Source: a virus (lineage: Duplodnaviria > Heunggongvirae > Uroviricota > Caudoviricetes). Taken from it: 17,757 bases of DNA. The position numbers were made by a program, and so were the translations under genes. The DNA lies in IMG/VR virus record IMGVR_UViG_2877285697_000007. The stretch is one strand, 5' to 3'. Numbering within the stretch: position 1 is the first letter of the stretch; every line of letters starts with the position of its first letter. This document shows positions 1 through 17,757 of the stretch, one piece after another. The notes beneath the pieces are model-generated. The model did no database searches. It had not been told where the DNA came from and saw only the letters and a program-made list of their open reading frames with translations.

Positions 1-88
1 TTATCTTCTGGTATTTAGCTATCCCTCATAAGTTAATTGCCGCTGAGATATCCTAAGCTCTAGCCTCTGAAAATACATTTATATTTCG

Positions 89-124
89 AAGCCCGCGATA
101 TTTTAAGCGGGCTTTTATTTTAAA
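89..124. terminator. Candidate intrinsic terminator: stem AAGCCCGC (89-96) / GCGGGCTT (107-114), 10-nt loop, then TTATTTT on the + strand
   Basis: Inverted repeat read directly from the sequence; the T-run follows the stem on the + strand only, so it fits a + strand gene upstream of the window better than tfa, whose stop is at 120-122. Could be bidirectional. Confidence 0.4.
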
Positions 125-701
125 CTTCAGGTATTACAGGCCACTCAATATCAGGTGCAGTTGATGTATCAACACGGTTCAGCAACACCCGATACTTTTT
201 CCAGGCTTCCAGCAATGAGGTTTCTTCCTCCATTGCGATTTCCAGATCTACAGCATCCTGAAGTGGCGCAATATGCTCACTGGCTACCTGCATCAGGTTG
301 TTTTTTGTTTCTTCCGCCTCCCGGATCCGGAACAGTTTTTCTGCTTCTGCATCTTTCACCCAGGCTGTGCCGTTCCACTTCTGAAACTCCCCTTCCGGGG
401 ATAACCAGGTAACATTTTCCGGTAATAAGCCGAGTTCAGAAATAAATAACGCGTCGCCGGAAGCCACGTCATAAACCGTTTTACCCCGATGGTCTTCAAC
501 AAGATGCCACGATGCCTCATCACTGTTGAAAACAGCCACGAAGCCTGCCGGAATATCTGGCGGTGCAATATCGGTACTGTTTGCTGGCAGACCTGTATGA
601 GGCGGAATATATGCATCACCTTCACCAATAAATTCATTAGTTCCGGCCAGCAGATTATAAATTGTTATGGTCCGTGGTTGTTCACTCATTCTGAATGCCA
701 T
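120..701 (-). CDS. tfa: Tail fiber assembly protein (lambda Tfa family), 193 aa
   Basis: ORF begins [12 protein letters not shown]..., matching my recollection of lambda Tfa across its length. ATG at 699-701 overlaps the stf stop (TAATG on the coding strand), the arrangement expected for coupled stf-tfa. Confidence 0.9.
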
Positions 702-3664
702 TATGCAAGCCTCACAATATAGTTAAATGCGATGTTTTTGACGGTGTTTTCCGCGTTACCAGCAGCGTTAATGGTGATGGTGTGTCCATGTGAACCAATC
801 GCAACGGAGTGCGTATGAGCACCAATACCGACAGTATGTGCATGTGCGCCTGCGCTTGCAGCAGTGCCGGACAGCGAGTGGGTATGAGCACCATCTGATG
901 ATGTCTTCCCTGCATTACGAGTCTGGCCAGTACCGCTTGTTGTGCTCATAATCCCCGCGCTTAGATTTGAAATCGCGGTATAACCATTAGGGAAAATGCT
1001 CGTGTTCGTGCCACCAAATGCACCGGAACTCTTGTGTTGGTGCGCACCGGCACTATTTGCAGTCCCGCTAATACTATGGGTATGCGCCCCGGTGTTATTC
1101 GTGGATTTGGTTCCGTAATCAAACGACGATGTGTTTTTCGTCCCCAAATCCGTACTGGATGCGCTGGCGCTGTGGGTGTGCGATTTAATGCCGTCCTGTT
1201 CCTGAGACAATACGGCACGACCACTGGCGGGTTTGCCCTTAATCGTCCAGCCACGCATATCAGGGATCACGCCTGACGGATAAGCGGCTGCAAGTTTCGG
1301 GTATGCAGATTTGTCAAAAGTCTGCCCCTGCATCAGGGCATAGCCAGACGGAACGGTATCTGATGGCCACGGGATTGGTGCGCCAGGCGGATAAAACTGC
1401 TCTGATGGCGTATAGAGTGAATAAACTGTACCGTCCGTTAACCCTTCCGGCTTATTAGCAGAATATGCTGGTGACGTATGAATCGTCACGCTGGCATTAC
1501 TGGTATAATCCCATTGAATATTTACACCAGTCGCATAATTTCCGATTGCAACGTAAATATCGTAAGTATCACCAGATGTATTGACCCAGGCAAAATTTGT
1601 AAACCCTGTCAATGTGCGCTGCCATAAAGCACCAGTAATCCCCTTCGGATTACCATTACCTGCACGCAAAACAAGTTCAGATATACCTGCCTGTTGAGGT
1701 GACCCCACGTTAAATCCCGCGCCACCAATCAACGTAATTGAAACAACAGAACTCGCCTGTGGCATGGTTACCGTTGCTAATTTGAACCAACCAGCACCAC
1801 CGCTGAATGACATTGTTGTTGAGTTAAGCGTACCAATATCTTTCGGCGTCAGTGTTATATCCGCTGAAAGCGCCTTACCATTCACCTTACGGGCAGAGGG
1901 TACCCGACCATTCGCATTATCATTAGCTGCTTTCACTGCTTTCGGTGTCGCGGCAAGCGTTTCAGATACGCTGTTGGTTGCACTACTGAGCTGGACAATT
2001 CCTTTTTGTGCTGTCGTAGCGTCATGAGCAGTATATTTCCCGTTAGCAAGGTCATAGGCTGCCTTTACCGACTTTGGCGTTGCCGCCAGCATTTCAGATG
2101 TGCTGTTGGTCGCGCTGCTAAGCTGAACTATCCCTTTCTGTGCTGTCGTTGCATCCTGTGCGGTGTATTTCCCGTTAGCCAGCTCATACGCGGCCTTAAC
2201 GGCTTTTGGCGTTGCCGCCAGTGACTCGGAAGTGCTGTTAGTCGCGCTGCTGAGCTGTACTATCCCCTTTTTCGTCGTGCTCGCATCCTCAAGCGCCACG
2301 GCGGATGCAATATCCTCTGCCCGTTTTGCTGCTGTCTCGGCGCGCGTTGCCGCGGATTCCGCCGTACTCTTGCTCTGAGCTGCCGCCGTCGCACTGCCAG
2401 CTGCCTCTGTCGCCTTCGTGGATGCCGTCGTGGCACTGCCCTTCGCTGCTGATGCTTGTCTGGTCGCCTCATCTTTTGAAGCAGACGCAGATGATGCCGA
2501 TGACGCCGCCGAACTGGCGGACGATGCGGCAGCCGTTTTTGAGGATTCTGCGCTGGTTTCCGACGCTTTCGCGTTCGTCTCGGATGTCTTCGCTGCGGAA
2601 GCAGACCTCGCTGCTGCGCTGGCCTGTACAGCGGCTTCGCCAGCCTTCGTTGTGGCTGTTGAAGCGGACGATGCAGCACTTTCTGCCGATTTTCCGGCGG
2701 CGGTGGCACTGGCTGAGGCCTGCCCGGCACTTGTTGACGCGGCACTGGCAGATGATGCAGCCGCTGTTTTTGAGCCTGCTGCTGCGGAGGCACTCTGTTC
2801 CGCTGCCGTTTCAGAAGACCTGGCGTTTGTCTCAGACGTCTTTGCCGCCTTCGCGGAATTTTCTGCCGCCGTTGCCGAGGAAGCGGCACTACTGGCGCTT
2901 GATGATGCGTTCGTTTCTGATGATTTTGCCGCCTCTTTGGAGGCCGCCGCATCCCGGGCTGAGGTGGCAGATTCTGACGCTTTCGTGGTCGCGGTGGATG
3001 CAGAAGTGGCTGCTGATTGTTGTGACGCTGCAGCATTCGTTTCTGACGTTTTTGCCGCACCGGCACTGGTGGCCGCCGCGCTTTTTGAGGACTCTGCAGC
3101 GGCAGCACTTTTTGATGCTTCAGTGGCCTTTGTTGATGCCGTTCCTGCGCTGGAAGACGCCTCCTGAGCCGACGTCGCGGCCTGTCCGGCTGACGTGCTG
3201 GCTGCACGCGCTGAGCCTGCAGCATCAGTCGCATGGATTGCCGCCTCACTGGCAGATGTGCCGGCATCACTGGCTGACTTCTTCGCGGCTGCCGTGTTCT
3301 GTGCCACCGCGGACGCGTTACGCGCCACCTCTTCCACCATCAGTTCAAAACGGCGCAGAGCCTCCGGACGGGCATCATCCTCCGTCATGGCACCGAGAAA
3401 ATCATTCAGCGTACCGGGTTGAGAATCTTCATACACGGTGATGGTCCCGGCATGTGACGGCGGGAAGCCTTCCACCAACAGAATAACGCTGTACTGCCCG
3501 TACTCAACGTCCATGCTGTAACGCCCGGCTTCATCCGGATTTTCTGAGGCCAGCGTGTTCACCACCACCGTGGTACTGTTACGTTTTGCTTTCAGCTGGA
3601 TTGTGCAGTTCTGTACCGGTTTTCCTGTGCCGTCTTTCAGTACACCTGAAATCTTTACTGCCAT
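701..3664 (-). CDS. stf: Side tail fiber protein (lambda Stf family), about 987 aa from the ATG at 3662-3664
   Basis: N-terminus [26 protein letters not shown]... matches lambda Stf. The track's start at 3670 is a GTG two codons upstream; the ATG is preferred. Long Ala/Ser/Thr-rich shaft, three tandem ~44-aa repeats, and a His-rich C-terminal tip ending [18 protein letters not shown]. Confidence 0.9.
1900..2330 (-). repeat. Tandem in-frame DNA repeats of 132 bp (about 3 copies) inside stf
   Basis: Repeat units start at about 1970, 2102 and 2234 (GCTGTTGGTTGCACTACTGAGCTGGAC... and variants). They encode the repeated peptide [41 protein letters not shown]. Confidence 0.85.
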
Positions 3665-3671
3665 ATTCACC

Positions 3672-3702
3672 CCACAAAAAAGCCCGCCTGAACCGGCGGG
3701 CT
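3672..3702 (-). terminator. Intrinsic terminator downstream of lom
   Basis: Minus-strand stem AGCCCGCC / GGCGGGCT (3681-3688 / 3695-3702) with a 6-nt loop, followed on the minus strand by TTTTTTGTG. It sits between the lom stop (3729) and the stf start (3664). Confidence 0.6.
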
Positions 3703-3728
3703 GTCATAACACTGTGTTACCTGGCTAA

Positions 3729-4328
3729 TCAGAATTTATAACCAACACCCACGATGAACCCGTCAGTGCGCCAGTCACCACTGCCGGAGCCTTCATAAGC
3801 AATATCAATAGCCACGGATTCGGTCGGGTTAAACTGCACGCCAGCTCCCCACGCCAGAGACGTGTTGCTGTGGCGACCGTCATCACTTCCGGTCAGCACG
3901 TCGTGCGTTTTCCCCTTGTTGTCAGTTACGCGGAGATAATCCCCGGAGAAAGTCGACACACGGCTGTAAGCCACACCCGCCATCGCATACGCGCTGAACC
4001 ATTCATTCACGCGCACAGACGGCCCCGCCATCACGCTGAACCAGCGGTTACGAACGGAATCTTCATGCCAGCGGGTATCGCTGTAACGGGTAAGCTGGCG
4101 ATTCTTGTCTCCTGCATAGCTGAATGACGTCACCATCCCCAGTGTGTCCGTAAACTCATAACGGTATTTCACGTTAATCCCGTTCAGATCATCGCTGCCG
4201 GGAACGTTCGTCGAGGCATGAAGATACCCCGCGCTCAGCGTGGACTGATGTTCAGATGCCCATGCAGGCGCACCGGATACGGCCAGACAAATGGCTGCGG
4301 AAAAAATGGCGGCATAAAGTTTACGCAT
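3729..4328 (-). CDS. lom: Outer membrane protein Lom (Ail/Lom/PagC family), 199 aa
   Basis: Start [24 protein letters not shown] looks like a signal peptide. C-terminus [24 protein letters not shown] is identical to my recollection of lambda Lom. The track ORF 3729-4586 is an upstream in-frame extension that runs into the IS4 end; the ATG at 4326-4328 with GAGAGG upstream is the likely start. Confidence 0.9.
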
Positions 4329-4360
4329 AATTACCTCTCGCTTTTCTGCAATAAAAAAGG

Positions 4361-4374
4361 CACCATTTCTGGTG
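4361..4374. repeat. Target-site duplication, left copy (CACCATTTCTGGTG), flanking IS4
   Basis: The same 14-mer occurs at 5801-5814, immediately outside both IS4 ends. Confidence 0.8.
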
Positions 4375-5800
4375 TAATGCCAGTCAGTTAAGCAACTGAC
4401 TGGCTCTTTTTCGGGGCTGTGGGGTATTTCCAGGGCCTCTCCTTTACCACTCTCGGGAAGGCCCTTCCCCTTCTCGTCGGTAATTTCACAAGTTGTCCCA
4501 TACTTGCAAGATCGCGCATCAGCTCCGGTATACGTCCCGGTGAAGCGCCCTGCAATGTCATCAGCATTCTCATCACCATTCCGCATGATTCTGAGAAACT
4601 CAGTTGATTCGGCCAGTAACCTTTCAGATGTTCCGCCATTTTAATCATCTGATATCTCACCAGATTATAAGCCAGTAAGACACCCCACAGCTCTTGCTCC
4701 ACAAGCTCCGGCTTTTTACTTCTCAGCGTCAGCCTGCTCAGTTGCATCGTCTGTTTTATCTCCCTGTATCCCAGTTCGATTTCCCAGCGATGACTGTACA
4801 GATCCGCCATTTCTCCTCCGGGGAAGCGCATGGCGTCCGTCATCGACGTCAGCAGATGGCAGACTTTTCCTTTGCGCGTCACGGTCAGCAGGCGGGCTGT
4901 CACTTCATTTCCCAGTCCCGGCCACTTTTTTCGTGCCTGCGGGCTGGTTTTCAGCTTCACCAGATGATCGCCTTTACCCAGTTTTCTGAGCTCTTCATAT
5001 TGCGCTCCCTTTCTGAGAGGTATCATCCAGTGGCGGTGTTCTCCCGCCAGGCTCCAGGCATTTAACAGTCCCAGTGAGTAATAACCTTTATCCATTAACG
5101 TCAGAGTGTTATCGCCGGTTTGTTCTATAAGTTGCTCAGCAAGCTCATTTTCGCTGTTCTTCATCGTGCCGAAGGCTGCAGCCGTCAGCAGATGGCTGGT
5201 CAGTTCCATCTGGCAGACCATTTTGACCTGCGGGTAGAGCGCCGGGTTCCCGGCATGTGTCTGGCGGGGGAAGGCTGCATCGTTCTCTGGTGTATCCGGT
5301 GTGCGCCAGAACACACCATCGATGGCCAGCAGGGTCAGGCCGCACCAGTGCGGATGCGGCGTGGCGTTATGCCAGAGCTGCGCTGTTTTCGTGAACACGC
5401 GGCGGACAGCCTCACTTCCCAGGCGCTGGCGGGCCTGAATAACGGCACTGGGGGCAACGAAGGGGCGATTGCCCGGCAGCATGATGTCCAGGCGATTCAC
5501 AATCTGGTGAAGAGGTTCTTTACGCTCAAGCGCCATGCCAACAATACACCAGACCATCATTTCGAGGGGAAGACGGCGCTTGCGTAGCGTTACAGTACCT
5601 GATTCGGCAAGGCAACGAGAGATGAGTTCGGGGTCGAGGTAATCCCCCAGAGAAGTCAGTGGATTACGCAGAGAATCGTAACGGGATACCAGATCAAGAG
5701 TCTGTCCAATGTGCATAAAAAAATCCGGAAACAAGTGAGCGTTTCCGGATTCTTACACAGCCACTGGATCGGTCAACTGATCCTTAACTGATCGGCATTA
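4375..5800 (-). mobile_element. IS4, complete, 1426 bp
   Basis: Terminal imperfect inverted repeats TAATGCCAGTCAGTTAAG (4375-) and TAATGCCGATCAGTTAAG (revcomp, ending 5800), 16 of 18 matching. Encodes an IS4-type transposase. The length equals the known IS4 size. Confidence 0.9.
4388..5716 (-). CDS. insG: IS4 transposase (DDE, IS4 family), about 442 aa
   Basis: Sequence [40 protein letters not shown]... matches recalled IS4 InsG. ATG at 5714-5716; the track's 5734 start is an upstream in-frame extension. Confidence 0.9.
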
Positions 5801-5814
5801 CACCATTTCTGGTG
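5801..5814. repeat. Target-site duplication, right copy (CACCATTTCTGGTG), flanking IS4
   Basis: Identical to 4361-4374. Confidence 0.8.
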
Positions 5815-5837
5815 CCCTTATATGGGTTATAACAATT

Positions 5838-8800
5838 TCAACGAATACTGATGCCGGAAGCGGCTTTTTTGGTCACAATCACCGTACAGTCGGTGATATT
5901 ACCTGCCCGCTGATTGCCTTTATGGAAAACCTTAAACTCCAGAGTGACGCTTCCCCTGCCACTCGGCATATCAATAACCGCACTGTAGCTACCGGGAATG
6001 GCCCCTTTAGTTTCTCTGGATGCGATTAATACACCGTTTTTGCGAACTTCAAAACCATAACCCGTGTATCTTGTACCTCCCGGGTTATTACCACTTCCCG
6101 GATCGCTATACGCTATTCCGTTAAAGATAATGGGCGGAATAATGATTTGACGGTCAAAGTTATGATCATCGCTGATGGTGACTGTAACCGTCCCGTTTGG
6201 TGTTTCCGTATTACCCCACGTACCAGCCTGTTTCGGGAATGATTTGGATACAGCTTTAACGAAGTCACCTCTGACCTGAGTCGCCTCCAGCATGCCCTTA
6301 ATCGTACAGTTTTCATTTACCGTGACATTGTTGAGCGTCCCGGCGTTCGCATTCACACTGCCACTGATATCCGCATTTTTAGCGGTCAGCTTTCCGTCCG
6401 GAGTCAGGGAAAATGCCGGTGGATTTCCACCACTGGTAATGGTCGGGGCCGTCAGGCGCTTCAGGAACACGTCGTTCATAAATATCTGATTGCCCTGCGC
6501 CACAAACATCGGCGTTTCATTCCCGTTTGCCGGGTCAATAAACGCGATACGATTGGCGGCAACCAGAAACTGACTCAGTTTGCCTTCCTCCGTGTCCTCC
6601 ATGCTGAGGCCAATACCCGCGACATAATGTTTGCCGTCTTTGGTCTGCTCAATTTTGACAGCCCACATGGCATTCCACTTATCGTTGGCATCCTTCCACT
6701 CTTTCGAAAACTCATCCAGTCTGCTGGCGTTATCCTCCGTCAGGTCGACTTTTTCCAGCAACTCCTTGCCGAGATGAGATTCGGTTATCTTGCCTTTGAA
6801 AAAATCCAGGTAACCTTCCGCATCATCGCTCGCCCGACCGACAGCCTCCACGAATGCCGATTTGCCAACGGTGTTCACACTGCGGATATAAAAGTAATAA
6901 TCATGGCCCGGTTTGATATTGATACTGGCGGCTATCCAGTACAGCCCCGTGCCAAGATAGCGGGCTGCGGTTTCAACCTGCCTGATATCGGTAATCCGCG
7001 TTTCCGAGAACCAGAACTCAAACTGTACCGTCGGATCATAAACCGCAAGATGCGGCGTGGCAGTTATCTGAAAATAGCCTGGCGTCAGCTCAATCTGTGA
7101 CGGCGCTGCCGGTGCGGCAATCCGGAACGATACCGATGCCGGATCGCCCTGCTGTCCCCACGCATTTACCGCCCGGACTGTCAGCCTGTAGTTCCCCAGC
7201 GCCAGTTGCGTGAAGCGGTATGTGGTTTCCGCCGTCCGGGCCGTGCTGACCAGCGGCTCACTGCCGTCATCCGCTGCCACGGTCAGGCGAAGCAGGAAAC
7301 TCACGCCCTTCACCACCTTCGGCGTGTCCCAGCGCGCCAGTACCTGATATTCCCCGCTGTCTGCGGTGACTTCGGCAGTCAGGTGCTGCACCGCTGGCGG
7401 CGTGACACCATTCACCGTGCCGCTCTGGTCACCGTCAAAGTGCGCCCCGTTATCCACGATGGCTTCTTTTTCAGGCACATGCTGCACGGCGGTGATGGCA
7501 TACGTACCGTCGTCGTTCTCACGGATACTCACACAACGGAACAGGCGCTGGCGCAGCGTCGGCAGCTTCAACCCCCACACGCTGTATCCGGCAACGCCGT
7601 CAGGAACCCGGCTCACTTTCACCTTCACGCCGTCGGTGACGGACTGAACCTCCACGCTGACCGGATTGCCACTTCCGTCAACCAGGCTTATCAGCGTGGT
7701 ACCGGAGGATGGCAGCGTGATTTCACGGTCGAGCGTCAGCGTCCGGGTCTGGCTGTTTACCGCCAGCACGCGACCACCGATGCTGATACCGGCATAGTCA
7801 TCATCGCAGATTTCAATGACATCGCCCGGTACATGGCGAAGCCCTTCGGCACCCACGCTGAAGTCCACGGTCTGCGTCTCCAGCAGTTCCGTTTTAATCA
7901 GCCACAGCCCGGCGCGGTGTGCCTGCCCCCGGCTGGTACAGCCAAAGGCATCCATCTTCGTGACGTTACGACCGTAACGGGCAATGGCCTGCGTATCTTC
8001 AACAAGCTCTGTCGCCGTCTCCCAGCCGTTATCCGGGTCAATCCAGTTCACCTCAACGGCATTATGGCGGTCTTTCAGGGCGCTGAAGCTGTAGCGGAAC
8101 GGCGCGCCATCATCCGGCATCACCACATTACTGCGGTTATAGGTCCACACCTTATCCGACGGTCGGTCCTGCACGAACGTCAGCGTCTGCCCGTTCCATA
8201 CCGGCATACAGCGCATCGCCGAGCAGAAATCACTGAGCACATCCCACGCCTTGCGCTGTGTGGTCAGGTACGCATTACAGGTGATGCGCGGCTCCGTGCC
8301 GCCAAAGCCGTCCGGCACTGACTGGTCGCAGTACTGGCCGATGACATACAGCGCCCATTTATCCACATCCGCTGCACCAAGACGTTTCCCCATGCCGTAG
8401 CGCGGGTGGGTCAGCATATCCCACAGACACCAGGCCATGTTGTTGCTGTATGCCGGTTTTAACGTTCCGTCCCAGATACCGCTGTATTGCCGCGTCTGCG
8501 GGTTATAGTTCGACGGCACCTGCAGAATGCGCCCGCGCAGATGATAATTACGGCTCACCTGCTGGCTGCCGAACTGCTCCGAGTCCACCTGTACGCCGAC
8601 CAGTGCCGTGTTCGGGTAGCACTGTTTCACATCGATGATTTCGGTGTATGACGACCAGAGCGTTTTGTTCTGCAGCTGGTCTGTGGTGCTGTCCGGCGTC
8701 ATCCTGCGCATCCGGATATTGAACGGGCGCGGCGGCAGGTTACCCACCACCACCGATGCCAGATACTGTGAGGTGGTTTTGCCTTTAATGGTGATGTCTT

Positions 8801-9251
8801 TTTCCGTCACCCAGCCACCGTTACGCTGTATCTGAACCAGCAGGCGGACTTCCGACGGATTCCGGTCCCCCTTTGAGGTGGTTTCCACCAGTGCCTGCAC
8901 GCCGAAAGTAAAACGCAGACGGTCAATGTTTGCCGACCTGATGGTGCGGGTGATCGGCGTGTCATATTTCACTTCCGTACCCAGCACCGTCTCGGAGCCG
9001 GAGGATTCAAAACCCTCCGGCGGTGTCTGCTCCTGCTCACCGGCACGGAACACCACCGTGACGCCGGATATGTTGGTATTACCTTCACTGTCCAGCACCG
9101 GCGTACTGTTCAGCAGCACGCTTTTTAATCCATCCACCGGACCTTCAACCGGCCCTTCACTGATGGCATCGATCACACTCAGCAACTGCGTGGATTTGAG
9201 GTTGTCCTTCGCTTCGCGCGGGGTATGCCCCTTACTGCTGCCTTTACCCAT
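5838..9251 (-). CDS. J: Tail tip / host specificity protein J (central tail fiber), 1137 aa
   Basis: Starts [34 protein letters not shown]... and tracks lambda gpJ for most of its length. It lies 60 bp downstream of I, as in lambda. Confidence 0.92.
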
Positions 9252-9273
9252 TCGTCACGCTCCATAAACGACA

Positions 9274-9293
9274 AAACCGCCCGCAGGCGGTTT
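9274..9293 (-). other. Stable hairpin in the I-J spacer: AAACCGCC / GGCGGTTT with a CGCA loop
   Basis: Perfect 8-bp inverted repeat read from the sequence, 20 bp upstream of the J start codon. Function unknown. Confidence 0.3.
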
Positions 9294-9311
9294 CACATAA
9301 AATGTTTTGCA

Positions 9312-9959
9312 TCAGCGACCAATCACCACAACCTGACCACCATCCCCTTCGTCTGCCGTGCTGATCTCCTGAGAAACCACACGTGACCCCACGCGCATTT
9401 CCCCGTACAGAACAGGCAGAACATTACCCTGGGCAACCATGTTATCCAGTGACGAGAAATACGTGTTCTGTTTACCGTTATCTGTACTGGCTGCCGTGGG
9501 CGTCCTGGCTTTCGGTGCCAGCATCTGCGCCACACCACCCAGGATCATACTGGCCCCTGCTGCATACATACCCGATACAGCCGCGGCCCCCAGCCAGCCC
9601 ACAGGGTTCCACCATGCCACCGCAATCAGCGCCGCACCCAGCACCGCCTGAAACACACCGCCACTTTTGGCACCCGCCAGACGCGGAACGATGTGGATCA
9701 CGGCACCATTTGCCAGCGGTTCATTAAGACGGGCAGATAATTCATTTTCGCCTGCATCACGCCCGGCAATGCGCACCTGATACCAGCCGTCGCTCAGTTT
9801 CTGACGAAATGCCGGGAGCTGTGTGGCCAGTGCCCGGATGGCTTCGGCCCCCGTTTTCACACGAAGGTCGATGCGGCGGCCAAATCGCTGCAAATCCCCG
9901 TAAAGGCAGATGCGTGCCATGCCCGGTGACGCCAGAGGGAGTGTGTGCGTCGCTGCCAT
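9312..9959 (-). CDS. I: Tail tip assembly protein I (lambda gpI family), 215 aa
   Basis: Starts MAATHTLPLASPGMARICLYGDLQRFGRRIDLRVKTGAEAIRALATQL and ends ...VVSQEISTADEGDGGQVVVIGR, as in lambda I. Overlaps the 3' end of K by 103 bp, as in lambda. Confidence 0.9.
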   Translation of the reverse strand: MAATHTLPLASPGMARICLYGDLQRFGRRIDLRVKTGAEAIRALATQLPAFRQKLSDGWYQVRIAGRDAGENELSARLNEPLANGAVIHIVPRLAGAKSGGVFQAVLGAALIAVAWWNPVGWLGAAAVSGMYAAGASMILGGVAQMLAPKARTPTAASTDNGKQNTYFSSLDNMVAQGNVLPVLYGEMRVGSRVVSQEISTADEGDGGQVVVIGR

Positions 9960-10600
9960 TTGTCGGTGTACCTCTCTCGTTTGCTCAGTTGTTCAGGAAT
10001 ATGGTGCAGCAGCTCGCCGTCACCACAGTAAATGGCGGCATGATTCGGCACCGATGAACCAAAACAGCACAGCAGCACATCGCCCGGCTGCGCCGTTGAC
10101 AACGGCACCTGATACAGCCCTGTAGCCTCCAGATTATCCAGATAGAGATTCTGACCATTACGCCACCAGTCGTCCTCACGATGAAAATCTGGCATCTCAA
10201 TTCCCGCCAGATGGTAAGCGTCCCGGAACAGCGTGTAACAGTCCGTCACCCCGTGCTCAAAGCACCGCCCGGTGAGATGCGGCACACAGCGGAACTTATG
10301 AATCGCCCCGCGGCAGACCAGCCACCACGACAAATCACTCTGCACCTGCAGCCGCCGGTCGGCCTCACTCAGCCAGGGCAGACCACCGGGGTGGCTGTGG
10401 ACCAGCGCCACAATCTCACCCTGCATCTCTGCCTGCAGCCAGTCCTCCGGAGCCATCCGGAAATACTCCTCCGGCTCACCGGAAATATTCACGCAGGGAA
10501 AATATCTTTCCCCCTCCGGTGTTCTCACCACGAAGCCGCACGACTCCGCTGGCGCACATCGCCGGGCGTGCGCCAGAATCGCTGATTCTGTCTGTGTCAT
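9857..10600 (-). CDS. K: Tail tip assembly protein K (MPN/JAMM plus NlpC/P60 domains), 247-aa ORF
   Basis: Contains the JAMM-type motif EIVALVHSHPGGLPWLSEAD and a downstream Cys/His segment GVTDCYTLFRDAYHLAG. The ORF starts 5 bp after the L stop. The classical 199-aa lambda K corresponds to the internal ATG at 10454-10456 (MAPEDWLQ...). Confidence 0.85.
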   Translation of the reverse strand: MTQTESAILAHARRCAPAESCGFVVRTPEGERYFPCVNISGEPEEYFRMAPEDWLQAEMQGEIVALVHSHPGGLPWLSEADRRLQVQSDLSWWLVCRGAIHKFRCVPHLTGRCFEHGVTDCYTLFRDAYHLAGIEMPDFHREDDWWRNGQNLYLDNLEATGLYQVPLSTAQPGDVLLCCFGSSVPNHAAIYCGDGELLHHIPEQLSKRERYTDKWQRRTHSLWRHRAWHASAFTGICSDLAAASTFV

Positions 10601-10605
10601 GGGAT

Positions 10606-10954
10606 TTACTGCGAAAGTTTGTTAATGGAAAGGAAGCCGCCAAAGTTGCCGACGTTATTGCGAAACTTACAGCCGCTCAGGCATTTGCTGCATTTATCCT
10701 TCGTGATATCGGAGGTCGGCTGGTCATATTCATCCGCGACCGCCGGACCGTGATAACCGCACTCATCACCGCGATAGGTCCAGGTGCAGGTATTAGCCAG
10801 CATGATGCGCCCCGGAAAAACGGCACCATCCGTTTCCGTCGGTGTGGACAACACAAAGGAGGCACTGACCGCACTCAGTTCGCTGCACTGCTCTATGCGC
10901 CAGCGGCTGATCACCTCCTGCTCCGGATCGGCGTCGCTGTTTCCGTTGACGAAG
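10606..10954 (-). pseudogene. L: Tail tip protein L, 5'-truncated: only the C-terminal ~115 codons remain
   Basis: Ends ...CSKCLSGCKFRNNVGNFGGFLSINKLSQ like lambda L. Homology starts at FVNGNSDADPEQEVISRW; the first 9 codons of the track ORF (MAKFSVPLH) are encoded by the IS911 terminal repeat. Confidence 0.85.
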
Positions 10955-11026
10955 TGAAGTGGCACACTGAATTTGGCCACCTGAACAGAGGTGATATGCT
11001 CACCTCAGAACAACACAGGTGCTCCA

Positions 11027-12195
<1,169 letters not shown>

Positions 12196-12289
12196 CCACT
12201 TCACAAATGTGCGCTGGCTATTACGGCTGTAATGGCGATTTATTGTCTTGCTATTGTTCTTATGGATCGCCTTTCTGACTGATTTCACA

Positions 12290-12318
12290 TTGGCGAGGTA
12301 ACGGTAGTTAAGTAGAAT
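12290..12318 (+). promoter_or_regulatory. Candidate sigma-70 promoter of the hok mRNA: -35 TTGGCG, 17-bp spacer, -10 TAGAAT
   Basis: Hexamers read from the sequence. It sits just upstream of GGGTGCTTGAGGCTATCTGCCTCGG (12326-12349), which resembles the 5' leader element of plasmid R1 hok mRNA as I recall it. Confidence 0.45.
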
Positions 12319-12493
12319 GGCTGCGGGTGCTTGAGGCTATCTGCCTCGGGCATGAACACCAACGGCAGATAGAGAAAAGCCCCAGTTAACATTACGCGTC
12401 CTGCAAGACGCTTAACATTAATCTGAGGCCAATTTCATGCTAGACACATGTAGGTTAGCCTCTTACGTGCCGAAAGGCAAGGAGAAGCAGGCT

Positions 12494-12649
12494 ATGAAGC
12501 AGCAAAAGGCGATGTTAATCGCCCTGATCGTCATCTGTTTAACCGTCATAGTGACGGCACTGGTAACGAGGAAAGACCTCTGCGAGGTACGAATCCGAAC
12601 CGGCCAGACGGAGGTCGCTGTCTTCACAGCTTACGAACCTGAGGAGTAA
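12494..12649 (+). CDS. hok: Hok/Gef-family type I toxin, 51 aa
   Basis: MKQQKAMLIALIVICLTVIVTALVTRKDLCEVRIRTGQTEVAVFTAYEPEE: one N-terminal transmembrane helix and the conserved DLCE motif; closest recalled paralogs are HokD/RelF and HokC/Gef. RBS AAGGAGAAG precedes the ATG. An in-frame ATG at 12437 gives a 70-aa mok-like extension. Confidence 0.85.
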   Translation: MKQQKAMLIALIVICLTVIVTALVTRKDLCEVRIRTGQTEVAVFTAYEPEE

Positions 12650-12718
12650 GAGACCCGGCGAGGGAGAAATCCCTCGCCACCTCTGATGTGGCAGGCATCC
12701 TCAACGCACCCGCACTTA

Positions 12719-12749
12719 ACCCGCTTCGGCGGGTTTTTGTTTTTATTTT
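12719..12749 (+). terminator. Intrinsic terminator of the hok transcript
   Basis: Stem ACCCGC / GCGGGT with a TTCG loop, followed by TTTTGTTTTTATTTT. Confidence 0.75.
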
Positions 12750-12865
12750 CAACGCGTTTGAAGTTCTGGACGGTGCCGGAATAGAATCAAAAATACTTAA
12801 GTAGCGCGCAGGGATAAGAGGGATGGTCCCTTAAAGGGGAGAGCTAATTATCCGGAAGGATTCTG

Positions 12866-12949
12866 ATGATGAACATCGAAGAACTGCGTAAAATTTTTTG
12901 TGAAGATGGCCTCTATGCTGTGTGCGTTGAAAATGGAAATCTTGTTTGA
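12866..12949 (+). other. Small ORF (27 codons, MMNIEELRKIFCEDGLYAVCVENGNLV) apparently truncated by IS911
   Basis: Good RBS (AAGGA, 5-nt spacer). Its stop codon TGA is the first three bases of the IS911 copy B terminal repeat, so it is either a gene remnant or a chance ORF. Confidence 0.25.
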
Positions 12950-12954
12950 AGTGG

Positions 12955-14123
<1,169 letters not shown>

Positions 14124-14373
14124 TGGAGCACCTGTGTTGTTCTGAGGTGAGCATATCACCTCTGTTCAGGTGGCCAAATTCAGTGTGCCACTTCATTGAG
14201 AACCAGCACCACAACCTCCTGTATTGGACGTACACCAGTCCTGATGAATATGAGGCTGTCTCGTCAGTGATTCAATACAACTATTGGGTATAGTTTCTCT
14301 GATTTTTTCTGTGGAAATGGGGCTCAACCACTAGTCATTTAATACGCAAAGTCCGATACAAGCTAACCTTCTA

Positions 14374-14397
14374 GTCCGCTTTGAGCGAAAAGCGGAC
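14374..14397. repeat. Palindromic hairpin GTCCGCTTT / AAAGCGGAC with a 6-nt loop, about 60 bp past the HAD gene stop
   Basis: Read from the sequence. The same stem core recurs at 15840-15863. No T-run follows it on either strand, so it is not a classic intrinsic terminator. Confidence 0.5.
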
Positions 14398-14457
14398 GTT
14401 GGAAGTTTAAAACTCGCGAACTACTCAGCGTCCATTGATGCGTATTGTGTAACGTGA

Positions 14458-15096
14458 TTAACCACAGATGATATTGAAACGTTCTCCGGAAATCTTGACC
14501 ATAATGTCAGACAGTTCGCTGACGGCATGGGCTTCAGATGATCCCAGAGCGTCAGGCTGAACAGCTATTACCGAAGCTCCACTTGCCAGCCCTGCTTTTA
14601 TACCCGCAGATGCATCCTCAAATACCACGCATTCACCAGGCTCAAGGCCCAAAGCCAAAGCTGCTTTGATGTAACCCTCGGGACTTGGTTTTCCCGTCAT
14701 TACATCTTCTGCACACACCATTACTATGGGTAAGGGGAGATTAGCCGCTTTCATCCTGTTTTCTGCAAGCATTCTGCCTGCAGAAGTGACAAGTGCCCAG
14801 CTATCCGGTGGCAGTTTTGATAAGAGTGCAGCGGCCCCTTTTACTTCAGTAACGCCTTCTGTCGTGTTGATTTCAACCTCTTCGAGTGAGGCCGCGATTT
14901 TATTGGTTTTCTCACCTGCACCAATAAAATGCGTCAGTGTATCAATCGTTTGCCGCCCGTGTGCGTAAGCAATCACAGCCTGAGTATCAAGACCGTATTC
15001 TGCACAAAAATCTCTCCAGACGCTTTCCACTACGGCTGTTGAATCAACCAGCGTACCGTCCATATCGAATAAAAAACCCTTAGCGTTGAATATCAT
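14458..15096 (-). CDS. HAD-superfamily phosphatase (subfamily IA, sugar-phosphatase / beta-phosphoglucomutase-like), about 212 aa
   Basis: Motif I FLFDMDGTLVDS, plus VTSA, TGKPSPEGY and VVFEDASAGIKAG; resembles E. coli YfbT/HxpB-type hexitol phosphatases from memory. Start is placed at the second ATG (15094-15096), which has AAGGA 6 nt upstream; the track start is 15102. Confidence 0.8.
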   Translation of the reverse strand: MIFNAKGFLFDMDGTLVDSTAVVESVWRDFCAEYGLDTQAVIAYAHGRQTIDTLTHFIGAGEKTNKIAASLEEVEINTTEGVTEVKGAAALLSKLPPDSWALVTSAGRMLAENRMKAANLPLPIVMVCAEDVMTGKPSPEGYIKAALALGLEPGECVVFEDASAGIKAGLASGASVIAVQPDALGSSEAHAVSELSDIMVKISGERFNIICG

Positions 15097-15125
15097 TGCC
15101 ATTCCTTAATGGTTGCAGAAGAAAG

Positions 15126-15764
15126 TTAATCAAACCATGTTTTTTCATCACCTTTCGCTACTCTCAGGCTGACAGCAATCTGCTCAGGCACAATTCTTGA
15201 AAGCGACAATTCAGGCAGGTCGTTGACATCAAAAAAATCAGCATCGAGTGACTCATGGCTGATTGACAGGCTGCCACCTACTTCTTCACAGAGAAAAATC
15301 AGCTTGTAAACATGCCAGGGTAAAGGCGGATGGCCGTGAAGATTACGATCCCAAACTCCCAATAGTTTAGTCACTCTGACTTTTAATCCGGTTTCTTCTT
15401 CGACCTCTCGACGCACAGCTTCAGAAGGTGTATCTCCAACATCTGCCCATCCGCCAGGAAGACTCCATAATCCATCTGCAGCCTCTTTCACCATCAGAAT
15501 ACGATTATTACGCAGGATAAACGCACGCACATCTGTTTTGGGCGTCGCGTAACCCGTTTCCGATACATGAAACAAATCATTGCGGCTAATATCAAACTGC
15601 GAACTCAGCAGTCCAGCGGCAATTTCACGCAAGGCTTCATAGCGTTCCTTGTCAAAGACGTCTTTTGAATAGGTCAGGCCTGACTGCGCGAGGGCCTTTA
15701 GTCTCTGGGCAACAAAAATAAGCTTTTCTTGGGTCAACACTTCAGACATGTTTTTCATCTTCAT
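15126..15764 (-). CDS. NUDIX hydrolase with an N-terminal extension, ADP-ribose pyrophosphatase-like, 212 aa
   Basis: Nudix-box-like segment GGWADVGDTPSEAVRREVEEETGL (REVEEETGL fits REUxEExGU) preceded by a ~70-aa N-terminal domain. Start is ambiguous among three Met codons (MKMKNM). Stop is 23 bp upstream of the HAD start, suggesting an operon. Confidence 0.8.
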   Translation of the reverse strand: MKMKNMSEVLTQEKLIFVAQRLKALAQSGLTYSKDVFDKERYEALREIAAGLLSSQFDISRNDLFHVSETGYATPKTDVRAFILRNNRILMVKEAADGLWSLPGGWADVGDTPSEAVRREVEEETGLKVRVTKLLGVWDRNLHGHPPLPWHVYKLIFLCEEVGGSLSISHESLDADFFDVNDLPELSLSRIVPEQIAVSLRVAKGDEKTWFD

Positions 15765-15839
15765 TTATGTATTCAGAGTTCCTGTTAAGGATACTGCTCA
15801 ATTCAATGAAGAATAACAAATGCATCTGGCACCTGCTAT

Positions 15840-15863
15840 GTCCGCTTCTGGCACAAAGCGGAC
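15840..15863. repeat. Palindromic hairpin GTCCGCTT / AAGCGGAC with an 8-nt loop, between the 133-aa gene and the NUDIX gene
   Basis: Same stem sequence as the hairpin at 14374-14397; the two bracket the NUDIX-HAD pair. Confidence 0.5.
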
Positions 15864-15960
15864 AACCACGCCAGATCTACCCTGTGCCATGAAAAATGAG
15901 AATGTCAATTCACTCCTGAACTAATGCTTTTTAATCTAGTAACGTCTAAAATACCTAACA

Positions 15961-16362
15961 TTATCCCTGATAAAATGCCAGTATGCGCTGCATAACTTCA
16001 CTCATCCGGCACTCGCGACAGATTATGTTTAGGCGACTGTCGTAGCGACGTATTTCTCCATCAGGTAACGACCAGATAAGGTCCGGATCAACCACAGCTG
16101 TTTTCTTCACCTTTGCCCTCGATAGTTTTTTGCGGGCGTTTTGCCAGTCCTTACGCGCCTGTTCAGACGGGAATAACCCGTAGCCGGAGTTGTATACATC
16201 GCCACTGGCTACCAGCTCTCTGGCAAGAACGCTCATCAGATATCTAGTCGCACCTGTTTTAGCTTCCAGTTGCCGTAACGTCTCACGACCGCTCTGGCGC
16301 ACGAGTTCCACCACCTGCCCTTTAATTTTTTCCCGCTCTTCTTGTGTAAAAACTTTTGCCAC
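15961..16362 (-). CDS. Hypothetical small basic protein, 133 aa, with a possible helix-turn-helix (TLRQLEAKTGATRYLMSVLAREL)
   Basis: ORF with a GTG start at 16360-16362 preceded by GGGGGA. I recognise no family; the HTH assignment is by eye only. Confidence 0.5.
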   Translation of the reverse strand: MAKVFTQEEREKIKGQVVELVRQSGRETLRQLEAKTGATRYLMSVLARELVASGDVYNSGYGLFPSEQARKDWQNARKKLSRAKVKKTAVVDPDLIWSLPDGEIRRYDSRLNIICRECRMSEVMQRILAFYQG

Positions 16363-16402
16363 AAGTCCCCCTTAAAATTACCTCATGACCTGAAATCAAA
16401 AC

Positions 16403-16927
16403 TTATCCTCTGAAACCAGGCGGAATTTCTGTATCCGGTTCAGAAATATGATTCACACAACGCTGTACAGGTGAACGTCCCAGGCGGATGACCAGTTCGT
16501 CCCATTTTTCGCGGAGTTTTGACGGGCTCATGATGTTTTTTACCCAGAATGGATCCCGCTGTACCCGACCAAACATTTCGCAAATTTGTCTGTGGCTTCT
16601 GCCATCCAGCATCCGCATTGTGCGCACGTCATTGGCCCAGGCTGTCCAGTTAGGCTCTTTTGGTCGCATGATCTCTCCATCGTCGCTGGCAGCCTGTTCG
16701 TAAAGGTTCACGATCCGCCCCCAAATCCACTGCGCACACGCCAAATCCTCCCTGCTACCCCACTGGCGTTTTTTCACACTAAACACAACCGCGTCGGGGT
16801 TCCGGGTTAAAAAATCCTGTTCAGTCGTCTGCGGGTCCGGTTGCGAAGCTTCCGGACGAAAAGTGTTTTTATTCTCTGTAGTAATCTCTGTTGTATGAGG
16901 TGTACTGGCAATAGCGGACACTACCAT
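16403..16927 (-). CDS. DnaT-C-terminal-domain-like protein (prophage / plasmid replication-associated), 174-aa ORF
   Basis: C-terminus ...NHISEPDTEIPPGFRG closely resembles the C-terminus of E. coli primosomal protein DnaT as I recall it (...SEPDSQIPPGFRG). The first ~11 codons overlap the presumed IS600 terminal repeat, so the native 5' end is uncertain. Confidence 0.5.
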   Translation of the reverse strand: MVVSAIASTPHTTEITTENKNTFRPEASQPDPQTTEQDFLTRNPDAVVFSVKKRQWGSREDLACAQWIWGRIVNLYEQAASDDGEIMRPKEPNWTAWANDVRTMRMLDGRSHRQICEMFGRVQRDPFWVKNIMSPSKLREKWDELVIRLGRSPVQRCVNHISEPDTEIPPGFRG

Positions 16928-17757
16928 TTGTTCTTTTTTTAAGCAGCCATCTGATGATATTTTTCCCTGAAGGCTGCCGGGGAGATATTCCCCAGACGAG
17001 AGTGACGACGCTGACGATTGTAGAAAATCTCAATGTATTCCCGTATTACTGAGATGGCTTCATCCCGGTTATTAAAACGATAGTGGCTCAGGCTCTCATT
17101 TTTCAGCGTTCCCCAGAAGCTTTCCATCGGAGCGTTGTCGTAACAGTTACCTTTACGCGACATTGATGTTTTCAGACCAGACTGCTCCTGTATGACCCGG
17201 TAATCGTATGCGCAGTACTGTGAACCTCGATCAGAGTGGTGGATTAGCCCGGCAGGTGGGCGCTGGCTCCTGAGCGCCATAAACAGGGCTTTACCTGTCA
17301 GCTCTTTTGTCATGCGCTCTCCCATGGCGTAGCCGACAATTTCGCACGTATAAACATCTTTGATGCCAGCGAGGTACAACCATCCCTCCTGTGTGGCAAC
17401 ATACGTCAGGTCCGCCACCCAGACCTGATTTGGTGCTGTAGGAGCGAACGTCTGGTTCAGCAGATTTGGCGCAACTGGCAGATTGTGGTTCGGGTTCGTA
17501 GTCGCTCTGAACTTGCGTTTCTGCTTACAGCGTAGCCTTAGCTCCTTACGAAGACGTGCCAGTCGGTCACGACCAACGATGATGCCATTCTCTGCCAGCT
17601 CCGTCTGGAGCCGCCGGGTTCCATATGTTTCGCGAGTGCGGATATGTGCCACCTTAATCTCCAGTTTTAGCCGCTCATCACTTTGTTTTCTGTCTGAGGG
17701 TTCATGCTGTACCCAGTTGTAATAACCGCTCCTGGATACACCAAATACCTGACACAT
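16895..17757 (-). mobile_element. IS3-family element, IS600-like, partial (continues beyond the window end)
   Basis: Terminal sequence TGAGGTGTACTGGCAATAGCGGACAC resembles IS3-family inverted repeats (compare IS3 CAATAGTGGACAC). Encodes an IS600-like OrfB. The inner boundary is approximate. Confidence 0.65.
16939..17757 (-). CDS. IS3-family transposase OrfB (IS600-like), 5' end outside the window
   Basis: MCQVFGVSRSGYYNWVQ... with a DDE/rve core (VWVADLTYV, HHSDRGSQYCA, CYDNAPMESFW). The ORF reaches the window edge; orfA and the frameshift site are not in the window. Confidence 0.85.
   Translation of the reverse strand: MCQVFGVSRSGYYNWVQHEPSDRKQSDERLKLEIKVAHIRTRETYGTRRLQTELAENGIIVGRDRLARLRKELRLRCKQKRKFRATTNPNHNLPVAPNLLNQTFAPTAPNQVWVADLTYVATQEGWLYLAGIKDVYTCEIVGYAMGERMTKELTGKALFMALRSQRPPAGLIHHSDRGSQYCAYDYRVIQEQSGLKTSMSRKGNCYDNAPMESFWGTLKNESLSHYRFNNRDEAISVIREYIEIFYNRQRRHSRLGNISPAAFREKYHQMAA

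Follow-up and report, generated by a model that had tools for sequence, protein, structure and literature searches.

An intact IS4 with a 14-bp target duplication in the spacer between J and lom of a lambda-like prophage remnant

The window examined here (the whole stretch of DNA that was analysed, 17,757 nt) carries genes J and lom of a lambda-like prophage on its minus strand, and an insertion sequence occupies the spacer between them. The stop codon of J lies at 5838-5840 and the start codon of lom (ATG) at 4326-4328, both on the minus strand. The two genes, the element and its borders are the following:

5838 to 9251, minus strand: gene J, tail tip/host specificity protein, 1137 aa (Pfam matches of the product and RefSeq annotation of homologues)
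5801 to 5814, no strand: target-site duplication, J-side copy CACCATTTCTGGTG (repeat search and alignment to the empty site)
4375 to 5800, minus strand (reading strand of the transposase): complete IS4 (identity to annotated copies and to the K-12 copy)
5783 to 5800, no strand: terminal inverted repeat on the side of the transposase start (imperfect 18-bp pair with 4375-4392)
4388 to 5716, minus strand: intact IS4 transposase of the InsG type, 442 aa, with its ATG at 5716 and its stop at 4388 (Pfam and YREK motif)
4375 to 4392, no strand: terminal inverted repeat on the side away from the transposase start (16/18 bases match the reverse complement of 5783-5800)
4361 to 4374, no strand: target-site duplication, lom-side copy CACCATTTCTGGTG (single copy in uninterrupted junctions)
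3729 to 4328, minus strand: lom, Ail/Lom outer membrane protein, 199 aa (Pfam Ail_Lom, 1.2e-119)

The identity and the borders of the element are established by comparison with known copies. The segment 4375-5800 (1426 bp) presents 99.9% full-length identity to annotated E. coli IS4 copies and differs from the curated IS4 of K-12 MG1655 (mobile_genetic_element, NC_000913.3, 4502090-4503515) by 8 substitutions and 0 indels, corresponding to 99.4% nucleotide identity. Complete E. coli genomes alone contain 5500 places that match the element. Its termini read TAATGCC...GGCATTA, its first and last 30 bases are those of K-12 IS4, and the length is identical. The element thus presents the attributes that define IS4 itself, namely a length of about 1426 bp with these termini, near-identity to the reference and 18-bp imperfect terminal inverted repeats. 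The transposase matches the Pfam families Nterm_IS4 (3e-33) and DDE_Tnp_1 (8e-32), carries the YREK motif as Y307-R310-E314-K321 (residues 307-321) and differs from K-12 InsG by 5 aa. A single ORF with a DDE domain, recognised here at the level of the Pfam domain, together with the signature Y(2)R(3)E(6)K, places it in the IS4 subgroup of the IS4 family (PMC2266710). The first-pass annotation of this DNA had described a complete 1426-bp IS4 with these borders, lying between the J stop (5838) and the lom start (4328) and carrying its transposase on the strand of the late genes; the full-length matches, the K-12 termini and the ORF positions, all on the minus strand, bear out this description. 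The window copy is intact and ordinary, the element is a textbook one, and the insertion is an event of an ordinary, already-known kind. It shares with the K-12 copy (insG) the 1426-bp length, the termini, the 442-aa transposase and a long target duplication. In contrast, the K-12 copy lies between yjgZ and nanX at a poorly palindromic site with a 12-bp duplication (ATCTTGGTTCTG), whereas the window copy lies in a terminator hairpin and is flanked by 14 bp.

The perfect direct repeat CACCATTTCTGGTG that flanks IS4 occurs exactly twice in the window (4361-4374 and 5801-5814) and none was expected in 200 shuffles, so that the repeat search agrees with the perfect 14-bp repeat that had been proposed. 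The empty site was reconstructed by deleting IS4 and one copy of the repeat, which yields a 171-bp junction, and an 800-bp version was also searched. Rejoining of the flanks into a continuous J-lom spacer had been put forward as the refuting test for the insertion, and the 171-bp junction was indeed found exactly (171/171) in the uninterrupted prophages of E. coli 55989 and L73, with 100% identity in phages mEp460_ev081 and phi458 and 99.4% identity in phage 434. The 800-bp reconstruction was contiguous with up to 99.8% identity and was covered over at least 80% of its length in 1988 E. coli genomes. In an alignment of the window with E. coli 55989, the parts on either side of IS4 share exactly 14 bp of the subject sequence, which establishes the empty site and the duplication. 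The J-terminator-lom junctions of phages 434, mEp460_ev081 and phi458 and of the 55989 prophage at ydfJ carry no IS at this position, and there J, L, M, H and the genes upstream of them are all intact and adjacent. In these lambdoid junctions and in the window alike, lom lies between two terminators.

None of 5426 complete E. coli genomes carried IS4 at the J-lom site, and at most 57% of the whole window was covered in any of them. The exact 29-nt junction probe GGCACCATTTCTGGTGTAATGCCAGTCAG had no match in species-representative genome contigs or in metagenome contigs. An exact look-up of the J protein led to two independent complete chromosomes, CP026827.1 and CP119450.1, which share 11.4 kb with the window at 100% identity, the IS4 insertion included. 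It also led to a draft contig whose breakpoints coincide exactly with the borders of IS4 and IS600. This distribution indicates that the insertion is real and lineage-specific. The combination of IS600 with IS4 and the lack of the insertion in E. coli suggest that the background may be an IS-rich genome of the Shigella type. One could imagine that the structure is an assembly artefact, or that it arose by recombination between two IS4 copies rather than by simple insertion. We found no point in support of such a scenario and give it virtually no credence: joining the flanks restores a known junction exactly, the duplication is perfect, and the structure is identical in both chromosomes.

The length of the duplication deserves closer scrutiny. 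Klaer et al. 1981 reportedly described IS4 duplications of 11-13 bp. For the IS4 subgroup, a target duplication of 10-13 bp is tabulated (PMC2266710, Table 1); this range is descriptive rather than defining, and the 14 bp of the window copy lie 1 bp above it. It had been suggested that one or two of the 14 bases might be coincidental, in which case the true duplication would be 12-13 bp and the outer C and/or G would be coincidental or would belong to the IS. Indeed, the base before TAATG is G in all sampled true IS4 sites and the base after CATTA is C in most of them, such that those sites by themselves do not tell whether the outer bases come from the target or from the IS. Other copies make this reading very improbable, however. 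The K-12 copy, with curated borders TAATG...CATTA, is followed by A after CATTA, and relatives that are 80% identical present T or C before TAATG with perfect repeats up to the IS end. Because the ends annotated in K-12 are TAATG and CATTA, the bases adjoining both ends are derived from the target and all 14 are duplicated, as the exact 14-bp overlap of the two halves on the empty site likewise indicates. The symmetry of the IS ends further indicates that the outer C and G reflect target preference. The 14-bp duplication is therefore genuine, and its sole novelty is the one base by which it exceeds the published IS4 range.

The nature of the target itself had gone unmentioned in the first-pass annotation. 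On the minus strand, the target reads GGCACCAGAAATGGTGCC followed by TTTTTTATT. The empty site on this strand consists of TGA, 23 nt, GGCACCA-GAAA-TGGTGCC and TTTTTTATT, and the lom ATG begins about 20 nt past the U-tract. The intact hairpin after J has a predicted stability of -15.6 kcal/mol (z -3.65) and is followed by U6, and the curated record of phage 434 (OL657226.1) places a 'terminator' feature on the identical 27 bp. A G+C-rich hairpin with a U-tract directly behind it, 3' of J, is by sequence an intrinsic (Rho-independent) terminator, and we take IS4 to have inserted into this predicted terminator. The following hairpins are found around lom and at the two sides of the element:

5801 to 5822, minus strand: remnant of the split terminator on the J side, a 5-bp hairpin without U-tract (folding)
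4350 to 4374, minus strand: remnant of the split terminator on the lom side, a 5-bp hairpin CACCA/TGGTG followed by CC and U6 (terminator scan and folding)
3681 to 3702, minus strand: terminator-like hairpin after lom (terminator scan; the equivalent is annotated as 'terminator' in phage 434)

The lom-side remnant has a predicted stability of -6.4 kcal/mol relative to -15.6 kcal/mol for the intact hairpin, and it still passes a simple terminator scan. As a separate observation, lom, with a hairpin resembling an intrinsic terminator on either side, is laid out like an inserted accessory gene ('moron').

Taken together, these data make it very probable that a standard IS4 inserted into the intrinsic terminator hairpin after J of a lambda-like prophage, and that this hairpin is a normal target of the element. 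IS4 is a DDE cut-and-paste transposon of the IS4 family, and the insertion would have proceeded through two strand-transfer cuts at the base of the stem, GG/CACCA-TTTC-TGGTG/CC (slashes mark the cuts), 14 bp apart. Gap repair would then have duplicated the upper stem and the loop. The insertion splits the 7-bp G+C-rich stem into two 5-bp hairpins, of which the one on the J side has lost its U-tract and the one on the lom side keeps it but is much weaker. The element also brings predicted signals of its own in the direction from J to lom, namely a hairpin with U7 before the transposase gene and a candidate transposase promoter. Finally, larger target hairpins appear to go with longer duplications, within the range of 11-14 bp.

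We surveyed the targets of other copies, taking left ends of the IS4 type in species-representative genomes together with additional copies from E. coli, which yielded 31 distinct perfect-repeat sites and 7 E. coli sites. Most of these 38 sites present the order A-run, stem, stem, T-run, with duplications of 11-14 bp. Across the 31 distinct perfect-repeat sites, the arms take the form AAAAA-CGG/.../CCG-TTTTT, with a left arm that is A-rich and then CGG and a right arm that is CCG and then T-rich. At least 6 of 8 arm positions were complementary in 19 of the 31 sites, relative to 0.5% of random positions from the same loci. These arms correspond to the conserved left and right target arms of the IS4 subgroup (PMC2266710). 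In the window, AAAAAAGG on the left agrees with the survey consensus AAAAACGG; on the right, CCCTTATA agrees with the consensus CCGTTTTT only partially, at 5/8 positions, and 5/8 of the arm positions are complementary.

Many IS4 copies elsewhere share 20-30 bp with the window beyond both IS ends, including copies after adhE and between zapB and rraA, for example AAAAAAGG[CACCTTGCGGTG]CCTTTTTT. Other copies were found just after adhE, rpoD, mukB, baeR and zapB, and the seven additional E. coli sites are located downstream of rpoD, mukB or baeR or within other genes. The sites in chromosomal terminators (adhE, zapB-rraA, rpoD and mukB, in other E. coli strains) resemble that of the window in their succession of A-run, G+C stem, loop, stem and T-run and in being cut near the base of the stem, but their hairpins are 2-4 bp smaller and their duplications 12-13 bp long. 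The closest parallel is the zapB-rraA site, which shares AAAAAAGG/CACC...GGTG/CC with the window: the relative cut positions are the same (AAAAAAGG/C...G/CC), and the difference between the two sites amounts to 2 bp in the hairpin and 2 bp in the duplication. E. coli RM10740 (NZ_CP043821.1) has an IS4 of the same orientation in the tail genes of a related prophage; that copy lies within the coding sequence of J, which it splits with a 13-bp duplication, whereas the insertion in the window is in the spacer.

Among true IS4 copies (at least 98% identical; 19 distinct sites), duplications of 11 bp were found at 3 sites, 12 bp at 9, 13 bp at 6 and 14 bp at 1, the window. Among relatives that are 80-90% identical (17 distinct sites), the corresponding numbers were 3, 8, 4 and 2, and the two other 14-bp cases both belong to an 80%-identical IS4 relative in Rahnella. 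The length of the duplication correlated moderately, and in a small sample, with the spacing between the A-run and the T-run (Spearman 0.56, p = 0.003, n = 25). Mayaux et al. 1984 reportedly found IS4 inserted in the attenuator of pheST, at a target of the pattern AAA-N20-TTT. The preference of IS4 for short, terminator-like palindromes between an A-run and a T-run is already on record for the IS4 subgroup (PMC2266710). A broader proposal can only be offered tentatively, as a possibility that we rate slightly below even: IS4 and its relatives in Enterobacterales may specialise in terminator hairpins, with the transposase dimer reading two flexibly spaced half-sites (A-run plus stem base and its mirror image), such that the hairpin rather than the enzyme sets the 11-14 bp and the window copy marks the upper limit for true IS4. 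If this were true, each insertion would leave a half-terminator on either side, shielding the IS and its neighbours from each other's transcription.

Two further observations were made in the course of the survey. The relative of IS4 with about 80% identity (1425 bp) is present in many copies in Rahnella (sp. PCH160, loci L014 and L106), Kosakonia, Budvicia, Rosenbergiella and other Enterobacterales, where it likewise occupies terminator-like targets with 11-14 bp duplications (loci L008-L127). In E. coli VL40 (locus L136, NZ_CM177011.1, 1857871-1861335), IS4 copies are nested or rearranged after mukB, one interrupting another, and this locus presents no simple direct repeat.

The IS4 insertion is not the only one in this prophage. 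Two 100% identical 1249-bp elements of the IS600 type (IS3 family) lie in inverted orientation at 10955-12203 and 12947-14195, about 5 kb upstream of the IS4 site. This pair truncates the tail gene L and replaces M, H and all upstream late genes. The lambdoid late operon order Z-U-V-G-T-H-M-L-K-I-J upstream of lom is therefore not preserved, and L is represented by Pfam profile positions 82-206 only. In contrast, the intact relative in E. coli 55989 retains the expected order L, M, H, T, G, V and U. The block J-lom-stf-tfa is thus a prophage remnant whose late operon is beheaded at L. Neither IS600 copy is flanked by a 3-bp direct repeat of its own; under a model of inversion between the copies, one pair of 3-bp flanks fits (CAA and the reverse complement of TTG) and the other does not.

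Any transcriptional consequence of the IS4 insertion would depend on predicted signals, of which we identified three within the element:

5749 to 5776, minus strand: promoter-like site upstream of the transposase gene, TTGACC, 16 nt, AAGAAT, with an upstream TG (consensus scan only)
5717 to 5754, minus strand: 15-bp hairpin followed by U7, directly 5' of the transposase ATG (inverted repeat and folding)
4379 to 4404, no strand: 11-bp perfect palindrome at the distal IS4 end, terminator-like on the plus strand (inverted-repeat and terminator scans)

The consensus scan yielded 1 promoter-like site where 2.1 would be expected by chance. The leader hairpin has a predicted stability of -24.4 kcal/mol (z -4.7) with its left arm and of -0.2 kcal/mol without it, and this left arm overlaps the -10 element of the promoter-like site at 5776-5749. 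As a result, the hairpin would form only in transcripts entering from outside, on the J side, and not in those started at the element's own promoter. This suggests that the hairpin probably shields the transposase gene from external transcription, and it would be polar for transcription that is not antiterminated. No outward or hybrid promoter was detected by the promoter scan at the lom-side end of IS4.

The insertion had been proposed to uncouple lom, stf and tfa from read-through of the late operon, with IS4 acting as a polar block. Several signals encountered in the direction from J to lom would favor such an effect: the strong hairpin with U7 within IS4, 1.4 kb of foreign sequence, the 11-bp palindrome of the distal IS end and the remaining hairpin with U6. 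We nevertheless consider it unlikely. The native site already reads as an intrinsic terminator, which suggests that lom was insulated from non-antiterminated transcription before the insertion and that read-through at that stage depended on antitermination. Late transcription of the lambda type is antiterminated by Q, and Q-modified polymerase reads through such terminators and would ignore the signals in IS4 as well. Moreover, L is truncated by IS600 at 10955, and M, H and all upstream genes are not adjacent, such that no late operon is left from which to be uncoupled; a second terminator already separates lom from stf. Alternatively, the insertion might turn lom on if transcripts from the transposase promoter left IS4 and entered lom past the weakened terminator. 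The transposase gene and lom are co-oriented downstream of the promoter-like site, the lom-side hairpin falls from -15.6 to -6.4 kcal/mol in predicted stability, and the scan found no sigma-70-like site between the terminator and lom. However, the promoter is a consensus match at a frequency below chance expectation, and the residual lom-side hairpin with U6 would still be scored as a terminator; transposase promoters of insertion sequences are generally weak. Activation of lom by this route appears quite improbable.

The main value of these results lies in annotation: they locate an IS4 and its ends within a decayed prophage and indicate that the J-lom spacer holds a terminator recognised by IS4. 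The 14-bp case extends the documented IS4 range by one base and, together with the survey, hints that the geometry of the target hairpin governs how many bases are duplicated. For lom, stf and tfa, which here are part of a prophage remnant, the analysis adds nothing new.

Several other features of the window were recorded. Between the two IS600 copies, the segment 12204-12946 (743 bp) contains a hok/gef toxin ORF in a layout that resembles a composite transposon, and a full-length sok antitoxin RNA (Rfam RF01794, 115 bits) lies at 12325-12499 on the plus strand. Beyond the IS600 pair, 14458-17757 encodes a HAD hydrolase, a NUDIX hydrolase and a DUF977 protein, as well as a 174-aa ORF that had no Pfam match. 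A third IS3-family integrase-core ORF (16939-17757) is cut by the end of the window. The tail fibre assembly gene tfa (120-701) contains a full-length match to Rfam IS009 (RF02111, 226 bits) at 160-358 on the minus strand; IS009 is a family of sRNA candidates and not an insertion sequence. Finally, the side tail fibre gene stf contains a tandem 132-bp repeat at 1908-2171, with 2 copies that are 74% identical, which matches the Phage_fiber_2 repeat region.

Follow-up and report, generated by a model that had tools for sequence, protein, structure and literature searches.

Organization of the locus

The stretch of DNA analyzed here (17,757 nucleotides, referred to below as the window) holds parts of a lambdoid prophage and four IS elements; the coordinates of all features are given in Table 1. 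The tail genes tfa, stf, lom, J, I and K lie in the left part, with an IS4 between J and lom, and next to K is L', the 3' part of L, which abuts the left end of IS911 copy 1. A 743-bp prophage segment with hokD and the beginning of rem separates this copy from IS911 copy 2. On the far side of copy 2 lies an early-region remnant of the same prophage, which is ended by IS600.

Table 1. Features of the 17,757-nucleotide window.
Feature	Position	Strand	Description
tfa	120-701	minus	full length
stf	701-3670	minus	full length
lom	3729-4328	minus	full length
IS4	4375-5800	minus (transposase)	1426 bp, in J-lom spacer; 99.9% identical to RefSeq IS4
J	5838-9251	minus	1137 aa, full length
I	9312-9959	minus	Lambda_tail_I; full length
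K	9857-10600	minus	JAB + NlpC/P60; 247 aa, full length
L' remnant	10606-10954	minus	L codons 118-232 + stop; tail-tip hub gene L
Chimeric ORF	10606-10980	minus	124 codons; IS911 IRL tip fused in frame to L'
IS911 copy 1	10955-12203	plus	1249 bp; IRL adjoins L', IRR adjoins inverted segment
IS911 copy 1 orfA	11027-11329	plus	HTH_Tnp_1 match
A6G frameshift motif	11278-11284		AAAAAAG, between orfA and orfB
IS911 copy 1 orfB frame	ends at 12195	plus	rve match
Prophage segment	12204-12946	plus	743 bp, inverted vs native neighbors; hokD + rem'
CAA	12204-12206		flipped half of TTG target duplication
hokD	12494-12649		Pfam HOK_GEF; intact, 51 aa
rem'	12866-12946		first 27 codons (81 nt) of rem
IS911 copy 2	12947-14195	minus	IRR adjoins rem', IRL adjoins TTG at 14196-14198
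Early-region remnant	14196-16895	minus	same prophage; HAD, NUDIX, DUF977, O-like 3' part
HAD hydrolase	14458-15102	minus
NUDIX hydrolase	15126-15764	minus
DUF977	15961-16362	minus
O-like replication gene	16403-16895	minus	C-terminal 165 residues
O-like chimeric ORF	16403-16927	minus	174 aa; IS600 ATG + ~10 codons (MVVSAIASTPH)
IS600 end	16896-17757	minus	100% identical to RefSeq IS600; truncates O-like gene

The ORF lengths of K, I, J, lom, stf and tfa equal those in the intact prophage of E. coli 55989. An intact K-I-J-lom-stf-tfa module had been proposed in the original prediction, and this holds for every one of the ORFs, but the IS4 between J and lom had been overlooked. This IS4 is complete, is flanked by the 14-bp repeat CACCATTTCTGGTG (4361-74 and 5801-14), interrupts a GGCACCA...TGGTGCC hairpin in the J-lom spacer, and is absent from E. 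coli 55989.

The two IS911 copies are 100% identical over 1249 bp and inverted to each other, and the sequence is also 100% identical over this length to elements listed in RefSeq as 'IS3-like element IS911 family transposase' (the reference IS911 is, we assume, 1250 bp long). The end at 10955 reads TGAAGTGGCACACTG..., and the opposite end reads TGAAGTGGTCAACAA... on the other strand; 10955-12203 has the imperfect inverted repeats, the 5'-TG ... CA-3' termini and the length of ~1.25 kb of an IS3-family element. Traits of IS911 (IS3 family, copy-out/paste-in) that are found here are the TGAAGTGG... terminal repeats, the orfA/orfB arrangement with an A6G slippery site and, after un-inverting the 743-bp segment, a 3-bp target duplication. 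There is nothing unusual about the element itself. A perfect 7-bp stem (GAGGTGA-N5-TCACCTC) is present at 10989-11007, inside the left end and upstream of orfA. The presence of two IS911 copies, IS4 and IS600 within 17.8 kb is presumably typical of Shigella or enteroinvasive E. coli.

At the right side of the window, IS600 cuts the O-like replication gene at approximately residue 157 of 321. The part that encodes the N-terminal half is gone, as are all the genes further on (cro, repressor, integrase). Beyond IS600, the source records continue with a truncated FimH-like gene and a molybdopterin oxidoreductase of 759 aa; a further rearrangement has therefore removed the prophage's right end.

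The chimeric ORF and the L fragment

We compared the region around 10955 with intact L genes. DNA similarity to the L genes of thousands of E. coli genomes ends at window position 10955 in every comparison, and from there onward the sequence changes to TGAAGTGGCACACTGAATTTGGCC. The abrupt start of L homology at the IS911 terminal repeat was thus correctly located by the original prediction, since the alignment to intact L stops exactly at this base. At the protein level, residues 10-124 of the chimeric ORF (115 aa) align with the L protein of phage ev099 (232 aa) over residues 118-232 at 100% identity, so that homology begins at F118 of 232, at the IS911 left end. L' was matched to the lambda gpL structure PDB 8iyk_L (E=8e-77, chain residues 110-232) and to Pfam Phage_tail_L (PF05100; 176 bits, profile positions 82-206 of 206); profile positions 1-81 are without a match in L'.

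The length of the ORF (124 codons) and its coordinates (10606-10980) were also right. The start codon, predicted to be an ATG supplied by the IS end, is a GTG at 10980-10978 inside IS911, and no ATG was found in frame within the IS911 part. The translation reads VAKFSVPLH-FVNGNSDADPEQEV...INKLSQ followed by the stop, with the junction peptide AKFSVPLHFVNGNSDADPEQEVISR. Of the nine codons ascribed to the IS, eight are complete, and the ninth has only 2 IS bases. The L frame remains open for 16 codons plus the two junction-codon bases into the IS tip, and the GTG is met within this stretch. An exact-sequence look-up of the 124-aa product returned no record, and the junction string CCGTTGACGAAGTGAAGTGGCACACTG had no match in GTDB species representatives or JGI metagenome contigs.

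Lambda gpL consists of an HDI beta-sandwich (residues 1-166) and an iron-binding (Fe-S) domain (residues 154-232) with Cys173, 182, 205 and 212 (PMC10721106). The cut at 117/118 takes away ~70% of the N-terminal HDI and leaves the C-terminal iron-binding domain whole. Like lambda gpL, L' holds residues 118-232 and all four Fe-S cysteines (C173, C182, C205 and C212), which are conserved as predicted ligands of a [4Fe-4S] cluster; within this part the two proteins differ at two positions, D124 (Y in lambda) and H185 (S in lambda). Unlike lambda gpL, L' is without the N-terminal 117 residues and carries 9 IS-derived residues in their place. The absent residues make up most of the HDI, which builds the last tail ring with J in lambda. 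When full length was taken as the test for gpL membership, the N-terminal HDI (residues 1-166), needed for the J-L ring, was found to be incomplete. Judged from its sequence, L' is a gene fragment and not a functional member of Phage_tail_L. Because most of the HDI is gone, a protein made from L' could not do the job of L as a hub protein.

An independent lesion at the M/L boundary was observed in an unrelated strain, E. coli 214-4 (NZ_CP025840.1; locus L001, 3307-3981), in which L is annotated without its N-terminus and the neighboring tail gene without its C-terminus, and J is frameshifted. A join of tail genes to an IS3-family element in E. coli LHM10-1 was set aside as irrelevant, the IS lying beyond tfa and L being intact.

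Comparison with an intact prophage

In E. coli 55989, this chromosomal position is occupied by a collinear prophage that appears to be complete. Its left neighbors, ydfJ, KGG, two DUF892 genes and a Mn-catalase gene, are also found in the public sequences in which the window occurs. The 55989 prophage, with its tfaQ and hokD (so named in RefSeq) and rem, and the remnant agree in neighborhood (ydfJ, Mn-catalase and DUF892 next to tfa) and in gene order. We take this position on the ydfJ side to correspond to that of Qin in E. coli K-12. Window positions 1-4374 and 5801-10955 align to the 55989 prophage from tfa to mid-L with 96-98% identity.

The interval that is absent from the window corresponds to 1767132-1789391 in 55989 coordinates (22,260 bp). 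On the tail and head side it contains the 5' half of L, M, H (tape measure), T, G, V, U, Z, the head and portal genes, and terminase. On the other side it contains lysis genes, two tRNAs, a Q-type antiterminator, rusA, DUF968, a small ORF and the 3' part of rem. Besides most of the L HDI, the window lacks the tube, tape-measure and distal-tail genes.

The original prediction had noted that the head genes and the remaining tail genes are missing from the window, and indeed none is present. Its description of a non-inducible remnant also agrees with the gene content, as the prophage is without M to Z, head, terminase, lysis and Q and is cut by IS600 on the right side. With a 22.3-kb internal deletion in addition to the IS600 loss, the prophage is more degraded than was first recognized. 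As in other IS-decayed lambdoid prophages of E. coli and Shigella, such as the cryptic Qin, Rac and DLP12 of K-12, an IS-bounded internal deletion is found here, and head, lysis and late-regulator functions have been lost.

Expression signals at the L'/IS911 junction

The frame that is open across the junction, with a start codon 9 codons into the IS, and the intact downstream tail ORFs are features that would be expected if IS911 had simply inserted in L and its end provided a start codon, and perhaps an outward promoter, for the expression of chimeric L' and K-I-J-lom-stf-tfa from the IS. We examined the signals that such expression would use, and together with the junction sequences they make this explanation very unlikely. 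The start is a GTG without a recognizable Shine-Dalgarno motif in the 5-10 nt before it; the anti-SD pairing at this GTG is weak (-3.7 kcal/mol), and the only GAGGTG sits 20 nt upstream. The gene caller used for the public records prefers an internal GTG as the start of L', giving a product of 102 aa that lies outside the IS.

No sigma-70-like site was detected on the minus strand between 10500 and 13000 in a consensus scan. In a relaxed promoter scan, the nearest candidate with a score of at least 8/12 was a 9/12 match at 11926-11897, which has a poor -35 and is located ~940 nt upstream of the junction. A single outward-facing promoter element has been described in IS911, the -35 of IRR, which pairs with the inward-facing -10 of IRL only in the circular intermediate (PMC9330008). 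L' adjoins IRL, the wrong end for this outward -35. An outward IS911 promoter for the tail-tip genes, as originally suggested, finds no support, given the lack of a sigma-70-like site on the minus strand and the location of the known -35 in IRR. The locus resembles IS-activated neighbors (outward or hybrid promoters, PMC9330008) in that an IS end is directly upstream of intact genes, and it is unlike them in that the end next to the tail genes is IRL and that a -35/-10 pair could not be detected. The deleted interval includes both Q and the natural late promoter. IS4 parts J from lom-stf-tfa, and therefore a transcript from the IS911 side would be stopped short of lom-stf-tfa and would not serve the whole module.

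The sequence on the far side of IS911 is likewise not what a simple insertion would leave. Where the other half of L should lie, there are a deletion junction to rem, an inverted second copy of IS911 and a flipped segment of 743 bp. That the prophage is cut in L by IS911 is thus true in the sense that L is truncated at the IS911 end, and the simple insertion implied by that wording did not hold.

We also asked how often an IS end would provide a start codon. Outward from the IRL tip, GTG or TTG precedes the first stop in two of the three frames, and therefore an IS-supplied start is the likelier outcome of a random insertion. The IS600 end at 16896 serves as an internal control in the same window, with the same kind of IS-supplied start for the O-like gene, and the resulting 174-aa ORF was accepted by public gene calls. 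We concluded that the IS-supplied in-frame start, seen twice in this one window, is no more than chance gives, and that the 124-codon ORF is an incidental by-product of the junction. The ORF is most likely without meaningful expression; read-through from the IS911 antisense strand, or a non-consensus promoter, may nonetheless occur.

Very improbable, in our estimate, is that the remnant has been kept as an exapted module (e.g., for receptor binding or exclusion) that is expressed by read-through or from an unrecognized promoter, with the GTG of the IS giving rise to a stand-alone Fe-S protein. In this reading, a lineage in which the rest of the prophage has been shredded still has intact K, I, J, lom, stf and tfa and, of L, precisely the Fe-S domain, which is exposed on the surface. 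The intactness of these six genes despite four IS elements in 17.8 kb could be read as a sign of selection, and recent decay would account for it equally well.

Inversion, target duplication and origin of the deletion

In intact prophages (AR_0017 and E. coli 55989), the genes share a strand and follow one another as rem-hokD-(HAD-NUDIX or a different cargo gene)-DUF977-O. Window positions 12200-12946 match the hokD-rem region in reverse, and 14196-16896 match the adjacent early region in the forward direction. Since hokD-rem' is reversed and its right flank is forward, the hokD-rem' piece must have been inverted. The empty site in AR_0017 reads GCGCACATTTGAGAACCAGC and contains one TTG. The reverse complement from 12204 ends with ...CACATTTG (over a longer stretch, ...GCGCACATTTG), and the sequence from 14196 begins with TTGAGAACC (over a longer stretch, TTGAGAACCAGC). 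Un-flipping of the 743 bp gives a perfect 3-bp TTG duplication around one IS911, which therefore entered by simple insertion, with hokD on one side and the HAD gene on the other. At the other IS911, un-flipping joins L codon 118 to rem codon 27, with the flanks ...GACGAAG (...GTTGACGAAG) on the L side and AACAAGATTT... on the rem side. No target duplication was found at these L and rem flanks, and the junction is therefore a deletion end-point, where none is expected.

Taken together, we put at roughly 90% the probability that the locus is the decayed remnant of one lambdoid prophage beside ydfJ, with a ~22-kb deletion made by IS911, a 743-bp inversion, and the chimeric ORF as a by-product. 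IS911 activity would have taken out the ~22 kb from L codon 117 to rem codon 28 and left one copy at the L/rem deletion junction. A second copy would have inserted at the TTG between hokD and the HAD hydrolase gene, and the 743 bp between the two inverted copies would have been flipped, either by homologous recombination or as part of an intramolecular transposition. Two most parsimonious histories fit. In history (a), IS911 would have inserted at TTG, a second copy would have come to lie at the L/rem junction, and recombination between the inverted copies would have flipped the 743 bp. In history (b), IS911 would again have inserted at TTG, an intramolecular event would then have put an inverted copy in L and flipped the stretch between the two, and an adjacent deletion from the second copy would finally have removed the 22 kb. 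Both histories would lead to the same present junctions and are indistinguishable here. What was observed directly is the anatomy with its breakpoints and target duplication, and the missing Shine-Dalgarno and promoter motifs; the order of events, and that the ORF is neither expressed nor functional, is what we infer from these. The number of events is three in the shortest histories considered and may be higher in others.

Two identical inverted IS911 copies around a toxin-antitoxin gene could also suggest a composite transposon, IS911-hokD-IS911, that inserted as a unit into L. This is hardly credible, and the junction sequences refute it: the outer flanks are AAG (10952-54) vs TTG (14196-98) and form no duplication, the right flank is the native neighbor of hokD in intact prophages, the inner junction holds the flipped half of the TTG duplication, the remaining L is not across the element, and the cargo hokD-rem' is native to its prophage position and not foreign.

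Inverted repeats that are identical over 1.25 kb are well known to cause mis-assembly, and an artefact made by mis-joining contigs over the IS911 repeats is just as improbable and was rejected on the junction evidence, the flipped target duplication being exactly what a real inversion leaves. The whole 17,757-base window is 100% identical in two separately deposited complete chromosomes, CP026827.1 (4.56 Mb) and CP119450.1 (4.64 Mb). In a third assembly, a draft contig spans 5803-10950 and breaks at the IS4 and IS911 edges. The identical window in two chromosomes and the contig breaking at the same edges indicate that the structure is real.

The junction set was found only in these two other complete chromosomes and the one draft. 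When each of the three IS911 junctions was searched by megablast in 5,426 complete E. coli genomes, no record spanned any of them, and no evolutionary intermediate was found among these genomes; CP026827.1 and CP119450.1 are outside the RefSeq genomes labelled E. coli. In this respect the locus is unlike known decayed prophages, as the set L118/IS911, rem27/IS911 and IS911 at TTG is absent from all 5,426.

The IS911-mediated deletion and inversion described above amount to ordinary IS-mediated prophage decay. The appropriate annotation is an L pseudogene at a 22-kb deletion bounded by IS911, and no new chimeric gene should be entered. Beyond correct annotation the locus is of little importance. 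It is useful as a worked example of the inverted-IS signature: two inverted IS copies with a split and flipped target duplication, from which the inversion and the deletion can be reconstructed to the base.

Two minor observations concern the hokD region. Because the 743-bp segment lies between identical inverted IS911 copies, recombination might in principle still invert it repeatedly. Between hokD and DUF977, the cargo varies among these otherwise collinear prophages: the window (14458-15764) and AR_0017 carry HAD/NUDIX, and 55989 carries a DUF5677 gene (locus L007, 4433-5458).

Follow-up and report, generated by a model that had tools for sequence, protein, structure and literature searches.

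A very probably complete hok/mok/sok toxin–antitoxin module of the hokD/hokW type, with its Sok antisense gene, in a decayed lambdoid prophage

Introduction

The hok/sok system (parB) of R1 is plasmid-borne and has a proven role in post-segregational killing. Its tac, ucb and mok Shine–Dalgarno (SD) sequences, the position of its Sok promoter, its Hok protein family and its tac/fbi pairing all align with or recur in the locus described here, whereas the sequences of its leader loop and Sok hairpin differ. The R1 toxin is only distantly similar to ours. Classical R1 has its mok in a different frame from hok, unlike our locus. The chromosomal hokC(gef)/mokC/sokC locus of Escherichia coli K-12 has the same architecture as ours; mokC is in frame with hokC, shares its stop codon and is 57 nt (19 codons) longer. 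The K-12 sokC RNA is 59 nt long and its hairpin lacks an 18-nt apical extension that we found here, and an IS186 copy interrupts that locus immediately downstream of hokC.

A closer relative is hokW-sokW of Sakai prophage 5 (Sp5) and phage 933W (Takada et al., 2021; PMC8621323), which is 94% identical to our locus over 416 nt. In lambdoid prophages both occupy the early (replication/nin) region, and the −10 element of the hok promoter, tac, the Sok promoter and the Sok hairpin of Sp5 are identical to ours. The 'MokW-like' coding sequence of VT2-Sakai likewise has an in-frame mok of 19 codons, and HokW, a close relative of our Hok protein, shares 44% identity with R1 Hok (PMC8621323). The two loci nevertheless differ in their neighbours (rem lies downstream in our case, a YgiW/YdeI-family gene in VT2-Sakai), in the last eight Hok residues (TAYEPEE here versus VDYESEK in HokW) and in the 3' end past fbi, where Sp5 hokW lacks the terminator found in our locus. 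Moreover, the prophage studied here is defective and disrupted by insertion sequences, in contrast to that of hokW-sokW.

Our locus lies in a 17,757-nt stretch of Caudoviricetes DNA (IMG/VR record IMGVR_UViG_2877285697_000007), hereafter the window, to which all coordinates refer. An earlier note, made from the sequence alone, had recognized a hok locus that looked intact and had left its antisense partner Sok unplaced, guessing at a position near 12380–12480. Here, we place the Sok gene and compare the locus with its known relatives. In our assessment it is very probably a complete hok/mok/sok type I toxin–antitoxin module, of the hokD/hokW type of lambdoid prophages, that works by the standard mechanism.

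Results

Identity of the locus

Over the 739 bp that lie between two insertion sequence (IS) copies, the window shares 99.9% identity with an uninterrupted piece of Qin-like lambdoid prophages that carries hokD and rem. This piece occurs in some 1,800 complete E. coli genomes, in which PGAP annotates hokD followed by rem, and in phage mEp460, in which the annotation reads 'MokW protein'. In the roughly 5,400 complete E. coli genomes, hok leaders are present at a median of 2 copies each. A single position, 12447, distinguishes our sequence from the common E. coli allele, and exact copies of 12290–12750 exist elsewhere. The impression that the hok locus is intact was borne out by this near-identity and by the predicted tac/fbi pairing and sequestration of the mok SD (see below).

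Comparison with hokD (relF) of the K-12 Qin prophage is instructive. The toxin-coding sequences are identical (no nucleotide differences; PGAP also names the gene hokD in loci identical to ours), the two loci share their 3' UTR, and both are followed by rem. The homology nevertheless begins only at position 12480 of the window, and relBE occupies the upstream position in K-12. The K-12 copy therefore lacks the hok promoter, tac, ucb, the mok start and the Sok gene. Relative to K-12 hokD, the window holds the complete ancestral form.

The hok transcription unit and the mok frame

The elements listed in this and the following sections, their predicted folds, their homologies and the finding that the Sok promoter is identical to one validated by experiment come from sequence and computation. 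The plus-strand transcription unit comprises:

12290–12318, plus strand: hok promoter, with −35 TTGGCG (12290–12295), a 17-nt spacer and −10 TAGAAT (12313–12318), from the consensus scan
12326–12745, plus strand: full-length hok mRNA of about 420 nt, its +1 inferred from alignment to G1 of R1
12425–12428, plus strand: mok Shine–Dalgarno GAGG, aligning with the R1 mok SD (PMC9841398)
12437–12649, plus strand: mok-like reading frame of 70 codons (19 plus Hok), in frame with hok, from the list of open reading frames
12494–12649 including the stop codon, plus strand: hok toxin gene, 51 aa, identical to HokD, from Pfam PF01848 and identity to K-12 hokD
12632–12635, plus strand: TACG motif at Tyr47 with a putative editable TAC codon (Tyr to Cys, TadA), from sequence context
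12657–12678, plus strand: 9-bp GC-rich hairpin, from the MFE fold
12718–12745, plus strand: hok mRNA intrinsic terminator, with a 7-bp stem at 12718–12735 (5 G-C pairs) and a T-run, from the terminator scan

Our scan recovered the promoter that had been proposed by eye (TTGGCG, 17 nt, TAGAAT). The consensus match is weak on its own, since shuffled sequences give a similar number of sites (1.0 ± 1.1, against 2 promoter-like sites per 850 bp here), and the TAGAAT −10 is kept across relatives. The predicted 5' end of the mRNA, GGCGCUU, aligns with GGUGCUU of R1; for this alignment we used the R1 numbering G4/C5/T6 (PMC9841398). Resemblance of the leader to that of R1 had also been noted, and GCTTGAGGCTATCTGCCTC at 12329–12347 indeed aligns with the R1-type GGCGCTTGAGGCTTTCTGCC. 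It falls inside a plus-strand match to Rfam RF01794 at 12325–12499 that scores 115.3 bits (gathering score 59) and covers the full model, 1–157, which identifies a conserved structured hok mRNA 5' leader.

The toxin itself scores 81.6 bits against Pfam HOK_GEF (PF01848; cut-off 22) and is thus a membrane toxin of the Hok/Gef family, in agreement with the intact 51-aa gene described in the earlier note and with its nucleotide identity to K-12 hokD. Two further elements of that description, a strong hok ribosome-binding site and a clean intrinsic terminator, were recovered as AGGAG at 12480–12484, 9 nt ahead of the ATG at 12494, and as the 7-bp stem at 12718–12735 followed by its T-run. TadA editing of the TAC codon in K-12 hokD mRNA has been reported (Bar-Yaacov 2017; PMC5630033). 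By analogy with the 3' stem-loop of R1 (PMC9841398), the hairpin at 12657–12678 is probably the protective 3' stem-loop of the processed hok mRNA.

The 19-codon extension MLDTCRLASYVPKGKEKQA, which opens at the ATG at 12437, had been suspected of being a mok-like coupling frame. This reading holds: mokC and MokW are in-frame extensions of the same length, and the frame overlaps hok and has its own SD, GAGG, upstream. For estimates of diversity, we used 106 IMG/VR prophage loci chosen solely by their conserved tac sequence. The mok ATG is invariant in these 106 loci, and π of the mok SD across relatives is 0.006–0.015. The frame itself varies between alleles; it is mostly an in-frame extension, in one class it overlaps the hok start as ATGA, and in another it lies in a different frame. 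In every allele, translation from the mok ATG reaches the hok start. To judge from these sequences, the conserved feature appears to be the transit of ribosomes to the hok start and not the Mok peptide, which fits the R1 coupling model.

Predicted folding of the hok mRNA

Three elements recognized from the folds account for the predicted inactivity of the full-length RNA:

12326–12337, plus strand: tac (translational activator element) at the mRNA 5' end, from MFE pairing with 12699–12710
12377–12383, plus strand: ucb, or anti-SD, AAGCCCC, sequestering the mok SD, from the MFE fold
12699–12710, plus strand: fbi (fold-back inhibition element), complementary to tac, from MFE pairing with 12326–12336

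In the MFE prediction for 12326–12745, nucleotides 12326–12336 pair with 12699–12710, which is the tac/fbi interaction, and in the same fold the mok SD at 12425–12429 is paired with GCCCC at 12379–12383. Folding an R1-type plasmid locus in the same way, as a control, gave the equivalent tac/fbi and mok SD/ucb pairings. Long-range tac/fbi closure together with sequestration of the mok SD is therefore predicted here as in the R1-type control, and the expectation that the leader would fold into the characteristic hok mRNA structures holds at the level of prediction. When the RNA is truncated at its 3' end, tac pairs in the MFE fold with 12343–12353, forming a metastable hairpin instead of the tac–ucb pairing; as the R1-type control gives the same result and also fails to refold, MFE folding of truncated RNA does not discriminate. 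The tac–ucb duplex has a computed energy of −7.3 kcal/mol here versus −5.9 kcal/mol in the R1-type locus, the pattern being the same.

Placement of the Sok antisense gene

The minus strand carries a cis-encoded Sok gene, with its promoter inside mok, a 5' tail and a terminator hairpin:

12452–12480, minus strand: Sok promoter, with −35 TTGCCT (12480 to 12475), a 17-nt spacer and −10 TAACCT (12457 to 12452)
12375–12445, minus strand: Sok antisense RNA, 71 nt (77 nt if its 3' end is at 12369), from alignment of the sokC ends, the length of sokW and the fold
12431–12445, minus strand: single-stranded 5' tail of Sok, 15 nt, GUCUAGCAUGAAAUU, unpaired in the MFE and centroid folds
12378–12430, minus strand: Sok terminator hairpin, 53 nt with about 23 bp and bulges, followed by UUUUCUCU, from the fold and covariation

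The RNA thus runs from 12445 to 12375 and its promoter extends out to 12480, in agreement with the position guessed at in the earlier note. The mok start codon and the spacer between SD and AUG lie opposite the 5' tail, which is presumed to be the recognition element.

Three independent anchors agree on this placement, namely the sokW promoter, the ends of sokC and the fold. The native Sp5 sequence is the same as that of the window from the Sok −35 through the start site, and the 30-nt sokW probe YO-597 (PMC8621323) exactly matches 12453–12482. The mutagenic primer YO-421 differs from the window at four positions, all within TAGGTTA, where the primer carries CCGGCTC as an engineered −10 knockout. 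This mutation of the sokW −10 abolished protection from HokW, and sokW supplied in trans restored it (PMC8621323). The sokW RNA was seen by northern blot, and its complementarity to the leader was given as 71 nt (PMC8621323). As for sokC, its RefSeq 5' end, which is 9 nt inside mokC, falls on G12445 in the alignment, and its 3' end falls on 12369.

The predicted fold of the 12445 to 12375 transcript has an energy of −28.7 kcal/mol (z −5.1), and none of 200 shuffled sequences was as stable; the sense strand of the same interval reaches −17.8 kcal/mol (z −3.3). For the hairpin alone, the values are −26.6 kcal/mol antisense versus −17.6 kcal/mol sense. In these comparisons the antisense form is the more stable by about 9–11 kcal/mol. 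Among 35 distinct sequences, 98.7% of the hairpin cells are paired, against 30–47% in controls with slid 3' partners, and compensatory changes occur at four pairs. Five conserved G.U pairs would be A.C mismatches if read on the sense strand. Since both strands form mirror-image hairpins, the covariation fits the mok SD/ucb hairpin of the hok mRNA equally well, and the support that is specific to the antisense strand comes from the G.U asymmetry and the energy difference only. A similar reservation applies to the promoter, the −35 of which is invariant and the −10 of which has a π of 0.07 in the 106 loci: this conservation is confounded, as the same bases form the SD-proximal hairpin of hok and the mok codons/dcb on the sense strand (PMC9841398).

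Promoter scans and Rfam searches

Two of the checks that the earlier note had suggested could easily mislead. A consensus promoter scan of the minus strand found nothing and did not pick up the Sok promoter, the −10 of which, TAACCT, fits the consensus at three of six positions. As the validated sokW promoter shares this weak −10, we do not read the null scan as absence. Promoter prediction on the minus strand thus failed as a consensus scan and succeeded as an alignment to the validated sokW promoter.

The suggested covariance search with the hok and sok families of Rfam also gave a divided answer. Rfam has no separate hok family, and the consensus of RF01794, named 'sok', runs from the 5' end of the hok mRNA to the hok AUG. 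In our extract of the K-12 hokC locus, RF01794 matches the minus strand at 502–654 while the RefSeq sokC lies on the plus strand at 553–611; the match falls on the strand opposite the annotated sokC, which means that the model is in the sense of the hok mRNA. The search therefore succeeded for the leader (115 bits, plus strand) and not for the antisense RNA. We considered the plus-strand RF01794 match as evidence for an antisense RNA and rejected it; it supports the leader only. Taken alone, the Rfam check would be a misleading positive for Sok, and strand calls taken from the 'sok' family are inverted, since the family reports the hok-sense strand.

Diversity of the Sok tail among relatives

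An earlier diversity sample had been biased, its loci having been picked for an identical Hok protein, and the estimate was redone on the 106 leader-chosen loci. In these, the free 5' tail of Sok (12430–12436 plus 12440–12445) has a π of 0.40–0.47, as compared with 0.058 at hok third-codon positions, 0.11–0.13 in the remaining leader and 0.000 at both the mok ATG and the Sok −35. The tail is thus about seven times more variable than hok synonymous sites, and the 16 nt at 12430–12445 rank second of 315 sliding windows by diversity. The variants fall into about 8–10 discrete mosaic alleles; the window has CAAUUUCAUGCUAGAC and sokW has another, the sokW probe YO-592 differing from the window at 6 of 30 positions in the region of the Sok 5' tail and mok start. 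Hypervariability of the Sok tail is a property of the family and is not particular to the window.

It is tempting to suggest that the 15–16 nt of the Sok tail and the complementary SD–AUG region of mok form an allelic specificity cassette, the diversity of which is kept by selection, and we consider this possible while holding it slightly less probable than its negation. If this is true, modules with differing recognition sequences could share a cell, each prophage hok/sok pair remaining addictive on its own, without cross-protection. Alternatively, the diversity of the tail could stem from relaxed constraint and recombination. Among co-resident hok copies, three of four informative same-genome pairs differ in the Sok tail and one has the same tail (chance identity 0.116), a comparison that at four pairs has no power. 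We found no literature specifically on variation in Sok specificity.

The IS911 copies and the history of the segment

The hok segment, 743 bp at 12204–12946, is enclosed by two IS copies:

10955–12203, plus strand: IS911-family insertion sequence, left copy, with HTH_Tnp_1 and rve domains and 99.4% identity to annotated IS911
12947–14195, minus strand: IS911-family insertion sequence, right copy, inverted, truncating rem after codon 27
12204–12206, no strand assigned: CAA, one of the two parts of a 3-bp target-site duplication, with TTG at 14196–14198 as its inverted counterpart

The two copies form an inverted repeat of 1249 nt with 100% identity. An exact search for the IS/hok junction gave no match among species-representative genomes, and none of the complete E. 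coli genomes shares it; conceivably, as a guess, the source is Shigella or an IS-rich E. coli. Both CAA (12204–12206) and TTG (14196–14198) map to one and the same TTG, at 1601–1603 of an uninterrupted relative. Beyond the right copy, 14196–16896 matches the HAD/NUDIX/DUF977/O region of an E. coli prophage at 99.9% identity; in that prophage, hokD-rem comes directly next, in the opposite orientation to that seen here. The TTG pattern is the mark left by an IS insertion that duplicated 3 bp, after which recombination between the two inverted copies inverted the segment. No duplication is shared by the remaining junctions, AAG (10952–10954) and GTT (12944–12946), which join the truncated rem to phage tail genes; all that lay between the 3' part of rem and the tail region has therefore been deleted.

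We also considered a composite transposon of the form IS911-hok/sok-IS911 and rejected it, as the outer flanks, AAG at 10952–10954 and TTG at 14196–14198, form no direct duplication. As the outer TTG matches the inverted inner CAA, the structure arose in place, by insertion and then inversion.

Discussion

The module is a known system in its full form, and its biology does not depart from the standard hok/sok mechanism. Transcription in the source strain, 3' processing, RNase III cleavage and toxicity would be expected here by analogy with R1 and sokW, and the steps that we propose are modelled on R1 (PMC9841398) and sokW (PMC8621323). The plus-strand promoter would give rise to a hok mRNA of about 420 nt that is translationally inert, since tac pairs with fbi and the ribosome-binding site of mok is sequestered by the upstream GCCCC box. 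Slow trimming from the 3' end would remove fbi, allowing the RNA to refold and expose the mok SD and start codon; translation of the 19-codon mok leader would then bring ribosomes to hok, and the 51-aa membrane toxin would be made. From the minus strand, an unstable Sok of about 71 nt would be produced constitutively, with its free 5' tail complementary to the SD–AUG region of mok. Its pairing with the processed mRNA would block translation of mok, hence of hok, and mark the duplex for cleavage by RNase III. Should transcription of the module stop, Sok would decay first and the stable mRNA would be translated, so that the cell would be killed or arrested.

Since Sok can be placed exactly, the toxin gene is almost certainly regulated. 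The opposite reading, an orphaned toxin that has no functional Sok and is harmless through mRNA folding or low transcription, could draw on the minus-strand scan, which gave no promoter, and on the Rfam 'sok' match, which lies on the sense strand and hence is no evidence of an antisense gene. It is hardly credible, however, in view of a Sok promoter identical to the validated one of sokW, of annotated sokC ends that align with Sok here, of the stability of the Sok hairpin with its U-tail (z −5.1) and of G.U pairs in that hairpin that are conserved in a strand-specific manner. The flanking IS911 copies might instead have rewired expression, read-through from the left adding sense hok RNA and transcription from the right adding a long antisense RNA, in which case regulation would be unlike that in the ancestral prophage. 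The transposase genes of both copies do point inward to the segment, the hok terminator has no T-run on the minus strand, and the segment has been flipped with respect to the prophage's early rightward operon. Nevertheless, the transcription unit is untouched, as 86 bp separate the hok promoter, and about 200 bp the terminator, from the IS ends; a terminator-like hairpin is present at 12217–12236, and our promoter scan found no hybrid outward promoter at an IS end. Transcription of IS3-family transposase genes is, moreover, normally weak, and we regard rewiring as very unlikely.

A more serious alternative to a working, regulated module is that the locus is structurally intact and physiologically silent, both RNAs being made while the module cannot be triggered, for instance owing to inefficient 3' processing or refolding; it would then be an inert passenger of a dead prophage and no active addiction or defence element. 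The prophage is indeed heavily decayed, with rem truncated and the DNA from there to the tail genes deleted. Activation of HokW in Sp5 needed prophage induction (PMC8621323), and the remnant studied here probably cannot be induced. In addition, structurally intact chromosomal hok loci gave no post-segregational killing in earlier tests (Pedersen and Gerdes, 1999, as summarized in the bioRxiv paper 10.1101/2025.08.07.668861). Against silence stands the closest characterised relative, hokW-sokW, which at 94% identity is a functional toxin–antitoxin pair (PMC8621323). The locus itself bears no disabling change; 12447 is its sole difference from the common allele, and exact copies of it occur elsewhere. 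On balance, we consider a silent locus rather unlikely, and a complete module acting by the standard mechanism remains our preferred reading.

The hokD-type toxin gene of the window can accordingly be annotated as part of the complete, Sok-regulated form, unlike the truncated orphan of K-12, which settles the annotation question. The exact Sok coordinates should be of use, since the public annotation of identical loci gives the hokD coding sequence only.

As a separate observation, what survives between the IS911 copies of this decayed prophage is a small toxin–antitoxin segment (12204–12946), as would be expected for an addictive module.

Variability of the Sok 5′ tail and of the mok frame

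The predicted single-stranded 5′ tail of the Sok antisense RNA (window 12430-12445) is hypervariable between prophage hok loci that are otherwise near-identical (L008-L210). The sequence lying under this tail is the spacer between the mok Shine-Dalgarno sequence and AUG, together with the first mok codons. Nucleotide diversity, calculated from 106 IMG/VR prophage loci chosen by their conserved tac sequence only, reaches 0.40-0.47 in the Sok tail as compared with 0.058 at hok synonymous positions, and it is 0 at both the mok ATG and the Sok -35 element. The tail variants are discrete and form about 8-10 mosaic alleles, which may represent specificity alleles.

The mok reading frame also varies between alleles (L009, L019, L028 and similar loci; L005; L006). 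In the majority it is a 19-codon extension in frame with hok; in one class the mok stop codon overlaps the hok start codon as ATGA, and another has a long frame different from that of hok. The conserved feature across mok alleles is translation as far as the hok start.

A small hairpin, GCCGAAAGGC (window 12466-12479), follows the mok start and precedes the hok Shine-Dalgarno sequence; it covaries in relatives (GCC...GGC versus ACC...GGT plus one extra base). This change coincides with an alternative class of Sok promoter, in which a -35 TTGACC and a -10 TAATCT are separated by an 18-nt spacer.

The Rfam ‘sok antitoxin’ model, RF01794, is oriented in the sense of the hok mRNA (window 12325-12499), and in the E. 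coli K-12 hokC locus its match (L088 502-654) lies on the strand opposite to the sokC annotated in RefSeq. Strand calls based on RF01794 are therefore inverted.

In the toxin gene itself, the TAC codon for Hok Tyr47 sits in a TACG motif (window 12632-12635). The Tyr47 codon of the K-12 hokD mRNA has been reported to undergo A-to-I editing by TadA, changing Tyr to Cys (PMC5630033); such editing would give the Hok toxin a second cysteine.

Rearrangement between IS911 copies

The 743-bp hok/sok-rem′ segment is flanked by two inverted, 100% identical copies of an IS911-family element (window 10955-14198). A 3-bp target duplication is split between CAA at 12204-12206 and TTG at 14196-14198, and this arrangement, compared with an uninterrupted prophage, shows that IS-IS recombination inverted the segment. 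The remaining two IS junctions in this interval lack a target duplication in their junction sequences; they mark a large deletion that begins in the 3′ part of rem and reaches the tail genes.

Further elements were noted in the window:

12758-12787 (+), second promoter-like site (TTGAAG, 18 nt, TAGAAT) upstream of the rem remnant
12866-12946, 5′ remnant of rem, 27 codons, truncated by the right-hand IS copy
160-358 (-), full-length match to Rfam IS009 (RF02111), 226 bits

The RF02111 match falls within a 193-codon ORF (120-701, minus strand) in the tail-fibre end of the remnant prophage.

Follow-up and report, generated by a model that had tools for sequence, protein, structure and literature searches.

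Two minus-strand genes, coding for a NUDIX hydrolase and a HAD-IA phosphatase, make up a discrete 1.49-kb unit of horizontal exchange whose ends lie inside two 24-nt palindromes, as alignments of the window (the whole stretch of viral DNA analysed, 17,757 nucleotides) with phages and prophages establish; the same comparisons demonstrate that these two sites accommodate many unrelated cargos. Our preferred explanation, which we consider probable on the basis of the sequence, is that the pair is a mobile moron that sits in a Qin/Rac-type lambdoid prophage hotspot and would carry out the two-step breakdown of a pyrimidine-nucleotide-linked compound. The original prediction had treated the palindromes as a mere bracketing feature, and the P2-like and lambdoid alignments instead place them at the exact limits of a cassette that is exchanged horizontally and lies in a known prophage hotspot.

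Locus layout and mobile-element context

The predicted arrangement of two co-directional genes, NUDIX and HAD-IA, bracketed by a shared palindrome was confirmed by Pfam and NCBIfam searches and by a pattern count (Table 1). The gene order is operon-like, and both genes run in the direction of the lambdoid early-right operon and, in P2-like phages, in that of the late tail operon. The leader upstream of the NUDIX gene contains a second copy of GTGCCAGAxGC at 15822-15832. A scan for sigma-70 promoters found no site with 9 of 12 matches, and none that was strong in the leader. In the replication-side flank, the Ren-like gene matched Pfam DUF977 at 6e-27 and PHROG 142.

Table 1. Coordinates of the cassette, its boundary sites and the adjoining hotspot flanks
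Feature	Position	Strand	Basis or remark
Hotspot flank, hokD side of lambdoid prophage	14196..14373	.	Colinear with AR_0017; IS911 cuts at 14195/14196
Downstream boundary palindrome, 'L site', coding strand GTCCGCTT-TTCGCTCA-AAGCGGAC	14374..14397	-	P2-like homology starts 14373/14374
3' untranslated stretch, HAD stop to L site, 60 nt, within mobile cassette	14398..14457	-	Identical in P24C9 and AR_0017
HAD-IA phosphatase, 214 aa (212 aa from third codon)	14458..15102	-	Pfam, NCBIfam, DxDGT
NUDIX/HAD intergenic spacer, 23 nt	15103..15125	-	Operon-like arrangement
NUDIX hydrolase, 212 aa, Nudix_N four-helix domain and Nudix fold	15126..15764	-	Pfam, structures, subfamily motifs, PHROG
Leader, R site to NUDIX start codon, 75 nt, within mobile cassette	15765..15839	-	Identical in P24C9 and AR_0017
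Upstream boundary palindrome, 'R site', coding strand GTCCGCTT-TGTGCCAG-AAGCGGAC	15840..15863	-	P2-like homology ends 15863
Hotspot flank, replication side, including DUF977 / Ren-like gene 15961-16362	15864..16362	-	Pfam, PHROG

Alignment and ORF calls bore out the IS context that had been described, with IS911 on one side and an interrupted replication-like remnant on the other. IS911 occupies 12947-14195 and has an identical, inverted second copy at 10955-12203, and an IS3-family transposase ORF at 16939-17757, which runs to the end of the window, interrupts an O-like replication gene. From 14196 to 16896 the window matches an IS-free prophage of E. coli AR_0017 at 99.9% identity, and the match ends where this transposase ORF begins. 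Since this intact lambdoid prophage carries the cassette (99.9%) without the IS elements, they appear incidental, and on this comparison they are bystanders of the cassette. The G+C content of the cassette is 46.5% (GC3 0.41-0.42), that of the late-gene part of the window 54.8% and that of the adjacent DUF977 gene 50%; the AT-richness that had been noted by eye relative to the phage genes is real but modest (46.5% compared with 54.8%).

Boundary palindromes

To count the palindromes, we used the pattern GTCCGCTT-N8-AAGCGGAC with at most two mismatches and 200 shuffles of the window. The pattern occurred twice in the window (L site, GTCCGCTTTGAGCGAAAAGCGGAC; R site, GTCCGCTTCTGGCACAAAGCGGAC), as against an average of 0.01 in the shuffles, and none of these (0/200) reached two copies, which rules out a chance origin of the pair.

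At the R site the phage flank keeps the outer arm and the loop up to its final base, which travels with the cargo together with the inner arm; at the L site the inner arm travels with the cargo, and the flank keeps the outer arm and the loop, TCGCTCA. On the R side of the lambdoid loci the flank is constant as far as TGTGCCA across different cargos, as it is across eight P2-like cargos, and on the L side TCGCTCAAAGCGGAC does not vary among at least seven lambdoid cargos. The boundary motifs common to the cargos read ...GTCCGCTYTGTGCCA^ and ^TCGCTCAAAGCRGAC. In contrast, the outer arms differ between the P2 and lambdoid settings, with GTCTGCTTG as against GTCCGCTTT and GAGCGGAC as against AAGCGGAC. 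The extended palindrome consensus, AT-GTCCGCTTT-N6-AAAGCGGAC-AT, spans 24-28 nt with an 11-6-11 geometry.

In E. coli the site is prophage-borne, with a median of one and a maximum of five copies per genome, and positions 14338-14402, a piece of flank with the L palindrome, are among the short pieces that recur in the majority of the 1290 E. coli genomes giving a match. The R site is carried by 2601 E. coli genomes. Genes in diverse Proteobacteria are bracketed by related palindromes as well. In Alphaproteobacteria, Pseudolabrys for example, these are multi-copy and frequently occur in pairs, with several per 8 kb in MAGs; arrays of palindrome-separated units were seen in loci L163 and L192 and as L-then-R junctions 35-45 nt apart. 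The K-12 Qin prophage offered no useful comparison: it has only a degenerate R half-site within the annotated ydfV beside relBE, in the opposite orientation.

An Rfam search of the cassette and nine related loci gave no family for the palindromes, and a literature search by palindrome sequence returned unrelated primer matches only. A sigma-54 promoter reading of the R-loop TGGCAC was rejected on inspection, with no TTGC at the right spacing.

Exchange of cargos between P2-like and lambdoid prophages

The P2-like phages P24C9 and 10W match the window only at 14373-15863, with 99.5% identity, and in both the cassette sits between the tail genes G and FI, that is, in the Z/fun moron hotspot. The homology between P2-like phages and the window breaks at or within the palindromes. 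The copy in a further P2-like phage, 11W, is decayed. The Z/fun site corresponds to moron position 2 (PMC3573123) and was found experimentally to be a defence-enriched hotspot (PMC9519451). In P24C9 and 10W the cassette lies between ...AATCTGACAGTCCGCTCTGTGCCA and TCGCTCAAAGCAGACTGTCAGATT..., with G and FI as the bordering genes, as expected of a Z-region insert; the window's copy has the core motifs GTCCGCTTTGTGCCA / TCGCTCAAAGCGGAC, as in Z-region inserts, but lambdoid flanks. The 'left' and 'right inverted repeat' features annotated in GenBank AJ512682/3/5 stop precisely at the R and L palindromes.

The lambdoid hotspot in AR_0017, MJ-T, GZM7 and M1 is bordered by the same DUF977 / Ren-like gene and holds a different cargo in each. 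Beside the pair, at least seven other cargos in lambdoid prophages and eight in P2-like phages lie between the same motifs; IMG/VR yielded only two loci with the P2 flank, and the comparison of P2-like cargos therefore uses GenBank phages. The cargo types at these sites include HEPN, GmrSD_N with HEPN, adenosine deaminase with Ham1 and SIR2, glyoxalase, GNAT, NmrA with HxlR, and RcnB-like. Because the hotspot cargos mix defence-like and plain metabolic genes, a defence role for the pair by association is weakened.

Swapping within one phage type can be explained by plain homologous recombination between the long conserved flanks. The invariant breakpoints, on the other hand, favour site- or structure-directed recombination over random illegitimate insertion. 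Insertion into the loop of a single hairpin has no direct support, because a pattern for the empty site (outer arm-TGTGCCA followed by TCGCTCA-outer arm, with a gap of 0-30) gave no matches in IMG/VR and the collected loci.

We therefore weighed whether the palindromes might be only RNA stem-loops, serving as insulators, stabilizers or weak terminators, with the swapping due to homologous recombination in the flanking phage genes. Both palindromes form stable hairpins of 9-10 bp in the transcript, classical descriptions of morons include regulatory elements of their own (PMC3573123), and in many loci the lambdoid flanks show 100% identity across at least 150 nt, easily enough for homologous exchange; in phage WPhi, moreover, the outer and inner arms have changed in step (GTCCAC with GTGG), which fits selection for pairing. 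However, the hairpins are followed by ATAGCAGG and TAGAAGG, with no U-tract, and a terminator scan called neither of them, so that we rejected their identity as intrinsic (Rho-independent) terminators. In several cargos the inner arms are degenerate or absent, so that no hairpin forms, yet the breakpoint is unchanged, and the 15-nt boundary motifs recur in flanks that are otherwise unrelated (P2 tail genes, lambdoid replication genes, chromosomal contexts), so flank homology cannot explain transfer between contexts. On balance, we regard this explanation as unlikely, although it keeps a real share of the probability.

It is also conceivable, but quite unlikely in our judgement, that the consensus palindromes are the recombination sites of an unrecognized integron-like or recombinase-mediated cassette-exchange system. 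Genes bounded by R and L sites would then be swapped at fixed nucleotides among P2-like phages, lambdoid phages and chromosomes, and in many Proteobacteria related sites would organize arrays of single-gene cassettes; candidates for the enzyme would be a tyrosine recombinase, an HUH nuclease or an activity of the host that processes hairpins.

The NUDIX and HAD enzymes

The gene calls and domain assignments made earlier (Nudix_N/NUDIX and HAD-IA) were upheld by the Pfam and NCBIfam profile searches. In the NUDIX protein, residues 14-61 match Pfam Nudix_N at 7.6e-18 and residues 77-184 match NUDIX at 7.9e-19, PHROG 25541 matches at 4e-148, and the best solved-structure matches are 3Q1P (7e-50, residues 19-204), 3O8S and 4HFQ (2e-37). 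The UDP-Xase/CDP-Chase subfamily is characterized by a helix-loop-helix motif GUXXarX2DXXarDX[E/D]RXar, a YXTP hinge, an LPXLS element and the Nudix signature GXarXsm[E/D]UX2[S/T]X2EX3KEUXEEXGU (PMC3655063), against which we read the translation directly. The first three elements are present as G29-LTYSKDVFDKER-Y42, Y72-ATP75 and L183-PELS187, and the signature as G105-WADVGDTPSEAVRREVEEETG-L127, with a conservative change of K to R as its sole deviation, leaving the catalytic Nudix box intact. Size and architecture also fit the subfamily (about 200-210 aa, an N-terminal helical domain followed by the Nudix fold). Hydrolysis of UDP-X or CDP-choline, an RNA exonuclease activity (3'-5') and an asymmetric homodimer likewise belong to the subfamily's definition (PMC3655063). 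Taken together, the motifs and profile matches establish the protein, at the level of sequence, as a member of the UDP-X diphosphatase / CDP-Chase subfamily. Since this subfamily comprises UDP-X and CDP-choline diphosphatases, pyrimidine nucleotide-linked sugars or alcohols are favoured over ADP-ribose or cyclic signalling nucleotides, and the membership points to them as the predicted substrate class. The database names given to NUDIX homologues include 'ADP-ribose pyrophosphatase YjhB'.

The HAD protein matches HAD_2 at 5.4e-22 (79.2 bits, cut-off 23.8) and NCBIfam TIGR01509 HAD-SF-IA-v3 at 59.8 bits (cut-off 29.4), and its motif I, DxDGT, is intact (F12-DMDGT-17). With the model PRK11587, which represents sugar phosphatases of the YfbT/HxpA type, it scores 189.3 bits, under the equivalog cut-off of 282, and by this measure it is a relative of the E. 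coli YfbT/HxpA-type sugar phosphatase and no orthologue. The best solved structure is that of yeast glycerol-3-phosphatase (2QLT, 2e-22), and the protein resembles phosphatases of sugar and of glycerol or polyol phosphates.

Distribution and pairing of the two genes

At least 80% of the cassette locus was present in 19 of 5426 complete E. coli genomes, and all the contexts inspected were prophages, in line with the earlier view that the pair is not an E. coli core locus. A search of plasmids gave no copy of the cassette. Also as predicted, the pair does not correspond to a named defence system: in PADLOC-DB v2 the sole match, of NUDIX residues 80-186 to the candidate PDC-S07 (36.8 bits), reflects the generic NUDIX domain, and the HAD protein gave no match.

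An adjacent NUDIX-then-HAD order was found in five independent, diverged non-phage contigs (L014/L015, L016, L265 and L266), with amino acid identities of 72-91%. The spacers between the genes are 26-28 nt in L014, L016, L265 and L266, and the distance from the HAD gene to the L palindrome in L016 and L266 is similar to that in the window. In L012/L013, a close NUDIX homologue (84% aa) stands alone between two palindromes, and the more distant NUDIX and HAD homologues are chromosomal singletons. The expectation that the two genes are conserved together was accordingly borne out for the five diverged contigs and failed for the solo NUDIX gene and the distant singletons; the idea of a two-step route gains support from the retained pairs, although pairing is not universal.

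Close relatives lie in chromosomal-looking neighbourhoods with GGACT, LysR, SDR and MFS genes, which would suit a housekeeping or 'sanitation' pair that has no phage function and was swept from the Enterobacterales accessory genome into prophage hotspots. The glyoxalase, GNAT, NmrA/HxlR and RcnB-like genes among the other cargos and the rarity of the cassette in E. coli fit this explanation too. Against it, two phage types that are unrelated to each other hold the cassette intact and with an identity of at least 99.5%, suggesting the recent spread of a working cassette; the decayed copy in 11W shows that unselected copies are lost, and the P2 site is enriched in defence genes by experiment (PMC9519451). 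We hold it to be improbable, if still worth consideration. That the pair might be an anti-defence module, expressed with the phage operon and degrading immune signals such as nucleotide-derived messengers or ADP-ribose derivatives, is very improbable: the shared direction with the lambdoid early-right and P2 late tail operons would allow read-through in lytic growth, and the YjhB name given above hints at ADP-ribose, but the characterized relatives use UDP-X and CDP-choline rather than ADP-ribose or cyclic nucleotides, the closest homologues are chromosomal and have no phage surroundings, and P2 elements hold almost no anti-defence genes (NAR 2026, PMC13586616).

Proposed mechanism and significance

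In the moron model that we prefer, an accessory cassette of 1.49 kb occupies a variable hotspot that has the replication genes (O, DUF977) on one side and hokD/rem on the other. The comparisons show that the phage backbone provides, on the coding strand, GTCCGCTT-TGTGCCA^ upstream and ^TCGCTCA-AAGCGGAC downstream, and that inner arms complementary to these, N-AAGCGGAC ... GTCCGCTT-N, come with the cargo; they also show this cassette, cut at identical nucleotides, in the Z/fun hotspot of P2-like phages. In the first step the NUDIX enzyme would split NDP-X into NMP and X-phosphate, and in the second the HAD enzyme would convert X-phosphate to X and phosphate, so that a nucleotide-activated sugar or alcohol would be drained irreversibly. 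The most likely role, although a speculative one, would be lysogenic conversion or the exclusion of other phages through a lowered level of UDP-glucose or of another precursor for the envelope or for DNA modification.

The variability of the Z/fun hotspot and the inverted repeats in GenBank records are already known. The analysis gives boundaries at the level of the nucleotide that are shared by more than 15 different cargos across two unrelated types of phage, which makes the exchange mechanism testable with short synthetic sites. Prophage hotspots are a main hunting ground for anti-phage systems, and the entry and exit of their cargos are usually left as 'recombination'. The analysis also singles out a cargo of a predicted catalytically intact UDP-X/CDP-X-type Nudix enzyme and a HAD phosphatase at a place where other cargos are validated defences. 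If the pair drains a nucleotide-sugar pool, it would be a simple metabolic means to alter the cell surface or to block the modification of phage DNA; even with a mundane cargo, the boundary motifs are a practical tool for delimiting hotspot cargos in genomes and collecting them.

Comparison with known systems

The two-domain architecture and the motifs of the NUDIX protein are common to S. pneumoniae SP_1669, a UDP-X diphosphatase (PDB 4HFQ), and to B. cereus CDP-Chase (3Q1P). As described, however, the subfamily is confined to Gram-positive bacteria and has no HAD partner there, whereas the protein of the window occurs in Enterobacterales and their phages and is paired with one.

Like REP-type extragenic palindromes, which some insertion sequences target, the boundary sites are short, conserved and intergenic, and their Alphaproteobacterial copies are likewise multi-copy; unlike REP elements, they have a median of one copy per E. 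coli genome, no GTAG/GTGG head and no Rfam match. Integron attC cassettes and the pdif (XerC/D) modules of Acinetobacter likewise combine small cargos of one or a few genes, short palindromic sites, fixed breakpoints and arrays. However, attC sites are at least 55 nt long (about 55-140) and have a GTTRRRY core, whereas sites of the window's type have 24-28 nt and lack this core. Inspection found no consistent GTTRRRY at the junctions, and the window contains no integron integrase, so we rejected an integron gene cassette (attC) on site length, core and integrase. The palindrome consensus has an 11-6-11 geometry like that of dif-type sites, and the breakpoints lie at the boundary of loop and inner arm; the palindromes are not known to resemble dif in sequence.

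The inverted-repeat-flanked Z-region inserts of P2-like coliphages were reportedly described by Nilsson, Karlsson & Haggard-Ljungquist in 2004 (Mol Biol Evol 21:1). The GenBank records tied to these inserts (Nilsson et al. 2004) are AJ512679-AJ512685. The hotspots of P2, P4 and other prophages likewise have a fixed position and a rapidly swapped cargo, much of which is defence-like (PMC9122126, PMC9519451, PMC13586616), and near-identical cargo is likewise found there in different mobile elements (Rousset 2022, Vassallo 2022, Moura de Sousa 2026). Those three descriptions (PMC9122126, PMC9519451, PMC13586616) do not include exact sequence boundaries and make no mention of NUDIX, and PMC9122126 and PMC13586616 make none of hairpins or palindromes. 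The closest counterpart is the Z region of the P2-like phages, where the cargo is variable and lies in either orientation and where the identical NUDIX-HAD cassette is found; the window's copy differs in being lambdoid and in lying between DUF977 and hokD, and the two settings have only the boundary motifs of 15-24 nt in common.

Organization of the cassette

The NUDIX and HAD ORFs are co-directional and separated by 23 nt, and the Pfam and NCBIfam profiles agree with the original prediction of a NUDIX hydrolase with an N-terminal extension paired with a HAD-IA phosphatase. The shared palindrome proposed to bracket the pair was also recovered, with two matches in the window as compared with 0.01 in window shuffles. 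The G+C content of the cassette was 46.5 %, against 54.8 % for the late genes, in line with the AT-richness previously noted by eye, and the predicted neighbours, IS911 and an IS-interrupted replication-like remnant, were both found, the remnant being an O-like gene cut by an IS3-family ORF. Just within the cargo, 22 nt from the copy located in the R palindrome, the motif GCWTCTGGCAC occurs a second time, and this inner copy may be the scar of a former R site.

Features of the NUDIX-HAD cassette and its surroundings in the window
Feature	Position	Strand	Remarks
IS911 copy	10955-12203		
Segment between IS911 copies	12204-12946		743 nt
hokD ORF	12437-12649		
IS911 copy	12947-14195		Adjoins cassette flank
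L palindrome (downstream), 24 nt	14374-14397		Brackets both genes with R; identical 8-bp arms
HAD-IA phosphatase ORF, 214 aa	14458-15102	minus	HAD_2; NCBIfam HAD-SF-IA-v3
NUDIX hydrolase ORF, 212 aa	15126-15764	minus	Pfam Nudix_N and NUDIX
GCWTCTGGCAC, inner copy	15822-15832		Just within cargo
R palindrome (upstream), 24 nt	15840-15863		Brackets both genes with L; identical 8-bp arms
GCWTCTGGCAC, outer copy	15844-15854		In R palindrome
O-like replication gene remnant	16403-16927		C-terminal 174 aa
IS3-family transposase ORF	16939 to window end		Interrupts O-like replication gene

A mobile cassette ending at the palindromes

When GenBank phages were searched by megablast, the P2-like phages P24C9 and 10W matched the window solely at positions 14373-15863, with 99.5 % identity. 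In P24C9 the cassette lies between the tail-fibre assembly gene G and the sheath gene FI, and the alignments showed that homology with the P2-like copies stops at or within the palindromes, whose outer arms are context-specific. An intact Qin/Rac-like lambdoid prophage of E. coli AR_0017, free of IS elements, contains the cassette together with the window flanks (99.9 % identity), positioned between O/DUF977 on one side and hokD/rem on the other, indicating that in the window IS911 and the IS3-family element arrived later than the cassette. Colinearity and identity with this prophage stop at 16896, within the O-like replication gene. Only 19 of the 5426 complete E. coli genomes contained at least 80 % of the query; a further 1290 had some match, in most of them confined to short flank-plus-palindrome pieces.

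The two IS911 copies are 100 % identical and in inverted orientation, and the hokD segment between them is reversed relative to AR_0017, which suggests an IS911-mediated inversion. In the P2-like Escherichia phage 11W (L002, 5001-6341), a decayed NUDIX-HAD copy (33 % covered, 91 % identity) occupies the Z/fun site; it contains N runs, and the sole annotation given to its remnants is 'similar to hypothetical protein'.

Fixed breakpoints and varied cargo

In other E. coli genomes the space enclosed by these DUF977 and hokD flanks is filled differently, with a gene for a HEPN protein or for a hypothetical protein of 340 aa, or it lacks any annotated gene. Scanning IMG/VR with the pattern GTCCGCTT-N8-AAGCGGAC returned at least 120 loci; among the matches listed, the coding-strand loops were TGTGCCAG for the R class and TTCGCTCA for the L class, repeated R-to-L spacings marked distinct cassettes, and L-then-R junctions 35-45 nt apart marked adjoining ones. 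In the 27 loci of the lambdoid-flank comparison, the upstream flank was unchanging through GTCCGCTTTGTGCCA and the downstream flank from TCGCTCAAAGCGGAC, and the cargo-side arm differed by cargo, being at times degenerate (GGCTGTTTT, TTCCGTTGT) or missing. P2-like phages harboured eight different cargos (P2 fun/orf30, WPhi orf44, P2_AC1, EC53, EC58, EC67, one IMG/VR cargo and NUDIX-HAD) between AATCTGACAGTCCGCTCTGTGCCA and TCGCTCAAAGCAGACTGTCAGATT, which are inverted repeats of one another. Cargo types included GmrSD_N+HEPN, adenosine deaminase+Ham1+SIR2, glyoxalase, GNAT and NmrA+HxlR, and both orientations occurred. The cassette breakpoints do not vary: outer arm and loop go with the backbone, the inner arm with the cargo.

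At the lambdoid hotspot of IMG/VR 2531839583_000011 (L046:1793-5305), an adenosine deaminase, a Ham1-family NTP pyrophosphatase and a SIR2-like protein lie from R to L palindrome and look like an unnamed nucleotide-targeting defence candidate. Other palindrome-bounded cargos encode GmrSD_N (DUF262) with a RiboL-PSP HEPN (L075:2901-5053) and a 310-aa protein called HEPN domain-containing in RefSeq, for which no Pfam family was found (L004:4292-5224). In the Qin prophage of K-12 W3110 (L267:3501-3530), an R-type half-site, GTCCGCTTTGTGCCAGGAGCAGCC, lies within the annotated ORF ydfV and adjoins relB-relE-hokD, placing the classical relBE locus at the same hotspot; ydfV may be an over-annotated boundary site.

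R-type palindromes were present in 2601 of the 5426 complete E. coli genomes, with a median of one per genome, and in this species are hotspot markers rather than a high-copy repeat. A one-genome-per-species scan with GTCCGCTT-YSKGYCAR-AAGCGGAC (chance expectation about 0.1 matches by our estimate) listed matches that include Enterobacterales (Pantoea, Mixta, Klebsiella, Citrobacter), Xanthomonadales and many Alphaproteobacteria, such as Pseudolabrys, and the extended consensus was AT-GTCCGCTTT-N6-AAAGCGGAC-AT. In Pantoea, an ApeA-HEPN and SIR2 pair and an RcnB-like gene are each flanked by two R-type palindromes, and in some Alphaproteobacterial contigs palindrome pairs separate single genes. 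An integrase-like gene adjoins the ApeA-like HEPN and SIR2 genes in one Pantoea locus (L150:1420-5070). In Proteobacterial/Alphaproteobacterial MAG contigs (L163:1485-4475, L192:684-7673), single genes in either orientation have related palindrome pairs between them, with TGGGTCAA and TTAGCCAA loops 57 nt apart in one example, a layout that resembles a cassette array.

Co-conservation and predicted activity of the gene pair

The pairing of NUDIX with HAD, whose co-conservation had been proposed as a check, is real but partial. The closest relatives kept the pair, namely L265 (order GGACT-NUDIX-HAD, NUDIX 91 % aa), L016 (R palindrome-GGACT-NUDIX-HAD-L palindrome, 85 % nt), L266 (HAD 90 % aa, L palindrome 60 nt past the HAD gene) and L014/L015 (HAD 72 % aa, and NUDIX about 80 % if the protein P0006 shares that 12,437-bp contig). 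In contrast, L012/L013 have a lone NUDIX (84 % aa) between two R-type palindromes, and the homologues of Cedecea, Pseudescherichia and relatives (60-74 % identity) are chromosomal singletons. The nucleotide sequence of L012/L013 becomes homologous to the window precisely where the upstream palindrome starts on its outer side, and the genes adjoining the L012 NUDIX are found across Enterobacterales; the palindromes accompany these genes outside phages also.

The nearest solved structures to the NUDIX protein were B. cereus CDP-Chase 3Q1P (7e-50), 3O8S and S. pneumoniae UDP-X diphosphatase 4HFQ (2e-37). All four motifs that define the UDP-X/CDP-Chase-type subfamily (PMC3655063) are present, namely GLTYSKDVFDKERY, YATP, LPELS and the Nudix box, the last with one K-to-R change. 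Substrates hydrolysed by enzymes of this subfamily are UDP-sugars, UDP-MurNAc derivatives or CDP-choline, and the enzymes act as RNA exonucleases as well (PMC3655063). The HAD protein contains the DxDGT motif, reached 189 bits against the YfbT-type sugar phosphatase model, short of the 282 cut-off, and has yeast glycerol-3-phosphatase as its nearest solved relative. The enzymatic function predicted for the cargo, a two-step route, is plausible: the NUDIX enzyme would cleave NDP-X into NMP and X-phosphate, from which the HAD enzyme would release X and phosphate. Full-motif NUDIX homologues are common in Enterobacterales (Cedecea, Leclercia, Kluyvera, Pantoea, Sodalis) and E. coli prophages, as compared with the Gram-positive restriction described in PMC3655063.

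Mechanism of exchange

Both sites of P24C9 are hybrid, a P2-type outer arm mispairing with a donor-type inner arm, showing that both crossovers took place within or adjoining the loops. No empty site was found in the IMG/VR scan. The 11-6-11 geometry of the sites makes site-specific recombination a candidate for the exchange; hairpin or cruciform processing and short-homology recombination by phage recombinases are candidates as well. If the hairpins acted purely at the RNA level, breakpoints common to unrelated flanks would be left unexplained. The unusually clean boundary anatomy opens the exchange mechanism to experiment.

Relation to known elements

GenBank entries AJ512682, AJ512683 and AJ512685, titled 'proviral Z-region', annotate a 'left inverted repeat' that stops exactly where the R palindrome ends and a 'right inverted repeat' that begins exactly at the L palindrome. 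The G-FI site is known as moron position 2 (PMC3573123), and PMC9519451 describes it as a hotspot enriched in defence genes, with three systems validated there in addition to fun. The hotspot papers PMC9122126 and PMC13586616 make no mention of hairpins, palindromes or NUDIX, and PMC9519451 makes none of NUDIX. Given the inverted-repeat annotation and the described G-FI site, the kind of element, an inverted-repeat-bounded moron at prophage hotspots, is already known; what is new here is the NUDIX-HAD cargo and its occurrence, bounded by the same motifs, in a lambdoid hotspot.

Follow-up and report, generated by a model that had tools for sequence, protein, structure and literature searches.

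Paired palindromes at the borders of a variable slot in a lambda-like Escherichia coli prophage as probable junctions of cassette exchange

Two genes of a lambda-like prophage, one encoding a NUDIX hydrolase and the other a HAD-family phosphatase, are enclosed by two short hairpins with the same stem, which raises the question of what these hairpins mark. The locus belongs to IMG/VR record IMGVR_UViG_2877285697_000007, a stretch of 17,757 nucleotides (hereafter, the window) that is a lambda-like E. coli prophage riddled with IS elements. A preliminary description had placed same-stem hairpins with differing loops at 14374-14397 and 15840-15863, and both their coordinates and their stems were reproduced. 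The first, junction palindrome B, is on the hokD side and reads GTCCGCTT TGAGCGAA AAGCGGAC; the second, junction palindrome A, is on the DUF977 side and reads GTCCGCTT CTGGCACA AAGCGGAC (neither is assigned to a strand). Each consists of a perfect 8-bp stem and an 8-nt loop, the two loops being unlike, and the stem at 14374-14397 amounts to 9 bp. The pattern GTCCGCTT-N8-AAGCGGAC occurred only at these two places within the window, and a scan of the window allowing up to 3 arm mismatches yielded no other hairpin of this kind. The stem 8-mer was present in 5 copies, 4 of which are hairpin arms, versus 0.65 expected; 5 or more copies were reached in 0 of 200 shuffles, and two perfect 8-bp hairpins with a common stem in 0 of 200 block shuffles. 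Folding of 64-nt contexts as single-stranded DNA gave stems of about -10 to -17 kcal/mol, with z-scores of -2.0 to -5.3. No T-run comes after the hairpins on either strand, and a consensus terminator scan called neither of them, which bears out the suggestion that these are not ordinary terminators. A search of Rfam with positions 14000-16400 returned zero matches at E ≤ 1.

The hairpins also bracket the gene pair as described, with genes assigned by Pfam: the NUDIX hydrolase gene (15126-15764, minus strand; NUDIX and Nudix_N) and the HAD-family phosphatase gene (14458-15102, minus strand; HAD_2) both lie between them. The former weakly matched the PADLOC candidate PDC-S07, and the best NCBIfam match of the latter was a sugar phosphatase model, under the cut-off of that model. 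We delimit the module, which is probably exchangeable, at 14389-15848 (minus strand), so that it comprises the NUDIX-HAD cargo with inverted terminal arms of 8-9 nt. The slot that the hairpins bound has hokD on one side and a DUF977 gene on the other. On the side upstream of hokD, the backbone flank covers 14196-14373 (no strand assigned) and is truncated at 14195 by IS911; in NZ_CP024886, the same flank runs on into hokD. The opposite flank (15864-16362, minus strand) contains the DUF977 gene (15961-16362) and belongs to the prophage replication region.

Comparison with other genomes established that the slot is variable and that its boundaries fall in the hairpins. The flank 14196-14373 is kept in thousands of E. 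coli genomes, and homology to it stops at 14388-14402. Across 3446 E. coli genomes with the same flanks, homology ended at 14388-14402 and resumed at 15838-15854 (window coordinates), matches to the right flank elsewhere beginning at 15838/15840 or within hairpin A. The NUDIX-HAD pair itself was present in only 18 of these 3446 genomes. Other occupants of the lambda-like slot are DUF5677, DUF4209 and hypothetical proteins; they kept the outer arm and the loop of the hairpin and changed its inner arm. An unbiased anchor search recovered about 30 unrelated cargos at the B site, and at least 4 different cargos were attached to the DUF977-side flank, 'AACCACGCCAGATCTACCCTGTGCCATG'. The same organization was observed at the Z locus of P2-like phages, where 31 distinct cargos are enclosed between a constant 'GTCCGCTC TGTGCCA' and a constant 'TCGCTCA AAGCAGAC'. 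Relative to A and B, 13 of these 31 cargos are oriented forward, 14 in reverse and 4 are mixed, and the polarity of K-12 Qin is opposite to that of its backbone. Some slots contain several modules, with a single hairpin at each join; in one such array, a 3.67-kb module was followed, across one internal hairpin, by 5 different modules. Tandem 'B-linker-A' pairs with conserved linkers were also found in enteric phages.

Conversely, one cargo can reside in several backbones. In Peduovirus P24C9, the NUDIX-HAD cassette is inserted between genes G and FI with 99.46% identity over 1491 nt, and the match ends precisely at the outer feet of both hairpins. In another P2-like contig, L098, the cassette adjoins gpA/DinI, which brings to three the number of backbones in which it was found. 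The module is rare (22 of 5426 E. coli genomes), and every copy is at least 99% identical. The window cassette differs at 8 positions from the P24C9 copy and at 6 from the L098 copy, 3 and 2 of which, respectively, fall in the 18 nt that the outer arms and the loop positions next to them make up. The inner arms and cores showed 0 differences from either copy, and the sequences outside are unrelated. In the B site, the P2-like and TO-locus copies differ from the window only at 14374, 14377, 14381 and 14382, i.e. in the outer arm and the first loop nucleotide, and in the A site, position 15856 of the outer arm is changed in the P2-like copy. This behavior is not restricted to one cassette, as 5 of 28 lambda-slot cargos recurred in the P2-Z sample with 95.5-100% identity up to the hairpin. 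In all six cargos common to both backbones (these five and NUDIX-HAD), the outer arm was backbone-specific, AAGCGGAC in lambda-like and AAGCAGAC in P2-like phages, and the inner arm was identical in four and differed by one base in the other two. The shuffling is combinatorial: in a graph of flanks, one backbone flank was connected to 8 cargo flanks and one cargo flank to 5 backbone flanks. Further contexts of the palindromes are a slot adjacent to umuDC and a plasmid carrying a single A-type hairpin upstream of a toxin-antitoxin pair and hok.

These comparisons indicated that the hairpins are chimeric, the outer arm tracking the backbone and the inner arm tracking the cargo around an invariant loop core. 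At B, the backbone part comprises the outer arm (14374-14381) and the loop core GAGCGA (14383-14388), which stay constant with about 30 cargos, and the cassette part comprises the last loop nucleotide (14389) and the inner arm (14390-14397), which changes with the cargo. At A, comparison with other genomes assigns the inner arm (15840-15847) and the first loop nucleotide (15848) to the cassette, and the loop core TGGCACA (15849-15855) and the outer arm (15856-15863) to the backbone. There are therefore two classes of site, which have the same 8-bp arms and different 7-nt cores, reading TGGCACA (A) and GAGCGA (B) on the plus strand of the window. The loop measured 8 nt in 194 of 205 copies when up to 2 arm mismatches were allowed. 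Pairing was less constant: Watson-Crick pairing amounted to 68-78%, a C.A mismatch was present in 69% of P2 B sites, and some inner arms are so degenerate that many hairpins would be unable to form, a point against a role in exchange. Such frequent uncompensated mismatches led us to reject conservation driven by structure; the arms are conserved as sequence.

That unrelated E. coli phages carry the NUDIX-HAD cassette between these palindromes suggested that the hairpins mark the points at which accessory genes are swapped. We consider it probable, on these comparative grounds, that they form the junctions of an accessory-gene cassette open to exchange, which occupies a variable slot of the lambda-like prophage and is swapped by crossovers inside the palindromes. 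The preliminary description had offered recombination sites delimiting a cassette as one of three readings, beside a REP-like repeat and a protein-binding site, and it is this one that the comparative data strongly support: the breaks in homology fall within the hairpins, one cargo recurs between the same hairpins in unrelated backbones, and about 30 others are found in a single backbone. In the model that we propose, the order of a slot would be backbone-B-[module(s)]-A-backbone, and modules would be replaced, added or recombined through crossovers that take place in the palindromes, either in the invariant core or at its edge, with A pairing to A and B to B. Crossovers so placed would leave every hairpin chimeric, with one arm from the backbone and the other from the module. 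Two such crossovers, one per site, would suffice to swap a module between phages that have no other homology, and the backbones exchanging modules in this way would include lambda-like phages, the P2-like Z and TO loci and the umuDC-adjacent slot. We also infer that the palindromes cause the exchange rather than being passengers in it, the support for exchange being comparative throughout.

The repeats have in part been seen before. The Z-region (Z/fun) repeats annotated in a P2-like coliphage under GenBank accession AJ512685 are the same element, with arms and loop cores that match those of the window. The 'left inverted repeat' of this entry ends GTCCGCTC TGTGCCAG AAGTGGAA and its 'right inverted repeat' begins GTCTGTTT TTCGCTCA AAGCTAAC, so that the inner ends of the two repeats are GTCCGCTY-TGTGCCA... 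and ...TCGCTCA-AAGCRGAC hairpins. The Z inserts lie between tail genes G and FI, whereas in the window the neighbors of the slot are DUF977 and hokD of a lambda-like prophage; what they share is that repeat-bounded cargo turns up in different contexts (NUDIX-HAD in three backbones, and the five cargos common to lambda-like and P2-Z slots). Site-specific recombination at the P2-like repeats was proposed by Nilsson, Karlsson and Haggard-Ljungquist in 2004. As the idea dates from that year for one P2 locus, our finding creates no new category; it widens and refines an observation that was on record but neglected. Full-text searches of the literature with the sequence strings matched only primers and shRNAs, and the P2/P4 hot-spot papers make no mention of hairpins, palindromes or terminators.

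Which agent might perform the crossovers? A trans-acting recombinase, specific for the site or the structure and using the 7-nt overlap, is a tentative candidate that falls somewhat short of an even chance; we give the same weight to short-homology recombination by phage or host functions, e.g. RecET/Red, acting on the 24-nt identity, and see a smaller chance, rather slim, for something else. Two inverted arms of 8-9 nt around a fixed, invariant 7-nt core correspond to the architecture of tyrosine-recombinase core sites of the lox/FRT/dif type, in which the binding arms enclose an overlap of constant length (6-8 bp). The mapped junctions all fell between the arm markers, within or beside the invariant core, and homologous crossovers predict the same; crossover positions fit homology-driven exchange equally well, since nothing but the hairpin is shared. 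A model of uniform crossovers is compatible with the marker positions, which offer too little power (p of about 0.3, a rough estimate rather than a computed statistic). No tyrosine recombinase was present among the window ORFs, and no recombinase was found in the cassettes or in common to the backbones, which counts against the exchange model; the only integrase of a related prophage is that of the phage itself, which lies where the prophage ends, about 7 kb away from the slot. To our knowledge, no recombinase has been described for these palindromic sites.

Several known enzymes were considered and set aside. Xer was dropped, as the arms are unlike those of dif or cer. The shufflon recombinase Rci has a 7-bp sfx core, GTGCCAA, that matches the A loop, but the arms are unrelated. 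The HUH nuclease gpA of P2 is missing from lambda-like phages, and the large serine recombinases beside hairpin arrays in two loci (L057 and L110) are probably prophage integrases next to host repeats. An integron attC site was also rejected. Integron cassettes resemble these modules in being promoter-independent, in their imperfect palindromes, arrays and chimeric junctions, and in the occurrence of one cassette in different platforms. Yet the IntI integrase is absent here, the palindromes measure 24 nt instead of 57-141 nt, RYYYAAC/GTTRRRY cores were not consistently present in the flanks (as judged by eye), there are no extrahelical bases, each slot has two classes of site, and the ORFs are not biased in orientation (13 forward, 14 reverse). 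A parallel in outline is offered by the pdif modules of Acinetobacter plasmids, in which XerC/XerD sites flank cargo such as resistance genes and toxin-antitoxin systems in many unrelated backbones, and whose mechanism was likewise first inferred comparatively. Their sites, too, are short, combine inverted arms with a central spacer and stand at module boundaries; the present arms, however, do not resemble, by eye, the XerC/XerD half-sites of dif, cer or pdif, and the spacer has 7-8 nt instead of 6. Engineered recombinase-mediated cassette exchange (RMCE) with heterospecific lox or FRT sites matches the A/B architecture and the lack of empty slots. There, inverted arms are identical and spacers different, so that a cassette is replaced and never simply excised; lox/FRT arms, however, have 13 bp, compared with 8-9 bp here.

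We considered the possibility that the boundary sequences serve only as patches of homology, i.e. that they are short conserved linkers, as conceived by Susskind and Botstein, without a dedicated enzyme, persisting because RecET/Red annealing or RecA can swap the cassettes that they flank. This explanation rivals a dedicated recombinase and is compatible with the hairpins being cassette boundaries; we regard it as a serious contender, though one that we favor less than not. In its support, the related prophage encodes a RecE-like exonuclease, no recombinase was found, and the arms tolerate many substitutions. Furthermore, the hairpin is the only sequence common to the lambda-like and P2-like contexts, so that a homologous crossover must fall in it. 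Slots are also never empty, as expected of replacement by double crossover. Searches of IMG/VR for an empty site, i.e. a single hairpin between lambda-like flanks or between P2 flanks, gave no true matches (21 raw matches in one empty-site search were an unrelated 43-nt palindrome). Nor did IMG/VR contain true matches to the fused loops TGTGCCA+TCGCTCA, and an excised form of the cassette was not found in the IMG/VR searches; the lack of empty sites and excised forms speaks against the exchange model. The absence of the predicted empty site from these searches also led us to abandon insertion into one ancestral hairpin. Against a pure linker, the homology extends over just 24 nt, and over 8 nt at internal junctions where a B-site arm meets an A-site core, lengths at or under the practical limit for Red/RecET. 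The linker explanation also leaves unaccounted for the fixed 8-nt loop, the presence of two invariant cores in at least 4 backbones, and the occurrence of the same hairpin in Alphaproteobacteria.

A second alternative is that the hairpins are REP-like selfish palindromes, spread by a RAYT-type HUH transposase or a similar enzyme, whose association with cassette edges is secondary. Such repeats are, like the present ones, short, GC-rich, imperfect intergenic palindromes, with two variants that alternate with conserved linkers, and REP/BIME elements are recombination hot spots. The tandem 'B-linker-A' pairs of enteric phages fit this origin, and so does the behavior of the identical 24-mer in metagenome-assembled genomes (MAGs) of Hyphomicrobiales/Xanthobacteraceae, where it forms BIME-like tandem repeats at high copy number (the sampled loci, 824 kb in all, contained 429 copies). 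Rfam returned no match on these alphaproteobacterial arrays. In Hyphomicrobiales, as many as 16 hairpins were packed into 8 kb, a density that would put a genome at risk if these were recombination sites and that looks more REP-like; this counts against the exchange model. In E. coli, by contrast, the element is scarce: the A type was present in 3604 of 5426 genomes (median 1 copy, maximum 6) and the B type in 2563 of the same 5426 (median 1, maximum 5), and essentially all copies were at slot junctions. About one copy per genome compares with hundreds for E. coli REP, to whose consensus the sequence is unrelated, and the GTAG tetranucleotide is absent. Chimerism at a fixed point would also not be expected if whole repeats inserted independently. 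The copy number is too low for a genome-wide REP, and the REP-like reading of the preliminary description thus failed for E. coli, even though the element is REP-like in copy number in Hyphomicrobiales MAGs. As an account of the slot, a selfish palindrome appears improbable to us.

The possibility of an element acting at the RNA level, i.e. an insulator, a processing site or a 3'-end stabilizer, in the manner of REP sequences, that each independently expressed moron would need, is at least as remote. The hairpins are intergenic on both sides of the cargo, their stems are stable (z-scores down to -5.3), and the A site reads TGTGCCA on the transcribed strand of the upstream operon in four backbones. 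Like morons, or the linkers of Susskind and Botstein, the modules are self-contained extra genes between essential phage genes and are bordered by short conserved sequences. Classical morons, however, carry a promoter and a factor-independent terminator, whereas these palindromes have no U-tract, stand on both sides of the cargo and accept genes in any orientation. Against a role in the transcript, cargo genes face either way relative to A and B, and the polarity is opposite to the backbone in K-12 Qin. The terminator scan and Rfam gave neither call nor match, P2-like phages have a canonical terminator after the B site, stems are often mismatched without compensation, and the chimeric pattern of the arms is left unexplained. 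Finally, chance or a trivial duplication of a terminator-like hairpin has next to no probability, since only the small size of the motif speaks for it, while the recurring perfect stem appeared in 0 of 200 shuffles and hundreds of independent contigs share the motif at homologous junctions.

A bolder version of the exchange model, which we put forward as speculative and on balance unlikely, is that the palindromes are two heterospecific core sites (TGTGCCA and TCGCTCA, both between the arms GTCCGCTT/AAGCGGAC) of a putative trans-acting recombination system. Such a system would perform a natural cassette exchange among unrelated temperate phages and plasmids, at the lambda-like slot, the P2-like Z and TO loci and the umuDC- and hok-adjacent slots, and would be tied in evolution to the REP/BIME-like repeats of Hyphomicrobiales.

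Hot spots of temperate phages are now recognized as reservoirs of anti-phage defense and other accessory genes. The latest large survey of the P2/P4 hot spots (PMC13586616) considered the mechanism of their exchange with unrelated elements to be unknown, and observed that homologous recombination would need flanking homology. The palindromes supply such a flanking element, in the form of a pair of 24-nt sites at the module edges in both lambda-like and P2-like phages. The shuttling of cassettes between these phages thereby becomes a directly testable question, and the palindromes provide a simple sequence signature with which accessory modules can be delimited in prophages.

The window is E. 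coli DNA and matches at 99.9% a lambda-like prophage (e.g., in strain AR_0017) that sits beside rspB/ynfA. Its minus strand carries, in order, replication genes, DUF977 (15961-16362), hairpin 2, NUDIX (15126-15764), HAD (14458-15102) and hairpin 1, after which hokD and rem come in the intact relative. The prophage is broken up by insertion sequences. Two IS911 copies (10955-12203 and 12947-14195), inverted relative to each other and 100% identical, flank a 743-nt segment that contains a Hok/Gef ORF (12437-12649) and is inverted as compared with NZ_CP024886. Tail gene L (10606-10980) is cut short by the left copy, and so the tail genes are joined straight to the hokD region; the arrangement of 10955-14195 is an IS-mediated inversion or deletion. 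Between lom (3729-4586) and the J-like tail tip gene (5838-9251) lies an inserted IS4-family element (4356-5819) with 37-nt terminal inverted repeats, encoding a 448-aa transposase on the minus strand (4388-5734). The intact relative is matched only as far as 16896; an IS3-family transposase ORF (16939-17757, running off the window) comes next, indicating that the replication region is interrupted too.

Hairpin 1 (14374-14397; GTCCGCTT TGAGCGAA AAGCGGAC) and hairpin 2 (15840-15863; GTCCGCTT CTGGCACA AAGCGGAC) have, as the preliminary description had noticed, the same stem and different loops around the NUDIX-HAD pair. The stem 8-mer is present five times in the window for 0.65 expected, a count reached in 0 of 200 shuffles. 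Block shuffles of the window produced no two perfect same-stem 8-bp hairpins, and a relaxed scan of it, allowing up to three arm mismatches, returned only hairpins 1 and 2. Both fold stably as single strands (z-scores of -2.0 to -5.3 in 64-nt contexts). The paired hairpins are a real, non-random feature. The view that they are not ordinary terminators also held, as neither has a T-run 3' of it on either strand and a consensus terminator scan called neither. The core heptamer of hairpin 2 (A type; hairpin 1 is B type) occurred three times within 64 nt (15826-15889), as CTGGCAC on the cargo side (15826-15832), in the loop (15848-15855) and, inverted, as TGTGCCA on the backbone side (15883-15889). 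Hairpin 2 is also enclosed by an outer stem, ATCTGGC/GCCAGAT. These elements may be remnants of earlier junctions or belong to a larger site.

Of 5426 complete E. coli genomes, 3446 have the flanks of the NUDIX-HAD pair, and only 18 have the pair itself in between. Left-flank homology to the other genomes ends at 14388-14402 and right-flank homology begins at 15838-15854, so that the breaks fall in the hairpins. In the examples inspected, the slot was occupied by DUF5677, by DUF4209 (encoded on the opposite strand) or by hypothetical genes. The left junction, 'CTTCTA GTCCGCTT TGAGCGA', was invariant across cargos and was followed by 9 nt that depended on the cargo (AAAGCGGAC, AGACCGGAC, TGAGCGGAC, GAAACGGAA or AAAACAGCC); the right junction, 'TGGCACA AAGCGGAC AACCACGCC', was invariant as well, the arm on its left being variable. 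An IMG/VR search anchored on the hokD-side flank alone, and therefore unbiased for the hairpin, gave 123 loci, in which about 30 distinct cargos adjoin the B hairpin of the lambda-like slot.

Within the phage collection, the NUDIX-HAD unit is also present in P2-like phages (Peduovirus P24C9, phages 10W and 11W), between the tail-fibre assembly gene G and the sheath gene FI, which is the classical Z/fun position. The window and the P2-like copy share 99.46% identity over 1491 nt, exactly from outer foot to outer foot of the hairpins, and are unrelated beyond. A third context was provided by an IMG/VR contig (L098) in which the cassette adjoins gpA, a Dam methylase and a DinI-like gene, the P2-like 'TO' end. 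Positions 14377, 14382 and 15856, three of the eight differences from the P2-like copy, fall in the outer (backbone-side) arms or the loop base next to them, and of the six differences from L098 two (14374, 14381) are in hairpin 1, in its outer arm; the inner (cargo-side) arms and loop cores show none in either comparison. Each hairpin is thus a chimera, whose outer arm goes with the backbone and whose inner arm, plus one loop base, goes with the cargo, the 7-nt core being common to all. The P2 Z sample also contained five of the 28 lambda-slot cargos, with identities of 95.5-100% extending as far as the hairpin. When NUDIX-HAD is included, the outer arm was backbone-specific for all six shared cargos (AAGCGGAC in lambda-like versus AAGCAGAC in P2-like phages); the inner arm was the same in both backbones for four, including variants such as GTCTGCTT, GTCCGCAT and TTCCGCTT, and differed at one base for two.

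An exact scan of IMG/VR for the hairpin pattern gave at least 120 loci; the matches listed had a wide variety of flanks, and two classes of loop, YTGGCACA and TGAGCGAR, recurred among them. Joining was combinatorial in a graph of flank clusters: one backbone flank links eight cargo flanks, the NUDIX-side cargo flank links five backbone flanks, and the DUF4209 cargo occurs in two backbones, one adjoining umuDC-like genes. The P2 Z locus harbored 31 distinct cargos of about 0.8-4.7 kb, bounded by constant 'AATCTGACA GTCCGCTC TGTGCCA' and 'TCGCTCA AAGCAGAC TGTCAGATT'. Cargos include HEPN/SIR2 proteins, LysR and SDR genes and an MFS transporter. Modules also form arrays: the module that follows one of 3.67 kb is a different one in each of five contigs, and the join is always a single internal hairpin, 'GTCTGCTT TGTGCCA'+N+arm. 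Internal junction hairpins, one or two per slot and of A type, B type or paired as B-linker-A, were found in 17 of 60 unique slots, and all those with an assignable loop type share the polarity of the terminal hairpins. These comparisons show the palindromes to be module boundaries, chimeric at a fixed point and of two core classes, and the modules to be shuffled among unrelated backbones. Recombination sites delimiting a cassette, one of the readings offered beforehand, is the best reading, since homology breaks in the hairpins and cargo is shared among backbones.

In the K-12 Qin prophage (L127 3013-4028), flxA and ydfV are bounded on one side by a B-like hairpin (GTCCGCTA AGAGCAAG AAGCGGAA) and on the other by a degenerate A hairpin (GGCTGCTC CTGGCACA AAGCGGAC), which falls within the ORF annotated as ydfV and just upstream of relBE-hokD; hairpin polarity is opposite to its backbone. 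On plasmid pDETEC13 (210 kb), a single perfect A-type hairpin (L481 6004-6027) closely precedes a DUF1778/GNAT toxin-antitoxin pair, with hok/gef genes next, an arrangement that echoes the Qin order of hairpin, relBE and hokD. An unrelated 43-nt palindrome, AATCTGACAG-N23-CTGTCAGATT, lies where the homology of another mobile element (L250-L270) breaks off sharply, and has 10-nt arms that match the P2 Z slot's inverted flanks.

The exchange that we infer would take one crossover in the A site and one in the B site, by which a module would be replaced rather than inserted or excised. A search of IMG/VR for empty slots or fused-loop sites found none, which agrees with a published observation that the main hot spots of P2 are always occupied (PMC13586616). 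We considered the possibility that a dedicated site- or structure-specific enzyme acts on the palindromes, which we judge plausible but somewhat short of probable. The anatomy is that of a recombinase core site (inverted arms of 8-9 nt, an invariant 7-nt core, fixed spacing and two heterospecific cores), and at the internal junctions where a B-side arm meets an A core, the crossover would have to take place in only 8 nt of homology. Short-homology recombination at the palindromes is a reading that we hold just as tentatively; in its favor, no dedicated enzyme was found in the cassettes or in common among the backbones, the related prophage encodes a RecE-like exonuclease, and the marker data are compatible with uniform homologous crossovers. 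A structure maintained by compensation was rejected: Watson-Crick pairing is found at only 68-78% of arm positions, most P2 B sites have a central C.A mismatch, and the arms are conserved as sequence. An integron was rejected, as IntI is absent, the palindromes are 24 nt and the cargo genes have no fixed direction (P2 Z cargos: 13 forward, 14 reverse, 4 mixed); an Rfam family was rejected because none matches at E<=1. The earlier suggestion of a REP-like repeat across the E. coli genome was refuted by low copy number (A type, in 3604 genomes, median 1, maximum 6; B type, in 2563, median 1, maximum 5).

In Hyphomicrobiales/Xanthobacteraceae (Pseudolabrys) MAGs, the identical 24-mer (GTCCGCTT TTGGCACA AAGCGGAC) is, together with close variants, a high-copy, intergenic, BIME-like tandem repeat (L202, L141, L180, L187, L189 and other genome_contigs loci; L055, L057, L081, L110); the loci sampled, 824 kb in all, contained 429 copies, with a density reaching 16 per 8 kb. 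The tandems have a period of about 45 nt and alternate 8-nt loops (TTGACCCA, TTGGCCCA, TTGGCACA) with 9-nt loops (TCGGGGGTA), with conserved 21-nt linkers in between, and no Rfam family covers them. That stem and loop are common to this repeat and to enteric phage cassette boundaries fits no hypothesis tested. In GC-rich IMG/VR contigs, large serine recombinase genes directly adjoin hairpin arrays at the contig ends (L057 191-1801, with DUF2924; L110 5465-7018); these genes are probably prophage integrases beside host repeats.

GenBank AJ512685, the P2-EC67 proviral Z-region, carries the annotations 'left inverted repeat' and 'right inverted repeat', the inner end of each being one of these hairpins; the window pair, in a lambda-like slot, belongs to the kind first noted in P2-like phages. 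According to a review, Nilsson et al. (2004) had already put forward site-specific recombination at these repeats. Recent hot-spot papers mention neither hairpins nor palindromes and treat the exchange mechanism as open. The hairpin pairs bear directly on the movement of accessory and defence cassettes between phages.

Follow-up and report, generated by a model that had tools for sequence, protein, structure and literature searches.

A 174-codon reading frame beside IS600 as the probable 3' remnant of a lambda O-like replication initiator gene in a decayed Qin-site prophage

The 174-aa open reading frame at positions 16403–16927 of the window (the whole 17,757-nt stretch of DNA that was analyzed) is very probably the 3' half of a lambdoid O-like replication initiator gene, natively encoding 321 aa, that ends at a copy of IS600, begins with an ATG supplied by chance, owes its present position to an inversion, and is likely functionless. 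The finding, a prophage replication gene reduced to a pseudogene remnant at a junction formed by IS600 recombination, is ordinary and of a kind already known. The window was 100% identical to its record in the source chromosome, CP026827.1 (4.56 Mb), which allowed both flanks of the IS600 copy to be inspected. The features at the junction are the following.

16896–17757 (−): right-hand part of IS600 (862 nt), cut off by the window end, with orfB at 16939–17757; assigned by identity to an annotated IS600
16896–16922 (−): right terminal inverted repeat of IS600, about 27 bp and imperfect; left and right repeats compared by eye
16925–16927 (−): ATG carried by the IS, 11 nt past the orfB stop, with neither a Shine-Dalgarno sequence nor a promoter-like site upstream
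16403–16927 (−): chimeric 174-aa open reading frame with ATG start; from the open reading frame list and the alignment to the AR_0017 protein
within 16890–16927 (−): junction peptide of the chimera, ...IASTPHTTEITTENK

Positions 16896–17757 were 99.9% identical over 862 nt to a complete 1264-bp element of E. coli VL7S7, which is annotated as "IS3-like element IS600 family transposase," has TGAGG...CCTCA ends, and is flanked on both sides by an ACC 3-bp target duplication; the name IS600 used here rests on this annotated copy. The OrfB protein encoded at 16939–17757 (−) has 272 aa and contains HTH_21 and rve domains. The full IS600 copy in the source chromosome (L003 8769–10032) is 1264 bp long and carries both orfA and orfB. 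At least 12 complete E. coli genomes were 100% identical to window positions 15800–16896 and diverged exactly at TGAGG/TGAGGTGTACTGG. Since the divergence coincides with the beginning of TGAGGTGTACTGG, the right end of IS600 was placed at 16896, with a 1-nt ambiguity because the T at this position is common to IS600 and the native gene.

An earlier note on this DNA had proposed that an IS600-like end overlaps the start of the reading frame, and the boundary at 16896 with the ATG inside the element confirmed this. Its finer placement, with the IS end at about 16895 and the ATG in the terminal repeat, required correction: the ATG does belong to IS600 (positions 30–32 from the tip, between the orfB stop at 16939–16941 and the terminal repeat), but it lies 3 nt interior to the ~27-bp stretch matching the left-end repeat and outside the 26 nt (16896–16921) quoted as the repeat.

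Codons 1–10 of the reading frame come from IS600, codon 11 (His) spans the junction, and codons 12–174 correspond to residues 159–321 of the O-like initiator. The IS600-derived N-terminus thus reads MVVSAIASTPH, with the His codon lying across the junction, and the 163 native residues were 100% identical to residues 159–321 of the O-like protein of E. coli AR_0017. Such identity to live genes means that the event was recent; it shows nothing beyond recency. The exact 174-aa protein is on record from one contig only, CP026827.1, and the junction between the reading frame and IS600 was absent from 5,426 complete E. coli genomes and from species-representative genomes. Neither an exact-protein look-up nor homologue searches found native homologues of ~174 aa with the MVVSAIASTPH N-terminus. 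Agreement in frame between IS600 and the O remnant was at the level expected by chance: one of three frames fits, and just ten codons must remain open, so chance suffices for an in-frame ATG. The suggestion that the IS fortuitously provided a start was upheld. Gene callers report an "intact" 174-aa protein because this chance ATG in the last 32 nt of IS600 adds 11 codons.

The intact gene and the parts of it kept in the window were then compared, and three further features were distinguished.

16403–16895 (−): 3' remnant of the lambda O-like initiator gene, comprising part of the linker, the whole C-terminal domain, and a DnaT-like tail; from PHROGs, the lambda O alignment, and models
16466–16840 (−): folded C-terminal domain, native residues ~180–298; from the structure model
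16870–16895 (no strand): remains of the origin, two of three 12-bp A/T-rich repeats (12-mers at 16870–16893); from comparison of iterons and repeats with L001

In E. coli AR_0017, a complete prophage encodes the intact counterpart, a protein of 321 aa annotated as "phage replication protein O" (WP_021537998.1). Intact O-like homologues of 321–330 aa, with an N-terminus other than that of the chimera, were present in E. coli, E. albertii, Citrobacter, and Salmonella, and the isolated phage HannyBb carries an O-like homologue at 98% identity. Since the intact homologues have 321–330 aa, 174 aa is not the native length. The remnant matched the PHROGs family phrog_391, "replication initiation O-like" (3.4e-69, profile positions 146–298 of 298), and tblastn aligned it to lambda O, in the C-terminal part of that protein, with 36.8% identity (E 1e-20), while Pfam gave no usable match for either the 174-aa reading frame or a near-full-length homologue lacking the first residue.

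In the model of the full-length protein, a winged-helix N-terminal domain (residues ~10–105) is followed by a linker (110–179, pLDDT <50), a helical C-terminal domain (180–298), and a disordered tail, and the break at codon 158/159 of 321 falls inside the predicted disordered linker, whose coding sequence also forms the phage origin. The earlier note had advised counting missing N-terminal residues against intact homologues, and this comparison revealed the loss of native residues 1–158, which are replaced by the 11 IS600-derived residues; the DNA-binding N-terminal domain is thus wholly absent from the window copy. The gene is therefore 5'-truncated, as had been suspected, but the break is in the middle of the gene rather than at its 5' end, where the insertion had been placed.

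In a Foldseek search, the native N-terminal domain was similar to the winged-helix DNA-binding domains found in Rep initiators of plasmids (probability 1.0, rmsd ~2.5 Å, E ~0.01–0.06), and "DnaD-like" proteins from phages of Staphylococcus and Bacillus share up to 47% identity with it. For the C-terminal domain, the model was a confident one (mean pLDDT 85.8, core >90). Foldseek found no fold match for it in the PDB (best E 4.8, TM <0.2), and its model matched predicted structures of phage replication proteins in BFVD. Similarly, the family profile searched against PDB sequences produced no match for the C-terminal domain and only generic winged-helix matches for the N-terminal one. The lambda O-type C-terminal domain, for which there is no Pfam model, is present in about 2,800 cluster representatives at E ≤0.001. 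The existence of natural stand-alone C-domain proteins was considered and rejected, the database cases being contig fragments or split genes: for P0153, the start is internal and the frame stays open to the end of a 675-nt contig, and P0154 directly follows a separate N-domain reading frame at a locus where the genes are fragmented.

The intact gene also contains an origin, composed of five ~23-bp iterons with a GGTCAAAATG-type core (L001 5110–5241) and, after them in the reading direction of the gene, three 12-bp A/T-rich repeats resembling ACAGAGAATACA (L001 5071–5106); the window coordinate equals the L001 coordinate + 11799. The IS600 junction (L001 5096/5097) cuts the A/T-rich repeat nearest the iterons, and none of the five iterons is present in the window copy. 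Because the N-terminal origin-binding domain and all five iterons are gone, both the initiator and the origin have been inactivated.

No sigma-70-like site was found between orfB and the ATG at 16925–16927, and no Shine-Dalgarno sequence before this ATG or a nearby GTG. The outward −35-like hexamer TTGCCA of the IS600 right repeat is located downstream of the ATG, so a hybrid promoter formed there would miss it. The sole route to expression of the chimera would be read-through from IS600's own transcription combined with inefficient re-initiation 11 nt past the orfB stop. Most probably there is no product, or it has no function, and the reading frame itself is most likely a dead pseudogene left by ordinary IS-driven prophage decay. 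What counts against "functionless" is that the retained frame is uninterrupted and holds a complete, confidently modelled domain.

This last observation bears on another reading, in which the chimera, made by IS600 read-through, would be a stable protein, consisting of the lambda O-type C-terminal domain (which recruits the helicase loader) and the DnaT-like tail, and would act as a decoy that is dominant-negative against related superinfecting phages or perturbs host replication restart. The open frame with the whole C-terminal domain (mean pLDDT 85.8, core >90) agrees with it, as does a break that respects the domain boundary by falling in the disordered linker, and the position of the ATG 11 nt past the orfB stop makes re-initiation conceivable. 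The C-terminal part of lambda O is its P-binding part. However, the ATG has neither a Shine-Dalgarno sequence nor a promoter-like site, the outward −35-like hexamer lies on its wrong side, and the stand-alone C-domain proteins in databases are contig fragments or split genes. Moreover, a junction that is known from a single strain and did not occur in 5,426 E. coli genomes shows no sign of selection, and 100% identity to intact genes leaves no time for selection to show. We consider a functional decoy very improbable and retain the dead pseudogene as the preferred reading.

The earlier note had described the gene as DnaT-like. This is correct for the last 21 residues (vqRcVNhiSEPDteIPPGFRG; 16403–16465, −), 14 of which are shared with E. 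coli DnaT at its extreme C-terminus, but not for the gene, which is lambda O-like and has a domain without a fold match in the PDB. The tail matched the DnaT chains 2ru8, 6aep, and 9zbt with E-values of 0.012–0.04 (phmmer), at the C-terminal end of both proteins. The NCBIfam DnaT model NF002770 gave 17.4 bits against a cut-off of 201, with residues 155–174 matching model positions 160–179 only, and DnaT was not among the PDB matches of the family profile. The possibility that the whole domain is DnaT-like was rejected, since its model had no PDB fold match though structures of the DnaT C-terminal domain were in the library. Rather than being a DnaT homologue, the gene encodes an O-like initiator whose tail is of the DnaT type. 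The ending [IV]PxGFRG-COOH was found in 21 of 149 O-like family representatives, and the DnaT-type tail could be a putative host-factor docking motif. That the 174-aa protein, made by read-through from orfAB and re-initiation at the ATG of the IS, titrates a host partner of this tail (a primosome or helicase-loading component), thereby blocking superinfecting phages of this O type, which encode no helicase loader, is marginally less probable even than the decoy, and nothing found supports it.

On its far side, the IS600 copy in the source chromosome borders ydeQ' (5'-truncated, 626 of 915 nt kept), followed by ydeP, safA, and ydeO. The triplets flanking the element are GCG and TAC and thus do not form a 3-bp target duplication, and ydeQ' and 'O are unrelated 5'-truncated genes that both read away from the IS600 copy. 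The lack of a target duplication and the joining of two unrelated genes identify this copy as a product of recombination rather than a primary insertion. The earlier note had spoken of an insertion into the gene. A simple insertion of IS600, with the 5' half of O just past the window on the far side of the element, is what an IS within a gene would normally suggest, and the window, which ends inside the IS, could not by itself exclude it. The source chromosome refutes it, since upstream of the IS one finds not the 5' half of O but the ordinary chromosomal genes ydeQ', ydeP, safA, and ydeO, next to an element without a target duplication. A simple insertion is therefore almost certainly wrong.

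Gene orientation implies an IS600-mediated inversion rather than such an insertion. Past the tail-fibre end of the prophage, the chromosome continues with ydfJ, ydfI, ydfZ, rspR, ydfG, and dcp. In E. coli, ydeQ, dcp, ydfJ, and the O-to-tail operon of the prophage have one common orientation, whereas in CP026827.1 the segment from 'O through dcp is flipped relative to ydeP-ydeQ'. In the simplest account, ydeQ and O would each have contained an IS600 copy, in inverted orientation to each other, and these copies would have recombined homologously. The inverted segment would then extend from the 5' part of ydeQ to dcp, ydfJ, the prophage tail genes, and the 3' part of O. The predicted reciprocal junction (ydeQ 5' part, IS600, O 5' part), searched as an exact pattern of the O 5' part followed by the IS600 left end, was absent from one-genome-per-species and metagenome contigs, which is no refutation since these collections probably do not hold this genome. 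Likewise, none of five guessed 162-aa O 5' fusion proteins was found by exact look-up, an uninformative result because the genome or the gene call is probably not in the collections.

The start of the ydeQ' reading frame is likewise supplied by this IS600 copy, at its other end. The called frame (224 aa, L003 8143–8817) begins inside IS600, 49 nt into the left end, and represents a second chimeric reading frame from one element.

The remaining features of the prophage that are needed here are listed below.

15961–16362 (−): intact DUF977/Ren-like gene, the usual downstream neighbour of the O-like gene; from Pfam and PHROGs
14458–15764 (−): NUDIX and HAD hydrolase cargo genes of the prophage early region; from domains and comparison with AR_0017
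12947–14195 (−): IS911-like element of the IS3 family between hokD and HAD, with a recoverable 3-bp target duplication
12204–12946 (+): rem'-hokD segment, flipped between the inverted IS911-like copies
10955–12203 (+): second, identical IS911-like copy, joining rem' to the truncated L gene

On the minus strand, the window has the order 'O, DUF977, NUDIX, HAD, IS911-like element, hokD-rem' (flipped), IS911-like element, 'L, K, I, J, IS4-family element, lom, tail fibre, tfa. This order matches that of the intact Qin-site prophage of AR_0017, as does the orientation except in the flipped rem'-hokD segment, and the window prophage occupies the same ydfJ (Qin) site. Downstream of the remnant, the DUF977/Ren-like, NUDIX, HAD, and hokD genes follow as in intact prophages, whereas upstream IS600 and ydeQ' stand in place of the cro and cII-like genes. 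The DUF977 neighbour scored 94.8 bits with PF06163 against a gathering score of 22.1 (E 6e-27) and matched phrog_142 (1.9e-44). The earlier note had seen a replication or regulatory remnant in the 174-aa frame and its 133-aa HTH-like neighbour. The former is indeed the remnant of a replication gene, and the latter could be specified as the DUF977/Ren-like gene.

The NUDIX (212 aa, Nudix_N domain) and HAD-family (214 aa) proteins are encoded between DUF977 and hokD, in the position of the nin region. They look like metabolic cargo dispensable for the phage cycle and are intact both here and in AR_0017, while phage HannyBb has other genes at this position. At the opposite end of the prophage, beyond the left end of the window (L006 10702–12915), genes for a Mn-catalase, two DUF892 proteins, and a KGG-repeat protein lie between the tail-fibre assembly gene and ydfJ. 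In AR_0017 this position is taken by the sitABCD iron/manganese transporter genes, so the right-arm cargo differs. An IS4-family transposase gene (4388–5716, −; 442 aa, Nterm_IS4 and DDE_Tnp_1 domains) is situated between J and lom and marks the fourth IS in 17.7 kb.

The two IS911-like copies, 1249 bp each, are identical to each other, inverted, and 94% identical to ISEc52. For the copy between hokD and HAD, the 3-bp duplication (L001 2397–2399) is recoverable once the 743-bp segment is flipped back; the copy between rem' and 'L marks the place where the Q, lysis, head, and proximal tail genes were lost. Compared with the AR_0017 prophage, the early block was 99.9% identical, the tail block ~95%, and the tail-fibre region 85%–91%. 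These unequal values, and the separation of the early and tail blocks by two IS911-like copies, would be expected if the segment 'O-DUF977-NUDIX-HAD were a second mobile element, as the earlier note had supposed, joined to an unrelated lambdoid tail module by recombination between the IS911-like copies. Against this, the genes from 'O to 'L, K, I, and J are collinear with the single intact prophage at ydfJ in AR_0017 (in orientation too, bar the flipped rem'-hokD segment), the tail end adjoins ydfJ exactly as it does there, one IS911-like copy is a simple insertion with a recoverable duplication, and unequal identity of modules is normal lambdoid mosaicism. A separate second element is thus unlikely. 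The remnant and the tail module belong to one IS-riddled prophage and require no second mobile element, with a small chance remaining for two fused prophages.

The finding is of use chiefly to annotators, who should mark the 174-aa "protein" as a fragment of a pseudogene whose start derives from an IS; neither "DnaT-like" nor "hypothetical protein" is a suitable label. The right end of IS600 (with an ATG and a TTG, and two frames open to the tip) and its left end can create false starts wherever they abut a truncated gene. The locus documents an IS600-associated inversion breakpoint together with an IS911-associated deletion and flip, which jointly explain the structure of the decayed Qin-site prophage. 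The intact O family combines a DnaD-like N-domain, a lambda O-like C-domain without a relative of solved structure, and a DnaT-type tail. The phages that carry this family lack a P or DnaC-type loader gene, a hint that the host helicase may be recruited in another way.

In lambda, the origin lies inside the O gene as iterons followed by an A/T-rich stretch. The intact O-like gene is similar to lambda O in having its origin in mid-gene, with TCAAAAYG-core iterons and then an A/T-rich stretch, and in its location after cro and cII-like genes and before a Ren-like gene. It differs in that its N-terminal domain is of the DnaD_N/HTH_36 winged-helix type, unlike Pfam Phage_rep_O, in the additional DnaT-like C-terminal tail, and in the absence of a P or DnaC-type loader gene after O in both AR_0017 and phage HannyBb. 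The window copy departs further from lambda O, since its N-terminal domain and iterons are entirely missing. Likeness to DnaT (primosomal protein i) is confined to the tail; the three-helix-bundle fold of the DnaT C-terminal domain was not matched by the model of the remnant's domain, which hit no DnaT chain.

The IS600 copy is similar to annotated IS600 in its length of 1264 bp, TG...CA ends, orfA/orfB organization, rve (DDE) domain, and 99.9% identity. Unlike a primary insertion, it connects two unrelated genes and lacks a target duplication. Many IS elements are packed into this region (IS600, two IS911-like copies, an IS4-family element, and IS1), as in Shigella-type genomes with IS-mediated rearrangement. 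Qin of E. coli K-12 occupies the same ydfJ integration site, and Qin and Rac are decayed prophages, as is the one described here; they have the genes rem, hokD, ydfA/ydfB, and dicB and that of a DUF968 protein in common with the intact relative in AR_0017. K-12 Qin shows a different pattern of decay, whereas the prophage in the window half-retains its replication gene and keeps the tail genes J, I, and K.
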